From the IMG/VR virus record IMGVR_UViG_3300012944_000007: DNA of 55,208 nt; one strand, given 5' to 3'. The stretch comes from a virus. The notes under the pieces were generated by a model that was not told where the DNA came from, searched no databases, and saw only the letters and a list, made by a program, of their open reading frames with translations. The translations under genes and the position numbers were made by a program. Every line of letters begins with the position of its first letter. The stretch's first letter is position 1. This document shows positions 1-55,208 of this stretch, piece by piece.

Positions 1-123
1 ACCGTTGGCCCACGGCTTAGGCTATGGCGTGGGGTTGGCTATGTCTATACCTGCCGCGCTTTCTGGCTCTGCCATCCGAACCATGTAAATCATTGTAGCA
101 TAAGGCTTTAGTAGGTGCAGCAC
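1..123. repeat. Terminal direct repeat, identical to 55086-55208. The contig closes on itself, giving a unique length of 55,085 bp.
   Basis: Read directly. Both ends run accgttggcccacggcttaggctatggcg...ctttagtaggtgcagcac. Confidence 0.95.
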
Positions 124-219
124 CACGGCGCTTCCCTTTTTTTGTGGGAACATGCTACGTTCGGATTGTGGCGGAGATGCCGCCTCTAAATCGAACAAAA
201 ATAAGGGAATTTACTCCAA

Positions 220-741
220 ATGGCAAAAAAGAATTTGAATGTTACCGCTACCGTAGGCAAGGCCTTAGCTACTGCCCTGAAAAGCGCTGCCAAGCCCGCT
301 GCCGCTGTCAAGCCCGCTGCTGCTGTCAAGCCCGCTGCTGCTGCCAAGCCCGCTGCTGCTGTCAAGCCCGCTGCTGCTGTCAAGCCCGCTGCCGCTGCCA
401 AGCCCGCTCCCGCCGCTCCCGCCGCTCCCAAGGCCGACAAGCCTACAGAATTTGCGATTCATCTCAACAAGACAGGGCGCGTATGCTTCGGGAAGGATGC
501 AGCAGAGCGGCTAGGTACGCCAAAGCCCAAATTCGCTACGCTTACCATCGAAGGGCGAATGGTACGGATTGTGCCTCAAGCGAAAGAGGTAGAAGGCGCG
601 CTGGATGTGCGCGATGCTTCGGGTAGGCCGTACATCTCCGCTACCAAGCAATTCAAAACATTGGGATTCGATGGCTCAAGGCCGTATGACATCGAAGCAA
701 AGCCCTACGGTAGCGCGGGATTTGAATTCAAATTCGCCTAA
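220..741 (+). CDS. Basic Lys/Ala/Pro-repeat protein (KPAAAV/KPAAAA x6-7), histone H1/AlgP-like tail plus a globular C-terminal domain
   Basis: ATG at 220. Translation is MAKKNLNV...AAKPAAAVKPAAAVKPAAAAKPAAAV.... A strong intrinsic terminator follows directly. The C-terminal TGRVCFGKDAAERLG...MVRIVP loosely resembles an AbrB/SpoVT-type motif (weak). Confidence 0.75.
   Translation: MAKKNLNVTATVGKALATALKSAAKPAAAVKPAAAVKPAAAAKPAAAVKPAAAVKPAAAAKPAPAAPAAPKADKPTEFAIHLNKTGRVCFGKDAAERLGTPKPKFATLTIEGRMVRIVPQAKEVEGALDVRDASGRPYISATKQFKTLGFDGSRPYDIEAKPYGSAGFEFKFA
292..399 (+). repeat. Six in-frame tandem 18-bp units (aagcccgctgcYgctgYc) encoding KPAAA(V/A)
   Basis: Units start at 292, 310, 328, 346, 364 and 382. 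A degenerate PAAPAAPK continuation runs to about 432. Confidence 0.9.
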
Positions 742-743
742 AA

Positions 744-1047
744 CAGCCGCCCAGCCGGGCCGCCCTACGGGGCGGCTTTTTTTTGCTCTACAGCCGCCCA
801 GCCGCCCGTACCGCCCCGTACAATCCCCTACAGCCGCCCGCTAGCTGCCCTAGAATCGCCTCGTATCCCCTACAGCCGCCCAGCCGCCCCATTTCAGCCG
901 CCCAGCCGCTCCCAAGGCTGCCCAGCCGCCCGTACCGCCCCACAGCCGCCCAGCCGCTCCCAAGGCTGCCCAGCCGCCCGTACCGCCCCACAGCCGCCCA
1001 GCCGCCCGTACCCATAGGCCATAGGCCATAGCCCATAGCCCCCACAG
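744..1047. repeat. Non-coding repeat field, C-rich on + and G-rich on -: seven CAGCCGCC(CAGCCGC) motifs, a 48-bp tandem duplication and four CATAGSC heptamers
   Basis: The motif starts at 744, 791, 831, 873, 895, 943 and 991. The 48-bp units are 895-942 and 943-990, with a partial third unit from 991. The heptamers lie at 1013-1040. ORFs called here translate to Pro/Arg/Gly low-complexity sequence on both strands. Confidence 0.85.
759..784 (+). terminator. Rho-independent terminator of the 220..741 gene
   Basis: Stem gccgccc (759-765), loop tacg, stem gggcggc (770-776), followed by eight T (777-784). Confidence 0.85.
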
Positions 1048-1253
1048 AGCGAACCCCTTTGTTATCAACACGCCAACGCTACGTGCGCGCGAATCGCCTA
1101 GACCCTTTAGAATCATAGAGTTAAAGGTACTCCGCCGCGTCTGGCCGCCCGCGGGCTCGCCGCCCGCACAGTCGCGCTAGTAACTCTGCAAATTGGTGAT
1201 TCCACGTGACTTATCAGCAGGAACTTCTCACTTCAGCGGCGAACGGCGCAGAC

Positions 1254-1284
1254 CAAAAAGCCGCCTTCGAACGGGCGGCTTTGC
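1254..1284 (-). terminator. Intrinsic terminator after gene 1306..1866
   Basis: Minus-sense reads agccgcc-cgttcgaa-ggcggct followed by ttttgg. It lies about 22 nt downstream of the stop codon. Confidence 0.7.
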
Positions 1285-1305
1285 TGAGGGGGATTCGGAC
1301 GCGGC

Positions 1306-1866
1306 TTACTGCAATTGGGGCAGATACGACCTCGGGATCAGCGAACCCTCCATCTCCCAAAAAGTCTGCATCTCATGGGCAGGAGCCGCGCCGCGATAGC
1401 ACATGGCCACCTTCCGAATCAGGTTGCCCGATTTCGTCACGAGCAAGAAATCGCCCTCGAAGTTCTTCGGTATCTGCCGCACCTCGTAAACAATGATTCC
1501 ATGCCCCTCAAGCAACTCTTCGCGCCAATGGGAGATAAGCCAGAACCCCCAATTCCCCGGATCATCGGGATGCTCATCGAAAGTGCAGTACGGCCCGCTG
1601 CAATTCCAGAGAATCTGCCACAACGCCTTCCGATCTTCCTTCCTCTGTTTTTTCCCCTTGGAAGTGTAATAGCCGGACTTCCCGCGCTTGGAGGCCCGCG
1701 CCCTGATTTCCTCGACCTCTTCCCTTTGGCTGGGATCATCGGCTGTCAACTTCTCGGCCGCCAATAGGAAATCCCGAACGAGATCCTGCTCAAGAGGAGC
1801 GCAGGTAACTGTGCCGATCTGGTAGTGCTCTGCTTTGCCCTTAGCGGGCTTCTTTTGTGATTGCAT
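1306..1866 (-). CDS. Hypothetical protein (MQSQKKPAKGK..., Lys-rich centre)
   Basis: ATG at 1866 with no SD. A -10-like AATAAT ends 6 nt upstream. The ORF is followed by a terminator. Confidence 0.7.
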   Translation of the reverse strand: MQSQKKPAKGKAEHYQIGTVTCAPLEQDLVRDFLLAAEKLTADDPSQREEVEEIRARASKRGKSGYYTSKGKKQRKEDRKALWQILWNCSGPYCTFDEHPDDPGNWGFWLISHWREELLEGHGIIVYEVRQIPKNFEGDFLLVTKSGNLIRKVAMCYRGAAPAHEMQTFWEMEGSLIPRSYLPQLQ

Positions 1867-1872
1867 GCGGCC

Positions 1873-1901
1873 ATTATTAAACAGCCGGGATGTTATGTGC
1901 A
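1873..1901 (-). promoter_or_regulatory. Sigma70-like promoter positioned for a leaderless transcript (sense TGCACA-17 nt-AATAAT-6 nt-ATG)
   Basis: The -35 is plus tgtgca at 1896-1901. The -10 is plus attatt at 1873-1878. A 28-nt block (1879-1906) is repeated at 8528-8555 with one mismatch. Confidence 0.55.
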
Positions 1902-1906
1902 GGTGC

Positions 1907-2239
1907 CTATCCCTGGCCGGTGCGCTGCCGCTGGTTGCGCTTCGCAACGAACTCCTGCGCGAGCGTCCAGAGTTGCCGGACCTTGGGGTCCTTATGCGCG
2001 CAGATCGCGGCAATCTCGGCGGCGGTCGCCATCCTCAGAGCGAGCGCGCGGTAGCTCGCAGCGCTTTCGATGAACACCAAAAACGCGCCACAGGTTCCAC
2101 AGAGCGTGCGCGAGCCCGGCTCCGGTTGAGCAAACTCCTCCATGCTGAGACCGCTCCAGCCGTCGCAAGGCCCGCCGCATTTCGGGCAGCGCAGATGCGG
2201 AAGGGGCGTGCGGCTCTGGCTTAGATAGACGTCGCTCAT
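1907..2239 (-). CDS. Small zinc-ribbon-like protein (CPKCGGPC...CGTCG)
   Basis: The internal ATG at 2239 forms an ATGA overlap with the stop of 2236..2565. The longer ORF-track N-terminus is Arg/Gly-rich and looks non-coding. Confidence 0.6.
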   Translation of the reverse strand: MSDVYLSQSRTPLPHLRCPKCGGPCDGWSGLSMEEFAQPEPGSRTLCGTCGAFLVFIESAASYRALALRMATAAEIAAICAHKDPKVRQLWTLAQEFVAKRNQRQRTGQG

Positions 2240-2565
2240 AGCGGATCGATGCCGATGCTTAGTGCCGAGTGGAGCCACTCGTTGATCTGAGCCCGCGTGC
2301 GGACCTCCGCGAGCGCCGCCCGGATAAATTCGAGTTCCAACCGCGCGTCGGTGCAGGTGCCCTTGGGTACATCCGGCGGCCCGGGCGGGTTCCACACCGG
2401 CGAATCGATCCACTGCTGCAGGTAAGCCCGCATCAGCGCGATCTGGCGCAGGGTCATTGGCTCGCCGGTCAGATAGGCCATCACTGCCGGCTGGAGTTCA
2501 CCGCCCGTTTCGTTGCGCCAGAATTTCGGCGCGAGCGGATGGGCAGGATCGAGTAACGGGGACAT
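2236..2565 (-). CDS. Hypothetical protein
   Basis: ATG at 2565 preceded by GGAGG. Its stop overlaps the next start. Confidence 0.65.
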   Translation of the reverse strand: MSPLLDPAHPLAPKFWRNETGGELQPAVMAYLTGEPMTLRQIALMRAYLQQWIDSPVWNPPGPPDVPKGTCTDARLELEFIRAALAEVRTRAQINEWLHSALSIGIDPL

Positions 2566-2566
2566 A

Positions 2567-2800
2567 CTAGGTTGCCTCCGACAAACTGGTCTCGAAAATG
2601 TCTTCGTCCGCGCGGCACTTACCGGCGGCCACCAATCTCTGTTGTATCTCGCTGACGATTTCCCAATACAACTCCTCGGTCAGTTCCTCGACCTTGCCGC
2701 GCCAACGTTTCTCATAGCTCGAATCGCCGAGCCAGAGGCCCGCTGCCCCGACGTAGAATCCGAAGCGGATGTATTGCTCACTGCTGAGGCTCATGCTCAT
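2567..2800 (-). CDS. Hypothetical protein (start uncertain; alternative ATG at 2878)
   Basis: The ORF 2567..2878 overlaps the 3' end of 2778..3080 by 101 nt. The internal ATGs at 2800 and 2794 reduce the overlap to about 20 nt. Confidence 0.5.
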   Translation of the reverse strand: MSMSLSSEQYIRFGFYVGAAGLWLGDSSYEKRWRGKVEELTEELYWEIVSEIQQRLVAAGKCRADEDIFETSLSEAT

Positions 2801-3080
2801 GTGGTTCAGTTTCTTTTCCGCCAGGGGTTCGGGATCTCCGACTGCATTTCGCGTCGATTTCGGACAACGTGAACTCATGCACCCCAGTCAACCAATCCTC
2901 CTCAGTGACGCCGCCAGATAACTGATAGTAGGTATAAAAGTAATCTTGCGGCCACCAGATAAATACGCCGTAGTTATCGCAGTCGATACCGATCCGATCG
3001 CTTTGAAGGTTGGTCAAGTGTTCGTGCAATGCACCTTCGTATGGATAGCTACGATACGGGAAAGCAGGTCCAGAAAACAT
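2778..3080 (-). CDS. Hypothetical protein (aromatic-rich, ...GVFIWWPQDYFYTYYQLSGG...)
   Basis: ATG at 3080 with a GGTGA SD-like motif upstream. A 123-bp gap precedes it. Confidence 0.6.
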   Translation of the reverse strand: MFSGPAFPYRSYPYEGALHEHLTNLQSDRIGIDCDNYGVFIWWPQDYFYTYYQLSGGVTEEDWLTGVHEFTLSEIDAKCSRRSRTPGGKETEPHEHEPQQ

Positions 3081-3203
3081 TTCATTTCACCTATTTTGCC
3101 TGTTAGTCGAACGCGACCGCAAAGTACCGAGACTCTTTATCCGACACGGTGAGCCATTTCAAATCCACCCCGAACGTCATCAGACCAGAATATACGCCTT
3201 CGG

Positions 3204-3596
3204 TCACAGCTTTACCTCGATGGGCAGGACCATTCCCGCCGGGTCCGTGCCGAACCGAAAGAACCGTTCGAGCGGATTGGCCTCATCCAGGAACTCGATC
3301 TCGATCATGTGCAGCGCGTGTTCCGCCAGTGCCAGGGCGTGTTTCTCGGCCAGTCGCGGCAGCAAGCGGTCGAGCGCGGCCTCCTCCATCTCCACCCGGT
3401 CCTCGAACATCACCCGCTTGCCGACGTATCCGCGAATGGCCAGCCGGATTTTCATGCTCCGGCCTAGGAAGCGAACCCATTCATGCGCGTCCTCGCCAAA
3501 CAGCGGGTTCGGCTTGGCTTCGAGGATCTGCACCCAAAGCGGGTCGAGCATTTCCAATCGTCCCTTGAACTCGGCTTTCTTCGTTGCCTTCGTCAC
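3204..3596 (-). CDS. Hypothetical protein
   Basis: GTG at 3596 forms a GTGA overlap with the upstream stop. The translation looks plausibly globular. Confidence 0.6.
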   Translation of the reverse strand: MTKATKKAEFKGRLEMLDPLWVQILEAKPNPLFGEDAHEWVRFLGRSMKIRLAIRGYVGKRVMFEDRVEMEEAALDRLLPRLAEKHALALAEHALHMIEIEFLDEANPLERFFRFGTDPAGMVLPIEVKL

Positions 3597-4282
3597 TCTC
3601 CGATCCTCCCGCGCATCAGGTCGAGCATGCTGCCCAAATTCAGGCGGCCAGTGAGGCCCACGCGCCCATCGTCGACCAACTGGAGCATCCAGTCCGCCAT
3701 CTCGGTGCGGCGCGCCTGGCTCGCCTTACGCCACTCCGGCCACAGCTTGGCGGCAATCAGGAGTCCGGTGTGCAGCAACCGGCATTGCCCGAGAATCCAC
3801 GCCCGGTCGGCGCGCGGCACCTCGCCGCTATCGCAATGCAGCGTATCGAAGCCCCAGACGGCCATGTAGGAGTCCTTGACGGCGTAGGTCACGCCGCCGT
3901 GGACCGGGATGTACTGCAAGATGCCGCCATACGAATTGGTCGGCAGCTTGGGTGCGTGACGTTTAGGGAACGCTACGTAGCCGTTGAGCGCTTCGGGATC
4001 GAGAGTTCTTTCGACCAGCGGCAATATCGGACTCTTGCGCAGTTCGAGAATGTTCTCGCGCATCCCGCCGTAGGCGATCCACCACTCGGCGCCGCCGCCG
4101 CCGGGAATCGGCTCCCGCAGCAAAGCCCTATCCGCTATTTCGCGGTTGCGCGAAATGCGCGGCTTGTATTTGCCGTCTGGCCGGAACCGCGCGGTCTTGG
4201 CCGCAGCCTCGCGGGCCTCCATCATGACGCGGAGCATGCGGGCCGCGTCTGCCAGCCCACGGAACCTCTCCTCATAGGTCAT
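3593..4282 (-). CDS. Hypothetical protein (229 aa)
   Basis: ATG at 4282, 3 nt after the upstream stop. Clean 229-aa ORF. Confidence 0.7.
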   Translation of the reverse strand: MTYEERFRGLADAARMLRVMMEAREAAAKTARFRPDGKYKPRISRNREIADRALLREPIPGGGGAEWWIAYGGMRENILELRKSPILPLVERTLDPEALNGYVAFPKRHAPKLPTNSYGGILQYIPVHGGVTYAVKDSYMAVWGFDTLHCDSGEVPRADRAWILGQCRLLHTGLLIAAKLWPEWRKASQARRTEMADWMLQLVDDGRVGLTGRLNLGSMLDLMRGRIGE

Positions 4283-4284
4283 GG

Positions 4285-4509
4285 CTAGTTGAAACCTTCA
4301 ATCCAGCGGCGCATTCCGCCAACATCGTGGTTTTGCACGTACAGCATACCGAGGGGAAACAGCATGTCTCCGATCTTGCTTAGCTCCTCATGCTTCGACA
4401 GGTCCGAACCCATTGACGCAAGGGCGTTCATCAAATCCCCCGCATTGAGGTACTGCAAGGCGCGCTGTTTCGCCCAAGCCAGGTGTTCGACGCGCGTCAT
4501 GACGCTCAT
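4285..4509 (-). CDS. Hypothetical small protein (74 aa)
   Basis: ATG at 4509. It abuts its neighbours in the operon. Confidence 0.6.
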   Translation of the reverse strand: MSVMTRVEHLAWAKQRALQYLNAGDLMNALASMGSDLSKHEELSKIGDMLFPLGMLYVQNHDVGGMRRWIEGFN

Positions 4510-4525
4510 GCGATCAACTCCAGCT

Positions 4526-4843
4526 TCAATTCCGCAGCTTCCATAACTGCTCCTCTCTTCGTTTGGCGGACGGCTTTTTCAGATCCGCCGCGAACTCATG
4601 AACGGTCTTCTCGAAATCGGGATCGTCGATTTGTTCCAGACGTAGCGCCGTCGATGCCGCCCCGCAGTCCTCACAGAGCGCGGTGCCGCGCTGCTGCGCC
4701 GCAGCCTCGGCAAGGAACGCCCGCGCCGATTGAACGAACTCATCCAACTCCCGCTCGTCGGGAAGTCCGGCGCGCTCCAGCACGCATACCGCGCCGATGA
4801 TGGGGTGGCCGTTTTCGCAGTACATGGTCGCTATCCAGAGCAT
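4526..4843 (-). CDS. Hypothetical protein with a C-terminal CxxC
   Basis: ATG at 4843 lies 6 nt after GAGG. The ORF-track start at 4849 is TTG. Confidence 0.6.
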   Translation of the reverse strand: MLWIATMYCENGHPIIGAVCVLERAGLPDERELDEFVQSARAFLAEAAAQQRGTALCEDCGAASTALRLEQIDDPDFEKTVHEFAADLKKPSAKRREEQLWKLRN

Positions 4844-4861
4844 TGGCAACCTCTTCCCTCA

Positions 4862-5464
4862 TTATTGGGCGGCCTTTCGCGCGGGCCGCACCGCGTCCGT
4901 GTAGCCGGACTTGGGGCCGTACATTTTCATGCGCCCGCTGAAGTTGTCCTGGTCCATAAACTGGATGTCCGGCGGACCGAGAAACCCGAGGTGCCGGTCG
5001 ATCATCTGCACGTACATGCAAATGCGCCGCGGGTCTTGCGCGATGGCGTAGAGCGCGTCGTGGACGGTCAGCAGGCCCTCGGCCACCGCCCGGTGGTGCC
5101 GATCGTGGGTAGAGTTCAGCAGCTCCCGGGCCTCTTCCTCGCCCAGCGTCCGCAGCTTTTCGGCGGCCATAAATTGATTGACGATGCTGACAAATACGAC
5201 CGCATCGGGAGGCATCCGCTCGACCGCCGACCGCAGCACACCGAAACCGGCATCTTTGGTGCGGCCTCCGTTGAGCCAGTCCTCCCCCAGCGTCTCGATC
5301 AGCAGCGTCTCGATTTTTCTCATTCGGTGCAGGCCTTCGCCGTGGTGATAGGCGCCGACCAGGAAATTGAATTTGTGCTGGAGTAAGTCGCGCTTCGCCA
5401 TGTTCAGCGCCTGCAACGCGATGCCTTGCAGTTCGGCATCAGTGAGTAGATGGGTCTCTGTCAT
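4862..5464 (-). CDS. Hypothetical protein (200 aa)
   Basis: ATG at 5464 overlaps the upstream stop (ATGA). Confidence 0.7.
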   Translation of the reverse strand: MTETHLLTDAELQGIALQALNMAKRDLLQHKFNFLVGAYHHGEGLHRMRKIETLLIETLGEDWLNGGRTKDAGFGVLRSAVERMPPDAVVFVSIVNQFMAAEKLRTLGEEEARELLNSTHDRHHRAVAEGLLTVHDALYAIAQDPRRICMYVQMIDRHLGFLGPPDIQFMDQDNFSGRMKMYGPKSGYTDAVRPARKAAQ

Positions 5465-5733
5465 ACGAACTCCAACTTCTTAAATACCTGGGCCAGCCGG
5501 AGGCCCACCACGTCATCCTTGTGCCGATCAAAAAACCCCCGGCAAATCACCCGGGGACCGTCCAGGGTTTCATGGCAGGGGATACAGCCATCCCGCCGCA
5601 CCGCCTGCCGCTCCAGCGATTCCCGCCGCCCTGGCTCCAGTTGCATCAGATTTCCCGGGCGAAAAATGCACGTCTCGCACATTCTTTGATTCACGTGAAT
5701 CTTGCCGTCCCGGTATGGCCCCTGTTTATGCAC
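5461..5733 (-). CDS. Small Cys-rich protein (CETC...CIPC)
   Basis: GTG at 5733 lies 6 nt after GGAGG and overlaps the stop of 5726..5938. The longer ORF-track start at 5826 would overlap by 100 nt. Confidence 0.5.
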   Translation of the reverse strand: MHKQGPYRDGKIHVNQRMCETCIFRPGNLMQLEPGRRESLERQAVRRDGCIPCHETLDGPRVICRGFFDRHKDDVVGLRLAQVFKKLEFV

Positions 5734-5938
5734 CCCGCACCTCCACGAACGGCACGATGGTGAGTCTATGGCCGCAGTGGTTTTCAAACATCCCGCACCC
5801 CGGCTTGTGAAGCCAATAAAATTCATCGCACGAACGGCAGTAATCTTGTGCCGTGCGGTGACCGCACTCCATGCAGTTGCGGCTGTGCTCCGCGATCATC
5901 AGTAGCTCCGCGATTTGTTCCGCGTTTAATAGGGGCAT
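5726..5938 (-). CDS. Small zinc-binding-type protein (CMEC...CRSC...)
   Basis: ATG at 5938 with a GAAGGTG SD. Confidence 0.6.
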   Translation of the reverse strand: MPLLNAEQIAELLMIAEHSRNCMECGHRTAQDYCRSCDEFYWLHKPGCGMFENHCGHRLTIVPFVEVRGA

Positions 5939-5963
5939 TGCCGCACCTTCATAGCCAACTTAG

Positions 5964-6224
5964 TCATTCGGAAACGTCCTCGGAACGCCGGAGCCACCCT
6001 GCGCCTGGCACGCGCGTGCCGCTGGTGAAGATATTCCAGGCCTCCCGCTGGAACGCGAGCAGGGAGGAGTTCCAGGCGCGAATCAGGGCCTGTGTGACGC
6101 GCTCCTCCAGGGCGCTGTCGGTCATCAGCGAAACGCCCAGGACGTTGCCAGGGAACAACAGGGTAAGCTGCCCTTCATCCTCGGACAACACCGGCGTCGG
6201 GAAAATGTCAATTGGTTTGGTCAT
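5964..6224 (-). CDS. Hypothetical protein (86 aa, MTKPIDIFPTPV...)
   Basis: The internal ATG at 6224 forms ATGA with the stop of 6221..6505. The upstream part of the ORF-track call is Arg-rich junk. Confidence 0.6.
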   Translation of the reverse strand: MTKPIDIFPTPVLSEDEGQLTLLFPGNVLGVSLMTDSALEERVTQALIRAWNSSLLAFQREAWNIFTSGTRVPGAGWLRRSEDVSE

Positions 6225-6505
6225 TGCAAGTGCCTCCGATTCCATGCGACGGTTATCGCGGCCTCGGCGGCCTGCCGGAGTGTCATGCCCGGCGGATCGT
6301 TTTCGGTCGAGCCCGGCACAAAACAGGAGCACCGGCGCTCGATGTGAGCGACCGAGCCGCCAACGGCGCGAAACGCGCATTCCCGATGGTGACCGGGAAC
6401 GCGGGGAGAGTGGCCCTCTTCCTCCGGCAGGATCGGCTCGCCGCAGTATTGGCAGATGTTCACGGCACTCTCCCGACCGTGCGCCCGCGAGCGCAGAGCG
6501 GGCAA
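6221..6505 (-). CDS. Small Cys/His-rich protein (CQYC...HHREC...); start at TTG 6505 or GTG 6463
   Basis: GGAGAG lies 4 nt before GTG 6463. The C-terminal part looks coding. Confidence 0.5.
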   Translation of the reverse strand: MPALRSRAHGRESAVNICQYCGEPILPEEEGHSPRVPGHHRECAFRAVGGSVAHIERRCSCFVPGSTENDPPGMTLRQAAEAAITVAWNRRHLQ

Positions 6506-6594
6506 GGACCGTCACCTTTTGGCGACCTGCCGGTGCTGGCGCACCAGGGACAGCTTTCGCCGCCCTCGCGGACCCGTAGGATGCTCCTCGCCAT

Positions 6595-6807
6595 CTAAGC
6601 CACCCTTTGTTTTTCTGCGAACTTGACCAGGTCGGAAATCCGGAACCGCACCAAATGGTTGTTCAGTTTGATATGTGGCACTTTCCGCTTCCTCACGTAG
6701 CGGTCGATGGTCGAGACTGTCACGCCGAGAAACTCGGCCGCATCCCGTTTGGTCTTGTCAAAAGGGTCGGCGGCTGTCCCCGCTTTCCCTGCTTTCTTGC
6801 GCTTCAT
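6595..6807 (-). CDS. Excisionase/AlpA-type (HTH_17-like) DNA-binding protein
   Basis: The sequence ...AAEFLGVTVSTIDRYVRKRKVPHIKLNNHLVRFRISDLVKF... matches the excisionase-family HTH pattern from memory. The ATG lies 6 nt after a -10 element and there is no SD. Confidence 0.65.
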   Translation of the reverse strand: MKRKKAGKAGTAADPFDKTKRDAAEFLGVTVSTIDRYVRKRKVPHIKLNNHLVRFRISDLVKFAEKQRVA

Positions 6808-6813
6808 GGGCGC

Positions 6814-6842
6814 ATACTACGGCATAGCTGGCGCTGTGTCAA
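6814..6842 (-). promoter_or_regulatory. Sigma70-type promoter TTGACA-17-TAGTAT placed 6 nt before ATG 6807 (leaderless geometry)
   Basis: The -35 is plus tgtcaa at 6837-6842. The -10 is plus atacta at 6814-6819. The 12-nt gcgctgtgtcaa is identical to 25941-25952. Confidence 0.6.
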
Positions 6843-6936
6843 CAGGACTTGGCATGTAGTTGAGGGAAAAGGGGAAGGGACCTTACAGTGCAGACCCGAA
6901 CGCCCGCCGAAACCGGGCGGGGCGTTGGGATAGATA

Positions 6937-7248
6937 CTACAACTTGCGGGTTCGCTTTTCCAGCGCGAATAGCCGCTTGCGAAACTCCTTCAGATTGACT
7001 ACACGTTTTGGCCCCTCGATTGAGGCCGGTTTGCAGTCGCCGCTTATATTATTAGCGGGTTTTGCAGAAACCTCCACCGGAAGGCCGGCGCACCGCCACT
7101 GCAATGGCTTGGTACTGGCGATATCGCGGCGAAGGGTGGCGCTGACGCCCGGAGCGACCTCGATCACCAGACTGTCCTTACCCGCCGCCAGCACGGTGCC
7201 GGTAAAACGTTTAGCGCCGGTCACAAATACCTGAGTGCCTCGCTGCAT
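6937..7248 (-). CDS. Hypothetical protein (103 aa)
   Basis: The internal ATG at 7248 overlaps the upstream TGA by 1 nt. A weak hairpin follows at 6895-6925. Confidence 0.6.
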   Translation of the reverse strand: MQRGTQVFVTGAKRFTGTVLAAGKDSLVIEVAPGVSATLRRDIASTKPLQWRCAGLPVEVSAKPANNISGDCKPASIEGPKRVVNLKEFRKRLFALEKRTRKL

Positions 7249-7580
7249 CAGTATTCCTCCCGCAGCATGATGGTCAGCACCCGCGTGGTCTGGGCGGGAT
7301 CGCTCGGATCTTCGCTGCCGAACTCCAGCTTCGTGTCGTAGTAGTCGATCTTCCAGAAGATCCCGACCCCGTTGTGCTCGAAGGAGCCGAAATCGTGCTC
7401 CCCGTAGGGATCGTCGCCGGGATGGAAGTCGTTGAACAATTCCACCTTCTCCCGGATGCGGGATTGGTCCGCTGGCGGCAGCGCGCAGATGCCGCGAGTT
7501 TGCAGTACCCGGCTGCAAACCCCCATCGCGGTGCGCGCCAGATCATTCAGTGCGGCTATCCGCTTCGGATCCGGGCTCAT
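7248..7580 (-). CDS. DUF3768-family protein
   Basis: ...NDFHPGDDPYGEHDFGSFEHNGVGIFWKIDYYD...TTRVLTIMLREEY matches the DUF3768 signature as I remember it. Confidence 0.7.
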   Translation of the reverse strand: MSPDPKRIAALNDLARTAMGVCSRVLQTRGICALPPADQSRIREKVELFNDFHPGDDPYGEHDFGSFEHNGVGIFWKIDYYDTKLEFGSEDPSDPAQTTRVLTIMLREEY

Positions 7581-7813
7581 AAGCCTTCCTCTGGGTGATT
7601 GGCGGATCGCGCGCCCGGCACCATCACTGTGCGGCCCTCAGCCTCGCACCGATACCAGATCTCGTACGGTGCGGCTCCGGCGGCGGTGGCCGCCGCGGCG
7701 ATAGCGGCGGTCTCCGTGGGGAAGCCGTCCCCGAAGATTTGCTGTTCCTCGATGGCGTACCACCAGCCGCCCGTTCCGACATCACCGATGACGATGATTA
7801 TGGGTGTGCTCAT
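7577..7813 (-). CDS. Hypothetical protein (78 aa)
   Basis: ATG at 7813 forms ATGA with the upstream stop. Confidence 0.55.
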   Translation of the reverse strand: MSTPIIIVIGDVGTGGWWYAIEEQQIFGDGFPTETAAIAAAATAAGAAPYEIWYRCEAEGRTVMVPGARSANHPEEGL

Positions 7814-8013
7814 TGGTTGATCCTTCCTGTTCCCGTGCACCGATGCTGTCTGAACTCGCGGGCGGAAAAGATGCCGCCGCAGGCCTCGCAGGTCTTTATC
7901 ACCTTCGGCCGGCCCGGGCCCGCGCCGAACGTTTTCCGCTTGGCGTTCCTGCGCCGCTGCACTTCGGAGAGCAGCGCGGCGTCAGGAATCAGAGTGAGAT
8001 CGGGGGGTTTCAT
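7810..8013 (-). CDS. Small basic protein with CEAC...C
   Basis: ATG at 8013 forms ATGA with the upstream stop. Confidence 0.55.
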   Translation of the reverse strand: MKPPDLTLIPDAALLSEVQRRRNAKRKTFGAGPGRPKVIKTCEACGGIFSAREFRQHRCTGTGRINQ

Positions 8014-8273
8014 AGCCGCCCCCCGTTGTTCTGCGCATCGACCGGGTAGCAGTAATACTTCCCGTCTTCGTAGTAGAACCCCGCCTCGCCAGGTGTGATC
8101 GGCGCGCTGAACTCGCGGCCATCGTCCATGAGCAACTGGGCGTTGGGATAGCTGTGCGGCGATTGGAACCGCACGTTCATCACCTCGCCCGCCACATGCA
8201 TGGACATGCAGACCTCAGAAGAGGGGATCTCCAGCCGCACCACATCGCCGGGTGCCACAAATCGTCTCGTCAT
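8010..8273 (-). CDS. Hypothetical protein (87 aa)
   Basis: ATG at 8273 preceded by GGGAGG. Confidence 0.6.
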   Translation of the reverse strand: MTRRFVAPGDVVRLEIPSSEVCMSMHVAGEVMNVRFQSPHSYPNAQLLMDDGREFSAPITPGEAGFYYEDGKYYCYPVDAQNNGGRL

Positions 8274-8275
8274 GG

Positions 8276-8515
8276 CTAATTGACCTCCCTCAGGTCCCAC
8301 TCCGCAACCTCCAGAAGGCGCACGATCCGATCCGCGTTTACTTCCCCGAACTGCCGAACCAGGACACAATATCTGGACTCGCCCTTCCGCCCGTTCTTGA
8401 TGCACCAAGCTGCGAGGTCAGCGTTAGTCCGGATGTTCTCCGCTTTGAGTAGATCCATGATTGAGAAGTTCTTTTTTTGCCTATCCTTACGTAGAAAAGG
8501 CTGTTTTGTTTTCAT
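8276..8515 (-). CDS. Hypothetical small protein, first gene of a leftward transcription unit
   Basis: ATG at 8515 lies 6 nt after a TAAAAT -10 element. Confidence 0.65.
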   Translation of the reverse strand: MKTKQPFLRKDRQKKNFSIMDLLKAENIRTNADLAAWCIKNGRKGESRYCVLVRQFGEVNADRIVRLLEVAEWDLREVN

Positions 8516-8521
8516 ATCCTT

Positions 8522-8550
8522 ATTTTAAAACAGCCAGGATGTTATGTGCA
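8522..8550 (-). promoter_or_regulatory. Sigma70-like promoter (sense TGCACA-17 nt-TAAAAT-6 nt-ATG), twin of 1873..1901
   Basis: The -35 is plus tgtgca at 8545-8550. The -10 is plus atttta at 8522-8527. The spacer sequence is conserved with the 1.9-kb copy. Confidence 0.6.
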
Positions 8551-8694
8551 GGTGCTCGGATGGGCTGGGTTGCAGCCTCATTTCCGGTCGAAAAAGAGGA
8601 ATTCTTTAACGGGAGCCGCTCAAATGTGCGGCGGCGGGACAATAGAGGGGTGCGCTAAACTGAAAGCCAATTTTCTTTTGGAAGAGCAAACTCC

Positions 8695-8722
8695 GCGCCC
8701 TCTAACTGGGGGCGCTTTTTTT
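8695..8722. terminator. Intrinsic terminator hairpin whose T-tract lies on the + strand; possibly bidirectional, ending minus gene 8725..9192
   Basis: gcgccc-tctaactgg-gggcgc followed by seven T on +. In the minus sense the A-tract precedes the stem and only ggagtttg follows. Confidence 0.6.
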
Positions 8723-8724
8723 GG

Positions 8725-9192
8725 TTACCGCCGCTTGGGCTGTTGGGCCGCTGCGCTGGGCGTGGGCGTGAAGGTGATGTCGCCGCCGACGGCTTCACCG
8801 GAAATTACGGTCACATCAATCGTTGCGGTGACCGGTTTGACGCCGGCGCCCAGGTCGGCGTCTGCGGTGGCGTGGATCTGCGCCGTGCCGATGGGGCCTG
8901 GCGCGAATAGATTGGCGATCTGCGGATTGCCGGTGGACGGGGTTACCTGCACCATGTCAGAAGCGGACGATTCCCATTTGGTGGGGCCGTCTACTTTGAC
9001 GATATTGCCGCCCGTGTCCTTCCATTCGACCGAGACGGATGCGCGGGCGCCGACTTGCATCGTAGCTTCCATGTGCTCTCCTTTGAAAACGAAATTGCCT
9101 ATCTGAAACGTGAAGACTGCGCCCCAGGATTCATCAGACCACGGCTTGTGAAGGACTACCAGGGGCGTGGAAAAGCCAATGTTGAGGGTCAT
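8725..9192 (-). CDS. Bacterial Ig-like (Big_2-type) domain protein; alternative start ATG 9072
   Basis: ...SVSVEWKDTGGNIVKVDGPTKWESSASDMVQVTPSTGN...ATIDVTVI resembles Ig-like group 2 domains. A strong AAAGGAG SD precedes ATG 9072, and none precedes ATG 9192. Confidence 0.6.
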   Translation of the reverse strand: MTLNIGFSTPLVVLHKPWSDESWGAVFTFQIGNFVFKGEHMEATMQVGARASVSVEWKDTGGNIVKVDGPTKWESSASDMVQVTPSTGNPQIANLFAPGPIGTAQIHATADADLGAGVKPVTATIDVTVISGEAVGGDITFTPTPSAAAQQPKRR

Positions 9193-9210
9193 AGGGCGAT
9201 TACCAATCTC

Positions 9211-10041
9211 TCACGAGGTGGGTTGCTGGAGCGTCGGGGTCGGGGTCGAACCGCCCTCTTCGGTGTGGAACACCGTTGTTTCAGCCGGAATACTACCGAC
9301 GCGCTGGCCGCGAACCATCGCGGCCCCCGCACGGTGAATTTCAGTGTAAGGGAGAATCGGAACTGTCAGCCGCGCACGGGCCGCGCGATTCGTGAAGTAA
9401 ATATATCGCAACTGGTATCCGGCGAGCGGCTGGAACCCCATCGCCTTGTAATGGTCCATGTCGGCGCCACCGTGATAGCTGGTGCGCGCCGCGGTGGCCT
9501 GAATCTTCTTCATGCTGGTCCGCTCCCCGACGTTACTGATTACCGTTCCATCCGGCCCGGCCCACAGCGTCGTGTTGCGCTTGATGCGCGTCAGCACGAA
9601 GCCGGCCGCGCGGTAGATGGTGCCGTCGCCGCACTGCGTGGCGTCCGCGAAAGAGACGATCCATTCGATCCACGGATACTGGCGGCGGATCAACCGCATG
9701 GCCACGCCCAGCGCGCGGCTCTCGGAATTGCGCGGCAGGTTTTCGCTGAAGGCCAGCCGGTTCAATTCCAGAAAGCCGTTCCATCTGGTGCCCTCCACCA
9801 GCCCCAGCAATTTGCGCCGGTCGAGCGAAGGGCCGAACTGCATGGCCCCTTCCAGGCGCGTGCCCAGGAACACGCCCAGGTGCAGCTGGGAGTTCACCAC
9901 CACCTTGTGCGAGTAGTGCAGTTTGCGGATCAGCGCGTTGCCGGCCTGGCTGCTGATCGCGGCCACGCGGATGTCTTTGGCGGTCGTCATTTCCCGGATC
10001 ATTTCTCCGAAAAAATGCACGCAACGCGCATGTTGCGCCAC
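9211..10041 (-). CDS. Mom-like/GNAT-fold DNA-modification enzyme (putative)
   Basis: Motifs HYSHK..LGVF..GAMQFG..LELNRLAF..PRNSESRALG..IVSFAD..GDGTIYRAAGF match my memory of the Mom-family adenine methylcarbamoylation proteins. The start is ambiguous (GTG 10041, ATG 10002 or ATG 9990). Confidence 0.5.
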   Translation of the reverse strand: MAQHARCVHFFGEMIREMTTAKDIRVAAISSQAGNALIRKLHYSHKVVVNSQLHLGVFLGTRLEGAMQFGPSLDRRKLLGLVEGTRWNGFLELNRLAFSENLPRNSESRALGVAMRLIRRQYPWIEWIVSFADATQCGDGTIYRAAGFVLTRIKRNTTLWAGPDGTVISNVGERTSMKKIQATAARTSYHGGADMDHYKAMGFQPLAGYQLRYIYFTNRAARARLTVPILPYTEIHRAGAAMVRGQRVGSIPAETTVFHTEEGGSTPTPTLQQPTS

Positions 10042-10150
10042 TAGGTGTGTTCACGGGGGTTAGCGCGCATCCCGTTCCTCTCTACACCAGAGTCCCCTAT
10101 AGGGACCCGCCGGAGCTTCACCGGCGTTTCCTAGTCGGTCACTTATTACT

Positions 10151-10366
10151 CTACCAACCGAATCGCTTCGCCCAATCGAATCGCCGAGCAAGGTCTTCAA
10201 CCCACCGAATCTCCTTCTCAGTCACCGGCTGAAACGAGATGTACTTGCACCCCTGTGGAATCACCTCGCCCTCGCGGAACGTGAAGCCGTGCGGTTCGAG
10301 ATAGGACCGCAGTTCTTCCTGCGTCCATTCGCGGTCGAGGGGAGGATCGGCAGGCCGGGGACTCAT
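10151..10366 (-). CDS. Hypothetical protein (71 aa)
   Basis: ATG at 10366 preceded by GAGGAG. Confidence 0.6.
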   Translation of the reverse strand: MSPRPADPPLDREWTQEELRSYLEPHGFTFREGEVIPQGCKYISFQPVTEKEIRWVEDLARRFDWAKRFGW

Positions 10367-10393
10367 GGAAGCTCCTCTGCTTGAGCGTACCGT

Positions 10394-10723
10394 TCATAGG
10401 CCTTTCAGGGAAACCACCACACAGGCCCCGCGGGTTTTGGCGAGTTCCGGCAGGAGTTCCTCTCTCGTGCACCACCAATAGGCCGCGCCGTTCGCCACCA
10501 GGAAATCGCCCTGCGGGTTTCGGATCCGCATCTGGCGGATCCTGGTCAGCGCGACCCCTTTGCGCCGCAGCTGCGCGACCAGCGCCGCCACCCGCAACTC
10601 GGCCTCGTCGAAGTCGCGGAAACCGCGCTCCCGCTGGCTGCATCGCAGGACGCCCGTCTCGCACCACCATTGCACCTTGCGCGGGGTCAGCCGGGATTGT
10701 TTGCAAAACTCTTTGGTGCTCAT
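10394..10723 (-). CDS. MerR-family HTH regulator
   Basis: MSTKEFCKQSRLTPRKVQWWCETGVLRCSQRERGFRDFDEAELRVAALVAQLRRKGVALTRIRQM fits the MerR HTH pattern. The ATG forms ATGA with the upstream stop. Confidence 0.65.
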   Translation of the reverse strand: MSTKEFCKQSRLTPRKVQWWCETGVLRCSQRERGFRDFDEAELRVAALVAQLRRKGVALTRIRQMRIRNPQGDFLVANGAAYWWCTREELLPELAKTRGACVVVSLKGL

Positions 10724-10899
10724 GCCTCGCCTTCCTGGTCTGACGGGAACGTAGCCAGCACGCCCTCTTCGGTCGGGTTCGCCAGCGGGCATCCTCGCGG
10801 ACAGGCCACTTTGCGAATGCGGATGACTTGCTTTTCGGCATCGGCAAACGTCGGGTAGGCGATCCAACCATCGTCTTGGCAAATGGCACAGCGAATCAT
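10720..10899 (-). CDS. 59-aa zinc-ribbon-like protein (MIRCAICQDD...ACPRGCP...), below the ORF-track length cutoff
   Basis: Hand translation. There are ATGA overlaps at both ends (10896-10899 and 10720-10723). Confidence 0.55.
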   Translation of the reverse strand: MIRCAICQDDGWIAYPTFADAEKQVIRIRKVACPRGCPLANPTEEGVLATFPSDQEGEA

Positions 10900-11087
10900 A
10901 GCTCCTCCGCGTAATAAGCGACTTGCTCGTAGGTGTACAGGTAGGCTACCCGCAAGCGAACCGGCGGCTTTCGCCAGCAGGGCCGCAGCGTCAGGGTCAC
11001 TTCAGCCGGCGGCTCCCAGCTGCCGTCCGGACGAGCTTCCGGCTGGACTTCAAAGGCCACGGCTCTGTCGAGAATTTCAGCGCGCAT
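10896..11087 (-). CDS. Hypothetical protein (63 aa)
   Basis: ATG at 11087 overlaps the upstream 3' end by 11 nt. Confidence 0.5.
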   Translation of the reverse strand: MRAEILDRAVAFEVQPEARPDGSWEPPAEVTLTLRPCWRKPPVRLRVAYLYTYEQVAYYAEEL

Positions 11088-11808
11088 CGTCGTGGAAGGA
11101 GTGGCAGTTGCCACAGTAGCGCTCGCGCACGTCGTTCGCGTTATGGCTGACCCTGCCGCATTTGGGACAGGCGATGCTCACCGCCGCTGCGTTTTTCATC
11201 TCGCTGGCGATGGCGTGCGCCAGCAGCGGGAGCCCTTCATCGGTCCAGGCTTCCGTTTCGAGATACCCGCGGTCGCTGATGCTGTGATACAGCAGCGATG
11301 CCGCATCGCCGTTGTCGAGGATCAAGCCGAGTTCGATCTCGAAGTTCATATTCGGATGCCAAGTTTGTCCAAGCGTATCCGCGACGAACACCTCCGCAGG
11401 AACCGAGACGCCGAACTGGGGAGCGTCGGCCTGATCGATTGATGGATCGAGAATCCAGCGGTCCTCCACCACCACGATCAGGTGACCGTTCCAGCTGCCT
11501 CCGTCCGGCGTTGCATCTACCCAATTTCCCGCTTTCGCTTTCATCTCCGCGCGCTCCTCTGCGGAGAATCCAGCCAGCCGCGCATAATTCCGCGCGGGCA
11601 CCTGAAAGACGTAACAGACCGGCTTCTCGACCGCGCGCAGGCGGTAGAGCCGCATGGTCTCGATGGTGGTCCGCGCCGCCGCGATACACGAGTTGGCACT
11701 CATAAACCGGCGCATGAAAGGCCGCGCGGTCTTAGCGAATGCTTGAACGATCGCCGCAGTGGCAAAGCTCCGGGAGGCGGACGCAGGGTACTCATTCTGT
11801 GATTGCAT
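11077..11808 (-). CDS. Hypothetical protein (243 aa) with a C-terminal CPKC...CGNC zinc ribbon
   Basis: ATG at 11808 lies in the conserved context gccATGCAATCACA, 5 nt after the upstream stop. Confidence 0.7.
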   Translation of the reverse strand: MQSQNEYPASASRSFATAAIVQAFAKTARPFMRRFMSANSCIAAARTTIETMRLYRLRAVEKPVCYVFQVPARNYARLAGFSAEERAEMKAKAGNWVDATPDGGSWNGHLIVVVEDRWILDPSIDQADAPQFGVSVPAEVFVADTLGQTWHPNMNFEIELGLILDNGDAASLLYHSISDRGYLETEAWTDEGLPLLAHAIASEMKNAAAVSIACPKCGRVSHNANDVRERYCGNCHSFHDDAR

Positions 11809-11813
11809 GGCCG

Positions 11814-12182
11814 CTATTTTACGCTCTCTCCCCGCGTCGGATATACCAGATGCGGCAGGCGCACTACCTGGACTCCGAGCCCCTCCAGCAGCGTCTCAAT
11901 CGTTGCAAGGGTGTCCGCAAAGGCGGGGTTGTGATCGTGGCCCAGAACCCAGCAGAGAGCCGAGACGAACTGGAAGGTCGCCTCGTCCTGGGTCTCGTAG
12001 CAGTATTGGCCCACCAGATCGTGCGCCCGCTGGATCTCGTCGAGAGTGCGCCGCAGCTGCGGCTCGTTGACAATCGTGCTCCTTAGTGTCCGCACTTCCG
12101 CGGCCAGCGCCCGCAGCACTGCCTCTTCACCCGGCCACGGCTGGCCGGGGAACAGTTCCGCCCAGATCAAGCGATCCGTCAT
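11814..12182 (-). CDS. Hypothetical protein (122 aa)
   Basis: ATG at 12182 forms ATGA with the upstream stop. Confidence 0.65.
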   Translation of the reverse strand: MTDRLIWAELFPGQPWPGEEAVLRALAAEVRTLRSTIVNEPQLRRTLDEIQRAHDLVGQYCYETQDEATFQFVSALCWVLGHDHNPAFADTLATIETLLEGLGVQVVRLPHLVYPTRGESVK

Positions 12183-12436
12183 CGAAACTCCCTTCTTTCG
12201 ATTTCCCGCCGAGTTGCGGCCTCGACCACGCGGCTATAATCGCGCGTAGTCTGTTGCGCGCGAATAGTGACCAGCCAAATCCACGACGACAGTGTCCAAA
12301 CTGCCGAGGCCGCCACGACAGCCCAGCTGTGCCGGTAGACATGGAAGCCCACAACGGCGAGGTTGAGCACGCCCGAAGTAAGTGCCGACCGCCGCGCGCT
12401 GCGCAGATCCGGGTCGTAGCTTGATGGCGACTGCAA
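12179..12436 (-). CDS. Small membrane protein (two hydrophobic helices)
   Basis: TTG at 12436 lies 7 nt after GGAGGAGGAG. The hydrophobic segments are VLNLAVVGFHVY and AVVAASAVWTLSSWIWLV. Confidence 0.55.
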   Translation of the reverse strand: MQSPSSYDPDLRSARRSALTSGVLNLAVVGFHVYRHSWAVVAASAVWTLSSWIWLVTIRAQQTTRDYSRVVEAATRREIERREFR

Positions 12437-12437
12437 G

Positions 12438-13067
12438 TTAGTTCTCCTCCTCCAGGTACGCTGCGCAGATCCGCGCCAGGGCGTTGCCGTTTACGTTGTC
12501 GTTATGAGTGCCAACGAACGGCCCGCGCTGCTTGGCGGCGGTCACCGCGGCCTGCACGATTTTCACCTGCTCGTCGTGCAGCAGGAAGGTGATCTGCTGG
12601 TAGGGCGCCCGGTCGCCTTCCGGCAGCACTGGATACCCGGCCTCGGCCACCTCCCGCATCAGCCCGTCCAATTCGCTGGCGTCGAAGCCGATCACCGGCA
12701 TGTCGAATCCCGCGTCCCGCAACTCGAGCAGCTCCACTCCCAGTAATTCCTCGTTCCATCCCGCGTTCATGGCCAGCTTGTTATCGGCCAGCACGTAGGC
12801 CCGCTTCTTGGCGTCCGACCAGCCGCGCGCGATCATCACCGGCGCTTCGGCATACTGGTTCAGCTCGGCCGCCATCACACGCGCGTGGCCCGCAATAATT
12901 CCGCCGGCCTCGTCGGCCAGCACTGGAATCGTCCAGCCCCATTCCCGCATCGAGGCCGCGATCTGCTTGACCTGGTCTGGAGTATGTGTCCTCGCATTCC
13001 GCGCGTAGGGGATCAGCCGCGCCAGCGGCCACCGCTCCACGCTGTCAGCTGGCCAAAGTTGCTCCAC
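12438..13067 (-). CDS. ParB N-terminal-domain (ParB/Srx-like nuclease) protein
   Basis: ...LIPYARNARTHTPDQVKQIAASMREWGWTIPVLADEAGGIIAGHARVMAA... is typical of phage ParB-like nuclease domains. The start is GTG. Confidence 0.6.
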   Translation of the reverse strand: MEQLWPADSVERWPLARLIPYARNARTHTPDQVKQIAASMREWGWTIPVLADEAGGIIAGHARVMAAELNQYAEAPVMIARGWSDAKKRAYVLADNKLAMNAGWNEELLGVELLELRDAGFDMPVIGFDASELDGLMREVAEAGYPVLPEGDRAPYQQITFLLHDEQVKIVQAAVTAAKQRGPFVGTHNDNVNGNALARICAAYLEEEN

Positions 13068-13069
13068 TT

Positions 13070-13480
13070 TTATCGCCCCTTTCGGACGGGCTTCAGCTTC
13101 TTGCTGGCTGCTACTGTCCGAATCTTACGGTCGAGGACCGGGTCCGCTGTGACCGGCTCGCCGCGACGCGCAGCGCGGCCTGGCTCGGGCTCTTTTCGTT
13201 CAGTTGGGAAGCCCTCTGGGTAAATCTCGCTGTAACTTTCGAGGCCGTCCCTCGGTTTGTACCGCGAACAGTAGAGCGCGCGGATTTCCGCCACGCCAGG
13301 CCAGCGTGCAAACATGCGCATCGCCCGGCTACCCAGCCACTCCATCTGCTCGTCGGTTTCAACCATCTCTATGAAAATGGCGACCAGCCCCGCGCGGACC
13401 TCGGGGTCGCTAGGAAAGAAAGCCATCAACGCGAGCTTGCCGACGACAGCGGCGGCGGTTTCAGGAGTCAACGCTTTCAT
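13070..13480 (-). CDS. Hypothetical protein (136 aa)
   Basis: ATG at 13480 forms ATGA with the upstream stop. Confidence 0.6.
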   Translation of the reverse strand: MKALTPETAAAVVGKLALMAFFPSDPEVRAGLVAIFIEMVETDEQMEWLGSRAMRMFARWPGVAEIRALYCSRYKPRDGLESYSEIYPEGFPTERKEPEPGRAARRGEPVTADPVLDRKIRTVAASKKLKPVRKGR

Positions 13481-14334
13481 AAATGCCTCAATAGGGGAAA
13501 GTGCAAATCCTCGCGGTGGGCTTGCAATGATTTCTGATAGGAGTGGAAATCGTCCTGGCACTTCTGCCGTTCTTCGGCGGCGTTGACCTCCTTATTGCAG
13601 CGCGAACACAATGGCCACGTTTCTGTGAGGGCATTTTTCCAAGGGGCGAAATTGTGATCGATCTCAAACTCGGCGGTCGGCACTCCGTCCTGATCTACGA
13701 TGACGGTGCGCTTGCAGCGCGGGCAGATTCCGGCGTGCCGTCTCCATAAGCAATCGATATGGAGCAGTTTGTCGGCTTGGTCAATCGGCTTCCATCTGTA
13801 CTTCTGACGGCTTTCCCGGATCTCGCGCTTGATATCGTCTGCCTCCGTGCGGACGATCTGTTTTACCTCTTGGACGTCACCGCGCAAGGCACGAACGTCA
13901 TTCTGCATAGGCTCGATCTCCTGGCGCACCATGCGCTGGAGCGGCACCCAAATTTGACGGGCCTGAGTATCGAGAACTGACATTTCCAAGGACGGCTCGA
14001 CGGCAACCAGCTTACTTTTCCTGTACTGGTCGAAGGCTTCCACGAGAGCGATGCGAACCTGATCGGCGTTGGCCGTCTCCGCATAGGTACAGAGAAGCAG
14101 GCACTGTTTAACTGTGAGCCAATTCTCTGAGGCTGGGCGGCCCCCAAGATCCCCGGAGGTTATTCCCACCGTGTGAATAACTCCGACTTTTTCTAGTTGC
14201 GTTCGATGCCTGTTGATCGTCTGCCGAATCTTGCGAGGGTCAGCATAGCCAAGCCACTCAGCTAGATCCGTGTCGCGCACGCGATCATCATCTTGATAGG
14301 TCTTTATGTGCTGCACTATCAGGCTGGCAGACAT
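13477..14334 (-). CDS. HNH-endonuclease-domain protein with an N-terminal DNA-binding-like region and a central coiled coil
   Basis: The C-terminus reads CPRCKRTV...EFEIDHNFAPWKNALTETWPLCSRCNKE, an HNH/zinc-finger pattern. Confidence 0.6.
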   Translation of the reverse strand: MSASLIVQHIKTYQDDDRVRDTDLAEWLGYADPRKIRQTINRHRTQLEKVGVIHTVGITSGDLGGRPASENWLTVKQCLLLCTYAETANADQVRIALVEAFDQYRKSKLVAVEPSLEMSVLDTQARQIWVPLQRMVRQEIEPMQNDVRALRGDVQEVKQIVRTEADDIKREIRESRQKYRWKPIDQADKLLHIDCLWRRHAGICPRCKRTVIVDQDGVPTAEFEIDHNFAPWKNALTETWPLCSRCNKEVNAAEERQKCQDDFHSYQKSLQAHREDLHFPLLRHL

Positions 14335-14850
14335 TCACCTTCCTGCCTTTCTTCGCTCTTCGCGGTAGAACGCTTCCAGCGTTGCGCTCTGCACCGATTT
14401 ACGGCGCGGCAGCGGGGCGTGGAGAGGTTTTGGATTAGGAGGAGACGCGGCGGGAGCGCGCCGTTTTTGCGCGCGTAAGCCGCTAGGTTCACCTAAGTAA
14501 GGTTCATATAAAGGATACGGAGGTTCCGAAGTGACATTTTGGCACTCTGCAGAGTGACTATTTGTCACTTGGGAAGTGACATTTTGGCACTTCGGGAACT
14601 CGTACCGATTGCCCCGCTGGGTCCGTTGCACCTGGATCAGCCCAGCCGTCTTTAACTCCGCCAAGGCGCGAATTACGGTGCGGCGGCAAACGCCGATTTC
14701 CTCCGCCAGAGTCGCTTCATGGGGATTACACTGCCCCGTGTTTTTGTTCCAGTGATCCGCGAGGACCGCCAGAAGTAACTTGGCTGTAGCGGAAATTCTC
14801 TTGTCCGCCAGGACCGCTTTGGCTACAATCAAAAAAGAGTTACGTTCCAT
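14335..14850 (-). CDS. Winged-HTH replication-initiator-like protein (lambda O / DnaD-N-type)
   Basis: ATG at 14850 preceded by AAGGAG. The sequence ...ISATAKLLLAVLADHWNKNTGQCNPHEATLAEEIGVCRRTVIRALAELKTAGLIQVQR is wHTH-like. The gene contains iterons. Confidence 0.6.
   Translation of the reverse strand: MERNSFLIVAKAVLADKRISATAKLLLAVLADHWNKNTGQCNPHEATLAEEIGVCRRTVIRALAELKTAGLIQVQRTQRGNRYEFPKCQNVTSQVTNSHSAECQNVTSEPPYPLYEPYLGEPSGLRAQKRRAPAASPPNPKPLHAPLPRRKSVQSATLEAFYREERRKAGR
14528..14590. repeat. Iteron array inside the initiator gene: three GTGAC-N5-GKCAC sites (candidate ori)
   Basis: The sites are gtgacattttggcac 14531-14545, gtgactatttgtcac 14554-14568 and gtgacattttggcac 14576-14590, spaced 23 and 22 bp apart. 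The outer 18-mers gaagtgacattttggcac are identical. Confidence 0.6.
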
Positions 14851-14951
14851 CGAGTTCGCTCCTTGGAACCGTGTTCCATGTCGGGGACCTTCTCCAGCTG
14901 GGACCAATGTGATTGCAGTGGGGGCACGCGGATAACGTGCCCCTTTATTTT

Positions 14952-15314
14952 TTAGGGCGGGTGTTCGTGCCTCGCCAGCCAATTGCAGAACTCTTCCACT
15001 CCCTCCGCAACCACCACCGGCAGTCGGTATTGCTGCCGGATCGCCGCGATCTGGGTCTCCTGGTCGGGGTTCAGCTTTCCGCCAGGACGCTTGACCTCCA
15101 ACAGAAAATTGCGGTGGAACTCATGCAGGCAGGCGTAATCGGGCGTGCCTTTCGGAACACCGTGAACATGCCGCGCCCCATCCAGCGTCTTGTAAACCCC
15201 GGCATGCAGGCGAATCACTAAATAGCTGTGCAGCGCCAGGACAGTCTTACACCCAGCCTCTATGTCGTCCTCGGAAATCGGCGGCGGGGTCAGCCGGAAC
15301 GGCCGCTTCGCCAT
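14952..15314 (-). CDS. VRR-NUC domain nuclease
   Basis: ...GTPDYACLHEFHRNFLLEVKRPGGKLNPDQETQIAAIRQQYRLPVVV fits the PD-(D/E)xK VRR-NUC motif. The ATG overlaps the upstream TGA. Confidence 0.65.
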   Translation of the reverse strand: MAKRPFRLTPPPISEDDIEAGCKTVLALHSYLVIRLHAGVYKTLDGARHVHGVPKGTPDYACLHEFHRNFLLEVKRPGGKLNPDQETQIAAIRQQYRLPVVVAEGVEEFCNWLARHEHPP

Positions 15315-15526
15315 CACTCGCCCTCCAACCGCTTCAGGAACGCGCGGATCGCTGCTGGTCCTACCGGCGCAACGGTGGCGATATTGGCCGCATCCAGCTG
15401 GTCCAGGAAGTCCGCCGGACAGCCGGCGGTTTGCCGCATGTGCTGGCGGCAGGTTCTGCAGGTGAGGTTGCCGTGGGACACGGCGCCGCAGTCTGGACAG
15501 ACGCCGTAGCCGAGGGCCGGATTCAT
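15314..15526 (-). CDS. Zinc-ribbon protein (CPDC...CRTC)
   Basis: ATG at 15526 forms ATGA with the upstream stop. Confidence 0.6.
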   Translation of the reverse strand: MNPALGYGVCPDCGAVSHGNLTCRTCRQHMRQTAGCPADFLDQLDAANIATVAPVGPAAIRAFLKRLEGE

Positions 15527-15900
15527 TCGCCTGGTGCCTCCGGGCCCGGGGCGATGAAGCCGAAGCCCGACTGCATTTCATTCACCGTCATGGCCTCTTC
15601 GCGGACCATCTCGTTAGTATCGAGGCGGATGATCCGTTTCATACCCGGCCGCGGCGTCTCTAGGATGGCGAGACATTCGACCTCGCGCATTTCGTAGCCG
15701 TTATTGATTTTGGTGGTCAGTTCCACAACGCGGGACTTGGCGCTTTTGATTGCCGCCGCCAGCGCCGCTACCGTGTTCGCTTTCTGATCCTCAAGGTTGA
15801 AACAGTTTTGATTTTCGTGAGCCAGGCTCTCGCCCAGCTCCCGCATCTCCGTCGGCCCGAAGGTGTATTTGATCGCTTCATACAACCGCTTCTCTGCCAT
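15523..15900 (-). CDS. Hypothetical protein (125 aa)
   Basis: ATG at 15900 directly abuts the upstream stop. Confidence 0.65.
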   Translation of the reverse strand: MAEKRLYEAIKYTFGPTEMRELGESLAHENQNCFNLEDQKANTVAALAAAIKSAKSRVVELTTKINNGYEMREVECLAILETPRPGMKRIIRLDTNEMVREEAMTVNEMQSGFGFIAPGPEAPGE

Positions 15901-16104
15901 TCACTTCTCCTTTGCTGCCAGCTTTTGGACCGCTTCCCAGAAGGCACGGGCTGCTTCGTCAATCGTGAAATCGGGGTTGACGATTACTTTGCCGTCGCGC
16001 GTTATCCGCACGATCGCGCGCCCGTCATTAGCGCAAATAGTCAGGTTCTGCTCGGAACGGTGCCACCCCAGATACGCGACCGTCAAGCGTTTAGGTTTAT
16101 CCAT
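15901..16104 (-). CDS. Hypothetical protein (67 aa)
   Basis: ATG at 16104, with an 8-nt overlap with the upstream gene. Confidence 0.55.
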   Translation of the reverse strand: MDKPKRLTVAYLGWHRSEQNLTICANDGRAIVRITRDGKVIVNPDFTIDEAARAFWEAVQKLAAKEK

Positions 16105-16378
16105 CGACCACTACCTCTTTGCCCGCCATGTCGAAGAATTGGCCAGCCTCGTCGACGACCAGCAGGAACGGAACACTCTGGGAATATTTGCCGATCACCA
16201 TGAGCACGCGGCCGACGTGGGGATAGCGCTCGAAGATCGCGAAGATGTGGTTGCGTATGGTAGCCTTCGGGCCGCTCGACGTGCTCATCGTCGGCTCCGC
16301 GATCTCGCCGCGCTCCCAGGACCGGATCAGGTTCACCGTGCCGGCGATTGCCGGGTTGTCCCGGTAGGCCACTCTCAT
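16097..16378 (-). CDS. Hypothetical protein (93 aa)
   Basis: ATG at 16378 forms ATGA with the upstream stop. Confidence 0.6.
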   Translation of the reverse strand: MRVAYRDNPAIAGTVNLIRSWERGEIAEPTMSTSSGPKATIRNHIFAIFERYPHVGRVLMVIGKYSQSVPFLLVVDEAGQFFDMAGKEVVVDG

Positions 16379-16608
16379 GAGGCCTCCGCTAGCTTCGCCA
16401 CGCAGCTCTTGCAGAGTTTGCCGCGATCCGGCTTGGACTCTTGGTATTCCGCCCGAGGATGGTTGAAGTCCAAATGTCCGCAGATGGCCCGGAAGCCGTC
16501 TACTGCGTGCCAGCGGTTTGCCCCGCCTGAATACTGAATCCGCGCCCAGCGCTGCGGAGACGAAAAACCCCCGCCGTTTCCAGCGGGGGTTGGGCCCGGG
16601 CCGGTCAC
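16375..16608 (-). CDS. Hypothetical protein (77 aa, C-terminal CKSC)
   Basis: GTG at 16608 forms GTGA with the upstream stop. Confidence 0.5.
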   Translation of the reverse strand: MTGPGPTPAGNGGGFSSPQRWARIQYSGGANRWHAVDGFRAICGHLDFNHPRAEYQESKPDRGKLCKSCVAKLAEAS

Positions 16609-16862
16609 GCAACCCGCCCCTTAGTGCTGGGGACAACCGCGGTTTCGCCTGGCGCGAACGGCGTGGGGTCGTATTCCATTGGCCAGGAGTGCAACGTGGT
16701 GGGCTTCGGCTCAAGGCGTGGATCCGTCCAGCCAACCTCTGGCGAAAAGCCGTGGCCGGAGAACGGATGGTGCGCCTGGACCTCTTCTGGTGCGTGGCGG
16801 CGTCCCGCTATGCAGGCTGCGCAGGCCGCGCAGAAAGTGGTGAGTGTGGGCTCGCGGGTCAT
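16605..16862 (-). CDS. Hypothetical protein (85 aa)
   Basis: ATG at 16862 forms ATGA with the integrase stop. Confidence 0.55.
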   Translation of the reverse strand: MTREPTLTTFCAACAACIAGRRHAPEEVQAHHPFSGHGFSPEVGWTDPRLEPKPTTLHSWPMEYDPTPFAPGETAVVPSTKGRVA

Positions 16863-18595
16863 GCGACCCGCCTCTTGATAACAAACGGAATCGAAGGGGT
16901 AAAATTGGAATCGCTGGGACCACAGCCATTCCAATTTTGCCCCCCGCTGACCGCGTCCTGCGGGATTGAGATCGCGCCCCTGATGACGACTTCCTCTCCG
17001 GTCATCTCGATCCGCTCCACGGTCGATTGCAGGAACTCCCGCTTTTCCTCGAAGGTCTGGACCTCTTCCAGATCGCCCAGCATTGCGCCGAACGCCGCCA
17101 CGATGGAAGCCTCAGAATACATCATGCTGACCGGGGCGTGGCGCAGTTCCCTCTCCAGGGCCTGGATCTGAATTTCCAGGGCCGCGAACTGCGTGTTGGC
17201 CTTGCCGTGCAGCTTCTTCATGGCCGGATTGAGAATGATCGTGCCGTAGTGCTCCTGCTGCTCCCGGAGAGCCTCCAGGGCGGCTTCGGAGTCGGCCCGC
17301 CGCTGGTGGGCATCCACCCCGTGCTCTGCCCGATAAGCCTGTATGGCGGCGGCGTGCGCTACCTCGGGCTGGCGCAGGTGTTCCTTCATGGCATCGATCA
17401 CGATCGCCTCCAGCTTTGCCGCGACCATCTCGCTCGCGTGACACTTCAGGCGGATGCCGCCGCCTTGGTAGTTGTGTTTGGAGCAATAGCCGATGCCATG
17501 CCGCGCCTCGCCATTGTTGCGGAAATACCAAACGCCGCCGCAGGGGCCGTTTCCATTAGGTACGGAGCAATAGACCAGTTTGCTGAGGGGGAAGTATTTG
17601 GTCGGCCGCCCCGCCCTCTTCGTCTTGTTCTGCGTCTGGATAGCCCGTGCCAGCCGGGCCGTTTCTGCGTCGATGATCACGGGAAGATCCAGCCGCGCTT
17701 CTGTCACTCCGGACAGATCGAGAGGCTGCGCATTTCCGCCCATCAGCTTCACGCGTTCTTCATGATCGCGCTTGGCGGCCTCGATGCCCAGCCTGACCAC
17801 ATAGACGCCCGCGTAGCGGTCGGCTTTGCGCAGCACCTGGGTCACCGATTCCCGCCACCAGGCCAAGCCCGCGCGAGTCAGGATCCCCTTGCGGTTGAGG
17901 CGCATCATGATCTCGTAGGCCGTCTGCCGTTCCTCCACGTACCAGCGGAAGATCAGGCGCACGATCTTGGCCTCTTGCTCGTTGATGATCGCCCTGCCGA
18001 TGACCGCGCCCGGATTCTTTTTCGCGACCGCTTCATCCACGTAGAGGTAACCGTAAGGCATCGCGTTGGGGTTGTGGAATAACTTGTCGCCGCACAGACG
18101 GCCCATGCGGCCATCCGCGGTGCGCTCCAAAATCAGCTTCCCTTCTAACTCCGCGAAACTCGCGTACACCTGATACATCAGGTCGCCGGTCGGCGTGGCG
18201 TCGAACGTCTGGGTGGCGAATTCCAGCCGCACGCCCATGCGCTTCATCCTGGAGCGAAGCAGGTAGGCGTCTCCCGCATTGCGCGCCACTCGATCCAACC
18301 GGAGGGCAATGAACCCGCCGATCCTGCCTGCCTTCGCTAACTCGCAGCCGCGCTGAAAGTCGGGCCGCTCGTCGGTCTTGCCGCTCTGCTTGTCGAATCC
18401 AACATACTCGCACTGCCGCACATCGCGCGGCCCAGCGATGCAGGTATCCAGTCCCGGCACGCGGACATGGGGCACATTGACCTGCAGCCAGTTCCGAATG
18501 GCCTCGATCTGTCTCGACGGCCCGTACTTGTCGCCTTGGTCTTTGGAGCTTACCCGGATATAGACGAACCAAGGGAGATCAGTCTTTCGCGTCAC
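16859..18595 (-). CDS. int: Large serine recombinase (phage integrase)
   Basis: N-terminal resolvase motif WFVYIRVSSKDQGDKYGPSRQ, followed by recombinase, zinc-ribbon (CS...C..HNY...C) and coiled-coil regions. 578 aa. Confidence 0.85.
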   Translation of the reverse strand: MTRKTDLPWFVYIRVSSKDQGDKYGPSRQIEAIRNWLQVNVPHVRVPGLDTCIAGPRDVRQCEYVGFDKQSGKTDERPDFQRGCELAKAGRIGGFIALRLDRVARNAGDAYLLRSRMKRMGVRLEFATQTFDATPTGDLMYQVYASFAELEGKLILERTADGRMGRLCGDKLFHNPNAMPYGYLYVDEAVAKKNPGAVIGRAIINEQEAKIVRLIFRWYVEERQTAYEIMMRLNRKGILTRAGLAWWRESVTQVLRKADRYAGVYVVRLGIEAAKRDHEERVKLMGGNAQPLDLSGVTEARLDLPVIIDAETARLARAIQTQNKTKRAGRPTKYFPLSKLVYCSVPNGNGPCGGVWYFRNNGEARHGIGYCSKHNYQGGGIRLKCHASEMVAAKLEAIVIDAMKEHLRQPEVAHAAAIQAYRAEHGVDAHQRRADSEAALEALREQQEHYGTIILNPAMKKLHGKANTQFAALEIQIQALERELRHAPVSMMYSEASIVAAFGAMLGDLEEVQTFEEKREFLQSTVERIEMTGEEVVIRGAISIPQDAVSGGQNWNGCGPSDSNFTPSIPFVIKRRVA

Positions 18596-18960
18596 GCTTT
18601 GCCTCCCTTGCGAGTCGCTTTGCCGCCAGCCTTTCGAGCAGCCGCAGCAGCCGCAGTGCCGACCGGCGCGACAGATCCAGATCGTGGCCGCTTACCACCC
18701 TTACTGTTGGGACCTTGGGGTTCTGCATTGGCTAACTTCTCCAAGGCCGCGACCATTGCCCACGCTCGTGGCAAAGCCTTCTGTGCCATGATCCGTTGGG
18801 CCTCGGCGGGATCCCCGGTGCCGGAATTTTCGAGGTGTATCTTGCCTTTCGGATCTCGGTACGTAATCCACCAGACGCGGCCCTTGATCCTGGCGCTGCC
18901 CATGCCCCACGGAAGCTGCGGGCGCTCCTGTTGTTCTGTACTAGGCTTTTGTGATTGCAT
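18592..18960 (-). CDS. Stand-alone arm-type (tyrosine-integrase N-terminal-like) DNA-binding domain protein with a Lys/Ala-rich tail
   Basis: GRVWWITYRDPKGKIHLENSGTGDPAEAQRIMAQK resembles the N-terminal KGKWW..Y...GK...S.GT.D...A domain of tyrosine integrases. Its stop overlaps the integrase GTG start. Confidence 0.5.
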   Translation of the reverse strand: MQSQKPSTEQQERPQLPWGMGSARIKGRVWWITYRDPKGKIHLENSGTGDPAEAQRIMAQKALPRAWAMVAALEKLANAEPQGPNSKGGKRPRSGSVAPVGTAAAAAARKAGGKATRKGGKA

Positions 18961-18990
18961 GGCTCATTTTGACATTTCCCATTGGAAACC

Positions 18991-19218
18991 CGCTGGTTCC
19001 TCCTGGCCTGCCGTGCCTCGCCGCGCCCAGCCCAGCCGCGCATTGCCGGAACTTGCAAACATCCCGTTCGTGCCATTGGCACCCTCGCCTCGCCGTACCC
19101 TGCCCTGCCCGGCCTTGCCTGACCGAGCCCGACCATGCCCCACCCCACCTGACCTGACCCAGCCTTGGCCTGCCTGACCGAGCCGAGCCTGACCCGACCT
19201 TGCCCTGCCCTCGCCGCA
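18991..19218 (-). repeat. Intergenic element copy E: about 27 phased CCNNN (+ strand) pentamers 19083-19218, box palindrome 19070-19082, extra short array about 18999-19038
   Basis: I parsed the pentamers by hand and they stay in phase. Confidence 0.85.
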
Positions 19219-19241
19219 AACCTTACGAAATGAATTCTCAT

Positions 19242-19329
19242 GTGCCATTGGCACCCTCGCCCTGCCATACCTCGCCTCGCCTCGCCACACCATGCCCACA
19301 CCCTGCCAGGCCTCGCCTCGCCGTACCGA
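19242..19329 (-). repeat. Intergenic element copy D: palindrome 19242-19254 plus about 15 pentamers
   Basis: gtgccattggcac is followed by cctcg ccctg ccata cctcg cctcg cctcg ccaca ccatg .... There is one 1-nt phase slip near 19300. Confidence 0.85.
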
Positions 19330-19343
19330 AATCACAATCCCGT

Positions 19344-19446
19344 GTGCCATTGGCACCCTTGCCTCGCCGTACCATACCCAACCTTGCCTAGCCGCACCCC
19401 GCCACGCCTAGCCCCACCGGGCCTTGCCGAGCCCGACCGGACCAAA
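19344..19446 (-). repeat. Intergenic element copy C: palindrome 19344-19356 plus 18 in-phase pentamers
   Basis: ccttg cctcg ccgta ccata cccaa ccttg cctag ccgca ccccg ccacg cctag cccca ccggg ccttg ccgag cccga ccgga ccaaa. Confidence 0.85.
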
Positions 19447-19451
19447 CTTCT

Positions 19452-19946
19452 TCAGGCCTCCCGAATCATTTTCGGTTTTGGCAGAGACTTTACCGGCGCC
19501 AGGTCTATCGCCAAATCTTTTCTGGCAGTGTTCAGCGCATCCCTGATCGCGTTGGCGACGCGCTCCTGGTGATCCAAACGCTGCTGCCCCGTGCTGTCCA
19601 ATCTCGTTCGGTCGACCCATACGAAGGTCTTCACCGCATTGCCGGTCTGCTTGATCTTCTGCCGGGTCCTGATCTCAGCGTGAGCTAGAATTTCCGCCGG
19701 GCCCAGAACCTTTACGCCCACCGACGTCTCCCAGGTCATGAAAATTCCGTTGGTGTTTTTCATGCTATTGATCCAGGAGTTGATGACTCCGTAGTAGCGC
19801 TGCCCGCCCCTCTTCGCCTTCACGATTTCTTCTAAGTCGGCATGTTCAATGACTCGCCCTTCGGCGAGCATCGGCACCGGGAAAGCATCCTTCAGGCGGT
19901 TCACGTCAACCGCGTAGGGAATGCCGCCGCGAAATCCATGACTCAT
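19452..19946 (-). CDS. Hypothetical protein (164 aa), visibly lower GC than its flanks
   Basis: ATG at 19946 preceded by AGGAGG. The box palindrome ends 18 nt upstream. Confidence 0.7.
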   Translation of the reverse strand: MSHGFRGGIPYAVDVNRLKDAFPVPMLAEGRVIEHADLEEIVKAKRGGQRYYGVINSWINSMKNTNGIFMTWETSVGVKVLGPAEILAHAEIRTRQKIKQTGNAVKTFVWVDRTRLDSTGQQRLDHQERVANAIRDALNTARKDLAIDLAPVKSLPKPKMIREA

Positions 19947-19964
19947 AACTTCCTCCTTTCATTT

Positions 19965-20062
19965 GTGCCATTGGCACCCTCGCCCTGCCCAACCATGCCG
20001 CACCGCGCCCGGCCTTGCCAGGCCAGGCCCAGCCCGACCCTACCGCGCCGAGCCATGCCTTA
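19965..20062 (-). repeat. Intergenic element copy A: palindrome 19965-19977 plus 17 in-phase pentamers, the last containing the stop codon of 20060..20728
   Basis: cctcg ccctg cccaa ccatg ccgca ccgcg cccgg ccttg ccagg ccagg cccag cccga cccta ccgcg ccgag ccatg cctta. Confidence 0.9.
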
Positions 20063-20728
20063 ACTCACAATCTTCGCCTTGAACGTCCCGAACGGTCCCG
20101 GAGTCTTAGCGCTCGGCCTCCAATCTCCAAGACCCTTCAACCTTCCCGAGATGTCGAGAATACTAGCGACCACATCATTGGTGATCTGATCGTCGATGAT
20201 CATCAGTTCACCTCTCGTACTCCAATCGTCAAAACGCGGCCGGACTCGGATATGTTTGTTATTGCCGACTCTTGCGCGTTTGACAAAGAGAGAGAAGCCC
20301 AGCGCCTTAGCGCCCTCGACCTGGTCCGGGAAACGGGGGACCTTCAATAATTGATTGATATCCTCCATTCGCACCGGCTTCTTTTCCCCATTGATTAGCA
20401 AAGGCCAGTGAAATTTTTCGCATAGAATGCCGCTCTGGCTCAGTTCCTTAAAGGTCTTCCGGCCCTTGCCGGTCGGTACTTCCGCTGCGCCTCCCATGAG
20501 GCACCGCATGATGTATTCGGATGGAACGGTCACGACGCCGGTCTTCGGATCATCGTAGTTTAGGCACCCGAGCCACCTCCAGGCGGGAGTTCTATCGTCT
20601 CCTGGCTTTGACTTACTCTTGTTCTTGGGATCGTTCTTCCAGTCTTCCATCTTGTCTGCCCAGTCGATGTTATCCGCGTGCATTAAGAGCGGCATTTCGC
20701 TGGTAAGTTCCACTTCAATGGTTCTCAT
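20060..20728 (-). CDS. Hypothetical protein (222 aa), the lowest-GC gene in the early arm by eye
   Basis: ATG at 20728. It is flanked on both sides by the intergenic element. I recognise no family. Confidence 0.7.
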   Translation of the reverse strand: MRTIEVELTSEMPLLMHADNIDWADKMEDWKNDPKNKSKSKPGDDRTPAWRWLGCLNYDDPKTGVVTVPSEYIMRCLMGGAAEVPTGKGRKTFKELSQSGILCEKFHWPLLINGEKKPVRMEDINQLLKVPRFPDQVEGAKALGFSLFVKRARVGNNKHIRVRPRFDDWSTRGELMIIDDQITNDVVASILDISGRLKGLGDWRPSAKTPGPFGTFKAKIVS

Positions 20729-20759
20729 AGTTGTTGTTTCTGCCCTTCTTAGTTGATTT

Positions 20760-20917
20760 GTGCCATTGGCACCCTCGCCTCGCCGTACCCTGCCCTGCCC
20801 TGCCCTGCCCTGCCCGGCCGTGCCGTGCCCAGCCGTGCCACACCCTGCCCCGGCAAATTAAAAACCTTCTTTTCAAAAAACCCTGCCGAGCCCTGCCTCC
20901 GCCTGACCTCGCCGCGC
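20760..20917 (-). repeat. Intergenic element copy B: palindrome 20760-20772, 16 in-phase pentamers 20773-20852, an AT-rich 27-mer, and an array remnant 20881-20917
   Basis: cctcg cctcg ccgta ccctg x5 cccgg ccgtg ccgtg cccag ccgtg ccaca ccctg ccccg. The sense strand carries GGGCAGGGCAGGGCAGGGCAGGG. Confidence 0.9.
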
Positions 20918-20939
20918 TGGTGTCATCGCCATCGCGGTT

Positions 20940-21668
20940 TTATAACCCCGACTCCGGCGCCCACGCCGGATGTTGATTGCTATTGCGCCAAAAAAACTTT
21001 TCATCGGCCCTCATGAGCAAGAGGTGACTCAGCACATCGTCGGTCGGCACCAGGGCGCCGGCCCACGAATCGCGGTAGTAACCGATGGGGTGAGCGCAGA
21101 GCGTGCAGAGGATCCGCATCCCGACATCGCGGCGGTTCTTGTCGGGCTTGCCAGTCAAGGCAATCGTAGGCCGCAACCGCCGGAACAGGTACACCACCCC
21201 CGAGCGCTTCGAGGTTTCAAGGAACGAGCCGGTCATCACGTAGCACTGAAACGCCCACTCGGTAACGTGCCGCTTGAGTGTCTCCATCGCGCGAAGCTCG
21301 GCCTCGAAATCCCACGCCCGCGCGGCGCTCACCGTTTGCAGCAGCATCGGCCCGCTGTTCTGCACCGGCGAGTAGAGAAAGAAAAACTTCCCGCGCTCCT
21401 GGACGATCAGGATCTCCTTACCGTCGCGGTAGGAGTTCCAGCGGTTCCGTAGGCGCGTCTCTTCGCACACGTCCGAATCGCGGCACATGCGCAGGGACGG
21501 TTTCGGCAGAAAGGTCTTGCTGAGGTTCTCCGCGAACGGATAGCTCGGATGGATCTGCATCGACATGCCCTCGACCGGCATCGGGAAGCCGGCCCACTCG
21601 TGCTGCTTCTCGGCCATCCGCGCCATCCCCTTGCGAACGTCCGCCCAAGACGGTGTAGGCCTAGCCAC
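20940..21668 (-). CDS. Hypothetical protein (242 aa)
   Basis: GTG at 21668 (8-nt overlap), or ATG at 21626. Confidence 0.65.
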   Translation of the reverse strand: MARPTPSWADVRKGMARMAEKQHEWAGFPMPVEGMSMQIHPSYPFAENLSKTFLPKPSLRMCRDSDVCEETRLRNRWNSYRDGKEILIVQERGKFFFLYSPVQNSGPMLLQTVSAARAWDFEAELRAMETLKRHVTEWAFQCYVMTGSFLETSKRSGVVYLFRRLRPTIALTGKPDKNRRDVGMRILCTLCAHPIGYYRDSWAGALVPTDDVLSHLLLMRADEKFFWRNSNQHPAWAPESGL

Positions 21669-22248
21669 CGCTTGACCTCCCCACTGCCGTGGCCTTCGCG
21701 CCTTCCATCGGCACCCGGCGATAGCCGCGCTTCTGGCCCTTACACGAGCCGCGATGGTGCAGCGGTCGCCCGCAGGCGCACAAAGGAATATCCTTCACCG
21801 TGATCCCAAGGTCGCTGCTACTGCCCGGGGGCTGAAGTCCGGTTGGTGCTTCCCCATGCCGTTGGGCCGTCTCCAGCCGGCGGGCTGTAGCAGCGTCTTC
21901 TAGATCGGCTTGCCGCGCGTCCAGCGGATCGAAGTCGGCAATCAGATACTCGCCGGTCTTTTCATCGAAGGCCTGCACGCGCTCGTATTTCCGCTCGCCG
22001 TCACGCTCGATCTCGACTAGCAGTGCGAAGCCACGGCGCAGCATGTCGGTGACAATGCGGCGCGCACGAATCGTATCGGATACGTCGCCGGTGTTGAATG
22101 TGATCTTCACGTCCCCCGCTCCCACGTTCAAGATTTCCAGCACGCCATCGCCAGTCGCGACCGGCTTCGAGCAAGCGGCACACGTCAGTTTGTTGCCACT
22201 GATCGTGCGGCCGCAGGCGCATTTACGAGTTGTGGATGCCGTGGTCAT
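21661..22248 (-). CDS. Hypothetical protein with N- and C-terminal Cys clusters
   Basis: ATG at 22248 forms ATGA with the upstream stop. Cys clusters are CACG...CAAC and CACG...C. Confidence 0.65.
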   Translation of the reverse strand: MTTASTTRKCACGRTISGNKLTCAACSKPVATGDGVLEILNVGAGDVKITFNTGDVSDTIRARRIVTDMLRRGFALLVEIERDGERKYERVQAFDEKTGEYLIADFDPLDARQADLEDAATARRLETAQRHGEAPTGLQPPGSSSDLGITVKDIPLCACGRPLHHRGSCKGQKRGYRRVPMEGAKATAVGRSSGG

Positions 22249-22448
22249 TTTAATGCCGCCGCCTTCGCCTGGCCCGATGCTTTGCTGTCCTGATAGCTCT
22301 GGAGGACGGCGGAAAGGTCGCTCATCAGCTGCCGCTCAGCCGGCTCCAGAGTGAAGAGGTTTCCGAGGAACGACACCGTGATGGACGCGCCCCCGGAAAG
22401 ATCAATCTTCGTCGTCGAATCCTCGCCCCACTGTCGTTTGCGACTCAT
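22245..22448 (-). CDS. Hypothetical protein (67 aa)
   Basis: ATG at 22448, with AAAGGAG 13 nt upstream. It overlaps the upstream gene by 47 nt. Confidence 0.5.
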   Translation of the reverse strand: MSRKRQWGEDSTTKIDLSGGASITVSFLGNLFTLEPAERQLMSDLSAVLQSYQDSKASGQAKAAALK

Positions 22449-22617
22449 AAATCTCTCTCAACTCCTTTGAGGTAAACCGCGACCCACAGACAGCGCACTC
22501 CCACCATTCCTGCCAGCAGGCCTCGTAGGGTGGCGCATCGAGGCCGTGCGTCTCGACCCAGCTATGCTCCCGATATTGCAGGTATTGCAGACAGTCGTGC
22601 TCTGGCTCCGGGGTCAT
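22402..22617 (-). CDS. Hypothetical Trp/Cys-containing small protein (71 aa)
   Basis: ATG at 22617, 4 nt after the RecT-like stop. Confidence 0.55.
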   Translation of the reverse strand: MTPEPEHDCLQYLQYREHSWVETHGLDAPPYEACWQEWWECAVCGSRFTSKELREIYESQTTVGRGFDDED

Positions 22618-22621
22618 GGCA

Positions 22622-23545
22622 CTACTCGGGAAACATGGCGTTCTGCGTGCCTACGTCCGGCCCGACTTCGTTGGCCTTCACTCTCTCCGCCAAGGTTTTC
22701 CGCTCGGCCGGTAGCACTTCCGGCGGTTGCAATTCGCGCGGCAGCTGGTCGGGCGGCAGATCGGCGGGCATCATCTCCAGCGCCTCTTCACGCAGCATGC
22801 CGCCGCGCAGGACGTGCGGCGCGTAGTATTTGCGCACCCGGCTGATGCACCTCCAATAGAACATGTCCCCTGGATAACTGCGGTAGTTGAACTTCTCGGA
22901 GAGCGGCTTTTCCTGACCCTTTTCCCAGTACTTCGCGTTCTCCGCGTCGGCCAGGGTGAACGACACCGCCACCTGTTCGCCCTTGCGATCTTTGATTGGC
23001 TGGTAGCGCTGCTCGATCTTGTTCCACTCCTTCAGCCACAAGGTGCATCCTACGCATTTGCGCCACGCGCGCCCGGTCTTAGTTGCGGGCACTTCCTCAT
23101 AGGCGAACTCGGGGTCCCAAGCGATTCCCGCCTGTTGCAACTTACTCGCTACGATATCTTGCTCCAGCGCGGGCTTGCCGTTCACGAAATAAATATTCCG
23201 CATGGAGTCAGCGCAGTTGAATCCCCACGAGCGGCCCAGGTTGATTTTCACCATCGCCGTGGCGACGGCCTGCTCGGTGCTCACTCCTTTGAGATCGTCG
23301 AACTGCCCGCACAGGGCGAACTCCCTCGCCATCGCACGGTCTTGCGCGTAGTTCTGCCGCGCGACCTCGGCGTCGACCAGCGAGTTGATCCAATTGGTGC
23401 GCCGTTCGCTGTCGGGCAACGTGGCCAACTGCTCGACTGTTACCCGAGAGCGCGCCTCGGTGGGTATAGCTCCCGGCGCCGGCGGCGGCGCGGTTGGCGG
23501 GGTCACCGCTACGTCAACGGTTGTGTTGCTTGGTGTCGGTTGCAT
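22622..23545 (-). CDS. RecT-family-like single-strand annealing protein (putative)
   Basis: Partnered with the YqaJ exonuclease two genes upstream. The central ...ATAMVKINLGRSWGFNCADSMRNIYFVNGKPALEQDIVASKLQQAG... resembles RecT cores. This is from memory only. Confidence 0.5.
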   Translation of the reverse strand: MQPTPSNTTVDVAVTPPTAPPPAPGAIPTEARSRVTVEQLATLPDSERRTNWINSLVDAEVARQNYAQDRAMAREFALCGQFDDLKGVSTEQAVATAMVKINLGRSWGFNCADSMRNIYFVNGKPALEQDIVASKLQQAGIAWDPEFAYEEVPATKTGRAWRKCVGCTLWLKEWNKIEQRYQPIKDRKGEQVAVSFTLADAENAKYWEKGQEKPLSEKFNYRSYPGDMFYWRCISRVRKYYAPHVLRGGMLREEALEMMPADLPPDQLPRELQPPEVLPAERKTLAERVKANEVGPDVGTQNAMFPE

Positions 23546-23699
23546 CGCTTGTTTTCTCCTTCTGTCGGTTCTGTTCCCAGTCCTCGATGGCCTCCTGAAT
23601 CACCCCGGCCAGCTCCACCACGAGGGCTTCATCGCGCGCGGGTTGGCCCAGGAAATAGCGGGCGAGGGCTTCACATTGAGGGTCGTATTCTCGTCGCAT
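23514..23699 (-). CDS. Hypothetical small protein (61 aa)
   Basis: The internal ATG at 23699 is preceded by GAGGAAG. It overlaps both neighbours by about 30 nt. Confidence 0.45.
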   Translation of the reverse strand: MRREYDPQCEALARYFLGQPARDEALVVELAGVIQEAIEDWEQNRQKEKTSDATDTKQHNR

Positions 23700-23919
23700 C
23701 CGCTTCCTCGTCCAGAATCGTGGCGATGTGCTGGATGGTTGCCCACTTCCCCTTGGGAAACCACTCGGGCCTGTCTTCCGCCGCGCATAGCTGAAACCAG
23801 ATCCAGGCCCGCTCCTGCGGCACACTGCTGATGGCGTCGAAGAGCAAATCATCGTGCTGGAACGCGGCCCACTTGCGCAGGCCGTCCTGCGCCTCCGGAC
23901 TGAGTTGCTCGATCTTCAC
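23671..23919 (-). CDS. Hypothetical protein (82 aa)
   Basis: ATG at 23919 forms ATGA with the exonuclease stop. Confidence 0.55.
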   Translation of the reverse strand: MKIEQLSPEAQDGLRKWAAFQHDDLLFDAISSVPQERAWIWFQLCAAEDRPEWFPKGKWATIQHIATILDEEADATRIRPSM

Positions 23920-24899
23920 CCCGTCACTCCCACAGCGTCGGAGATATCATGCGTGTCGCAGACGAAATGAATCCGCCGCACCCCGGCTTTGGTATTCGTG
24001 TACTCGACGCGCATCGCCTCGCGTTCCTGCTCTTCCCGAATGCGGGTATTTAGCAGGTATGTGCCCAGCGCTTTCCAGTTGATCTTTTCCTGGTCCTTGG
24101 TGCGCCGCCATGTGAACTTACCGCCCGGCCATTGCAGGCCCTCGCGGTCGCCAATCGCCAGTTTGATCTGATTCTCCATCTCCCCGCGGCGTTCGGTGGC
24201 TTCTTGCTGGTCGATCCGAGCCAGCGCGTACTCCTCCAGGTAGGCGATCTCAGCATCGGTCGCGTCGCGCATGTCCGGCCGATGGTCGTGCGGAAACGCC
24301 TGCTGGAGCCAGGCCGACGACGTTTCACTGCCAGAGATCGGCGGGACCTCGTCGCCCACCACATAGCGGCGGTGCCATTCCTCGCACTTGGCAATCACCA
24401 CCCGCTCGGCTTCGCGGTCGCGCTCGATCTCGTAGATGCGCGGCTCATCCTCGCCCACCCAGGCCGCCACGTCCCAGACGTCGCATTCGAGGACCGCCAT
24501 GAACCACCACATCTGCATCTGGATGCCTTCGGGGATGTCGTTGGAGTTCGCGCCCCACTTACGCCGCTGGTCCCAGAAGACCAGCTTGGCGTCCACCCCG
24601 CGCTCCAGCGGATCGCTGGTTACCAGCGCGTCGGGGCTGGCCGCCATCCACGGCCGCTCGGGATGCCGCATGGTCTTGTCGAACCACTCCACCGGCCTGC
24701 CGGTGATCCGGCTGTAGGCCTGCAAGATGCCCTGCTCCAGGTCCTTGCCCAGGAGCATCCGCGGAGTTGGGTTCCACCGCGGCGCGTGTCCGTGCTTCAC
24801 GGCCCACACGTCGAAGGCTCCCCGGTAGGCGTCCACCCCGAAGATCGGCCCCACATCCGTCGAGGTGATGCACGCGTTCCTGAGTTGGTGGTCGATCAT
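23916..24899 (-). CDS. YqaJ-type viral recombinase exonuclease (PD-(D/E)xK, lambda Exo/RecE-like role)
   Basis: ...ITSTDVGPIFGVDAYRGAFDVWAVK...LLGKDLEQGILQAYS...MAASPDALV... fits the YqaJ pattern. Confidence 0.7.
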   Translation of the reverse strand: MIDHQLRNACITSTDVGPIFGVDAYRGAFDVWAVKHGHAPRWNPTPRMLLGKDLEQGILQAYSRITGRPVEWFDKTMRHPERPWMAASPDALVTSDPLERGVDAKLVFWDQRRKWGANSNDIPEGIQMQMWWFMAVLECDVWDVAAWVGEDEPRIYEIERDREAERVVIAKCEEWHRRYVVGDEVPPISGSETSSAWLQQAFPHDHRPDMRDATDAEIAYLEEYALARIDQQEATERRGEMENQIKLAIGDREGLQWPGGKFTWRRTKDQEKINWKALGTYLLNTRIREEQEREAMRVEYTNTKAGVRRIHFVCDTHDISDAVGVTG

Positions 24900-24903
24900 G
24901 GCA

Positions 24904-25458
24904 TTACTCCGCGCCCATGACGGCGCGCTCTACCGGCGTCAAATCCCACGCTGCCACCACCACCCAAAGGTCGTTGCCGCAGCGCCGCAACAACATCGGG
25001 TCGGGCGGCACCCCCACCCAGTCCGCTTCAAACAGAAGGTGGTACCGGTCCAGGCTCACGCGCGGCCGGAGATGCACCGGGATCAGCGGCACACGCGCCT
25101 TGGCGCCTCCGTTGTCGATGTTCCAGATCATGCCGGGCCAGCGCACGATCACCGAGCGGCGTGGCGCGCGAGCACGCACCCATCGGTCCATCGAGAACAA
25201 CACCTGCCCGTTGCCGCGTGTCAGATAACACCACTCGGCATCCGCCCGGACGATCCCCAGACGCGGGCGGCTCAGGGCGTCGAGGCCGGCGTGACGGATG
25301 CTTTCGAGCGCCTGAATCACCTTGTGGCCGCGCGCGATCTGCCGGTAGGCACGCTCGATCTCCGCGTCCATCTTGGTGAAGCAGTCGCGGTGCTCCTTGT
25401 ACTGGCGGTACAGGGTCATCGCTTGCGAACGGTCGATTTCAATGGTTGCTGTTTGCAT
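24904..25458 (-). CDS. Hypothetical protein (184 aa)
   Basis: ATG at 25458. Clean ORF. Confidence 0.65.
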   Translation of the reverse strand: MQTATIEIDRSQAMTLYRQYKEHRDCFTKMDAEIERAYRQIARGHKVIQALESIRHAGLDALSRPRLGIVRADAEWCYLTRGNGQVLFSMDRWVRARAPRRSVIVRWPGMIWNIDNGGAKARVPLIPVHLRPRVSLDRYHLLFEADWVGVPPDPMLLRRCGNDLWVVVAAWDLTPVERAVMGAE

Positions 25459-25464
25459 GACGGT

Positions 25465-25623
25465 TCAGCCTTTCAGTTGCAGCTGTGTCAGATAGAGGCG
25501 TGCGCAGTCGGCGCACGCCCAGAGGTCGTAATCCAGCCAGCGCACGGCGGCCTGCTGGTGACAGACATCACACCCGCGCGGCAGCGCGGTCGCCAGAGGC
25601 TCTGGCCGGCTTTCCAGGTCCAT
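25465..25623 (-). CDS. Possible 52-aa zinc-ribbon ORF (MDLESRPEPLATALPRGCDVCHQQ...CADCARLYLTQLQLKG), below the ORF-track cutoff
   Basis: Hand translation. It has a CxxC...CxxC pair and fills the gap between neighbours, but overlaps 25568..25870 by 56 nt. Confidence 0.35.
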   Translation of the reverse strand: MDLESRPEPLATALPRGCDVCHQQAAVRWLDYDLWACADCARLYLTQLQLKG

Positions 25624-25870
25624 CTCCGTACCACTCCTGCAGCAGTTGCTGCTGCGGTTTCGCGTTGACGTACTGCTCCACGGCTTCCTTGTAGATCCGG
25701 CAGAGCTTGGGGTCCACGCCCTCCTGCTGGTGCCGGATATGCCGGAGTTTTCTCATCGCATCGATCAGACCAACCGGCAGCTGCATATTGGTTCTGGAAA
25801 ACCCAGCGGGCCGTAACTCTGCGGACTTCGTGATTTTGGGCACAGTTCTCTCCCGTAAGTGTTTGGGCAT
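25568..25870 (-). CDS. Putative ribbon-helix-helix (Arc/CopG-like) early regulator; alternative leaderless GTG start at 25918
   Basis: ...SRTNMQLPVGLIDAMRKLRHI... resembles an RHH beta-strand plus helix. It is the first ORF after the strong early promoter. Confidence 0.45.
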   Translation of the reverse strand: MPKHLRERTVPKITKSAELRPAGFSRTNMQLPVGLIDAMRKLRHIRHQQEGVDPKLCRIYKEAVEQYVNAKPQQQLLQEWYGDGPGKPARASGDRAAARV

Positions 25871-25923
25871 TGTTTTTTGGCTCCGCGTGCTGTCGCCCGG
25901 TCGGGGTGCGATCAACACGCAGA

Positions 25924-25952
25924 ATACTAACGCAGCACTTGCGCTGTGTCAA
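25924..25952 (-). promoter_or_regulatory. Leftward early promoter TTGACA-17-TAGTAT
   Basis: Sense reads cTTGACAcagcgcaagtgctgcgtTAGTATtctgcg. The -35 is plus 25947-25952 and the -10 is plus 25924-25929. The -35 lies inside the inverted repeat gctgtgt(25943-25949)/acacagc(25970-25976). Confidence 0.6.
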
Positions 25953-26426
25953 GCGTAAATTATAGGCAACACAGCGGTTAGCACCGCCGCGGTGCTCTCG
26001 CGCGCACGATGGCGGCACATCTGCGGTGCTCCCACAGTGCTGCTGTGGTGTCGCCACGGTGCTGCGAAAGTACGGTTGCAATATCGAGGCAGTACGGTGG
26101 CTCTAGTGGGTAGGCGGGCGGACTGCGACTCGGAACCATCGAAGTATTCCAAAGCTGTGGGGCCGCGCGGACCCGCCCGTTAACAGGTGCCGAAGAAGCT
26201 CGCCCATCCATCAAACGTTTGCTGAAAGATATGTTGTTAAGAAGTATGACCCTCTACCGCGAAATTGCAACCAAACTTTCCTAGGACTCACATCGGTACT
26301 GTGAGTAAGGGCGCACGGCCCATAGGGATAGTACAGTTGTTACACAATATGGTTGCGGCTAGTCTGATCTATCCCGTGGCATCTATCGCGTGGTAGTTTT
26401 TGTGCAGTTCCTTGCACTATGCCTAT

Positions 26427-26708
26427 ATGCCCCGGAAGCCAGCAACGGGCGATTTGCCATCGGTTCGGTTGGCCTTCGGCCGCGCCATCCGCGCGTTACG
26501 CGCCACCGCTCAGGTCGCGCAGGAGCGCCTGGCCTTCGACTCCGACGTGGACCGCGGCTACATGAGCGGGCTCGAACGCGGCCTGCACTCGCCCACGCTG
26601 GACACGGTTTTGAAGCTGCTCTGGAAGCTGGATATCAGCTTCGTGGAGTTCGCCATCGTGTTCGAACGGGAACTCAAACGCCTCAAGCGCTCCCGCCCGA
26701 AGCCTTAG
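26427..26708 (+). CDS. XRE-family HTH repressor (cI/immunity candidate)
   Basis: ...FGRAIRALRATAQVAQERLAFDSDVDRGYMSGLERGLHSPTLDTVLKLLWKL... is a classic HTH_3 pattern. It diverges from the early promoter. There is no SD before ATG 26427. Confidence 0.75.
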   Translation: MPRKPATGDLPSVRLAFGRAIRALRATAQVAQERLAFDSDVDRGYMSGLERGLHSPTLDTVLKLLWKLDISFVEFAIVFERELKRLKRSRPKP

Positions 26709-26998
26709 AGCAGTTTGTTGATGACGGTCTCGACCGACCCCTGCAAGGCCGTATCGGTGATGTTGGAGCCGTCTTGCTGCACCGCCGGGTCCATCACGGT
26801 CGGCGGCGTGATGGTCAGCGCGGTCTGGTCCGGCTGTTGGTCGCACTGCTGCGCCCAGCGATACCGCGTGTTGTGCGCCGGCACGGTCGGCGCTTCGTTG
26901 AGAATCGAGTCCGCGTATTTTAAGCAAGCCACCTTGACGCGGCCGCGGAAAGCCGCGTCCTGCATCAGGGTGTTGGATTGATCGTAAGTAAGTGCCAT
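26705..26998 (-). CDS. Hypothetical protein, last gene of the late operon
   Basis: ATG at 26998 preceded by AGGAGAG. It converges with the repressor gene with a 4-nt overlap. Confidence 0.65.
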   Translation of the reverse strand: MALTYDQSNTLMQDAAFRGRVKVACLKYADSILNEAPTVPAHNTRYRWAQQCDQQPDQTALTITPPTVMDPAVQQDGSNITDTALQGSVETVINKLL

Positions 26999-27020
26999 GT
27001 TAGTTTCTCTCCTATTCGCT

Positions 27021-29258
27021 CTAGGCCAGACCTATGGTTGCGCGGTGGCGTGTTAGATCGCTGTAAGAACACACAATGTGTAGTTGATTGGATGAGTCAC
27101 GCCAAAAGGCAATGGTGTCCGCTGCCATTGTGCCAGGATCACCCGTGGCCAGTGGACAGCCAAATATTAAATATTTACCCGTGCCGCCTACGGATGCGAT
27201 GTTGCTGTAGACCGCGCTGACATTGTTCAATGCGTGCCCCGCCGCATCCACGTCTCCTGTCCACGGTGTTTGAGCGCCGCCAATGGCCACGCCGTTGACG
27301 CGGAACGCGCCCGTGCAATTCACGTCGCCCGCGACGTCGAGCGCGTAAGCTGGGTTGATTTTGAGCATGCCAATGTTGCCGCCGAATGGATTTAGCAGCA
27401 GAGACGCCGCCGAGCTACCGCCATTCCAATTGACGGCCTGTAAGTACGGGAAAGAATTGCCGCTCTCGGCCCCGATGGCGAGTGTATAACCGGAACTGCT
27501 ATTAGCCCGGAAAGAAGCCAGCGCTTTTGTGTTGCTTGTGGCAAGATTCGAGGCCACCTGCGCTGCTATGCCAGTTACCACAAGTCTGGCCATTGCGGCC
27601 TCAAGCGTCGGAGTCGTCGTGCCGATGCCAGCATAACCGCCCGCCGTGATAACCATCTTGGCGTTGCTGATTTGTCCGGGTGCGGTAGTTGAGCCACCGC
27701 CGTCCCCGGAAACTCCGAAGGCGAGCAAATCCGTAGCCGCTGCGGAATTGTAATAGTGGAAAAGGGCGCTTGCCCGCACGTTTGAGGCATCAGGCCAAAA
27801 CCGGGACATTGTGATCACGCCTTGAGGCGTATCTACAGCGCCATTTCCCGCGAGATGGAGCAGGGAACCTGGAGTTGTGATATTGATGCCGACATTCCCC
27901 GTCGCCGTGATGCGCAGGCGCTCGGTCCCTGTCCAGAATGAAATACCTCCGGTGTTATTACTCAGCGCCAGATGATTCGGGACACTCGCCGCGCTCCCGC
28001 TCAACATGAAAGTGGCTTGGGCAACGTTGGCGTTGAGAGTGAAGCCTGCCTGCCCGGTGCTCAGCGTTTCTGTAATAACCACTGACGTAAGACCACTGCT
28101 TCCTGCAACCCCAAAGCCGACAGTGGGCGATGGCTGCAAAGAGGCTGCACCAATAGCGAGGTAGCGTAAGTTCCACAACCCAAAATTCGCCGCATTGATA
28201 TCGCTTGTCCACGGCGTTTGCCCGCCGCCGCCCACCGCCCACTTGACGCCGAGCGCCGCCGACGAATCCGCCGTGAGCACCTGCCCGTTGCTGCCGACCG
28301 CGAACCGCACCGGCGCAGCGGAGCCGCGCACAATCAGGTCCCCGAGCGTTGTGGTCGGGTCGACCATCCCGCCCGAGCCGCCGCCCGCCGCCGCGATGGT
28401 GAGGTTGACGCGGTTGTTGGCCGAGTCATCCGCCATCGTCAGCACCACGTTCGCGCCAGTGATGACGTTGAAGCCGGGACGTGTCCCAACCAGCGTGCCG
28501 TCCTTCGAGTAGGATGCCGTGGTCGCCGCCGCTGCCCACTTCACGCCGAACGTCTGCGTGGAATCGGCCTGAAGCACCTGCCCGTTGGTGCCGACGCCGA
28601 GCCGCCCGACCGCCGCCGCCCCGCGCACGATCAGATCTCCGAGCGTCGTAGTGGGATCGGTGGTGGCCCACTTCATGCCGAGAGTCTGTGCAGAGTCCGC
28701 TACGAGCGCCTGCCCATTGGTGCCGACCGCCAACCGCCCTAGCACCGCCGCGCCCCGCGCGATCAGGTCGCCCTTGGTGGTGGTTGGATCGGAGGCCACT
28801 CCGGCGATGGTGATGTTCGAGAGCGTCTGCCCGCCGCCGTCAATCGCGCCGGTCCACTTCTGAGCGCCCATCGTAATCAGCCCGGTCGAGCGGGCGATCT
28901 GGAAGGGAGTGCCCAGCAGAGCGCCGGCATCGTCGTAGCGGACGATGGCATAGTCGGAACCGGCGTTTGCCCCGCTCTCGGCGGTGGCGGTTTTGCCCGC
29001 TGTCCATCGCGCGATCTGGTTGGCCCCGACGGTCTGATCCATCTGCACGACGCCCTGGCCATCCGCGCCCGGGGTGACCTGGAGCGGCGAAGCGTAGAAC
29101 TGAAAGCCGCCTGTGCCGTCGAGGATGACGTTGCTCAGCCGGTTGCCGCCGCCGTTCACGTTGCCGCCCCAGTTGCGGTCATCGTTGGCCAAACTATTGA
29201 ACATATCGTTCCGAACCTTGTCAGTCGGAACGTAGGTATTGAGCGACAGCCACGGCAT
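27021..29258 (-). CDS. Tail fibre protein with three DPTTT(K/L)GDLI.RG...VG.NGQ.L.ADS...G.KWA repeats
   Basis: AAGGAG SD. The protein is Gly/Ala/Thr-rich and fibre-like. The internal repeats lie at aa 157-198, 201-242 and 300-341. Confidence 0.75.
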   Translation of the reverse strand: MPWLSLNTYVPTDKVRNDMFNSLANDDRNWGGNVNGGGNRLSNVILDGTGGFQFYASPLQVTPGADGQGVVQMDQTVGANQIARWTAGKTATAESGANAGSDYAIVRYDDAGALLGTPFQIARSTGLITMGAQKWTGAIDGGGQTLSNITIAGVASDPTTTKGDLIARGAAVLGRLAVGTNGQALVADSAQTLGMKWATTDPTTTLGDLIVRGAAAVGRLGVGTNGQVLQADSTQTFGVKWAAAATTASYSKDGTLVGTRPGFNVITGANVVLTMADDSANNRVNLTIAAAGGGSGGMVDPTTTLGDLIVRGSAAPVRFAVGSNGQVLTADSSAALGVKWAVGGGGQTPWTSDINAANFGLWNLRYLAIGAASLQPSPTVGFGVAGSSGLTSVVITETLSTGQAGFTLNANVAQATFMLSGSAASVPNHLALSNNTGGISFWTGTERLRITATGNVGINITTPGSLLHLAGNGAVDTPQGVITMSRFWPDASNVRASALFHYYNSAAATDLLAFGVSGDGGGSTTAPGQISNAKMVITAGGYAGIGTTTPTLEAAMARLVVTGIAAQVASNLATSNTKALASFRANSSSGYTLAIGAESGNSFPYLQAVNWNGGSSAASLLLNPFGGNIGMLKINPAYALDVAGDVNCTGAFRVNGVAIGGAQTPWTGDVDAAGHALNNVSAVYSNIASVGGTGKYLIFGCPLATGDPGTMAADTIAFWRDSSNQLHIVCSYSDLTRHRATIGLA

Positions 29259-29264
29259 GGTGAT

Positions 29265-29534
29265 CTACTCCTTCAGCCGATATTCAACGACGATTCCGCC
29301 CACGAGTGTGATAACGCCCACCGTGCCCGTAATGCCCACGGGCTCCAGAACGCCATGCTCCAGTGCGGTCAGCAGATTCAGGACTTCTTCTGTTCCGGCC
29401 TCGCTTGCCAGTCGCGCAATCGGCGTGGCGTACCCGAGGGCGCGAACCGGCGTGCCCAGCCATTGCATTGCTTCGCGCCGGTTGCCGATGACTTCTATCG
29501 TCCGCCGGATAACATCGCTGCAATCGGAAGCCAT
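29265..29534 (-). CDS. DUF2384 (Xre/MbcA/ParS antitoxin toxin-binding domain)-like small protein with a hydrophobic C-terminus
   Basis: ...NRREAMQWLGTPVRALGYATPIARLASEAGTEEVLNLLTALEHGVL matches the A..WL..P...LGG.TP..LL.T..G...V...L..IE.G signature. AAAGGAG SD. Confidence 0.65.
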   Translation of the reverse strand: MASDCSDVIRRTIEVIGNRREAMQWLGTPVRALGYATPIARLASEAGTEEVLNLLTALEHGVLEPVGITGTVGVITLVGGIVVEYRLKE

Positions 29535-29538
29535 CGAC

Positions 29539-29931
29539 TTACTCCTTTGCGCTTATCTGATCCGGCCCATTGACGCGCGGCTTGCGGCCTTCGGCGGCAC
29601 GATGTTCGGGAACTGCCACCGGGCCACCCGCGCTATCCAGCACTGGTAGCCCCGCCGGCACCGGGTTCGGCAGCCCCATCGGCTCATCGGGCACCGTGCA
29701 GATCAGATGGCCGTTCGCAATCCTGGCGCTCTGAAACTGCCCCGCGTTGGCCCGCGCCGCCACCTGCCCCACAAAGGTCCGCTGCCGTTCCTCGACCTGC
29801 GGGATGCGGGCCTTGACCGCTTCCAGTTGCAGAGTGAGAGCGCCATAGTTGGCAAGCGTGTTCTGCAACTCCTGCTCCATGCGCGTTTGTTGCTCCGCTT
29901 CGTAATCCAGTAACCGAAAACTTCGTTCCAT
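29539..29931 (-). CDS. Coiled-coil small protein (possible fibre assembly factor)
   Basis: The internal ATG at 29931 is preceded by GGAAGAGGAG. The N-terminal heptad-like sequence is EAEQQTRMEQELQNTLANYGALTLQLEAVKARI. Confidence 0.6.
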   Translation of the reverse strand: MERSFRLLDYEAEQQTRMEQELQNTLANYGALTLQLEAVKARIPQVEERQRTFVGQVAARANAGQFQSARIANGHLICTVPDEPMGLPNPVPAGLPVLDSAGGPVAVPEHRAAEGRKPRVNGPDQISAKE

Positions 29932-29945
29932 GTTTCTCCTCTTCC

Positions 29946-32900
29946 TTAAACAATCGATGTGATGATGCCACCCGACACGGTGACCGTTTTCGCGCCAGCC
30001 ACGAAAGATCCGTTCGCCCCTCCTACTCCGTTCACATAAAAGCCTGTCCTGCACTTCACTACCGATGTGCTCTCGATTTCGCCGTTGGTGTAAACGCCGC
30101 CTGCTCCATTCCACTGCCCCCCACCCGCGTTGGTAATCAGCGGCTGGCTTCCTCCCGGCAGGTAGAAGGAAGCGCCCACCACTTGCCCGCCCGTGCGGAT
30201 GTCGCCGGTCGTGTTGACGCCGCCCGGTCCATCGAACTGCCCGCCCGCAGTGATGACCTCGGTGGAGCCCACCTTGTAAGACTGTGCGATCATGGCCGAG
30301 TTTACGGTCAGGCTGTTAACCGTCAGAGCGCCGTTGACCGTCAAGCTGGCGCAGGTCAGTCCGCTCCGGCAGAACACCGTCCCCGCCCCATCTACCGAGA
30401 AATTTAGGTTGCTCCCCGCATCCCAGAGCTTGAAAAACGAAGCGCCGCTTCCCGAGGTCCCGGAGGAAAGCTCGACGTTGATCGCGCTATTCGCCTGCGA
30501 GTACAGAGTCATTTCCGCCCAGAACTGCCCGCCGTCGCCGCCGTTGGGATCGCCGTTGTAGGTCACCAGCGCCGCCGCCCGCGCTCCGTTTGGCATGTAG
30601 CAGATCAGGCCGCGATTGATCAGGCTGATGCCGTGCGAGGTTCCATCGCGCACCAGCGTGAGGCCGGGGAATTTGGAATAGGCGCTAGTGGTTCCGTCCG
30701 TCACATAGGCGTCGTACCCGAGTTGGAAAGTGTAGGCCGCGTTCGGATGATTGCTGCCGCCCGATGGGTAGTGGTAGTTCTGCACGTAATTGATCTGGAA
30801 CATATTGATGTTCCGCAGCTGGACCAGACTGCCCTCGGTCGGATCCGTGGTGGCTGAGCGCTTGGCGAGGATGCGCCAGTCGGCGAGCGACTGACCGCCG
30901 ACGGCGAACTCGGTGAACCACGCGCCCGCAATATAGGCCGGATCGGCCGGCGTCACCAGACCGTCGCCAATCCGCGCTCCGATACGGCCCTTCTCAACGT
31001 TGGAGGCGTCCCGGATCGAGATGTACGGGTACCGTGTTGCGCCGTTGGCAATCTGCGTATCGAAGCCGCCGAAGATCGCCACACCCTGGTCGTTGATATA
31101 GATGGGCGCGGTGGTGGGGTTGCCGCCGCCGATGTAGACCTGAGCGAACCATGCGCCGTAAATGCTGTGCGGCGTGGGATTGTCGCCAGTCGACGTGCCG
31201 TCCTGCTGGCCGATCCATCCGACCAGCGTGTTCTGAAAATTAAAGACGCCGATTTGCCCATTCTGATTTCCGGCGAAGGAGGACGCCAGCGTGCCGGTGC
31301 CGCCGCCGACGCGCAGGACCTTGTCCACAAAAATCTTCTCGGCGTGAATCAGCTTGACCGAAAAATCGAAACCATCGGGCCATTGAAATTCCGAGGTATC
31401 GAACCAGTCTTTGGGCAGGCGCGATGCCAGCACGTCGCCCGCTTGCGGGGTGAAGTTGACCGTCACCTTGGGCGTGATCCCCGGCAGGATCTGGTTGCGG
31501 TTACCCTGCTGATCGCGCGACACAAACCAGAAATCCCAGGAGGTCGCAGCGGGCGCGGGCTCCCAGTCGGTGGTAAAGGAGGTCTGATTTTTGGGAGCGT
31601 CCCACCAGGTGGTTTTGCCGGTGGTCAAGGAATCGTTGGCCAGCAGCCGCGCGATGGAGACGCCGCCGAATTTGTTATCAGTCGAGTTCACCCACCCCGA
31701 GATGACGAAGCGGACCATCACTACGCCATCGGAATTGAGTTGCTGTTCCGCCACTACTGTGGCCGCGGTGGCGACCACCACGGGCGCGTACTGGCCGTTC
31801 GAAATGGAAGGCGGCCCGATGTGCCAGATTGCCGTCGGCGTAGCCGCAGAGATCGACGCAGGGTCGTCCGCGAGGCGTCCCTTGTCGTCGAGCGAGATGG
31901 CGGCGATAGTCCAGCTCTCCGCGGTGACGGGTGGCCAGTCGAGCGCTTCGAGGGTAAAGCTGGTGGCGTTGTTTCCGCCCACTCCGAAGCTGCGCGGCGG
32001 CGTGATCCCGACGCGGTAGATATGAATCCCGCTGAATCGGTTCAACGTCGCCGGGTTGGTCCAGGTGAGCTGCGCTTGCGCCAGGATGGAGCCGTCGGGC
32101 GTCGGCAGGTAAGTCGTCGGCCCAATGGCAAGGCCGGTGACCTCGGGCGAAATGGTCTGGCCTGCGGGCGGGTAAGTGACCGACACCTGCACCATCGGGG
32201 TGACGCCCTTCACGATGGTGTTGACGTGGCCCTCGGAATCGACCGAACAGAACCACACCAGGAAGGTGATGGTGGTTGCGTAGTATTCGTCCGAGATCCA
32301 GGTCTCGGGCTTGTGCGCCGTCAGGAAACGGGCCTGCGCGCGCCGGTTGTTCTGGGATGGGTACTCGTAGACCGTCTGCACCCCGGCGTAGGGCTTCAAC
32401 CCGGGCGGCAGGGGAATGGTGTCGTCCGGTTCAATGAACGAGAACACGAGGCTGTAAGTAGGGTCTTCCGGGTTATCGAAATTGTCGATTACGGTGACGA
32501 TGGGATTCGAGACCAGCCAGGCGTATTCCTGGCCGCTCACATAGTGGCCCGCCGCGGCCGGGATCGGAACCCGCACGTTCGGAGTGGCGTTGGGCTTGTT
32601 GGCCCGGATCAACGTGGAGTTGACGACGAAGTTGTAAGCCTGCAAATACACCCGGATGTAGCGATCGCTGACCTTGCCGTTTACGAACAAGTCGGCCGGA
32701 GATTCAGTGTTTTCGGTGACGTGCTGCCAAATCCACTTGCCGGCCATTTGAATCGTGCCGTCCATCGGCACCGTGCCATCCATCGGCGCGGTCGTGGTCT
32801 CGCTCATGTCGGGGTCTTCGACGTAGACCGAGACGCCCTGGAAGTTGCCGCTGCCGGCGGTCGGGTCCGGCGTCCAGGGAACGCGCACTTCGAAGCGGCC

Positions 32901-33083
32901 ATCGTAAAGCGGGTTCACTTCTGGTATGCCGACCGAGACCGGTGGAGCATCCGGTGGGATGTAGCCCCCGCTGCTGCCGGTCCCGTCGGTCTCCACAATC
33001 CAGGAGCCGGTAGTAGGCGATGCCTTGGGCACGTGCGGTCTCGAGACGCGGGCGTTCCTTAGTGGCCGAAGGGGACCGTTCAT
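29946..33083 (-). CDS. Large tail fibre/receptor-binding protein (1045 aa)
   Basis: ATGA-coupled to the upstream giant gene. It has repeated beta-rich modules and a C-terminal Gly-rich fibre-like tail. Confidence 0.7.
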   Translation of the reverse strand: MNGPLRPLRNARVSRPHVPKASPTTGSWIVETDGTGSSGGYIPPDAPPVSVGIPEVNPLYDGRFEVRVPWTPDPTAGSGNFQGVSVYVEDPDMSETTTAPMDGTVPMDGTIQMAGKWIWQHVTENTESPADLFVNGKVSDRYIRVYLQAYNFVVNSTLIRANKPNATPNVRVPIPAAAGHYVSGQEYAWLVSNPIVTVIDNFDNPEDPTYSLVFSFIEPDDTIPLPPGLKPYAGVQTVYEYPSQNNRRAQARFLTAHKPETWISDEYYATTITFLVWFCSVDSEGHVNTIVKGVTPMVQVSVTYPPAGQTISPEVTGLAIGPTTYLPTPDGSILAQAQLTWTNPATLNRFSGIHIYRVGITPPRSFGVGGNNATSFTLEALDWPPVTAESWTIAAISLDDKGRLADDPASISAATPTAIWHIGPPSISNGQYAPVVVATAATVVAEQQLNSDGVVMVRFVISGWVNSTDNKFGGVSIARLLANDSLTTGKTTWWDAPKNQTSFTTDWEPAPAATSWDFWFVSRDQQGNRNQILPGITPKVTVNFTPQAGDVLASRLPKDWFDTSEFQWPDGFDFSVKLIHAEKIFVDKVLRVGGGTGTLASSFAGNQNGQIGVFNFQNTLVGWIGQQDGTSTGDNPTPHSIYGAWFAQVYIGGGNPTTAPIYINDQGVAIFGGFDTQIANGATRYPYISIRDASNVEKGRIGARIGDGLVTPADPAYIAGAWFTEFAVGGQSLADWRILAKRSATTDPTEGSLVQLRNINMFQINYVQNYHYPSGGSNHPNAAYTFQLGYDAYVTDGTTSAYSKFPGLTLVRDGTSHGISLINRGLICYMPNGARAAALVTYNGDPNGGDGGQFWAEMTLYSQANSAINVELSSGTSGSGASFFKLWDAGSNLNFSVDGAGTVFCRSGLTCASLTVNGALTVNSLTVNSAMIAQSYKVGSTEVITAGGQFDGPGGVNTTGDIRTGGQVVGASFYLPGGSQPLITNAGGGQWNGAGGVYTNGEIESTSVVKCRTGFYVNGVGGANGSFVAGAKTVTVSGGIITSIV

Positions 33084-36000
33084 GTGGTGTAAATCCCTCC
33101 TGCGGTGATACGAACGGTGGCTCCAGCCCCAAGCGCGATCCGCACGGAGCCGTCCGGGAACTTATCCGGAGGCGAGGTGTTGATCATGGTGGTATTCGGC
33201 CCGTCCGTCACGAACAGCAGGCTGCGCCCTTGGAGCACGGCGAGAGGCGGCAGGTTGACAGTGACGTCGTTCTGCGAGGTATCCGCGCGGATGGTCTGGT
33301 CGGTCACGGCGACATCGAAGGGGCCGCGGTCAGGCCCCACCACACGCACCGTGGGCGGCTGGCCGAACACAAAGATCATGCGGAAGGCGGCCACGCTATC
33401 GTCGGTTTGCCGGCCCTCCGTGTCCACCAGGAAGCCTCCCACCAGCGCCACCTCGTCGGTCAGATTAGGCACCTGCAGGTGCAGCGCGGTAGAGATGCCG
33501 GAGTGCGAAACGATCAGCTGGTTGGTCGGGCTGATGCTGGGCCAGTCGGCGGCCTCGACGATATAGAGCGAGGTGCTGTCGGGGATCACATCCCACGGAG
33601 GAGAGATCGAATGGGAGAGCGCGGTATTGTCGGTGACGAAGCGCCATTGCCCCGCGCCCGTATTGCGCAGGATGCGGACGATCCTGCCCTTCTCTTCGCC
33701 GGGAGTCATGCCGGCGGTCCCCGGAAACTGCTGGCGGTTGACGCTGTTATCCCACAGGGAGTTGCTGATGCTGTTGGCGTCGGCGGAGGTCGGCCGCGCG
33801 TAGACGATCAGCACATCGCCCTGCTGCACGGACTGGGTGGGATCGGCGGTCGCGCAATCGGGGCTCACTGTAAGTACGCCGGTCGCCGGGTCGAATGCCG
33901 TGATCTCAAAGTTCCAGAGCGGCACCTGCCCGTCCTTGTTGGAGCACACGAACACCATCTGGCCGACCCAGTCATCGGTCGAGTGGAGGAAGTCGTTGCA
34001 CAGGATCTTGTTGGGCGAGGTGACCCCGTTGACCAGCAGGCCCGCCACCCCGGCGTGCCAGACGTGCTTGGCGGCGATCCGCACACCCACCGCGGCGCCC
34101 TCGGGCAGGCCTCTGGTCATGTCGTGGATGGGACCGGGGATGTCGATCGTTCCGGGCGGTTGGCCGCTGCCGCCGAATTGCCAGGCCATCCGCCGCCGGT
34201 CAAGGCCGGCCCAGACGTCGTAGTCCGTCAGGGTGGCGTCGACGGCGGGCACCACCGTAAGCGTCACCTTCTGATTGCTCATTCCGGTGGGGATGTAGAT
34301 GGCCGTCAGATTCGACGGCACAGCCGGCTCCCCGCCCGCGTTCTTCTGGGTGACCGCCGCGTAAACCGTCAGCGGGCCGGTCAGGTTGCCGCCGCTTTGG
34401 ACCTCAATTTCCAGGATGCGCGGCTGCTTCAGAATGGCGAACTGATTGATCGCCATCTCGCCTTGCACCCAGATGGTCGGCTCCCACACCGCGTCGCGCG
34501 AAATCTCGTATTCCTGCCAGAGATCGAAGGTGCGCTCCCACGGCGGATAGACCGGATCGCCGGCCGAGGGCGCCACCTCGTTGGGCATCCACGCCAGGCC
34601 GGTGGCCGCTTGCAGCACCTCGGGCGGCACCATGGGCGCGGATACGTCCTCCGGTTTGGGACCGACCACCAGATCGTACATATCCTCGGTGGTCGAGGTT
34701 GCCTGCATATCGATGGACAAATCCGGGTTTAGGGTCCACTTAGCCACCCGGCCCTCGGCATAGCCGCTATTGGGCATGGTGTCGTGGGCTATGGAGACGA
34801 TATCGCCCACCAGCGTCCCAAGCGCCAGCACCGTGGTGCGGAACTGGAAGTTGCGCGCATTCATCTGCTCGTCGATGCCGGAGCCGGTCCCGTGCGGGCC
34901 GCTGCCACTCTTCAGACCGCCAATCTCCTCGCGCAGCTTGGTGATGATGACGCGGGCGCACTGGCTCTTGTTGCTGACGCCCGCGAAGCTCACGGTGTTG
35001 GTGAGGTACTGGGGCGAGTCGGGCGTGCCCAGGAAGCTGGCGTGGTCGATGTCGTAGATGGTGACATTATTCAGCTGCCAGCCGAACTCCTCGTCCCCGA
35101 AATTTCCCACCAGCCAGTTGAACTGCGGCTGCAAGGGCGAAGCGGTCAGGCTCTTAAAAAGCACGCTCGCTCGCGTGAAGGCATTGCCCGCGAGCACACT
35201 TGAGTTGGAGCGGATGCCGATCCAGAGCTTGCCGTTGACGAAGGTGAAGTAGCCCAGGCAGCAGTTCAGAATTTCGCGCAGCCAGTCGCGCAGCGGCTTC
35301 TGCTCTTTGAGCACGCCACGGAAAGGGAATTGCAATTCGTTCCCCGCGCCGATGATCTTGGGCACCATGGTGTCGCAGATCGCCGCCGCGATCCCGGCCT
35401 GATCCACGTCCACATACTGCTCCATGACCGAGGGGGGCACTTGGGCGGCATTGCTCGGATCGACGCGCAGCCCGATGCCGCGCAGATACACGTTCACCGC
35501 CACCCACACCGCGTTGTGCAGCGAGTTCAACCAGGTGCGCTGCCCCGGCCCATTCCACACCCAGCCGCCGATTCCGCCTGTCACATTCACCGTCATGGCG
35601 CGGTCGGCCACGGGCGCGAGCTGCAAGCCCTTCTGGTCGGTGCGGCGGATCTCCGCCAGGGCGATCCCGCCCGCATACGTGGAGCCAACCGGGACATACG
35701 GAGAACCGTCCGGGTTGGCCCACTTGCCGGTGAGCGGATTGGCCTGGCTGATGCCGACGAAGTCGTATGGCCCCGAAGGATCGGTGCCGGTGAAGGCGCG
35801 CCAACCGCTGAAGCGCAAGGGGTCCTGCGGCGGCTGGCCGTCCAGCGTCTGCAAGATCAGGTTGCCGTTGTACGCCGAGATCGGGCCTTCGCCCACAATG
35901 CCCAGCGCCGCATAGAAGTCACTCTCGTCGCGGCCGGCCGCCACGTCCACGGTTACGTTCATCGGCGTGTCGGTGAATATCTCCTGCAAGGGACGCTGGT

Positions 36001-37162
36001 AGACGGTATCCTGCGTCACCGTCACCGAGGTCATGCTGGACCGGCCAAAGCCGAACACGCCGGTCGAGTTGTCCTTGATATGCACGCTCTGCGGCGGCAC
36101 CACCAGCCCGCCGAAGGAATGCGGCACGCCGCGCGCCACGCAGCTGTCGTAGTCCTTTGGACAGTCGGGGAAAGTCCCCGGATCCGCGGTCGATGGGCAC
36201 CAGCGGCCTTTGTACACCTTCCAGCAGGTGCGCAGAATCTTGCGCGACGGGTAGGCCAGACTCAGATTGAACACGCCGTCGGCGGCGTTCACCTGGAAGC
36301 GCCCGCTGGTGTCGAAGCCCCAATTCAACAGCGCACCCTTCCAGAGGTCCAGGATGTAGCGGCTCCCCACATGGTAGAGGCTGACCTGAACCGAAGCCGC
36401 GTACAGATTGACCTGATTGACGTAGGTCTGCCACACCCCGTCTGCGTTGCCGAAGGTGAAGCTGGCGGAATCGGAATTTTCGCCGATACTCTGCGAGATC
36501 CCGGACCAGTCGAGCAGCCTGGGCAGGTAGGACTGGCTGTCGAGCGCGAAGTGCTGGTTGGAAAGATAAACCGCCGCGGTTGGATTCGAACGCGGCACCA
36601 CCGTGATCAGCGGAATGATCTGCTGAAACTGGACTTGCAAGGCGGCGGTCAAGGTCGCGTCGGGGAATCGGGTCAACCGCTGCGCCGAATAATATTGCGG
36701 GGTGGTCTGCGGGACTTCGAGAAAGCTCAGGCCGGGGCCGTTCATCAACAGCGCCACCATGTAGTCGAAGGTCAGATTCGGATTCTCGTAGCGGGCTGTG
36801 ACTGTCTCGGTGGCATACACCGGCTGCGTTGGACGCGGCACGCCGTGCCCCGGCCCCGGCTCCCACACCGTGTAGGGGAACTGCGCATAGCTGCCCTGCG
36901 CCTGCTCGAAGTGGGCTTTGAGGTCGTCGTACTCCCGGCACGACAGATGGTGTTTGGCGAACTTGAAGCGCCGCGCGCCCATCGGCGTCAGCAGGAACCG
37001 CTGCTCCGTCTTCAGGCCTGGCTGATCGAAGGTGTGGACCACGACCGCCGGATTGTAGTCGATGCCGCCGCCGAAGTCGGGCCGAAGAGGGAAGGCGGAA
37101 ATTACCGGAGGGCTTGGTATGGGCACTGGCCCCAGGCTGTCTCTGACTTCGACCCGGACCAT
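33080..37162 (-). CDS. Fused tail hub / host-specificity protein (1360 aa; gpL/BR0599-like Cys region plus a J-like extension)
   Basis: ATG at 37162 overlaps the upstream TGA. The segment ...RTCWKVYKGRWCPSTADPGTFPDCPKDYDSCVARGVPHSFGG resembles the DUF2163/BR0599 tail-hub Cys motif. The position after the tape measure is lambda-like. Confidence 0.6.
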   Translation of the reverse strand: MVRVEVRDSLGPVPIPSPPVISAFPLRPDFGGGIDYNPAVVVHTFDQPGLKTEQRFLLTPMGARRFKFAKHHLSCREYDDLKAHFEQAQGSYAQFPYTVWEPGPGHGVPRPTQPVYATETVTARYENPNLTFDYMVALLMNGPGLSFLEVPQTTPQYYSAQRLTRFPDATLTAALQVQFQQIIPLITVVPRSNPTAAVYLSNQHFALDSQSYLPRLLDWSGISQSIGENSDSASFTFGNADGVWQTYVNQVNLYAASVQVSLYHVGSRYILDLWKGALLNWGFDTSGRFQVNAADGVFNLSLAYPSRKILRTCWKVYKGRWCPSTADPGTFPDCPKDYDSCVARGVPHSFGGLVVPPQSVHIKDNSTGVFGFGRSSMTSVTVTQDTVYQRPLQEIFTDTPMNVTVDVAAGRDESDFYAALGIVGEGPISAYNGNLILQTLDGQPPQDPLRFSGWRAFTGTDPSGPYDFVGISQANPLTGKWANPDGSPYVPVGSTYAGGIALAEIRRTDQKGLQLAPVADRAMTVNVTGGIGGWVWNGPGQRTWLNSLHNAVWVAVNVYLRGIGLRVDPSNAAQVPPSVMEQYVDVDQAGIAAAICDTMVPKIIGAGNELQFPFRGVLKEQKPLRDWLREILNCCLGYFTFVNGKLWIGIRSNSSVLAGNAFTRASVLFKSLTASPLQPQFNWLVGNFGDEEFGWQLNNVTIYDIDHASFLGTPDSPQYLTNTVSFAGVSNKSQCARVIITKLREEIGGLKSGSGPHGTGSGIDEQMNARNFQFRTTVLALGTLVGDIVSIAHDTMPNSGYAEGRVAKWTLNPDLSIDMQATSTTEDMYDLVVGPKPEDVSAPMVPPEVLQAATGLAWMPNEVAPSAGDPVYPPWERTFDLWQEYEISRDAVWEPTIWVQGEMAINQFAILKQPRILEIEVQSGGNLTGPLTVYAAVTQKNAGGEPAVPSNLTAIYIPTGMSNQKVTLTVVPAVDATLTDYDVWAGLDRRRMAWQFGGSGQPPGTIDIPGPIHDMTRGLPEGAAVGVRIAAKHVWHAGVAGLLVNGVTSPNKILCNDFLHSTDDWVGQMVFVCSNKDGQVPLWNFEITAFDPATGVLTVSPDCATADPTQSVQQGDVLIVYARPTSADANSISNSLWDNSVNRQQFPGTAGMTPGEEKGRIVRILRNTGAGQWRFVTDNTALSHSISPPWDVIPDSTSLYIVEAADWPSISPTNQLIVSHSGISTALHLQVPNLTDEVALVGGFLVDTEGRQTDDSVAAFRMIFVFGQPPTVRVVGPDRGPFDVAVTDQTIRADTSQNDVTVNLPPLAVLQGRSLLFVTDGPNTTMINTSPPDKFPDGSVRIALGAGATVRITAGGIYTT

Positions 37163-37557
37163 CAGGCCACCTCGCGCAGCTGCAGGGCGACGTCCGTGCG
37201 CGCGACGTTGTAGGTGTCCGACCATTGGCCGTCGAAGACCACCGTGTAGCGGCCGATGGTGTTTTGCCCGCTGGGGTCGTAGCTAAACGGCGGCACGGTT
37301 TCGCGCAGGTTGTAAAAATAGAAAGCCGGACCCTGGTGCTGGATATAGAACTGCCACAGGGCGGCCCAGTCGGCGCCGTTCACCCCGGGCACCAAGCGGA
37401 AGAAGTGCCGCACGTTCTGTGCCAGCGCATTGCGGTCGCTACTGCCGTCCGCGTATTGGTTCAGCAGCGCTTCCAGGCGCAACTCCTCCTGAAAGGACCG
37501 GCACAGCTGCTTCGGCATCACACCCTGCGGGTTGGCGGAATTGAGATTCTGCGGCAC
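37162..37557 (-). CDS. Minor/distal tail protein (gpM-position)
   Basis: Called by synteny after the tape measure. The start is ambiguous (GTG 37557 or ATG 37518). Confidence 0.5.
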   Translation of the reverse strand: MPQNLNSANPQGVMPKQLCRSFQEELRLEALLNQYADGSSDRNALAQNVRHFFRLVPGVNGADWAALWQFYIQHQGPAFYFYNLRETVPPFSYDPSGQNTIGRYTVVFDGQWSDTYNVARTDVALQLREVA

Positions 37558-37558
37558 C

Positions 37559-37771
37559 CTACACTCTCGGTGGCCAATTCCACTGACAAGGCCCGTCGCC
37601 TTGCGTCAGTCCGTCATCCATGTGCTGGCCTTTGGGACCGAAGACGAACAAACGTACCGTTCCGTCTTCAGCAACGTTTTGAATGATGGCCGGGGATTGC
37701 GTTGGCGGGTACCTGCCGTCCGCGCTACCCGGATGGTTATACAGCACGATTCTGCCGATTGTTGGTTTCAC
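37559..37771 (-). CDS. Hypothetical small tail-module protein (70 aa)
   Basis: GTG at 37771 preceded by AAGGAG. Confidence 0.55.
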   Translation of the reverse strand: MKPTIGRIVLYNHPGSADGRYPPTQSPAIIQNVAEDGTVRLFVFGPKGQHMDDGLTQGDGPCQWNWPPRV

Positions 37772-37788
37772 TTAGGTGCTTCTCCTTC

Positions 37789-40700
37789 TCAACTTAAACT
37801 CGTCAACGGCTCCAACATGTTCGAGGCTTGCGACACCCGGCTGTCTCCCGCCCGGGTGGCGGAAGCGTTGGCGGAAGCAACCGCCGCGGGGTTCTGCTGC
37901 ACCGCCTGTACCACCCGGCCCGTGAATAGATCGTTGGCCTGCTGCGGATTCAGCTGCATGAAAATACTGCTCACCTGCCCGCCGGCTCCCGGCACGCCCT
38001 GGCTGGTGCCCGCCATCAGCCCCTGCGCGGCGGTGACGGCGGTCTGGTATTGGTAGGTGGTCGGGCCGGTGTAGGGATTCTGCACCAGCACGCCGCCCTG
38101 ATAGACCGGCTGGGTGGCGAGGCCTCCCGCCTGCGACTGCGCGATGGTGGCGGCATACATGGGCCGCGGCAGGTTCGCCGCTTGCCCGGTCGAGAGGGCA
38201 TACAGCCGCACGATGTCTTGCACGTCCTGGGACCGGATACCGATCGTCACGCTGCCGCCGTACTTCTGATCCACGATCTGCTGGATCTGGGTGAGGATCT
38301 GGCGGTTGGAGATGTCGATGCCGTAGACCTGCTTGATGCCGGTGCGGATCCGCTCTTGCTCGGTATGCACGAACAGGCGCACAATGCCTGTGATCGCGCC
38401 CACCCCGGCTCCGATAGCCGCGCCGATGGCGGTGCCGAGTCCGGGCAGGATCATGGTGCCGATGCCCGCGCCCGCCAGTGCGCCGCCGCCGATATCCATT
38501 GCGAGGCCAGTGCCGCCGCCGCGCTGGAACCCGCTGGCGAACAACCCCAGGCCTGCGCCGGTCGCCGCCGCCGCGCCGATGCCAAGGCCGACCCCGCCGG
38601 GCATCTCACTGGCGCGCGCGATCATACTCGGATTGGTCAGAAACATCCCCGCGCCCGCCAGCGCGCCGCCCGCCACCGTCGCGGGTGCGTAGTGCTGCTG
38701 CAACCCTTTGCTGGCCAGTCCCATGCCTGCCATTAGCGCCAGCGTGCCCGCTGCCGGGGAGGTCAGGATGCTGCCGGCCGACGTGACTCCCTTGCCGTAG
38801 ATGCCGAAGAACTGCCCGAGCTTCGAGAGATTCTGTATGTTCAGACCCGCCAGATTCACTCCGCCCGCGCCCGTGGTGGCTCCTCCCGCCTTCAACGCGC
38901 CGGTTAGCAGGGGCAAGAGGGACGGACTCAACCTTTGCAGTGCCGTGAGACCCATCGGCAGGTTGGCCAGTTCCGCCACGCTGGGCCCGGTGACGGCTCC
39001 CGCGCCTTCCGCCTGAAAGCTGGGCACACCTGGCAGAAACAGTGGCTGGGCGCGCTGCGGCAACGCTGCCAGTTGAGCCATCGTAACCGCGGGAGCGCCC
39101 CCGCCGCCAGTGGCCGCGAGATAGCGGGCGTCCTCACCGCCAGGAAGGAGATCGGCGCCACCGCCACCAGCCGCTTCGGGTGCCGCTGCCATCAGCTGCG
39201 TGATGCGGGCGACGTAGGCCTTAGTCTCCGCGGGCAGCGCACGACCGGAAGCCAACCGTTGGTCTAAAGCGTGCGCGCCCATGTTGTAAGCCGCCAGCGC
39301 CAGCGGCACATTGCCGTGGTAGCGGGTGAGCATCTCCTGCAGGTGTTGTGCGCCGCCCATCACGTTTTGCCCGACATTGAACACGTCGGTCACGCCGTGT
39401 TCGCGGGCCGTCCCGGGCATCAACTGCATGAGGCCCATTGCGCCTGCGGACGAGACGGCCCCCGGTCTCATACTGGACTCGGCTTGCGCCACGGCCCGCA
39501 AGAGAGTCTGCGGCACGCCGGTGGCCCCGCTGGCTGTCTGAAAGGCCTCCTTCATGGTGGTGGTGGTATCCGCCATGCGGTCGGCGCTGCCCTCATGCTG
39601 CACGGTGGCGCCGGCGAAGTTGTTGACCGCCTCCGCGAAACGGATGGTGGCGTCGGAGTAGGCGTTGGTAGCGATCTCGTAGCTGTGCGTGCTGTTCTGA
39701 AACGCGCTGGCTACCGGGAACGAGATGTCGCTCTGCGTCGCGTTGATCTGCTGCACGTCTGGCGGCGGCAGGGGTGGCCGCGGCGGCATCCCGCGACGCA
39801 GCAGGGTTCCCAGGATCCCCTGCCCACCCCTGCCCAAGCTTTCCTGCGGCTGCCCATAACCTGCCGCTGCGGTGGCCACCCCTGCCAGTTGGCTGGCGAA
39901 TAGCTCCTTGGCCTCGCCCAGCACCAGTTTTTTGAAGAAGTCCCCCAGTGCCTGACCGAGGCTCTTGGTCTTATCGGTGAACACGTCGAACAGTTGGCTG
40001 AACTGATCCTTGAAGGCGTCGTACACCCGCTTCTGGTCTTCGATGATCAGATCGTTAGCCTTCTTCCACCCTTCCAGCCGGTATTTCTGCCCCTCGTCGA
40101 ATTGCTTCCTGGTCACCGCCGCTTCCTTATCGTCGGTTTCTTTGCGGTGGGCCTCGATCATCTTGTCCACGTCCACGCCCGCTGCGGCGAACTGCTTGCG
40201 GTAGTCGTTGGCCATCTTCTCGAAGCGGTGGAATTGATCCTCCAGGTTGTTGTTTTCGATGTCCGCAACCTGCTTCGCGGCGTCCATGCGGATCTGGGTG
40301 ATGCGGTCGATGTTGCGCACCTTGCTGCGCAGATCCTGAGCGTCCTGCGCCTCGATGTAGGCCACCTGCGCGTCGGCCGCTCCCTTGGCGCGCTCCACCT
40401 GATAGCGGGTGAATTCGTCCTCCTGCTTTTTCTGCTCCTTGAATTTCGCCCCCGCCGTCTCGGTCACTTCGGCACCGACCAGGATGGCGCGCAGTGCCTG
40501 CTGCTGGGCCTGCGGAAGGAGTTTGATCTTTTCCTCCAGTTCGCTGAAGAGGGTCGCGTATTTCAGGCGCACCGCCTCGACCGGCGAGGCCAGCGCTTCG
40601 AGTAAACTGCGCTGCGCCGCATCAGCGTGTTTCTGTTCCTCCAGACGGAGTTTCTCGAACAGCTTGGCGGTGTCGAGGATATCGCCCGGTTCGATCTGGC

Positions 40701-41949
40701 CCCCGCCCTTGAAAATCCCGGCCATGAACTTCTTGCCCTGTTCCGCCAGGCCGGTCAGGGCCGTTTTAATCTTGCCGGCCACCCCGCCGACCAGGGTATC
40801 CACCATCCCTTGGAATTGCGGGATCAGCTTATAGGCGGCAAAGGCCAACGTGCCGAGCAACACCACCGTAATGGCCAGTTGCGGGTTCATGGTCGCCAGT
40901 CCCACCGTGAACTTGAAAATCGCCGCGGTGAGACTGAGCAGCGGGCTGGCTAGACTAGTGACAATGGCGAGCGCAGTGCCAAGGGCCGCGACCGCCGCCG
41001 CCCCAGCCAAGACTTGGAGGATCACCAGCTTCGTGGGATCCGGCAGTTTCATCAGATAGTCGAGCAGACCGCCGAGCGGCGCCAGCAGGTTGCCGATCTC
41101 AGTGCCCAACTTCCTAAGCGCCGGTCCAAAGCCCTGTGGCCCGAACAGCTGGCTGACCGCGTTCTGAGCCGCGTCGGCCATATTCTTGAACGCCAGCGCG
41201 GCGTCGGCCAGCGAAGCACCGAAGCCGCCGGCCTTCCGCATGGAGTCGAGCACCACGCGGATGGTTTGCAGCGGGTCCAGAATGCCTTCCTTAATCGCGT
41301 CCCGAACTCCCTCCACGTCGATGGCGCGGCCCAGCTGCTTCGACATGGCCTCGCGCAGCGCGGTCATCACCTGCACGCCCTGCTGCGGCAGCGCCCGCAT
41401 CAGGTCCATTGCTCCGACGAAATCCTTTTCCATGATGCGACCGAAGAGGCGCACCACGTTGTTGACGTTCTCAATCGAGCCGCCCATGCGGCCCACCTGG
41501 TCGGTGATCACGCGCAGCGTGTCGGGCACGTTTTTGGCGGCCATGCCGAAGCCGAGCAACTGGCGCGCCGTCTCTTCCAGATCCTTGAACCGGAACGGGC
41601 TGGTCGCCGCGATCGCGCGCACCTGCTCGAAGACCTTGTTAGCCTCTGCCGCGCTCCCCGTGAACGACTGCATAGCCAACTGCGTGCGGCTCAACTCGGC
41701 AGACATCTGCACCATGCCGGCGATCACGCGCGCGATCCCCAGTCCTGCCAGGGCAGAGGTCAGCTGCGAGAACTCCCGGTTGACGCTCTGAATCGAGACG
41801 CCGATGGACTGGAAGCCAGCGGTGGCCTGTTTGGAACTTTTCTCTGCGGTGGGGCCGGTCGTGGCAATCGACTGATTGAGGGCGTTGACGTTCTGCTGCG
41901 CGGTCTCGCTGTTGAAATCGACTTGGAGGTAAATCGTGTTACTGGCCAC
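37789..41949 (-). CDS. Tape measure protein with an internal lytic transglycosylase (SLT) domain
   Basis: 1386 aa with Ala/Gly-rich helical repeats. The SLT motif ...AQAESSMRPGAVSSAGAMGLMQLMPGT...AAYNMGAHAL is encoded around 39258-39495. Confidence 0.85.
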   Translation of the reverse strand: MASNTIYLQVDFNSETAQQNVNALNQSIATTGPTAEKSSKQATAGFQSIGVSIQSVNREFSQLTSALAGLGIARVIAGMVQMSAELSRTQLAMQSFTGSAAEANKVFEQVRAIAATSPFRFKDLEETARQLLGFGMAAKNVPDTLRVITDQVGRMGGSIENVNNVVRLFGRIMEKDFVGAMDLMRALPQQGVQVMTALREAMSKQLGRAIDVEGVRDAIKEGILDPLQTIRVVLDSMRKAGGFGASLADAALAFKNMADAAQNAVSQLFGPQGFGPALRKLGTEIGNLLAPLGGLLDYLMKLPDPTKLVILQVLAGAAAVAALGTALAIVTSLASPLLSLTAAIFKFTVGLATMNPQLAITVVLLGTLAFAAYKLIPQFQGMVDTLVGGVAGKIKTALTGLAEQGKKFMAGIFKGGGQIEPGDILDTAKLFEKLRLEEQKHADAAQRSLLEALASPVEAVRLKYATLFSELEEKIKLLPQAQQQALRAILVGAEVTETAGAKFKEQKKQEDEFTRYQVERAKGAADAQVAYIEAQDAQDLRSKVRNIDRITQIRMDAAKQVADIENNNLEDQFHRFEKMANDYRKQFAAAGVDVDKMIEAHRKETDDKEAAVTRKQFDEGQKYRLEGWKKANDLIIEDQKRVYDAFKDQFSQLFDVFTDKTKSLGQALGDFFKKLVLGEAKELFASQLAGVATAAAGYGQPQESLGRGGQGILGTLLRRGMPPRPPLPPPDVQQINATQSDISFPVASAFQNSTHSYEIATNAYSDATIRFAEAVNNFAGATVQHEGSADRMADTTTTMKEAFQTASGATGVPQTLLRAVAQAESSMRPGAVSSAGAMGLMQLMPGTAREHGVTDVFNVGQNVMGGAQHLQEMLTRYHGNVPLALAAYNMGAHALDQRLASGRALPAETKAYVARITQLMAAAPEAAGGGGADLLPGGEDARYLAATGGGGAPAVTMAQLAALPQRAQPLFLPGVPSFQAEGAGAVTGPSVAELANLPMGLTALQRLSPSLLPLLTGALKAGGATTGAGGVNLAGLNIQNLSKLGQFFGIYGKGVTSAGSILTSPAAGTLALMAGMGLASKGLQQHYAPATVAGGALAGAGMFLTNPSMIARASEMPGGVGLGIGAAAATGAGLGLFASGFQRGGGTGLAMDIGGGALAGAGIGTMILPGLGTAIGAAIGAGVGAITGIVRLFVHTEQERIRTGIKQVYGIDISNRQILTQIQQIVDQKYGGSVTIGIRSQDVQDIVRLYALSTGQAANLPRPMYAATIAQSQAGGLATQPVYQGGVLVQNPYTGPTTYQYQTAVTAAQGLMAGTSQGVPGAGGQVSSIFMQLNPQQANDLFTGRVVQAVQQNPAAVASANASATRAGDSRVSQASNMLEPLTSLS

Positions 41950-42906
41950 GCGCCGCCCTCTCCGCCGCTTCCGCGTGGAAGCGGTTCCGCTCCTCGCTCA
42001 GGAAGCGGAGCAACAAAAACTCCGGGTAGGTGATGTCTTGGAGGCTAACGGTCACCCCCGCTTGCATTGCGAAATCCAGGTCGATGGTGAGGCCTATCAA
42101 CCGGCCTGCTGGGGTCGCTAGATATTCGTCCAGCAGCGCCAGCGGGCATTCGTCGCACGGCGGGGAGTTGGCGTCCGCGAAAGGATCGCGCATCAGTGCC
42201 TCGGGGCATTCGCCAGAACCGGGGCACAGTTGGTCGCGGCGGAGCATTCGGTGGAGGATAAACCTCGGCGAAGGTTGAGCCGGCCAACCCCCGCCCGCTA
42301 AAAATTTTCTTCGCCATAACTCGCCGCTGTTTCCCGCTCGATTTCGATAATGACCTGGCGGATCACCGAATCCTTGTGGAGAATCGGCACCGCGCCGGCG
42401 TACCCGTCCGCTTTCCCGCCGCAGGCATCCCACAGCGCCGCCGCCGCTTCCATGCTGGTGCGGACCTCCTGGCAGTTGTACGGTAGGTTTAGGTAGCGCG
42501 TCGTACGGTGCAGCTTGCGCACCTCGTCGAGGGTCGGGATGCGCACGGTGTGCGTCACCCGGCCCGTCAGGATTTGCAGCTCGGCCTCCGCCTCGTCCGC
42601 ACCTAGATCCACCCGCAGCACGTCGCACTTGCCAATGGCCTGGATAATGGTCGTGGCTTCACCCGCAGTCAAGGGAGGCGCGCCGTTGAGCTTGATGGCT
42701 TCATACATCTTCTGGTCGGCAGCGCTGGAGTCGGTCTCCATTTCCGAAGCGCCCCGGCCCATCTGGCGCATCATCAACTTGCTGCGCTTGCGGTGCATGG
42801 CCCATTCCTCGTCGGAAGGCCAGCGCACGGTAATGTCGGTCTTCCCTGCGCCAGCCACGCGCAGCCCGATGGTAATGGTTGCAGCGGTATCAAACATCGA
42901 TTTCAT
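41939..42906 (-). CDS. gpGT-like tail assembly chaperone fusion made by a -1 frameshift
   Basis: The -1 frame is open from the slippery site to 41939, adding 122 codons (KFLAGGGWPAQ...). It ends 11 nt inside the tape-measure gene. Confidence 0.6.
42298..42906 (-). CDS. gpG-like tail assembly chaperone
   Basis: Positioned immediately upstream of the tape measure. AGAGG SD. It ends ...GEENF* on the slippery heptamer. Confidence 0.65.
   Translation of the reverse strand: MKSMFDTAATITIGLRVAGAGKTDITVRWPSDEEWAMHRKRSKLMMRQMGRGASEMETDSSAADQKMYEAIKLNGAPPLTAGEATTIIQAIGKCDVLRVDLGADEAEAELQILTGRVTHTVRIPTLDEVRKLHRTTRYLNLPYNCQEVRTSMEAAAALWDACGGKADGYAGAVPILHKDSVIRQVIIEIERETAASYGEENF
42301..42307 (-). other. 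Programmed -1 ribosomal frameshift heptamer A-AAT-TTT (X XXY YYZ)
   Basis: Sense reads GGC GAA GAA AAT TTT TAG. Shifting -1 gives AAA TTT TTA GCG GGC..., which is the frame of ORF 41939..42628. Confidence 0.6.
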
Positions 42907-42930
42907 CCTCTATAATTGTGAAGTCCATTA

Positions 42931-43031
42931 GGGCTTGGCTGGGCCTGGCGTGGCAAGGCTCGGCACGGCTGGGCATGGCTAGCCATGGCTGGGTTTGGCG
43001 CGGTGCGGCAAGGCGAGGGTGCCAATGGCAC
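42931..43031 (+). repeat. Intergenic element copy F (inverted relative to the others): 18 phased NGGCN pentamers 42931-43020 overlapping the box palindrome 43019-43031
   Basis: gggct tggct gggcc tggcg tggca aggct cggca cggct gggca tggct agcca tggct gggtt tggcg cggtg cggca aggcg agggt, then gccaatggcac. Confidence 0.9.
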
Positions 43032-43034
43032 ACA

Positions 43035-43073
43035 GGAAGGCGCGAGAAATAACCCACCGCGCCTTCCATTTTT
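43035..43073 (+). terminator. Plus-oriented intrinsic terminator/attenuator hairpin between element F and the plus-strand gene
   Basis: ggaaggcgcg (43035-43044), a 13-nt loop, cgcgccttcc (43058-43067), then atttttg. The stem is a perfect 10 bp. Confidence 0.65.
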
Positions 43074-43147
43074 GCAGATTGCGTTTTGCATCGGCGTATC
43101 CCCTTCATCCGGCTGCACTTAGCGTATTCCGGTACAATGGTACTGGT

Positions 43148-43738
43148 ATGCACAGATTCATATTTATTGTCCTGATCGCCGCAGGCGCGGGTTACTGGTT
43201 CCGGCTGGAGCGCCCAACTGCCTACAACTCCGGCCGAGCGGCTATGGTTCCTGTTCCCGCCGCTCCTCTGCCCGCTGCCAAGGAACCGGATCAAGAGGCT
43301 GCGCAGCCAGAACCGGAGCAGTGGAAACACGGGGGCGCCCGCGACGATCTGGATGGGACCGAACAGCGGTTCGCCACGCTGCGGTCTACCAATCTTGTCG
43401 AGTTTCCTTTCCCTTACAACGGGCCGCAGCATGGCACATTGCGAGTGAGCGAAGAGAAACCGGGCCTCTTTATCTTGTCCCTGCATCTGGAGCGTGGCCA
43501 GTTCATTGGGGATTGGAAAAGCTACGGCATAGTGTGCCCTTTGCGCGTTCGCTTCGATGAAGGGCCGGTCCAGAATTTCACGATGCTCCGATTCGATGAC
43601 CAGACCAACGCGGCCTGGACCGGGCAATCGGAATTGATCGCTCAATTGCAGACTGCAAAGCGGGTACGCATTCAAGCGCACTACTTTGAGGCGGCGAACG
43701 TGACCCTCGACTTTCATTGGGACGAATTTCCCTTCTAG
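43148..43738 (+). CDS. Membrane-anchored moron protein (196 aa), opposite strand within the tail module
   Basis: ATG at 43148. It has an N-terminal hydrophobic anchor MHRFIFIVLIAAGAGYWF, then a Pro/Glu linker and a beta-rich domain. It converges on the tube gene with a 2-nt gap. Confidence 0.65.
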   Translation: MHRFIFIVLIAAGAGYWFRLERPTAYNSGRAAMVPVPAAPLPAAKEPDQEAAQPEPEQWKHGGARDDLDGTEQRFATLRSTNLVEFPFPYNGPQHGTLRVSEEKPGLFILSLHLERGQFIGDWKSYGIVCPLRVRFDEGPVQNFTMLRFDDQTNAAWTGQSELIAQLQTAKRVRIQAHYFEAANVTLDFHWDEFPF

Positions 43739-43740
43739 CC

Positions 43741-44832
43741 TCATAGCCCCAGGATTCCGTCCTTCGTGGTGGTGGCGCTCATGGTGATGATGGGCGTGAT
43801 CCCGTCGGTCGGTTGCAGCGCCGTGACCCCGCACTGCACGGTGACGATGTTGGCGTCGTCGCCATTGACCACCGCCTGCATGATGGTGCGCGGCATCGAG
43901 ATCGTGAAATTGTGGTAGAAGGTGGTGTCGATTAGCGCCCCCTTCACCCCGAAGCTCACCGGCCCTTCCACCTGATTGATCAAGTTGTTGTACTCTATGC
44001 TGCCTTTCTGCGCGCGGGCCACGAAATTCAAACTCATTTCGCGGACGCCGTATTCCATGCGGCCTCGCACGCCGAAACCGTTTTGGGTGCCCGAGCCGGG
44101 ATATAGCCCGGTGTCGAGCCGCACGTTGTTGTTGTAGCGAAACTCCAGGCTCATGAAGGTCTGCTGAAGCACGTAATCAATGCCGTTGATGGTAATGAAA
44201 GCACCCGAGGCGTTCAGGAAGTGCTCCGGCGTGAGCGCGGGCAGCGGCGACAGGCCGGGACTCTGCACGCGCCCCGACCCGGGAAGCGTGCAGGCCACCC
44301 GGCAGTTGGCGCGCCCCGGCCCGCTGGACATGGTCAGCGCCCAGTCGCCCACCACACAGCCGATCAGCGCCCGGTCTACTACCGAATTCGGGGAAGGCCG
44401 GATCTGCTCGTCCCAGGTGAAGCACGGCAGATTGATGCAGGTAACCGCGGGATCGTTGGGCACGGCCGCATAGGCGAAGCCGGTTCCGGCCACGGTCTTG
44501 GTGGCTTGGCCGGTTGTGAAACAGAACAGCCAGGCGAGGAACTCACTCGAGACGTACTTTTCGAGAGCCACGCTGGTGTCCTGATGCGACGGGAACGTCT
44601 GGCTGGGGAACTCGTTACCCTTGCCGATATCGAGCGCGTTGGTTTCGTTGACCGGATTGACCACCGACAGGGCCGGATTCACCTTGGTCAGCGCCCACAT
44701 GTCGGCAAGCGCGTTGATCGTCGGCACGTCCGTCTGCGGCTTGTAGCCGAACGCGATTCTGGTCTCCTGAATATTCGCCGGGCAGGAGATCGGTCCTCCT
44801 GCCAGCGGCGCGGGAGCGGTTAAGGTTGCCAT
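43741..44832 (-). CDS. Putative major tail (tube) protein
   Basis: ATG at 44832 lies 9 nt after GGAGGTG. The position matches lambda V. 363 aa. Confidence 0.5.
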   Translation of the reverse strand: MATLTAPAPLAGGPISCPANIQETRIAFGYKPQTDVPTINALADMWALTKVNPALSVVNPVNETNALDIGKGNEFPSQTFPSHQDTSVALEKYVSSEFLAWLFCFTTGQATKTVAGTGFAYAAVPNDPAVTCINLPCFTWDEQIRPSPNSVVDRALIGCVVGDWALTMSSGPGRANCRVACTLPGSGRVQSPGLSPLPALTPEHFLNASGAFITINGIDYVLQQTFMSLEFRYNNNVRLDTGLYPGSGTQNGFGVRGRMEYGVREMSLNFVARAQKGSIEYNNLINQVEGPVSFGVKGALIDTTFYHNFTISMPRTIMQAVVNGDDANIVTVQCGVTALQPTDGITPIITMSATTTKDGILGL

Positions 44833-44854
44833 CGGTCGAATCACCTCCAAGGGT

Positions 44855-45316
44855 TTAAGGCAGAGGCCAGTCGCCTGTCTCGGCCGTCTCGGTCAGAATT
44901 ACGGCGTAGTCCACGCCTTCGGTATCGGTGCGGCGGGCAATGCCTAACACGTCGGTGGGAAGCACGCCCGCGAGGATAGGACACATGCGCCAGATCTGGC
45001 CGTCACCGGGGACCGGGACGCCGTTCAGGATCTGGTCTACCAGATCGAGGTCGGAATGGTCGCGCATGGCGCGCACGCAAATCTCCACGCGGTGGCTCCA
45101 CTTGCTCATGGCTTCGGTCACCAGCGCGGTCTCCACCCACATGACCAGCAGCTGGCCCGGCTGCATCTGATAGATGGCGTTATCCACGGAATTGCTGGTG
45201 GGATTGAAGTCGATATACGCCTTCACCGGATCGGTGGGCGCCAGCTGGGCCACCAGTTCCGGGATGTTGGTCAACGTTTGCGCCATCGCATTCACCAGAT
45301 CGGCCAGCTTGATCAT
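44855..45316 (-). CDS. Tail terminator-position protein (gpU-like by synteny)
   Basis: Called on gene order only. Confidence 0.4.
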   Translation of the reverse strand: MIKLADLVNAMAQTLTNIPELVAQLAPTDPVKAYIDFNPTSNSVDNAIYQMQPGQLLVMWVETALVTEAMSKWSHRVEICVRAMRDHSDLDLVDQILNGVPVPGDGQIWRMCPILAGVLPTDVLGIARRTDTEGVDYAVILTETAETGDWPLP

Positions 45317-45323
45317 CCGGTTC

Positions 45324-45842
45324 TCACGGCAGCATGTTCAGCGTCCCTGGGCGGCGGTTAGTGCCGTCGAGCGGGATCCAGGCCTTGTTCACGTACTGGC
45401 CAAATTCGTTCTGCGCCGCATCGAACACCACTTTGGTGTCGGTGAGCGCAAAGCCGATCATCTGGTCGTAACCCTGGCACCGCCGCGCCTTCGACCGCTC
45501 CAGGCGCGTGGTGTTCTCGGCGCGGATGGTCCCCAGCGTGGCCTTGCGCAGCTGGAAATTCTTGATCGTGGCGCCGGTCAGGTGCATGTCGCGCACGGGC
45601 CGTTTATGCAGCACGGCCTGTTTGATGATGGCGTAGCGGACGGTGAGCTTCTTCGCGGTCTGCCCGGCCGCATCCATGCCTCTGGCCCACCGCGCTTTCT
45701 GTTCCGCGACCATCTTCAAGCCAATCGCCGCGAGCTGCGGATCGTCGAGCTTGGGCGCGCGCACCCTGCCGGTGCGCTTCACCTGAATGTTCATCGAGGC
45801 TTGCGTGGCGGCGATGGGACCAGCCAGGATTCCTTGCGCCAT
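45324..45842 (-). CDS. Tail completion / neck protein (gpZ-position by synteny)
   Basis: ATG at 45842 overlaps the upstream TAA (TAATG). Confidence 0.4.
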   Translation of the reverse strand: MAQGILAGPIAATQASMNIQVKRTGRVRAPKLDDPQLAAIGLKMVAEQKARWARGMDAAGQTAKKLTVRYAIIKQAVLHKRPVRDMHLTGATIKNFQLRKATLGTIRAENTTRLERSKARRCQGYDQMIGFALTDTKVVFDAAQNEFGQYVNKAWIPLDGTNRRPGTLNMLP

Positions 45843-46177
45843 TAGAGTGTTCCCCCTTCTTGCAGCACGATCGTGGAGTAGCCGACCGCGAGAGCGTTCA
45901 CCCGCACCACGTCGTATTCCTTGCCGTCCTTCTGCACAATGTCGCCCAGGGCGGGCGCGACCGGCAGATCCGCGTTCTGCAGGTCGATATGGCTGTAGCG
46001 GCCCGGCGACACTTCCTCGTCGCTCGCGCCCTCTTTCCACAGGATGGTCACCGCGACCGCTTGCCCCGCGTCGCCTTGCGGCAGGTATTGGACCTGCCTC
46101 CCGAAGGTGGCCAGTTCCGCCGGCCAGAACAGGTTCGGCAGGTAGTCGGAGAGGAACGGATTGATAAAGCTGCTCAT
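45842..46177 (-). CDS. Head-tail connector/adaptor (gpFII-position by synteny)
   Basis: ATG at 46177 lies 4 nt after GAGGAGGG. Confidence 0.45.
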   Translation of the reverse strand: MSSFINPFLSDYLPNLFWPAELATFGRQVQYLPQGDAGQAVAVTILWKEGASDEEVSPGRYSHIDLQNADLPVAPALGDIVQKDGKEYDVVRVNALAVGYSTIVLQEGGTL

Positions 46178-46281
46178 CAAACCCTCCTCGTCAGCGCGCC
46201 CGCGCCCCCAAACCCCCAGTAAAGATTTGAAGGCGCGCTAGGCGCTTTCCGCTGGCACCGCGGATCTTCGCCGTCCCGCAT

Positions 46282-47304
46282 TTAAAGCACCTTCGCGGCC
46301 AGCGAGGCGTTGGGACGGAACGGAACCATGATCGGTGCGCTTTGCAGCATCACGTAGCGCACGCTGGGGTCGTACTGGATCCAGGACTTGACGTAATACG
46401 GCACCGGCTGCAAGCCGATCTCCTCGTCGCGGATCGCGCCATAGGCCTGCACCCCTTCGAGCGACGGAGAGCACATGATCACCGTGCCCGCCGGGATGAT
46501 GGGTTTCTCCACGCCGTCTGCCGGGTCCACATACCAGCCCGAATAGACCCAGATGTTGAACCCTTCGATATTGCCCATCAGCACGCCGCCCTCGGTCACT
46601 TGCGCCATCGGCATGACACTCGGGGTGTCCGTGTTGCGGCGGAAGATATTGAGCACGTTGACAATCGCCGGGTCGGCGCGGAAGACTTTCCAAACATCCA
46701 CGGTCATGATGACGTCATTAGGAAAGACGCCGGTGTCTTCGAGACAGATCTGGGCCCAGTCCTGGAGGTTGTTTAGAATCGGCGGGCTGGCCGTGCTCCA
46801 CAGCGGAGCGGCCACGATCTGGTGGGTGGCCGAGCGCTGGAAGTCCACTACCTGCGTGGGGTACTTGTCGCCGCTGATCGTGCTCTTGCCGCTGGCCAGG
46901 ACTTCGCCGCACATCACCTCCAGACGGCGGCGCAGCATATTCAGCTGGTCCTGCATATCGAAGGCGATCAGCGCGCGCAGGCGATCCGCAGGGACCATCG
47001 TGCCGCCGATCTGCTCGCCTGGCCCGCGCTTCAAGGGCCGGTTCATATCGAACACCCGCTTGTCCTTGATGTAGGCTGGCGTGAAGGTGTTGGTGACGAA
47101 TCCCTGCGAAGCGACCACCTGTCCTTCCACCAGCGGCGAGACGAAGGGCGAAACGCGCCGCTTGCCCTGCATCACGTCGAAGTGGATCTGTTCGCTGGCC
47201 TCGGCCTGCGTGATGCCGAAGAAGCGGTCCAGCAGGAACTGAGGGTTGCCCAGTAAACTTTGGAGCACAGCGGTCAGAACATCTGTACTAAAAACGTCGG
47301 CCAT
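46282..47304 (-). CDS. Major capsid protein, lambda gpE family
   Basis: 340 aa. The N-terminus MADVFSTDVLTAVLQSL...FFG...HFDV...RRVSPFVSPLVEG..V and the position after a gpD-like gene fit Phage_cap_E. Confidence 0.8.
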   Translation of the reverse strand: MADVFSTDVLTAVLQSLLGNPQFLLDRFFGITQAEASEQIHFDVMQGKRRVSPFVSPLVEGQVVASQGFVTNTFTPAYIKDKRVFDMNRPLKRGPGEQIGGTMVPADRLRALIAFDMQDQLNMLRRRLEVMCGEVLASGKSTISGDKYPTQVVDFQRSATHQIVAAPLWSTASPPILNNLQDWAQICLEDTGVFPNDVIMTVDVWKVFRADPAIVNVLNIFRRNTDTPSVMPMAQVTEGGVLMGNIEGFNIWVYSGWYVDPADGVEKPIIPAGTVIMCSPSLEGVQAYGAIRDEEIGLQPVPYYVKSWIQYDPSVRYVMLQSAPIMVPFRPNASLAAKVL

Positions 47305-47387
47305 GTTGGCTTGCCTCCCGGTGTACTGGGTGGGTTAGAAATCAGGCGACCCGCTGTCTGGTGCCAAGACGACGGGCCGCAGGGGGG

Positions 47388-48212
47388 TTATTTCTTCGGT
47401 GCCGTAGTCGGCACCGGTGGGTTGGCTTGGCGGCCGTGCTGCATGGCGGCTGCTTCCTGCTTTGCCAGCTGGGCACGCTCGTCGCGCTGCTTCTTCGCCA
47501 ACTCGGAGGCTTCCTTGTTCTGCTTGGCGGTCAGCTCCTCGCGCGCTTTCTGCTGTTTCTCGTCGAGGTCGGCAACCTGCTCCACGGTTTTCTCGCGGGC
47601 CTGCTCCTCCTTGGTCAGTTCACGCTCCCCGAAGGCTGCGGTATACCACGCCGGGTCTTTGGCGCTGGCCGGGCCAGGGATCGCCACTGGGCTCTGCCCT
47701 TGCGCGGCCCGGATCGCCTCCACTTCCTCCTTGGTGGCTTCGGCTGCGTCTTTCGCTGACATGGCTTGCGGCAGCGGGCCTGCGCCCGACGTGGGCAGGT
47801 TCATCAGCGGCACGAGTTGGCCGCTGCGCTGTTCGACGGTCAGGACGTAGATGCCGACGTTCCACAGCTGCGCTACGTCGGTGGCGGCTCCGTTGGCCGA
47901 GAAAATCATGGCAGTGTCCAGGAATTTTCCCTGCGTATAAACCAGGCCGGTGACGGCGGCCCCGGTGCCGGTGTCGATGTCCGCCGCCAGGATCGCGCCC
48001 GCTGGCGCGTTGCCATAGACGAACGGCGTAACGCCCGTTGGCGGCACGCCTGCGGCCACACCGCCGAGGACGGTGCCGCGTTTCAGGATGCCCTGACTTG
48101 CGCCGATCTTGGCGCTTTTGGAAAGACACTCGCCCGCGAGGAGCGAGTCGTAGTTGAAGATGTCCGACCGGAAAGACGCAACGTTAATCGGGTTCACACT
48201 TGGTGTTGCCAT
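47388..48212 (-). CDS. Head decoration protein (gpD-like N-terminal domain) with a 140-aa charged coiled-coil C-terminal extension
   Basis: ...GTVLGGVAAG...PAGAILAADIDTGTGAAVTGLVYTQGKF... resembles gpD-family proteins. The tail reads KEEQAREKTVEQVADLDEKQQKAREELTAKQNKEASELAKKQRDERAQLAKQEAAA. Confidence 0.6.
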   Translation of the reverse strand: MATPSVNPINVASFRSDIFNYDSLLAGECLSKSAKIGASQGILKRGTVLGGVAAGVPPTGVTPFVYGNAPAGAILAADIDTGTGAAVTGLVYTQGKFLDTAMIFSANGAATDVAQLWNVGIYVLTVEQRSGQLVPLMNLPTSGAGPLPQAMSAKDAAEATKEEVEAIRAAQGQSPVAIPGPASAKDPAWYTAAFGERELTKEEQAREKTVEQVADLDEKQQKAREELTAKQNKEASELAKKQRDERAQLAKQEAAAMQHGRQANPPVPTTAPKK

Positions 48213-48221
48213 AGTTTCTCC

Positions 48222-49595
48222 TTACTGCACCGCGTGCCTGCGGGACTTCGGAACGAACGCCAGGATGCGCTGCACCTCGGCGGCCGGCGAATCGTCGGCG
48301 ACCGCATCGCCGCTTACTCCCACGTTGGGGTTTTGGATCTGGCCCATGCGGACTTCGAGCGCATTGACCGGCTTGGTAGCGACCGCCAGCGGACACGCCT
48401 TCAAGAGTTTCTGGGCGGCTTCCAGGGTGTGGTTGGTTTCAAGTGCCAGCGTGCGGGCCAACTCTTCGCGGCCGCGCGCTTCCTCGCAGGTTAAAATTGC
48501 AGCGATCCGCTGCCGTTCTTCGGTTGGCGTAATCAAGTCTCCATCTCCTTCTGAAGCCGAGCTATCGAGCGGCTCCTGTTCTTCCTCGTCACATTCGCAG
48601 TCTTCGCCCGGCGGGCAGTCGCATTCCTCGTCGTCGGTCTCCTCCGCCGCCTCCGGCTCCGTGGCCGCCGCCCCTATATGCAGCACGGCGGCCGGCACGG
48701 TCGTCCCCAGGCCGACGCGCAGCGCGGGCTGATCGCGCACCACCCGCACTGGGTCGCCGTTGCCAGCGCCCAGCAGGCCCTCCAGGGAACCGAGCGCTTC
48801 CGCCATCCCGACCGAGACGGCGTCGCGAGCCGACAGCTCCGCGCCTTGGCCAAAGTCGCTTACCACCTTCTCTTCGCTGGTCCCCCGGAACTCCGCCACC
48901 TTTGCGATGAAGACCGCCGCCATCGCGTCCACCATCTGTTGCAGCTGCGCCCGCCCCTGGTCGGTGCCGGGGTCGGTCCGCTTGAGCGGACTCTGGCTGG
49001 AAATGATCTCGTACCGCTTCACGCCCTGCTTCTCTTCCGCCGCCCGCTCATCGAACACAGTGGCCCGCACGCCGATGGAGCCAAGGCGCGCGGTTTCGTC
49101 GGCCACGATTGTGCCAGCTGCTGAAGCCAGCCAGTACGCGGCCGACGCCCCCTGGCCATCCACGTACGCGGTGATGGGTTTGGTCTGGTTGGCCGTGCGG
49201 ATCATGTTGGCCAGTTCATTGATACCGTCGATCTGGCCGCCAGGCGAATTGATGGCCAGCACGATGCGCTGCACTGTGGGGTCGTCCACAGCTGCATGCA
49301 GGGCCAGCGCCGTCTGCTCGACGGAGGTGCCGCCCAGGAGCCACGTCCAAATCGAGCGATAGCGGAACAAAGGACCGCGAATGTTGACTACCGCGGTGCC
49401 GTGGTAATTCATCACCCCGCTGCCATTATCGAGCGGCTGTCCCGCGCGCGCGGCCACAGCCTCGAAGTCGAGCGCGCCGCAGGCCGCCACCAGCGACCGT
49501 AGGGCCGTGAGGCTCATGGCCCAGGGGCGGTCGTTGAGGGATAGCAGCTGGAACGCCAGCGGTGCTTCGCCGGTAAGGAGTTCGTCTGTAGCCAT
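48222..49595 (-). CDS. S49 (ClpP/SppA-type) prohead protease with a C-terminal scaffold-like region (lambda gpC/Nu3 analogue)
   Basis: ...IVLAINSPGGQIDGINELANMIR...AYVDGQGASAAYWLASAAG... is an S49 motif. The C-terminal ERQRIAAILTCEEARGREELARTLAL is typical of protease-scaffold fusions. Confidence 0.8.
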   Translation of the reverse strand: MATDELLTGEAPLAFQLLSLNDRPWAMSLTALRSLVAACGALDFEAVAARAGQPLDNGSGVMNYHGTAVVNIRGPLFRYRSIWTWLLGGTSVEQTALALHAAVDDPTVQRIVLAINSPGGQIDGINELANMIRTANQTKPITAYVDGQGASAAYWLASAAGTIVADETARLGSIGVRATVFDERAAEEKQGVKRYEIISSQSPLKRTDPGTDQGRAQLQQMVDAMAAVFIAKVAEFRGTSEEKVVSDFGQGAELSARDAVSVGMAEALGSLEGLLGAGNGDPVRVVRDQPALRVGLGTTVPAAVLHIGAAATEPEAAEETDDEECDCPPGEDCECDEEEQEPLDSSASEGDGDLITPTEERQRIAAILTCEEARGREELARTLALETNHTLEAAQKLLKACPLAVATKPVNALEVRMGQIQNPNVGVSGDAVADDSPAAEVQRILAFVPKSRRHAVQ

Positions 49596-49598
49596 AAC

Positions 49599-51278
49599 TT
49601 ATACCTGCTCTCTAACCGGCGTCTCTTCCGGTTGCGCTGGGAATCCCAAGGGTTTGGTCGGCGGCGCCGGCTCCACCCACAACCCCGCTTCCTGGAGGCG
49701 TTGCTTCTCGATCTGCCGCTGGTCGATCACGTCGTTGTAGTCCAGGCCTTGCTCGGCGCACTCAGCTTCGAGTGTGGAAATGCCGCTCGACATGCGGACT
49801 TGGGCGGCCTCAGCTTCCTTCACCGGGTCGATCCATCCCCGGCCTGGTCCGATCCATTTGGCGCGCGTGTACAGGGTCCGCTGGTTGTAGAAGTCGGGCG
49901 CGTCGATGAGGCCCTCGTTGACGGCTTCCTCGAACCACAATTCGTACAATGGCTGCGCCCAGTAGGTGCACAGCCAGGACCGCCGGGTGGTGAAATAGCG
50001 CCAGGATTCGAGCAACGCCGCGCGGGCACTCGAATAGTTGGTCTTCGAGTAATCCTTCATCAGCTGCTCGTACGGCAGGCCCATGCTGACGCCGATCTGG
50101 CGCATGACGAATTCCGAGAACTGCGCGAACTGAGGCGCGGGCCGCGCAGGCATGAAGGGCGTCATCTTGTCGCCGGGATACAGCGGAATGAAGGTGCCGG
50201 CTTCCAGCTGGATGCGGTACTCGTTCTTGGCGGCCAGGTAGCCGTTGGCATCCCCGCCCACCATCTCGGCCAGCGTGCCGGGGTCGAGCGGGGTTTCAAT
50301 CACGCCCGCCACCAGGGCGTTCACAATCGCCGATTGCAGCTCCGCGCGCATGTAGGAGTCGAGCATGCGGAACTGCTCGATCACCGGAGCCAGGATTGGC
50401 TTGCCGCGCGTCTGGTCCACGCGGTCCTGGGTGTAGACGTGCAGCACGCGCTTGCGGCCCCATTCGGTGGCCGCCGGGATGCGTTCCCACTCGCCGCCGA
50501 TACCGCCGATGGCGGGAAAGAACATGGCGGGCCAGTTGGAAATCTTGCGGACGTGGTAGGCCAGCGGACGGCCGTAATCGTTGGTCTCCACGCCGCCGCG
50601 TAGGGTCAGCGTGGGTGTCATGTTCCCCGGATTAGAGAGCCGGTCGGTATCGACCAGCTGCACGCAGGTCTTGAATTTCGCGTCGGCCCGCGCCATCCAC
50701 AAGGCCAGCGCCAGAGCTTCCCCGTTCTGCAACACCGACCGGAAGACCAGGGTAGTCAACCCGGTAAAGGTGAGCTTGTTCGCAACATCGAAAGCCGTGG
50801 TATCCGCCACGCTTTTCCAGAGGCTTTCCACACTCCTGCCCCAGCTTTCGGCCCACTGTGGGTCGCGGCCCAAAGCCCGGTAGTCGGGCCAGCAGGACAG
50901 ACGGAGATTGGCGCCGACCACGTTATCCACGGTGGTCTGGATCGCGCCTGCGGCGATGCCGGTGTTGCGGTCGAGATCGCGCGACCGGGCCACCAGCGTG
51001 CCCATGTCGCCCAACAGTTCGGCGTCGGCTGAGGCGCGCGTGGGAAACCAGTTGGACATCTGCTTGCGAATCCAGGACGCGCCGGTATAGGGCGTGTCGC
51101 GGCCGCCCAGTGCGCCGTAGCCGGTGCCCGCCCCGTAGTTGGAACCGCCGTCCGGCGACTGCGCCTGGAATTGGGCCGCGCTCCGGTCGCCGCCGAAGAG
51201 ACGCTTCAATAGCCCCGGCTTGCGGATCGCGGGGACCGTGGTGGAGCTCGTCGGGTTGGATTCGGGCGTCGCTGTCAT
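49599..51278 (-). CDS. Portal protein, lambda gpB family
   Basis: 559 aa. ATG at 51278 forms ATGA with the gpW stop. The order terL-W-portal is lambda-like. Confidence 0.8.
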   Translation of the reverse strand: MTATPESNPTSSTTVPAIRKPGLLKRLFGGDRSAAQFQAQSPDGGSNYGAGTGYGALGGRDTPYTGASWIRKQMSNWFPTRASADAELLGDMGTLVARSRDLDRNTGIAAGAIQTTVDNVVGANLRLSCWPDYRALGRDPQWAESWGRSVESLWKSVADTTAFDVANKLTFTGLTTLVFRSVLQNGEALALALWMARADAKFKTCVQLVDTDRLSNPGNMTPTLTLRGGVETNDYGRPLAYHVRKISNWPAMFFPAIGGIGGEWERIPAATEWGRKRVLHVYTQDRVDQTRGKPILAPVIEQFRMLDSYMRAELQSAIVNALVAGVIETPLDPGTLAEMVGGDANGYLAAKNEYRIQLEAGTFIPLYPGDKMTPFMPARPAPQFAQFSEFVMRQIGVSMGLPYEQLMKDYSKTNYSSARAALLESWRYFTTRRSWLCTYWAQPLYELWFEEAVNEGLIDAPDFYNQRTLYTRAKWIGPGRGWIDPVKEAEAAQVRMSSGISTLEAECAEQGLDYNDVIDQRQIEKQRLQEAGLWVEPAPPTKPLGFPAQPEETPVREQV

Positions 51279-51589
51279 GGCCAAGCCAGGAAACTAATCG
51301 GGATGCGCCGGTTGGTGTTGCCGCTGCCGTCACCGCTGGCGACCACCCCGCTCAGGTAATCAATCAGCCGCTGCAAATCGGCGGTGTTGGTGGCGTTGAA
51401 GGTCACCCGGCCCAGCTGCGGGGTTTCGACGCCGCTCGGCAGCTGCCCGGTGACCAGGTTGAACATCGCCTGCTGCGCCTGCTCCAGCATAGTGGCGGCA
51501 GTCGCCGGATCGGTCACCTTGGGCAGCTTGAAGCGGACGTTCGCGGCCATCGGCTTGGGTTGGAAGGGAAGCCTGCCGTTCGGTGTCAT
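51275..51589 (-). CDS. gpW-like head-tail joining protein
   Basis: ...LEQAQQAMFNLVTGQLPSGVETPQLGRVTFNATNTADLQRLIDYLS parallels lambda W (LAAARAALHDLMTGKRV...[21 protein letters not shown]). The ATG forms ATGA with the TerL stop. Confidence 0.7.
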   Translation of the reverse strand: MTPNGRLPFQPKPMAANVRFKLPKVTDPATAATMLEQAQQAMFNLVTGQLPSGVETPQLGRVTFNATNTADLQRLIDYLSGVVASGDGSGNTNRRIPISFLAWP

Positions 51590-53520
51590 TCCAGAAATCC
51601 TTCGTTGGCTCTGAGCGGGCGAAACTGCGGAATCGGGGACTGCACGCCTTTGGCGACGCTGCCGCCGATGGCCCTGCCGCCGCGCAGCGCGGTCTCGATG
51701 TCGTTCCACCGCTTCGGCTGCCACGTCTCCATGCGCAGAGTGGCGGCTGCGGCTCGCGCATAGATCCTGACGTCCAGCGCTTCGTTGCGGTCGCGCCGCT
51801 TTTCCCAACGGCTGGTGGTGCGGCCCGCCAGCGTGCGCGTAATCAGCTGCTCGCCGCACAGCTGCTCGAAAAACTCCTTAGAGTAGGACGGGAAGTGGCA
51901 ATAGCCCGCTGGCCACTCTTCGCCGGCCGCGAGGTCTGGGGCCGACAGTTTCAGGCAGCGGTACAGTTCTTCCTTGCCGATAGAGGAATTGACCGGCCAC
52001 AGGCGCACGCCGCCTCGAATCAGGCGTCCGGCCGGGCCGCGTTCGATCAGGTTCGGAGAGCCGACCAATGCGGGCACGTGGCTCTCGCCTTTGACCGCCA
52101 TCACGCGCTGCGCGAGCATCGTGCGCACCCACTCATACACCCGCATGGTGTTGAAACCGGAATCGACGGCTAGTTTCTGAATTCGCAGCGCGCCGCCGTA
52201 GAAGGTGGGGAACTCTTCGTCCATCAGCCGGGCCAGCTGCTCCCACACCTGGGGCTGGTTGCTGTTGCCTTCGAGCACGCGATAGTCGACACTCCAGGAA
52301 ATGCGGTCGCGGCCCCAGGCCACGATCTCGACCTCGATGCGGTTGAGCTGCACGTCGGCGCCTGCGGTCAGCACCAGCCCGCCCTCGGGCACTTCGCCGA
52401 TCACGTAGGATTCCCTGCGCTCGTAGAGCCGGTCCACGTCCGGCACTTCGCCCTGGTCCGCCCACGGCAGGCCGAGCACGGTGTTGTAGAACGCCTGCAA
52501 CTTCTCGGGAGACGCCGTGCTCTTGTCGTGGTTGCGCATGATCTGCGTCCAGGACAGCCAGCCCACCGGCGAGTAATAGCTGGACAAGTGGTAGCCGCGC
52601 GTCACGCCGTCGCCCGCGGCGGTCGCGCGCCATTCGCCCAACTCCAGCATCCCCGTTTTCTCGTGATCGAAGATCTCGCCCTCGCACTCCTGACACCGGT
52701 AGCTGGCCTGATGCTTCAGGGTGGGCGACCAGCCCAGCTGCTCGGGCAGTAAGGTGATCAAAACGCCGCAGCGCGGGCAGGGCACGAAATAGAAATTCTG
52801 GTCGCTCTGCTCGAAGAAGGTGCAGATGCGGCTGCGGCCCGCAATCGTGGGCGTCGAGGTGATGAAAATCTTCTTGCGCCGGAAGTTGCTGGTGCGCGCA
52901 ATCGCCAGATCGCAGGGCTCGCCCTCGCGGTCCACGTTGGGCGGATAGGCGTCCACCTCGTCCAGGAACAGATAGCGCGCGGCCATCGAACGCAGCTGCT
53001 TGGCACTGTTCGCGCCGGCCAGCACCAGGATGCCGCCCAGAAACTCTTTGGCCAGAATCGTGTTGCCCGAGTCGCGCGACCGCGCCGTCCGTACCAGGGT
53101 GCGCAGGACCGGCGAGTCCTCGATCAGCGGACCAATGCGCTGTTTCGAGTTGCGCTTGGCCATCATCTCGGTCGGCTGCACCACCAGCATCGGGCCTGGC
53201 GCGAGATGGATCACGTACCCGATCCAGTTGTTGCCCGATTCCGTTGCGCCGACCTGCGACCCCTTCATGAACACCACCCGCTCCCACGGAGCCTCGGGCA
53301 TCAAGGAGTCCATGATGTCGCGCAGAAATGGAGTGCGCTCAGTGCGCCACATCCCGGGCTCCGGCGACGAGCGTGTCGTGAGAACCCGGTATTGGTCTGC
53401 CCACTCCGAGATGCGCAGCTTGGGGTCCGGCCGCGCCCCGGCACGGCAGGCCTGCCGGCTGACTTCGTAGGCGTCGGCCAGACCGGGCAGCGAAGCGTGC
53501 AGCGTCAGTGCGGGCGTCAT
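51586..53520 (-). CDS. terL: Terminase large subunit, lambda GpA family
   Basis: 644 aa starting from ATG 53520 (ATGA with the TerS stop). The N-terminal ...ISEWADQYRVL...WRTERTPFLRDIMD...VVFMKGSQVGATE... is GpA-like. Confidence 0.85.
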   Translation of the reverse strand: MTPALTLHASLPGLADAYEVSRQACRAGARPDPKLRISEWADQYRVLTTRSSPEPGMWRTERTPFLRDIMDSLMPEAPWERVVFMKGSQVGATESGNNWIGYVIHLAPGPMLVVQPTEMMAKRNSKQRIGPLIEDSPVLRTLVRTARSRDSGNTILAKEFLGGILVLAGANSAKQLRSMAARYLFLDEVDAYPPNVDREGEPCDLAIARTSNFRRKKIFITSTPTIAGRSRICTFFEQSDQNFYFVPCPRCGVLITLLPEQLGWSPTLKHQASYRCQECEGEIFDHEKTGMLELGEWRATAAGDGVTRGYHLSSYYSPVGWLSWTQIMRNHDKSTASPEKLQAFYNTVLGLPWADQGEVPDVDRLYERRESYVIGEVPEGGLVLTAGADVQLNRIEVEIVAWGRDRISWSVDYRVLEGNSNQPQVWEQLARLMDEEFPTFYGGALRIQKLAVDSGFNTMRVYEWVRTMLAQRVMAVKGESHVPALVGSPNLIERGPAGRLIRGGVRLWPVNSSIGKEELYRCLKLSAPDLAAGEEWPAGYCHFPSYSKEFFEQLCGEQLITRTLAGRTTSRWEKRRDRNEALDVRIYARAAAATLRMETWQPKRWNDIETALRGGRAIGGSVAKGVQSPIPQFRPLRANEGFLE

Positions 53521-54023
53521 GAGAGCCTGCCGTCGGCGAAGGCGTTGAACACGCTGTTCAGTTCGCTTTCGAGCAGCTGCTGGCACCGCTCCACTTGCGT
53601 CTCCCCGGCGATCAGCGCCGCGATCCGCGCCGGAATGTTGAAGCAAGCCTCACGCAGGATGCGGAACTCGGTGAAACGCGCGGTTTCTACATCCGCGGTT
53701 GGAGTCAGGTTCTTGGCGCGCTCCTCGTAACGCAGTTTCTTCAGCAGGGCTTCGTAAATCTGCGTCCCGGCCCGCGCCTTGGCATAGTCGGTGCTCTTGG
53801 TTTCAGGTCGCAGTGGAATGTCGGGCGACGGAATCTCGGCGAGGCTGCGGTTGTTGTGACCCTTCTCGTGGTGAGTGGTCTCGGCCCATTCCCTGACCGC
53901 TACGTCGAGATCGAACAGACCGTCTGCTCGAGTCGTCAGCCGGCCGCTTTGCGCGGCCAGGCGCACAGCTTTGCGGTCTCTTTTAAGGTGGCGCGCCAGC
54001 TCGAGTTCGGTGACCAGGGGCAT
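53517..54023 (-). CDS. terS: Terminase small subunit (Nu1-like HTH N-terminus)
   Basis: The position, plus ELARHLKRDRKAVRLAAQSG...DGLFDLDVAVREW and a helical C-terminal half. Confidence 0.65.
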   Translation of the reverse strand: MPLVTELELARHLKRDRKAVRLAAQSGRLTTRADGLFDLDVAVREWAETTHHEKGHNNRSLAEIPSPDIPLRPETKSTDYAKARAGTQIYEALLKKLRYEERAKNLTPTADVETARFTEFRILREACFNIPARIAALIAGETQVERCQQLLESELNSVFNAFADGRLS

Positions 54024-54098
54024 TGTGATTCCATCCCTCGGAGGTGCGGGATGTTATCACTTGCTTTCAAGGCCTAGTCCCGGCGACGGCCTGCGGCC

Positions 54099-54127
54099 AT
54101 TCTAAACCCGGAAGTCGCTCTTGTCAC
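54099..54127 (-). promoter_or_regulatory. Candidate late-operon promoter GTGACA-17-TAGAAT
   Basis: Sense reads cccGTGACAagagcgacttccgggttTAGAATggcc. It lies between a terminator and terS. Confidence 0.4.
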
Positions 54128-54140
54128 GGGAGATCCTGCG

Positions 54141-54187
54141 AAAAACAAACAAAGCCCACGCTCACCAGTTGGCAGGAAGCGCGGGCT
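54141..54187 (-). terminator. Intrinsic terminator after the small-membrane-protein cluster
   Basis: Sense reads agcccgcgct-15 nt loop-agcgtgggct followed by ttgtttgtttttcg. Confidence 0.65.
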
Positions 54188-54235
54188 GTTTAAGCATGGC
54201 AGAAAACAAAGTGTTACTCCGCGAGCATAGCACCG

Positions 54236-54376
54236 CTAGCCTGCCACGACCGTCGCCAGAGCCCACAGGCACAGGCCCGCGGCCACGAAATTACCGCGCG
54301 GCGGCTTGACTTCAGATGCGCCCAGAGCAAAGCAGAGCACCGCCAGAATCATGAGCAGGAGTTTGAGCTTAATCAT
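54236..54376 (-). CDS. 46-aa two-helix membrane peptide (MIKLKLLLMILAVLCFALGA...AAGLCLWALATVVAG), holin-like by position only
   Basis: Hand translation. AAGGAGG lies 4 nt upstream. The ATG forms ATGA with the upstream stop. Confidence 0.55.
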   Translation of the reverse strand: MIKLKLLLMILAVLCFALGASEVKPPRGNFVAAGLCLWALATVVAG

Positions 54377-54693
54377 CGGACCTCCTTGGCTGCGGCCACC
54401 TGTTCATGGAAGATGGTAATGCACGCCGGACACAGGTCGGCCGGGAGTTCGCGCACGAAATCGCGCTGGTGAACGGAGAACATCTCGGTGTCACAGTAGC
54501 TGTGCCAGCGGTCGTCGAATAGCTCCAAGTGCAGCACGCCTGCGACGCGCTTCACGCGCAATTCGATCTGACCGGCCAGCCACGTTTGCAGGAAGCGCCG
54601 CTGGTGCCGCAGCATCCCCGCGCGAGTGCGCTTGGCTTGGCAGGCGCGGCAGACATGGCGTTTCACCTCGATGCCGCACTCGGGGCAGATCAT
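54373..54693 (-). CDS. Zinc-ribbon protein (CPEC...CRAC...CPAC)
   Basis: ATG at 54693 forms ATGA with the upstream stop. Confidence 0.6.
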   Translation of the reverse strand: MICPECGIEVKRHVCRACQAKRTRAGMLRHQRRFLQTWLAGQIELRVKRVAGVLHLELFDDRWHSYCDTEMFSVHQRDFVRELPADLCPACITIFHEQVAAAKEVR

Positions 54694-54998
54694 AGCACCG
54701 CTCGGATCAGCAGGCCGGCCACGAATGCGGCGGCCACCAGCAGAAAACGCTCCATCAGGCCCATGCGGCTCAGGCGTTCCGTCCTCGGCACGGCCCGCAA
54801 CACTGCATCGGCCAGATGAAGTGCGCTCCGTATGGGCCGTGCCCGGACGATTGCTCTGGCTACGTTCCGCGCCCTCCTTTCTTCAGTGATTGGCATCGCA
54901 CCAGCATACCGCCGGGAGATCCTCACGGCAGCGGAAAGGGAGAGCCTAACTTTCAAATCGTGAAGTGGACGGCGAGTCGGTGAAGTGGACGGTAACAA
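54690..54998 (-). CDS. Hypothetical protein with a C-terminal transmembrane helix; start at TTG 54998 or ATG 54896
   Basis: The C-terminus is ERFLLVAAAFVAGLLIRAVL. No clear SD. Confidence 0.45.
   Translation of the reverse strand: MLPSTSPTRRPLHDLKVRLSLSAAVRISRRYAGAMPITEERRARNVARAIVRARPIRSALHLADAVLRAVPRTERLSRMGLMERFLLVAAAFVAGLLIRAVL
54960..54992. repeat. Two direct copies of GTGAAGTGGACGG spaced 20 bp apart
   Basis: Copies at 54960-54972 and 54980-54992. They lie at or upstream of the start of the 54690..54998 ORF. Confidence 0.7.
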
Positions 54999-55085
54999 CT
55001 CGACCCAGCATCGAGTTTTCGTCTTCTGGCATAGAAACCCCCGTGGCGGTACCGTTGGGGGGTACCACGTACCCCTGTACCACGT

Positions 55086-55208
55086 ACCGTTGGCCCACGG
55101 CTTAGGCTATGGCGTGGGGTTGGCTATGTCTATACCTGCCGCGCTTTCTGGCTCTGCCATCCGAACCATGTAAATCATTGTAGCATAAGGCTTTAGTAGG
55201 TGCAGCAC
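55086..55208. repeat. Second copy of the terminal repeat (identical to 1-123)
   Basis: Identical by direct reading. Confidence 0.95.

What the first reader, a model, noticed from the sequence alone, without database searches (positions are those of the whole stretch)
18961..20939. Six-copy intergenic element: a 5-nt-phased (GGNNN)n array capped by a 21-bp box with a perfect 13-bp palindrome
What is seen:
- On the + strand each copy reads GTGCCATTGGCAC followed immediately by 15-27 consecutive pentamers that all begin with CC. Examples are 20773-20852 with 16 units, 19978-20062 with 17, 19357-19446 with 18, and 19083-19218 with about 27.
- In gene-sense orientation this is a G-rich (GGNNN)n array, then the conserved GG(C/T)ACGGCGAGGCGAGGGTGCCAATGGCAC(A), then a short leader and the start codon.
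- Palindromes lie at 19070, 19242, 19344, 19965 and 20760 (all minus-sense), plus 43019 (plus-sense, in front of the only plus-strand gene of the tail module). Orientation therefore always follows the downstream gene.
- A period of 5 is incompatible with coding, and the ORFs called through the arrays are Gly/Arg or Pro junk.

I do not recognise this as any described element.

Hypotheses:
(i) A stoperator/operator-like site for a dimeric HTH protein, acting through the palindrome.
(ii) Module-boundary linkers for RecT/YqaJ-mediated moron exchange.
(iii) Sense-strand G-quadruplex or R-loop formation, or a multi-SD (GAGG/AAGG) ribosome standby platform.
(iv) The antisense RNA is C-rich and G-poor, so the arrays could act as Rho rut insulators.
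(v) A wrap-around site for a ring- or filament-forming nucleic-acid-binding protein, by analogy to TRAP, which reads triplets spaced about 5 nt apart.
Basis: partly seen in the sequence, partly recalled or inferred. Interest (0 to 1): 0.88.

Follow-up and report, generated by a model that had tools for sequence, protein, structure and literature searches.

The report
Phage VIPR guide-RNA genes (vrRNAs)
The six odd 5-base-periodic repeat blocks are genes for guide RNAs of a phage VIPR system, a CRISPR-like weapon first described in 2026 that phages use to silence rival phages, so the finding is real but already explained.

Summary
The window has exactly six arrays of strictly phased GG(C/T)NN pentamers, each ending in GGGTGCCAATGGCAC.

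They are not operators, recombination linkers, G-quadruplexes or Rho sites. They are vrRNA genes of a VIPR (Viral Interference Programmable Repeat) system, described in two 2026 bioRxiv preprints.

- **Vipr protein:** ORF 20060..20728(-) is a full-length homologue of the characterised phiSUSP1 Vipr. Its model has a Cas7-like RAMP fold and keeps the residues that grip the GG of each repeat.
- **Accessory gene:** ORF 19452..19946(-) is vap1-like.
- **Linkage:** 79 of 80 related loci carry same-strand arrays abutting vipr.
- **3' cap:** the "palindrome" is a 5-bp/3-nt-loop RNA hairpin with compensatory changes at all five pairs.
- **Targets:** under the published "NN, skip one" code, guide vr19965 matches a foreign phage terminase gene at 31/32 positions. 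Guide vr43019 matches the start of a foreign tape-measure-like gene at 29/34. Skipped bases fall on codon wobble positions, and the phage's own homologous sites match only 15/32 and 23/34.

Verdict: a new, uncharacterised member of a known kind. Clade-specific details are the hairpin cap, longer arrays and an orphan vrRNA 22 kb away.

The parts
20760..20849 (-). vrRNA gene upstream of vipr (vr20760): 15 GGYNN units (20775-20849), GG, then the 5-bp/3-nt hairpin cap (20760-20772)
   Evidence: tail-model hit at 44.3 bits
20060..20728 (-). vipr gene (222 aa): Cas7-like RAMP protein that polymerises on the repeats
   Evidence: tblastn against phiSUSP1 Vipr is full length, E 7e-9, and that ORF is flanked by 1+3 GGYNN arrays. 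AF2 pLDDT 84. Top Foldseek hits are Csm3, gRAMP and Cmr4. H17, R163, D202, W203 and R204 are conserved. phrog_4652.
19965..20059 (-). vrRNA gene between vipr and vap (vr19965): 16 units starting directly after the vipr stop codon, then the hairpin cap; 18 nt with a Shine-Dalgarno sequence precede the vap ATG
   Evidence: Predicted target is a terminase large subunit gene on L093, 31/32 NN matches with the skip on wobble positions.
19452..19946 (-). vap1-like accessory gene (164 aa)
   Evidence: Family profile A5 against the protein downstream of SUSP1 vipr: hhalign probability 94.6%, E 6.7e-8. A homologue lies next to vipr in about 30 of 80 loci.
19344..19443 (-). vrRNA gene (vr19344): 17 units plus hairpin cap
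   Evidence: no target found
19242..19327 (-). vrRNA gene (vr19242): 8 in-phase units, with 6 more upstream after a 1-nt phase slip, plus hairpin cap; possibly degenerate
19070..19218 (-). vrRNA gene (vr19070): 25 or more units (one degenerate GCCAA) plus hairpin cap
   Evidence: no target found
42932..43031 (+). orphan vrRNA gene (vr43019), 22 kb from vipr: 17 units plus hairpin cap
   Evidence: Probable target is the start of a tape-measure-like gene on L102, 29/34.
43035..43073 (+). terminator-like hairpin (10-bp GC-rich stem, 13-nt loop, then ATTTTT), 3 nt after the cap of vr43019
   Evidence: sequence; present in the RNA minimum-energy fold; missed by the consensus scan because of its loop length
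20870..20915 (-). degenerate, cap-less GGNNN remnant upstream of vr20760
   Evidence: sequence
18995..19045 (-). degenerate, cap-less GGNNN remnant downstream of vr19070
   Evidence: sequence

Best explanation
The locus is a VIPR (Viral Interference Programmable Repeat) system of a temperate phage. It has a vipr gene (20060..20728-), a vap1-like accessory gene (19452..19946-) and six vrRNA genes.

Each array is transcribed on its G-rich strand. One Vipr (Cas7-like RAMP) protomer binds each 5-nt repeat. It buries the GGY bases and presents the two variable NN bases. The 5-bp hairpin caps the 3' end. The filament then pairs its NN dinucleotides with double-stranded DNA, skipping every third target base, and silences transcription of the bound gene.

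Here the guides point at packaging and tail genes of related, competing phages and spare the phage's own alleles.

Shown here by computation:
- homology, fold and conserved contact residues of Vipr;
- GGY/NN architecture and cap covariation;
- gene-element linkage;
- code-conforming foreign targets.

Taken from the two preprints for SUSP1 and P. fulva: filament formation, DNA binding and repression.

Inferred for this phage: expression, processing and actual silencing.
For: - **Published system:** VIPR consists of vrRNAs of alternating GGY/NN motifs with a conserved 3' tail, a Vipr RAMP protein and a vap gene, and is mostly phage-encoded. Cryo-EM shows one protomer per repeat.
- **Homology to a characterised Vipr:** geneA aligns over residues 1-222 to phiSUSP1 KT454805.2 28489-29061 (E 7e-9). 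That ORF has one GGYNN array upstream and three downstream, as the paper describes.
- **Fold:** the AF2 model has pLDDT 84 and pTM 0.82. Its best PDB matches are all Cas7-family RAMPs (Csm3, gRAMP/Cas7-11, Cmr4, type VII Cas7), with E down to 2.5e-4 and probability 0.99-1.0.
- **Contact residues:** SUSP1 H17, R138, D177, W178 and R179 are conserved as H17, R163, D202, W203 and R204, and E71 is also kept.
- **Accessory gene:** the geneB profile matches SUSP1 vap1 at hhalign probability 94.6%.
- **Linkage:** 79 of 80 loci encoding a geneA relative have phased GG arrays abutting the gene on its own strand, and none on the opposite strand.
- **Repeat composition:** in 99 unique guides, position 3 is a pyrimidine in 1436 of 1452 units, and the NN positions are near-uniform.
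- **Cap hairpin:** in 148 model hits all 5 pairs show double-sided changes and the covariation score is 0.557 against 0.119 in shuffles.
- **Target of vr19965:** it matches L093 458-505 at 31/32. Only 18 positions were fixed by the search, and 13 of the other 14 also match. The site lies in a GpA-type terminase gene and all skipped bases fall on codon position 3.
- **Target of vr43019:** it matches L102 3701-3751 at 29/34. The site covers the start codon and 15 codons of a homologue of the window's own 1386-aa tape-measure-like gene, again with skips on wobble positions.
- **Self sites:** the window's own homologous sites match 15/32 and 23/34, and no self-target reaches 80%.
Against: - No expression, processing or binding data exist for this phage.
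- Three of five guides tested gave no exact 9-10-unit core match, and vr19242 was not tested.
- The L102 match (29/34) is only moderately significant, roughly 1e-2 after nine seed hits, before counting the phase and gene coincidence. Its mismatches include the two cap-proximal units, where R-loop formation starts in SUSP1.
- Foldseek TM-scores are modest (0.35-0.5).
- Arrays of 17-25 units exceed the 9-16 reported.
- The cap is a simple hairpin, not the SUSP1 pseudoknot.
- I did not test the other skip lengths against the public collections, so the 1-nt rule was assumed from the paper and then confirmed by extension of the match and by codon phase.
Confidence: 0.93

Rival explanations
1. The locus is a VIPR locus, but the guides serve the phage's own gene regulation (or host regulation) and not inter-phage conflict. 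For example, vr43019 could damp the phage's own tape-measure gene, which lies about 1 kb away.
For: The best self-match of vr43019 is at the start of the phage's own tape-measure-like gene (23/34), close to the guide gene. Three guides have no identified foreign target.
Against: The self sites fall below the 80% NN threshold used in the paper. The residual similarity is what gene homology alone would give, since codon positions 1-2 are conserved. The foreign sites match far better (31/32 and 29/34). The paper found no self-targeting in the other VIPR clades it examined.
Confidence: 0.04
2. The conserved palindrome is a duplex-DNA operator or 'stoperator' for a dimeric HTH repressor, and the arrays are a spacer or architectural element.
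For: The sequence is palindromic, intergenic, repeated six times and in a consistent orientation.
Against: Within single genomes the two arms vary with compensatory changes (four stem variants in L002 alone). There are G.U pairs and 4-bp/UUCG-type variants, so structure is conserved and sequence is not. The same box occurs in genomes of 44-64% GC, always tied to vipr. All model hits are on the vipr strand.
Confidence: 0.01
3. The arrays act through nucleic-acid physics or host factors: G-quadruplex or R-loop formation, multi-SD ribosome standby sites, Rho rut sites on the antisense RNA, or RecT-mediated module-exchange linkers (hypotheses ii-iv).
For: One strand is G-rich and the other C-rich. 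The arrays lie between genes. RecT and YqaJ genes lie nearby.
Against: None of these requires a strict 5-nt register with GG plus a pyrimidine and free NN (98.9% Y at position 3). None requires a covarying 3' hairpin, or near-obligate linkage to a Cas7-like gene (79/80). The NN content of two arrays spells foreign gene sequences in codon register, which these models cannot explain.
Confidence: 0.01

Closest known systems
VIPR systems, SUSP1 / P. fulva type (type II in bioRxiv 10.64898/2026.04.26.720920; structures in 10.64898/2026.04.26.720927)
   Same: - Phage-borne vipr (about 20-25 kDa RAMP) plus a vap1-like gene.
- vrRNAs of tandem GGYNN units upstream and downstream of vipr.
- A conserved structured 3' cap.
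- Conserved GG-reading residues.
- Targets that obey the NN-skip-1 code, with the skip on wobble positions, in competing phages, and no self-targets.
   Different: - Only 26.5% protein identity to SUSP1 Vipr.
- The cap is a minimal 5-bp/3-nt hairpin (4-bp/tetraloop in relatives) instead of a roughly 40-nt pseudoknotted tail.
- Arrays have 15-25 units (up to about 44 in a relative), against 9-16 reported.
- One vrRNA sits between vipr and vap.
- One orphan vrRNA with its own terminator lies 22 kb away in the tail module.
- The host is an uncultured soil bacterium (contig binned as Burkholderiales).
- Assignment to 'type II' is my inference from vap1 homology; the paper's type tables were not available.
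Class 1 CRISPR-Cas effector backbone (Cas7/Csm3/Cmr4 on crRNA)
   Same: - RAMP fold with a G-loop.
- One protomer per fixed-length RNA segment.
- A thumb breaks the guide-target duplex periodically.
- A variable guide is capped by a conserved structured handle.
   Different: - Period 5 with three guide bases buried and a 2+1 target code, instead of period 6 (5 paired + 1 flipped).
- No CRISPR repeat-spacer array was seen in or around the locus.
- No Pfam Cas model hit on geneA.
- Phage-encoded, and it represses instead of cleaving.
TRAP-trp leader RNA
   Same: A protein oligomer reads short conserved triplets spaced by two variable bases along an RNA.
   Different: - TRAP is a closed 11-mer ring that reads (G/U)AG for attenuation in cis.
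- Here an open RAMP filament uses the variable bases as a trans-acting guide.
- There is no fold or sequence relationship.
Mycobacteriophage stoperators and start-associated sequences (from my own knowledge)
   Same: Short conserved motifs repeated in intergenic regions of a phage genome in one orientation relative to transcription.
   Different: Those are duplex DNA sites for the repressor, or motifs adjacent to the ribosome-binding site. They have no 5-nt phased arrays, no covarying hairpin and no linkage to a RAMP gene.

Membership tests
VIPR system | Vipr protein homologous to an experimentally characterised Vipr | tested here: met
   tblastn of geneA against phiSUSP1 covers 1-222, 26.5% identity, E 7e-9. 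The SUSP1 ORF is the one flanked by 1+3 GGYNN arrays.
VIPR system | RAMP fold (RRM core, glycine-rich loop, thumb) | tested here: met
   AF2 pLDDT 84. The top 50 PDB matches are all Cas7-family RAMPs. The invariant G-rich segment GLGDWRP...PGPFG lies between the last helix and the last strand. I did not inspect the thumb separately.
VIPR system | Residues that read G1, G2 and Y3 of each repeat (SUSP1 H17, R138, D177, W178, R179, E71) | tested here: met
   The alignment shows H17, R163, D202, W203, R204 and E71 in the window protein. K33 of the helical bundle is not clearly aligned.
VIPR system | vrRNA genes: tandem YNNGG repeats with conserved GGY and hypervariable NN, flanking vipr on its strand | tested here: met
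   Six arrays in the window. Position 3 is Y in 1436/1452 units and NN is near-uniform in 99 guides. 79/80 vipr loci have same-strand arrays. Unit number exceeds the reported 9-16 in several guides.
VIPR system | Conserved, structured 3' tail capping the repeat tract | tested here: met
   A 5-bp/3-nt hairpin, with all 5 pairs showing double-sided changes across 148 hits. The structure differs from the SUSP1 pseudoknot. P. fulva also lacks a pseudoknot marker.
VIPR system | Accessory vap gene next to vipr | tested here: met
   The geneB family profile matches the SUSP1 vipr-adjacent protein at hhalign probability 94.6%, E 6.7e-8. The pairwise BLAST is weak (E 0.002).
VIPR system | Targets follow the NN + 1-nt-skip code, with the skip on codon wobble positions, in other mobile elements, and no self-targets | tested here: met
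   vr19965 matches the L093 terminase gene at 31/32. vr43019 matches the L102 tape-measure start at 29/34. Skips fall on codon position 3 in both. Self sites match 15/32 and 23/34. Three other guides have no target. Other skip lengths were not scanned in the collections.
VIPR system | vrRNAs are expressed, co-purify with Vipr, and the RNP binds and represses the DNA target | not testable with these tools
   Shown for SUSP1 and P. fulva only.
CRISPR-Cas (Class 1) | CRISPR repeat-spacer array plus cas gene set recognised by Cas profiles | tested here: not met
   No Pfam family (including the Cas7/RAMP models) hits geneA or its neighbours. The repeated units are hairpin plus GGYNN tracts, not repeat-spacer units. 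I did not run a dedicated CRISPR finder or a scan of the whole window for cas1/cas2.
TRAP-like attenuation | TRAP-fold ring protein and a cis leader controlling the downstream operon | tested here: not met
   The linked protein has a RAMP fold. Arrays occur in tandem without downstream genes, and as an orphan followed by a terminator.

The most novel reading that the evidence does not exclude
This soil-phage clade may be a distinct VIPR subtype. Its features are a minimal hairpin cap, guides well beyond 16 units, vrRNAs interleaved between vipr and vap, and orphan vrRNA genes scattered in the genome. The orphan at 42932-43031 lies about 1 kb from the phage's own allele of the very gene start it targets in a relative. 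If that placement is not coincidence, it could point to how new guides arise, for example templated from the phage's own or a co-infecting relative's gene. Guide acquisition is an open question for VIPR.
Probability: 0.1. Interest if true: 0.75.

Novelty: new member of a known kind. Interest (0 to 1): 0.38.

Why it matters
- **Independent support for the published code:** an uncultured soil phage only 26% identical to the model Vipr has a guide matching a foreign terminase gene at 31/32 positions, in codon register. This supports both the noncontiguous code and the phage-versus-phage role.
- **New details of practical use:** a 13-15-nt hairpin appears to suffice as the 3' cap. Natural guides can be 17-25 units long. 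vrRNA genes can sit far from vipr. These points could help annotate VIPR loci and design compact guides.
- **Limit:** the finding does not reveal a new kind of system.

Tried and rejected
- **Rfam:** the gathering-threshold scan of the window found no family.
- **Pfam:** nothing for vipr, vap or their neighbours. PHROGs gave only phrog_4652, 'unknown function'.
- **Hairpin regex:** my first tally was offset by one base and picked up spurious G.U pairings inside the arrays. I discarded it and replaced it with a covariance model.
- **Sigma-54 promoter reading of TGGCAC:** rejected by inspection, because no GC sits at the -12 spacing.
- **Promoter and terminator scans:** nothing useful around 18.5-21.8 kb. 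The scan also missed the 43035-43073 hairpin because of its loop length.
- **RecT idea:** I considered a RecT filament (5 nt per subunit, from memory) and dropped it once the vipr linkage and the literature were found.
- **All-against-all search:** 99 guides against about 1 Mb of fetched DNA under skip 0-3. Only the two known hits exceed background, and the 10-11-unit guides are uninformative.
- **Target scans without a result:** vr19344 (two cores in viral contigs, one in metagenomes), vr20760 and vr19070 gave no hit. The two metagenome hits for vr19070 match only the seed and are chance. The eight AT-rich viral hits for vr43019 are also chance.
- **geneB against cultured phages:** tblastn found no match. 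The geneB profile against PDB sequences found nothing meaningful.
- **Supplements:** the paper's supplementary tables are not held, so I could not check whether this contig is among its 664 loci or confirm its type.
Full report
**1. The observation**

The region 18961-20939 holds five copies of GTGCCATTGGCAC, at 19070, 19242, 19344, 19965 and 20760. A sixth copy lies in the opposite orientation at 43019. Counting both strands and allowing one mismatch gives 12 hits against 0.23 expected, and none of 100 shuffles reaches 12.

I scanned every 60-nt window for CC or GG dinucleotides falling in one 5-nt phase. Scores of 9 or more out of 12 occur in exactly these six places in the 55,208-nt window and nowhere else.

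Read on the G-rich strand, every array is a run of GG(C/T)NN units with no indels. The box continues the same register as GGGTG CCAAT GGCAC. In-phase unit counts are 25, 8 (plus 6 more after a 1-nt slip), 17, 16, 15 and 17.

Some details need correcting:
- The palindrome is 6+1+6, not perfect.
- The longer 21-bp box is shared by only three copies.
- Only some copies are followed by a start codon. Two are followed by another array, and the copy at 43019 by a terminator-like hairpin.

Rfam has no match.

**2. What the comparative data show**

An exact-pattern scan (four phased GGs plus the box) found the element on nine stretches of viral contigs and on one MAG contig. These genomes range from 44 to 64% GC.

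In L001, ten units stand in tandem between homologues of the two window genes that flank the arrays.

Across these loci the arms of the 'palindrome' change together, even within one genome. L002 alone has GGACC/GGTCC, GCACC/GGTGC, GTGCC/GGCAC and GAGCC/GGCTC. There is also a G.U case.

A covariance model built from 18 tails found 148 hits. Every hit in the vipr-homologue loci L011-L090 lies on the strand of the flanking gene. All five pairs show double-sided changes, and the covariation score is 0.557 against 0.119 in shuffles. Slid controls collapse. This alignment is fitted to the model, so the 100% pairing figure is inflated. Variants include 4-bp stems with UUCG-type loops. The box is therefore a hairpin in a single strand and not a duplex operator.

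Using the upstream ORF (20060..20728-, 'geneA', 222 aa) as query, I found more than 1,300 unannotated relatives and fetched 80 viral loci. Of these, 79 have phased GG arrays directly abutting geneA on its own strand, and none has an array in the opposite orientation. In 99 unique guides from these loci, position 3 is a pyrimidine in 1436 of 1452 units, while positions 4-5 are close to uniform.

**3. Identification**

A full-text search led to bioRxiv 10.64898/2026.04.26.720920. [quoted passage not shown]
- a phage-encoded RAMP protein, Vipr;
- vrRNAs made of 9-16 YNNGG repeats, with conserved GGY and hypervariable NN;
- an invariant structured 3' tail;
- an accessory vap gene.

The NN dinucleotides pair with double-stranded DNA while every third target base is skipped. 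Natural targets lie in competing phages, and the outcome is transcriptional repression.

A companion cryo-EM preprint (10.64898/2026.04.26.720927) gives the structural mechanism:
- One Vipr protomer binds each repeat, forming a helical filament.
- G1 is read by H17 and D177.
- G2 is read by R138 and W178.
- Y3 sits in a pocket that includes E71 and R179.
- A pseudoknot caps the 3' end in SUSP1.
- The R-loop grows in the 3'-to-5' direction.

**4. Membership tests run here**

- **(a) Homology.** geneA aligns over its full length with a hypothetical protein of phage phiSUSP1 (26.5% identity, E 7e-9). That ORF has one GGYNN array upstream and three downstream, exactly as the paper describes for vipr.
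- **(b) Fold.** An AF2 model of geneA (pLDDT 84, pTM 0.82) finds only Cas7-family RAMPs as its best PDB matches. These are Csm3, gRAMP/Cas7-11, Cmr4 and type VII Cas7, with E down to 2.5e-4 and probability 0.99-1.0. The TM-scores are modest, at 0.35-0.5.
- **(c) Contact residues.** The GG-reading residues are conserved as H17, R163, D202, W203 and R204, and E71 is also kept.
- **(d) Accessory gene.** A profile of the downstream gene family (19452..19946-, 'geneB') matches the SUSP1 protein next to vipr, which is vap1. The hhalign probability is 94.6% and E is 6.7e-8.
- **(e) Phage context.** The window is phage-like. It has a GpA-type terminase homologue, RecT- and RecE/YqaJ-like genes and a large serine integrase, and a 1386-aa tape-measure-like ORF.
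- **(f) The targeting code.** I converted the guides to xNN patterns. No self-target appears in the window.
  - *vr19965.* A 9-unit core gave one hit in the viral collection, on L093. Extending to the whole guide gives 31/32 matches, so 13 of the 14 positions not fixed by the search also match, which is about 1e-6 by chance. The site lies in a terminase large subunit gene (GpA ATPase and nuclease domains, E 2e-69 and 5e-78). Every skipped base is a codon third position. The window's own terminase matches only 15/32 at the homologous site.
  - *vr43019.* Its core gave nine hits. Eight are in AT-rich contigs and do not extend. The ninth, on L102 (65% GC), extends to 29/34. It covers the start codon and first 15 codons of a homologue of the window's own tape-measure-like gene, again with skips on wobble positions. 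The window's own site matches 23/34.
  - *Other guides.* Cores from vr19344, vr20760 and vr19070 gave no target, and the two metagenome hits are chance.

**5. Mechanism for this locus**

Shown by computation are the parts list, the homology and the code-conforming foreign targets. By transfer from the SUSP1 and P. fulva experiments, the inferred mechanism runs as follows:
1. The arrays are transcribed on the G-rich strand. Five lie within or beside the vipr-vap operon, and the sixth is an orphan with its own terminator-like hairpin.
2. Vipr protomers coat each repeat and the hairpin caps the 3' end.
3. The filaments bind the terminase and tape-measure genes of related phages and silence them, while the phage's own diverged alleles escape.

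Expression, processing and repression in this phage remain untested.

**6. Comparison and novelty**

The locus passes every VIPR feature that can be tested in silico, so I file it as a member, most like the SUSP1/vap1 ('type II') layout. The type assignment is my inference.

It differs from the published systems in these ways:
- The cap is a minimal 5-bp/3-nt hairpin instead of a pseudoknot.
- Arrays have 15-25 units, and about 44 in L005/L012, where a 15-nt sub-repeat has expanded.
- A vrRNA is inserted between vipr and vap.
- An orphan vrRNA lies 22 kb from vipr. Orphans also occur in L003 and L006-L009.

It is not a CRISPR-Cas system. I saw no repeat-spacer array and found no Cas profile hits. 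It shares with Class 1 effectors the RAMP filament-on-guide principle.

The TRAP-like 'periodic protein binding' idea is the closest to the truth.

**7. Verdict**

This is a real, correctly observed feature, now explained by a system published in 2026. It is a new, uncharacterised member of a known kind. Interest is moderate. It corroborates the published code independently in a distant clade and adds annotation-level details, but it is not a new kind of system.

Noticed in passing
window 38102-38194 (+): ARAGORN calls a 'tRNA-???' with a 4-base anticodon (gcga). It lies inside, and antisense to, the 1386-aa tape-measure-like ORF 37789..41949(-), so it is probably a false positive.
   Followed up: no
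window 41902-41952 and 42932-43031: The orphan guide vr43019 sits about 1 kb from the start of the phage's own tape-measure-like gene. Its best external match is the homologous gene start in another phage (29/34), and its best self-match is this own site (23/34). The proximity may be coincidence or may hint at how guides originate.
   Followed up: partly
L093 458-505; L102 3701-3751: Both predicted targets have the guide complementary to the coding (mRNA-sense) strand of the target gene, so the guides could in principle also pair with mRNA. With n = 2 this means little, and the paper reports targets on both strands.
   Followed up: no
L005/L012 2395-2618: One array of about 44 units contains a 15-nt sub-repeat (GGCAGGGTCTGGTTT) about six times. 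This suggests arrays grow by replication slippage in multiples of the 5-nt unit. The window's vr20760 likewise has GGCAG five times.
   Followed up: no
L001 2170-3275 (388-kb viral contig); also L006, L008, L009: L001 has ten tandem vrRNA units, preceded by an intrinsic-terminator-like hairpin after vipr. The units are separated by a conserved A-rich linker, ATTTACAAATCAAGAG. Related linkers (ACGAAACAAG) occur in the high-GC loci L002 and L004. The linker may be a processing or promoter signal.
   Followed up: no
L003, L006, L007, L008, L009: These loci have vrRNA-like arrays with the hairpin cap but no vipr homologue within the 7-13 kb fetched. Orphan vrRNA genes away from vipr therefore seem common. 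L007's copy sits in a RecT / methyltransferase-like module.
   Followed up: partly
L010 (DATKVG010000109.1, 4.4 kb): A complete vipr + vap + four-vrRNA locus with the same hairpin cap sits on a contig binned as a Candidatus Bathyarchaeia archaeon MAG. It may be a mis-binned phage fragment or an archaeal virus.
   Followed up: no
window 18995-19045 and 20870-20915 (sense -): Short, degenerate GGNNN tracts without a hairpin cap lie next to the intact vrRNA genes. They look like decayed vrRNA remnants.
   Followed up: no
window 18592-18960 (-) and 16859-18595 (-): A 122-aa ORF lies directly downstream of the vrRNA cluster. From my own reading, its N-terminus resembles an integrase arm-type DNA-binding domain, but it has no Pfam or PHROG hit. 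It overlaps by 4 nt the start of a 578-aa large serine recombinase. The VIPR locus thus sits next to the integration module.
   Followed up: no
whole window: The window equals an entire 55,208-nt contig deposited as 'MAG TPA: Burkholderiales bacterium' (locus tag VE030_11365 for vipr). Its gene content is phage-like throughout the parts I examined.
   Followed up: partly

Follow-up and report, generated by a model that had tools for sequence, protein, structure and literature searches.

Between the tail tube gene and a candidate tail assembly chaperone gene of this phage genome, of which the whole 55,208-nt stretch (the window) was analysed, lies a block on the strand opposite to that of its neighbours. 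It contains a tandem repeat array, a 15-nt box, a hairpin and a gene for a 196-aa membrane-anchored protein, and it raises the question of what the part that precedes this gene is for. The earlier note had proposed either a discrete small transcript of about 150 nt or an attenuating leader of the gene; the array, box, hairpin, TATAAT and ORF on which it drew are all found at the positions that it gave. The reading favoured here, argued from sequence and given a probability of roughly 0.7, is that positions 42911-43073 of the + strand form a self-contained guide RNA (vrRNA) gene of the VIPR type, aimed at the tape-measure gene starts of sibling phages and sparing that of the phage itself. VIPR, which combines a Vipr protein with vrRNAs, was described in 2026 (bioRxiv 10.64898/2026.04.26.720920, 10.64898/2026.04.26.720927). 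The features concerned are collected in Table 1.

Table 1. Positions in the window of the putative distal vrRNA gene, its surroundings and the main VIPR locus
Feature	Position	Strand	Details
TATAAT, candidate -10 of distal vrRNA	42911-42916	+	15 nt upstream of first unit; putative function
Guide region of distal vrRNA	42932-43016	+	17 GGY/NN units; enrichment over shuffles; tape-measure match
vrRNA 3' tail, GGGUGCCAAUGGCAC	43017-43031	+	5-bp stem, AAU loop; identical in the six vrRNAs of the genome
Terminator-like hairpin	43035-43073	+	perfect 10-bp stem, 13-nt loop, then A-UUUUU
Promoter-like block of moron slot	43095-43147	+	ATCCCCTT..GCACTTAG..TACAAT (43133-43138), 9 nt upstream of ATG
196-aa moron gene	43148-43738	+	N-terminal membrane helix, Pro/Ala-rich linker, ~140-aa beta-rich domain
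Tail tube protein gene	43741-44850	-	Pfam Phage_tube_2, E 2.8e-11
Tail assembly chaperone candidate	42298-42897	-	named by position between tube and tape measure
Own tape-measure gene start	41903-41952	-	GTG at 41949; homologous to sibling target; guide match 23/34
vipr gene, RAMP-family effector	20060-20728	-	PDB 36pp_D 'SUSP1 Vipr protein', E 1.3e-11; phrog_4652
vrRNA1 (array and tail)	20760-20849	-	
vrRNA2 (array and tail)	19965-20059	-	
164-aa gene, candidate vap accessory	19452-19946	-	between vrRNA2 and vrRNA3
vrRNA3 (array and tail)	19344-19443	-	
vrRNA4 (array and tail)	19242-19327	-	
vrRNA5 (array and tail)	19070-19209	-	
Variant-tail array copy	18975-19047	-	stem TTTCC/GGGAA, needs one G-U pair
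Main VIPR locus RNAs, overall span	18975-20849	-	

The putative guide RNA gene and the VIPR locus

The array consists of 17 pentamers that share one strict 5-nt phase with the box. GGY is present in 16 of the 17 units, unit 11 reading GCC, and the NN positions spell the code TT TG CT GT AA TC AC TG AT TA AT TG TT GC GC AA GA. The repeat motif GGCNNGGCNNGGCNNGGC, with at most 1 mismatch allowed, has 62 matches against 2.9 expected, and shuffled sequences never exceed 9. C makes up 45% and G 25% of the antisense strand of the array. The box, GGGTGCCAATGGCAC, has six exact copies in the window, five of them on the - strand (box starts 19084, 19256, 19358, 19979 and 20774), and the only one on the + strand is the one at 43017-43031, in agreement with the remark of the earlier note that the element points rightward only here. 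The NN positions differ among all six arrays, while the box is identical in 6/6 and keeps the phase of the repeats. As RNA, this box would form a 3' tail hairpin with a free energy of -7.0 kcal/mol. At other VIPR loci the tail stem is changed on both sides (GTACC/GGTAC, GCGCC/GGCGC, GCACC/GGTGC and GGACC/GGTCC), in a search that demanded pairing and is to be read as compatibility with a stem, not as a rate.

A second hairpin begins 3 nt past the box, where GGAAGGCGCG (43035-43044) pairs with CGCGCCTTCC (43058-43067), and an A followed by TTTTT (43069-43073) stands 3' of the second stem. The perfect stem and T-tract noticed earlier are thus borne out, and the order of a GC-rich stem and a U-tract on the + strand is that of an intrinsic terminator; the free energy is -19.8 kcal/mol, and no U-tract follows the stem when it is read on the - strand. 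A consensus terminator scan missed this hairpin because its loop limit was 8 nt, against the unusually large loop of 13 nt. On the upstream side, the TATAAT that had been pointed out is one of only 3 in the 55 kb, both strands counted. No convincing -35 hexamer was found for it and the consensus promoter scan called none, so that the promoter call is that of a -10 hexamer alone, under consensus rules that may not be those of the host. An independent transcription unit is suggested by this hexamer, the hairpin with its U-tract, the insertion of the block relative to siblings and the separate promoter-like block beyond it. On these sequence features, the array, box and hairpin do resemble one discrete small-RNA unit of ~150 nt, as had been supposed. 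Searches of Rfam, at gathering and permissive thresholds, returned no family, and blastn against INPHARED phages gave no match.

The assignment of this unit to VIPR follows from the presence, in the same genome, of a Vipr homologue together with five vrRNAs of identical 15-nt tail, which flank the vipr gene. GGY/NN repeats, an invariant 3' tail and a 1-nt-skip rule are the published VIPR architecture (bioRxiv 10.64898/2026.04.26.720920, 10.64898/2026.04.26.720927). The alignment with the SUSP1 Vipr (PDB 36pp) indicates that the GGY-binding residues are kept in the protein of this genome, with counterparts aligned to H17, the RP motif (R138 of SUSP1) and the G-loop GDWRP (D177-W178-R179); its single-sequence AF2 model, at a pLDDT of 30, does not confirm the fold. 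Vipr homologues also adjoin arrays with the same tail at five independent viral loci (L008, L009, L011, L012 and L025). The distal vrRNA gene lies 22 kb from the vipr locus of the phage. Within that locus, the 164-aa gene is a candidate VIPR accessory (vap), a role proposed from its position; it has a counterpart at the same position in L012, with 68% identity, and no match among protein families or PDB.

One guide of the main locus has a nearly complete match elsewhere. Under the 1-nt-skip rule, vrRNA2 agrees at 31 of 32 positions with a terminase gene of the GpA family on another viral contig, its skip bases likewise falling on wobble positions, and at the level of sequence this match calibrates the rule for the clade. 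No targets were found for the sub-patterns of vrRNA3 and vrRNA5, and a 33/50 match of vrRNA5 in L012 was judged to be chance, as its matches are scattered.

The proposed tape-measure target

Decoded by the same rule, the distal guide agrees at 27-30 of 34 positions with the opening 16 codons of sibling tape-measure genes. The highest score is 30/34 (L043), followed by 29/34 (L032, L050) and 28/34 (L031 and L048, the latter being the complete sibling G037), and seven further sibling loci score 27/34; every one of these matches sits at the homologous tape-measure gene start. In the same 390 kb, the best scores of 1000 unit-shuffled guides averaged 21.1 and never exceeded 24, and under alternative rules that skip 0, 2 or 3 nt the distal guide itself reaches only 20-21. 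The skipped bases are the third positions of the target codons, so that synonymous drift in a rival would leave the match intact. The published threshold for a target is an NN match of at least 80%; it is passed by only 5 of the 31 sibling loci, at 82-88% of guide positions, with 7 at 79%, and both this cut-off and the tolerance of mismatches derive from the SUSP1 and P. fulva systems, to whose Vipr the present one is only distantly related. The two complete siblings, G037 and G038, contain neither a GGY/NN array nor vipr.

The best site for the distal guide in the genome of the phage is the start of its own tape-measure gene (identified by Pfam TMP_3 plus SLT), which differs from the guide at 11 of the 34 informative positions (68% matched, below 80%), and on this account the own allele would be spared. 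This weaker self-match may reflect ordinary divergence (~67% nucleotide identity there) and not selected escape. The distal guide lies only 1 kb from this own copy of the targeted gene. A match to the sibling tape-measure start and not to the own one suggests that the distal vrRNA is probably used against rival phages, that is, that it probably serves to silence them.

One alternative is a cassette that is dead or in decay: having landed in the moron hot spot, the vrRNA gene would have ceased to be transcribed or loaded, and its tape-measure match would be the relic of a former target. In that sense, the collections searched hold no perfect target, units 4, 12, 16 and 17 each carry a one-base mismatch at all or nearly all sibling sites, one unit is degenerate (GCC), the -35 is weak, and the cassette occurs in this genome only, since neither another copy of its guide core nor a further genome carrying the guide was found in any collection searched. 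However, the GGY units are otherwise intact, the 15-nt tail equals that of the five copies beside vipr, the terminator is preserved, and five sibling loci still stand above the published cut-off, which together make decay unlikely. Exact sub-pattern scans of IMG/VR and metagenomes for a better target gave chance matches only, at 22-24/34.

Distinctly less probable is an RNA directed at the phage itself, one that tunes its own late operon at the tape-measure start, or that competes for Vipr as a decoy, without any attack on a rival. The position of the best own-genome site, at the homologous start 1 kb away, fits such a role, and there are satellites whose solo vrRNAs steer Vipr to decoy sites (bioRxiv 10.64898/2026.10.15.759431). 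Nevertheless, 23/34 is about the level of shuffled guides (21-25) and well under the 80% needed in published systems, siblings match far better than self, and the MAG contains no multi-copy decoy site. Under skip rules 0-2, no target in the own MAG rises above shuffles. Among 36 genomes of the same genus, no target for the distal guide was found with up to 3 mismatches, and they contain no related prophage either, which leaves the bin-based host assignment uncorroborated.

For the VIPR guide favoured here, the following mechanism is proposed. A transcript of ~150 nt would start a few nucleotides past the TATAAT and end at the hairpin and U-tract. As in the published mechanism, Vipr would form a polymer along the 17 GGY/NN units, each bound by one protomer, with GGY hidden and NN exposed. 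The exposed dinucleotides would then read double-stranded DNA with one base skipped per unit, and the site so specified, going by the observed match, would be the opening of the tape-measure gene in siblings without VIPR, from the start codon through codon 16. Binding there would block transcription of the late operon into the tape-measure and downstream tail genes, and a sibling that is co-infecting, superinfecting or co-resident could not complete its tail, while the match level at the phage's own tape-measure start predicts that it would be left alone.

The moron slot and the 196-aa gene

The 196-aa gene is the only non-shadow ORF on the + strand from about 27 to 54 kb, which agrees with its description as the sole plus-strand gene of the late arm, and its protein has an N-terminal helix predicted at residues 3-17. 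The gap between tube and chaperone genes, of 834-847 bp, is without counterpart in the complete siblings G037 and G038, from which 42898-43744 is missing and where the two genes stand 6 bp apart. The chaperone gene, whose product has no protein family match, most likely starts at the ATG at 42897, which gives the MFDT... seen in relatives, rather than at 42906. Among 31 sibling loci found through the tail tube protein, tube and chaperone genes abut in 20, and other opposite-strand cargo genes occupy the same slot in nine. The earlier note had supposed that late transcripts crossing the antisense stretch here would be Rho-sensitive unless antiterminated; these nine siblings tolerate comparable untranslated antisense gaps, of 417-540 nt. 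The block is an autonomous insertion between conserved genes with no equivalent in close relatives, as a moron would be, and the earlier view of the 196-aa gene as a membrane-anchored moron between tube and chaperone is supported. The GC3 of the insert is 0.66, against about 0.8 in late genes. Evidence for the 196-aa gene comes from its GC pattern by codon position and from 1582 remote homologues. It has no match to a family in Pfam, PHROG or NCBIfam, and a profile search of PDB sequences was empty; the AF2 model has a pLDDT of 86, and Foldseek against PDB gave no match at E <=0.001.

The idea that the array is a leader or attenuator of this gene, in which transcription from the TATAAT stops at the hairpin or passes it and so controls the ORF, has in its favour the order of promoter, array, hairpin and ORF on one strand, with the hairpin 75 nt upstream of the ATG. 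The evidence from siblings speaks against it. Those that bear cargo in the slot, including L058 with its homologue of the 196-aa gene, have neither array nor hairpin, and the closest homologue elsewhere (P0002) stands in an unrelated context with no array nearby. Moreover, siblings with different cargo keep a block of the form ATCCCCTT...ACTTAG...TAnAAT, then 9-11 nt and an ATG, and short-BLAST matches to the block of the window were found in L038, L033, L030 and L032. Its place in the window is between the hairpin and the 196-aa gene. Because the gene has a promoter-like block of its own, control by attenuation is unlikely; the MFE and centroid folds, in addition, show no pairing that competes with the terminator stem, and vrRNA identity fully accounts for array and tail. 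Taken together, these points make the attenuator very improbable, and the 196-aa gene is best read as a separate moron that shares the hot spot with the vrRNA but is functionally uncoupled from it. What stands of the earlier note is the discrete RNA unit and the moron; the attenuating leader is unlikely, and the probable identity of the RNA as a VIPR guide had been missed.

A purely DNA-level element (a protein-binding array, a promoter or a sigma-54-like site) deserves hardly any credence: the box contains TGGCAC, is nearly palindromic and in several copies lies 18-35 nt upstream of start codons, but no conserved -12 element follows TGGCAC, two-sided changes of the stem keep its pairing, the G-U pair needed by the variant copy at 18975-19047 points to RNA and not to DNA, and the NN code matches foreign genes under the rule for RNA guides. 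The same missing -12 led to the rejection of a promoter, sigma-54 or other, within the box. TRAP-like or Hfq-like RNA-binding arrays, G-quadruplex tracts and a Rho-utilisation site were likewise set aside as the primary function, being superseded by the Vipr match and the decoded targets.

The guide cassette adds ~197 bp to the moron hot spot as an insertion that siblings lack, and its flanks have no similarity elsewhere. A speculative extension of the VIPR guide reading, itself rather unlikely, is that vrRNA genes are mobile mini-cassettes of ~200 bp (promoter, guide, tail and terminator) that enter moron hot spots, perhaps with local acquisition of guides, a thought prompted by the mere 1 kb between this guide and the own copy of the targeted gene. 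If the cassettes were mobile, single guides could be added or swapped without touching the vipr locus, and local generation or selection beside a homologous region would, if true, amount to a primitive guide acquisition, not yet described for VIPR.

Comparison with known systems

The exemplar of VIPR is the type II system of Escherichia phage SUSP1 (PDB 36pp). As in SUSP1, the carrier is a phage, the Vipr is a small RAMP-family protein with the GGY-contacting residues kept, tandem GGY/NN pentamers end in a 3' tail that does not vary, natural targets are read under the 1-nt-skip rule so that the skipped nucleotide is the wobble base of a codon, and the targets are in rival phages, with no self-target of at least 80%. 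Unlike the SUSP1 clade, whose tail is a pseudoknot of ~40 nt, the tail here is a 15-nt sequence with a 5-bp hairpin. Published arrays have at least 4 units, typically 9-16 (2026 VIPR preprints), whereas those of this genome have 15-25. In further contrast to SUSP1, a distance of 22 kb separates one vrRNA from vipr; this distal vrRNA runs on the opposite strand inside the tail-gene operon and has a -10 hexamer and terminator of its own, and the 164-aa accessory candidate matches no known family. VIPR has so far been drawn mostly from enterobacterial and Pseudomonas phages; the present case, from a high-GC environmental lineage, adds a VIPR with a much shorter hairpin tail.

Solo (orphan) vrRNAs are known from F5 satellites and VIPR-null SUSP1-like phages (bioRxiv 10.64898/2026.10.15.759431). 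The distal RNA resembles them in being a single vrRNA with a consensus tail, away from the vipr-vap operon and apparently aimed at a competing mobile element. By the definition of Lopez et al. 2026 it is not strictly a solo vrRNA, because its 55-kb genome also encodes vipr, whereas the elements that carry solos lack vipr and borrow Vipr. The published targets of solos are REP decoys, vipr genes, other vrRNAs and satellites; here it would be the tape-measure gene start of siblings. A VIPR-positive phage may keep an extra guide far from vipr, as its own transcription unit in the moron slot of a tail operon. The natural target proposed for it, the first tape-measure codons of VIPR-less siblings, is a clear one, on which codon phasing would block escape through wobble positions, and vipr, the 150-nt RNA, the 50-bp target and the self sites make up a compact set.

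Virus-borne mini-CRISPR arrays serve conflicts between related archaeal and bacterial viruses. The distal guide is like them in that a minimal guide unit matches close relatives and not self, from which sibling exclusion would follow. It differs in using a pentamer code and a Vipr filament instead of repeat-spacer units and Cas, and in that the effector is viral and not of the host.

Finally, the insert is like phage morons, which are units of promoter, gene and terminator between late genes, in being placed on the opposite strand between tube and chaperone. For genome annotation, the case suggests that a GGY array phased at 5 nt is to be read as a guide and decoded wherever it lies in a phage genome, and not only beside vipr. 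The difference from usual morons is that, of the two units inserted here, one would encode an RNA guide and not a protein.

Sequence identity of the distal element

Vipr proteins are phage-encoded ancestral RAMPs that polymerise on vrRNAs, which are made of GGY/NN pentamers with an invariant 3' tail as cap; the NN dinucleotides read double-stranded DNA, and one base is skipped per unit (bioRxiv 10.64898/2026.04.26.720920, 10.64898/2026.04.26.720927). The 222-aa product of the resident vipr gene matches PDB 36pp, "SUSP1 Vipr protein" (E 1.3e-11), and aligns with it at H17, the RP motif (R138 of SUSP1) and the G-loop GDWRP (D177, W178, R179), residues that, according to the preprints, bind the two guanines and the pyrimidine (bioRxiv 10.64898/2026.04.26.720920, 10.64898/2026.04.26.720927). 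Arrays with the same tail flank this gene on both sides. Vipr homologues of 39-66% identity also adjoin such arrays at five independent viral loci, and L012 reproduces the whole main-locus layout: vipr, vrRNA, a 164-aa gene, three vrRNAs, a 122-aa gene and a serine integrase. Where the tail varies in other VIPR loci, two-sided changes preserve its stem.

The distal array has 17 units, from GGCTT to GGCGA, in a strict 5-nt period, with GGY and two variable bases in all units except unit 11 (GCC); across the window, GGY/NN pentamer periodicity is far above chance (62 matches, 2.9 expected). The box that follows in register occurs in six exact copies, five of them on the minus strand at 19.0-20.8 kb, so that the distal one is the only plus-strand copy. 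A perfect 10-bp-stem hairpin with a 13-nt loop (-19.8 kcal/mol) begins 3 nt after the box, and A-UUUUU comes directly after it on the plus strand. On the minus strand no U-tract follows the stem, and therefore late transcripts would not be stopped there. The TATAAT upstream of the array, a hexamer with three occurrences across the 55 kb, is a weak candidate for the vrRNA promoter, as the promoter scan yielded no convincing -35 for it. The array, the box and its lone plus-strand copy, the hairpin with its U-tract and the TATAAT had all been located in an earlier note and were all found in place, which makes that description accurate. All sequence features that mark a vrRNA of the resident VIPR system are present in the distal element. 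Readings as a promoter, an RNA-binding array or a G-quadruplex were weighed first and rejected, and the VIPR reading was then tested directly.

Coordinates of the features discussed
Feature	Position	Strand	Remark
Variant array copy	18975-19047	-	eight units, different linker, tail GGGTTTCCAATGGGAAAT (TTTCC-AAT-GGGAA)
vrRNA2	19965-20059	-	main locus
vipr gene	20060-20728	-	
GG-rich tract	20880-20925	-	GGCGAGGTCAGGCGGAGGCAGGGCTCGGCAGGG, out of register, ends TTTTTT
Tape-measure gene	37789-41949	-	Pfam TMP_3 + SLT
Own site of the distal guide	41903-41952		MASNTIYLQVDFNSE
vrRNA unit	42898-43094		~197 bp
TATAAT	42911-42916	+	
Distal array	42932-43016	+	
15-nt box	43017-43031	+	GGGTGCCAATGGCAC; 5-bp stem, AAU loop when folded
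Hairpin stem	43035-43044 / 43058-43067	+	
Promoter-like block	43095-43147		
ORF196	43148-43738	+	196-aa gene

The variant array, which immediately precedes the 122-aa gene and the serine integrase, may represent a seventh vrRNA that has diverged or is decaying. Its tail keeps the stem despite base changes and needs one G-U pair to do so, which favours an RNA hairpin. The short GG-rich tract just upstream of vrRNA1 could be the remains of an array or mark where the upstream transcription unit ends.

Target of the distal guide

Each array was converted into a query of NN pairs joined by one wildcard, following the published rule, and scored at every position of both strands against shuffled-guide nulls. 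The 1-nt skip was checked in this Vipr clade with vrRNA2, which matches 31 of 32 informative positions at L076:458-504 (IMGVR_UViG_3300047160_026011); this target, on another viral contig, is the large-subunit gene of a GpA-family terminase that shares only 39% identity with the phage's own, and the skipped bases fall on wobble positions.

No site exceeded the shuffled guides in the MAG that contains the phage, and none with 3 or fewer mismatches was present in 36 other genomes of the binned genus. Among 31 sibling loci fetched through the tail-tube protein (390 kb scored), the distal guide matched a single homologous place: L043 scored 30/34, L032 and L050 29/34, L031 and L048 28/34, and seven further loci 27/34. 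None of 1000 unit-shuffled guides exceeded 24 on these 390 kb, where their maxima averaged 21.1, and skips of 0, 2 or 3 nt gave only 20-21. The match covers the beginning of the tape-measure gene, with the start codon and 15-16 codons (MAANNIYIQVDFNSQ), and the skipped bases are third codon positions, as in published natural VIPR targets. The phage's own site scores 23/34, no better than chance and short of the published 80% cut-off, itself taken from distant VIPR systems. Of the two complete siblings, which both have direct terminal repeats, G037 (52,037 bp) scores 28 and G038 (54,439 bp) 27; a GGY/NN array and a vipr gene are absent from both. The distal code specifies the tape-measure start of VIPR-less siblings and not the phage's own allele. 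In the collections searched, the guide was found in the window genome only and had no perfect target; mismatches at units 4, 12, 16 and 17 recur at nearly all sibling sites. An ARAGORN 'tRNA-???' with a four-base anticodon, antisense within the tape-measure gene (38102-38194, +), is almost certainly a false positive.

The moron slot and ORF196

The window ends overlap by ~123 bp (1-123 and 55086-55208) and MAG contig C280 is a circular permutation of the window, which is therefore a complete, circularly permuted phage genome of ~55.08 kb and not a prophage with host flanks; the binned genus genomes contain no related prophage. In G037 and G038 the tube and chaperone genes are 6 bp apart, and 42898-43744 is an insertion relative to both. 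The two genes abut in 20 sibling loci. Nine others (L030, L032, L033, L037, L038, L043, L049, L051, L058) have a slot of 417-540 bp with one opposite-strand gene each, encoding a small membrane-anchored or secreted protein from one of several families (at least three), and upstream of each gene stands a conserved block, ATCCCCTT...ACTTAG...TAnAAT, separated by 9-11 nt from the ATG. These cargo-bearing siblings and their common upstream block mark the slot as a moron hot spot. Several cargo genes share near-identical first codons (ATGCACAAATTCATA, MHKFI...), and truncated MHKFI mini-ORFs retained ahead of the real gene in L033 and L038 suggest cargo exchange by recombination in this shared 5' end.

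The earlier note had also proposed that the array, box and hairpin could be an attenuating leader of ORF196. The promoter-like block of this moron lies beyond the hairpin, and the vrRNA unit is an extra insertion between the chaperone start and that block, found in no sibling examined, not even in L058 with its homologue of ORF196. Both facts argue against a leader or attenuator and for two independent units. The chaperone probably does not begin at its longest-ORF start, 42906 (MKSMFDT): alignments with relatives start at MFDT, and the ATG at 42897 has a Shine-Dalgarno sequence, AGAGG, 8 nt ahead of it. The plus-strand TATAAT overlaps this opposite-strand ribosome-binding region.

ORF196 looks like a real gene, judging by its GC pattern by codon position, N-terminal helix and confident AF2 model (pLDDT 86). 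Its family is large and uncharacterised (1582 remote homologues/representatives at E up to 0.001), and many members carry fused N-terminal zinc ribbons; the family-defining C-terminal domain of ~140 aa conserves W59, D66, FPY and GQ (proteins P0002-P0150). PDB sequence-profile and fold searches returned no solved-structure analogue, and no array lies near the closest homologue elsewhere. That ORF196 acts at the surface or envelope, for instance in superinfection exclusion, is no more than a guess.

Proposed action and known VIPR systems

In the proposed model, transcription of the distal vrRNA would begin at the TATAAT and end at the hairpin, after which Vipr would load the RNA. At the tape-measure gene of rival siblings, the filament so formed would block late transcription, and their tails would not be completed; this would serve either superinfection exclusion by a lysogen or competition during mixed infection. 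The pairing partner of the vrRNA would be the coding (non-template) strand; either strand is reported to work (bioRxiv 10.64898/2026.04.26.720920, 10.64898/2026.04.26.720927).

The identical 15-nt tail, extended to GGGTGCCAATGGCACATTTACAAATCAAGAG, occurs in two very large, lower-GC viral contigs of 388 kb (L008, L013) and 234 kb (L015, L016), with GGT-rich arrays and up to nine tandem vrRNAs. Each has two separate loci, so dispersed vrRNA loci are not unique to the window phage. Chromosomal contigs of a Pirellulales MAG (L029:413-437) and a Planctomycetales MAG (L023) bear only ~3 GGY units and the exact tail; these sequences could be degenerate vrRNAs and possibly point to hosts among the planctomycetes. 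The tail of L029 is followed by a strong hairpin and a T-tract, an arrangement similar to the tail and terminator of the distal copy.

VIPR and its code (bioRxiv 10.64898/2026.04.26.720920, 10.64898/2026.04.26.720927) and solo vrRNAs (10.64898/2026.10.15.759431) have already been described. New in this case are the phage lineage and the shortness of its tail, the position of a vrRNA 22 kb away from vipr, where it forms a separate unit within the tail operon of a VIPR-positive carrier, and a target class, the tape-measure start of siblings, in which the self allele would be spared.
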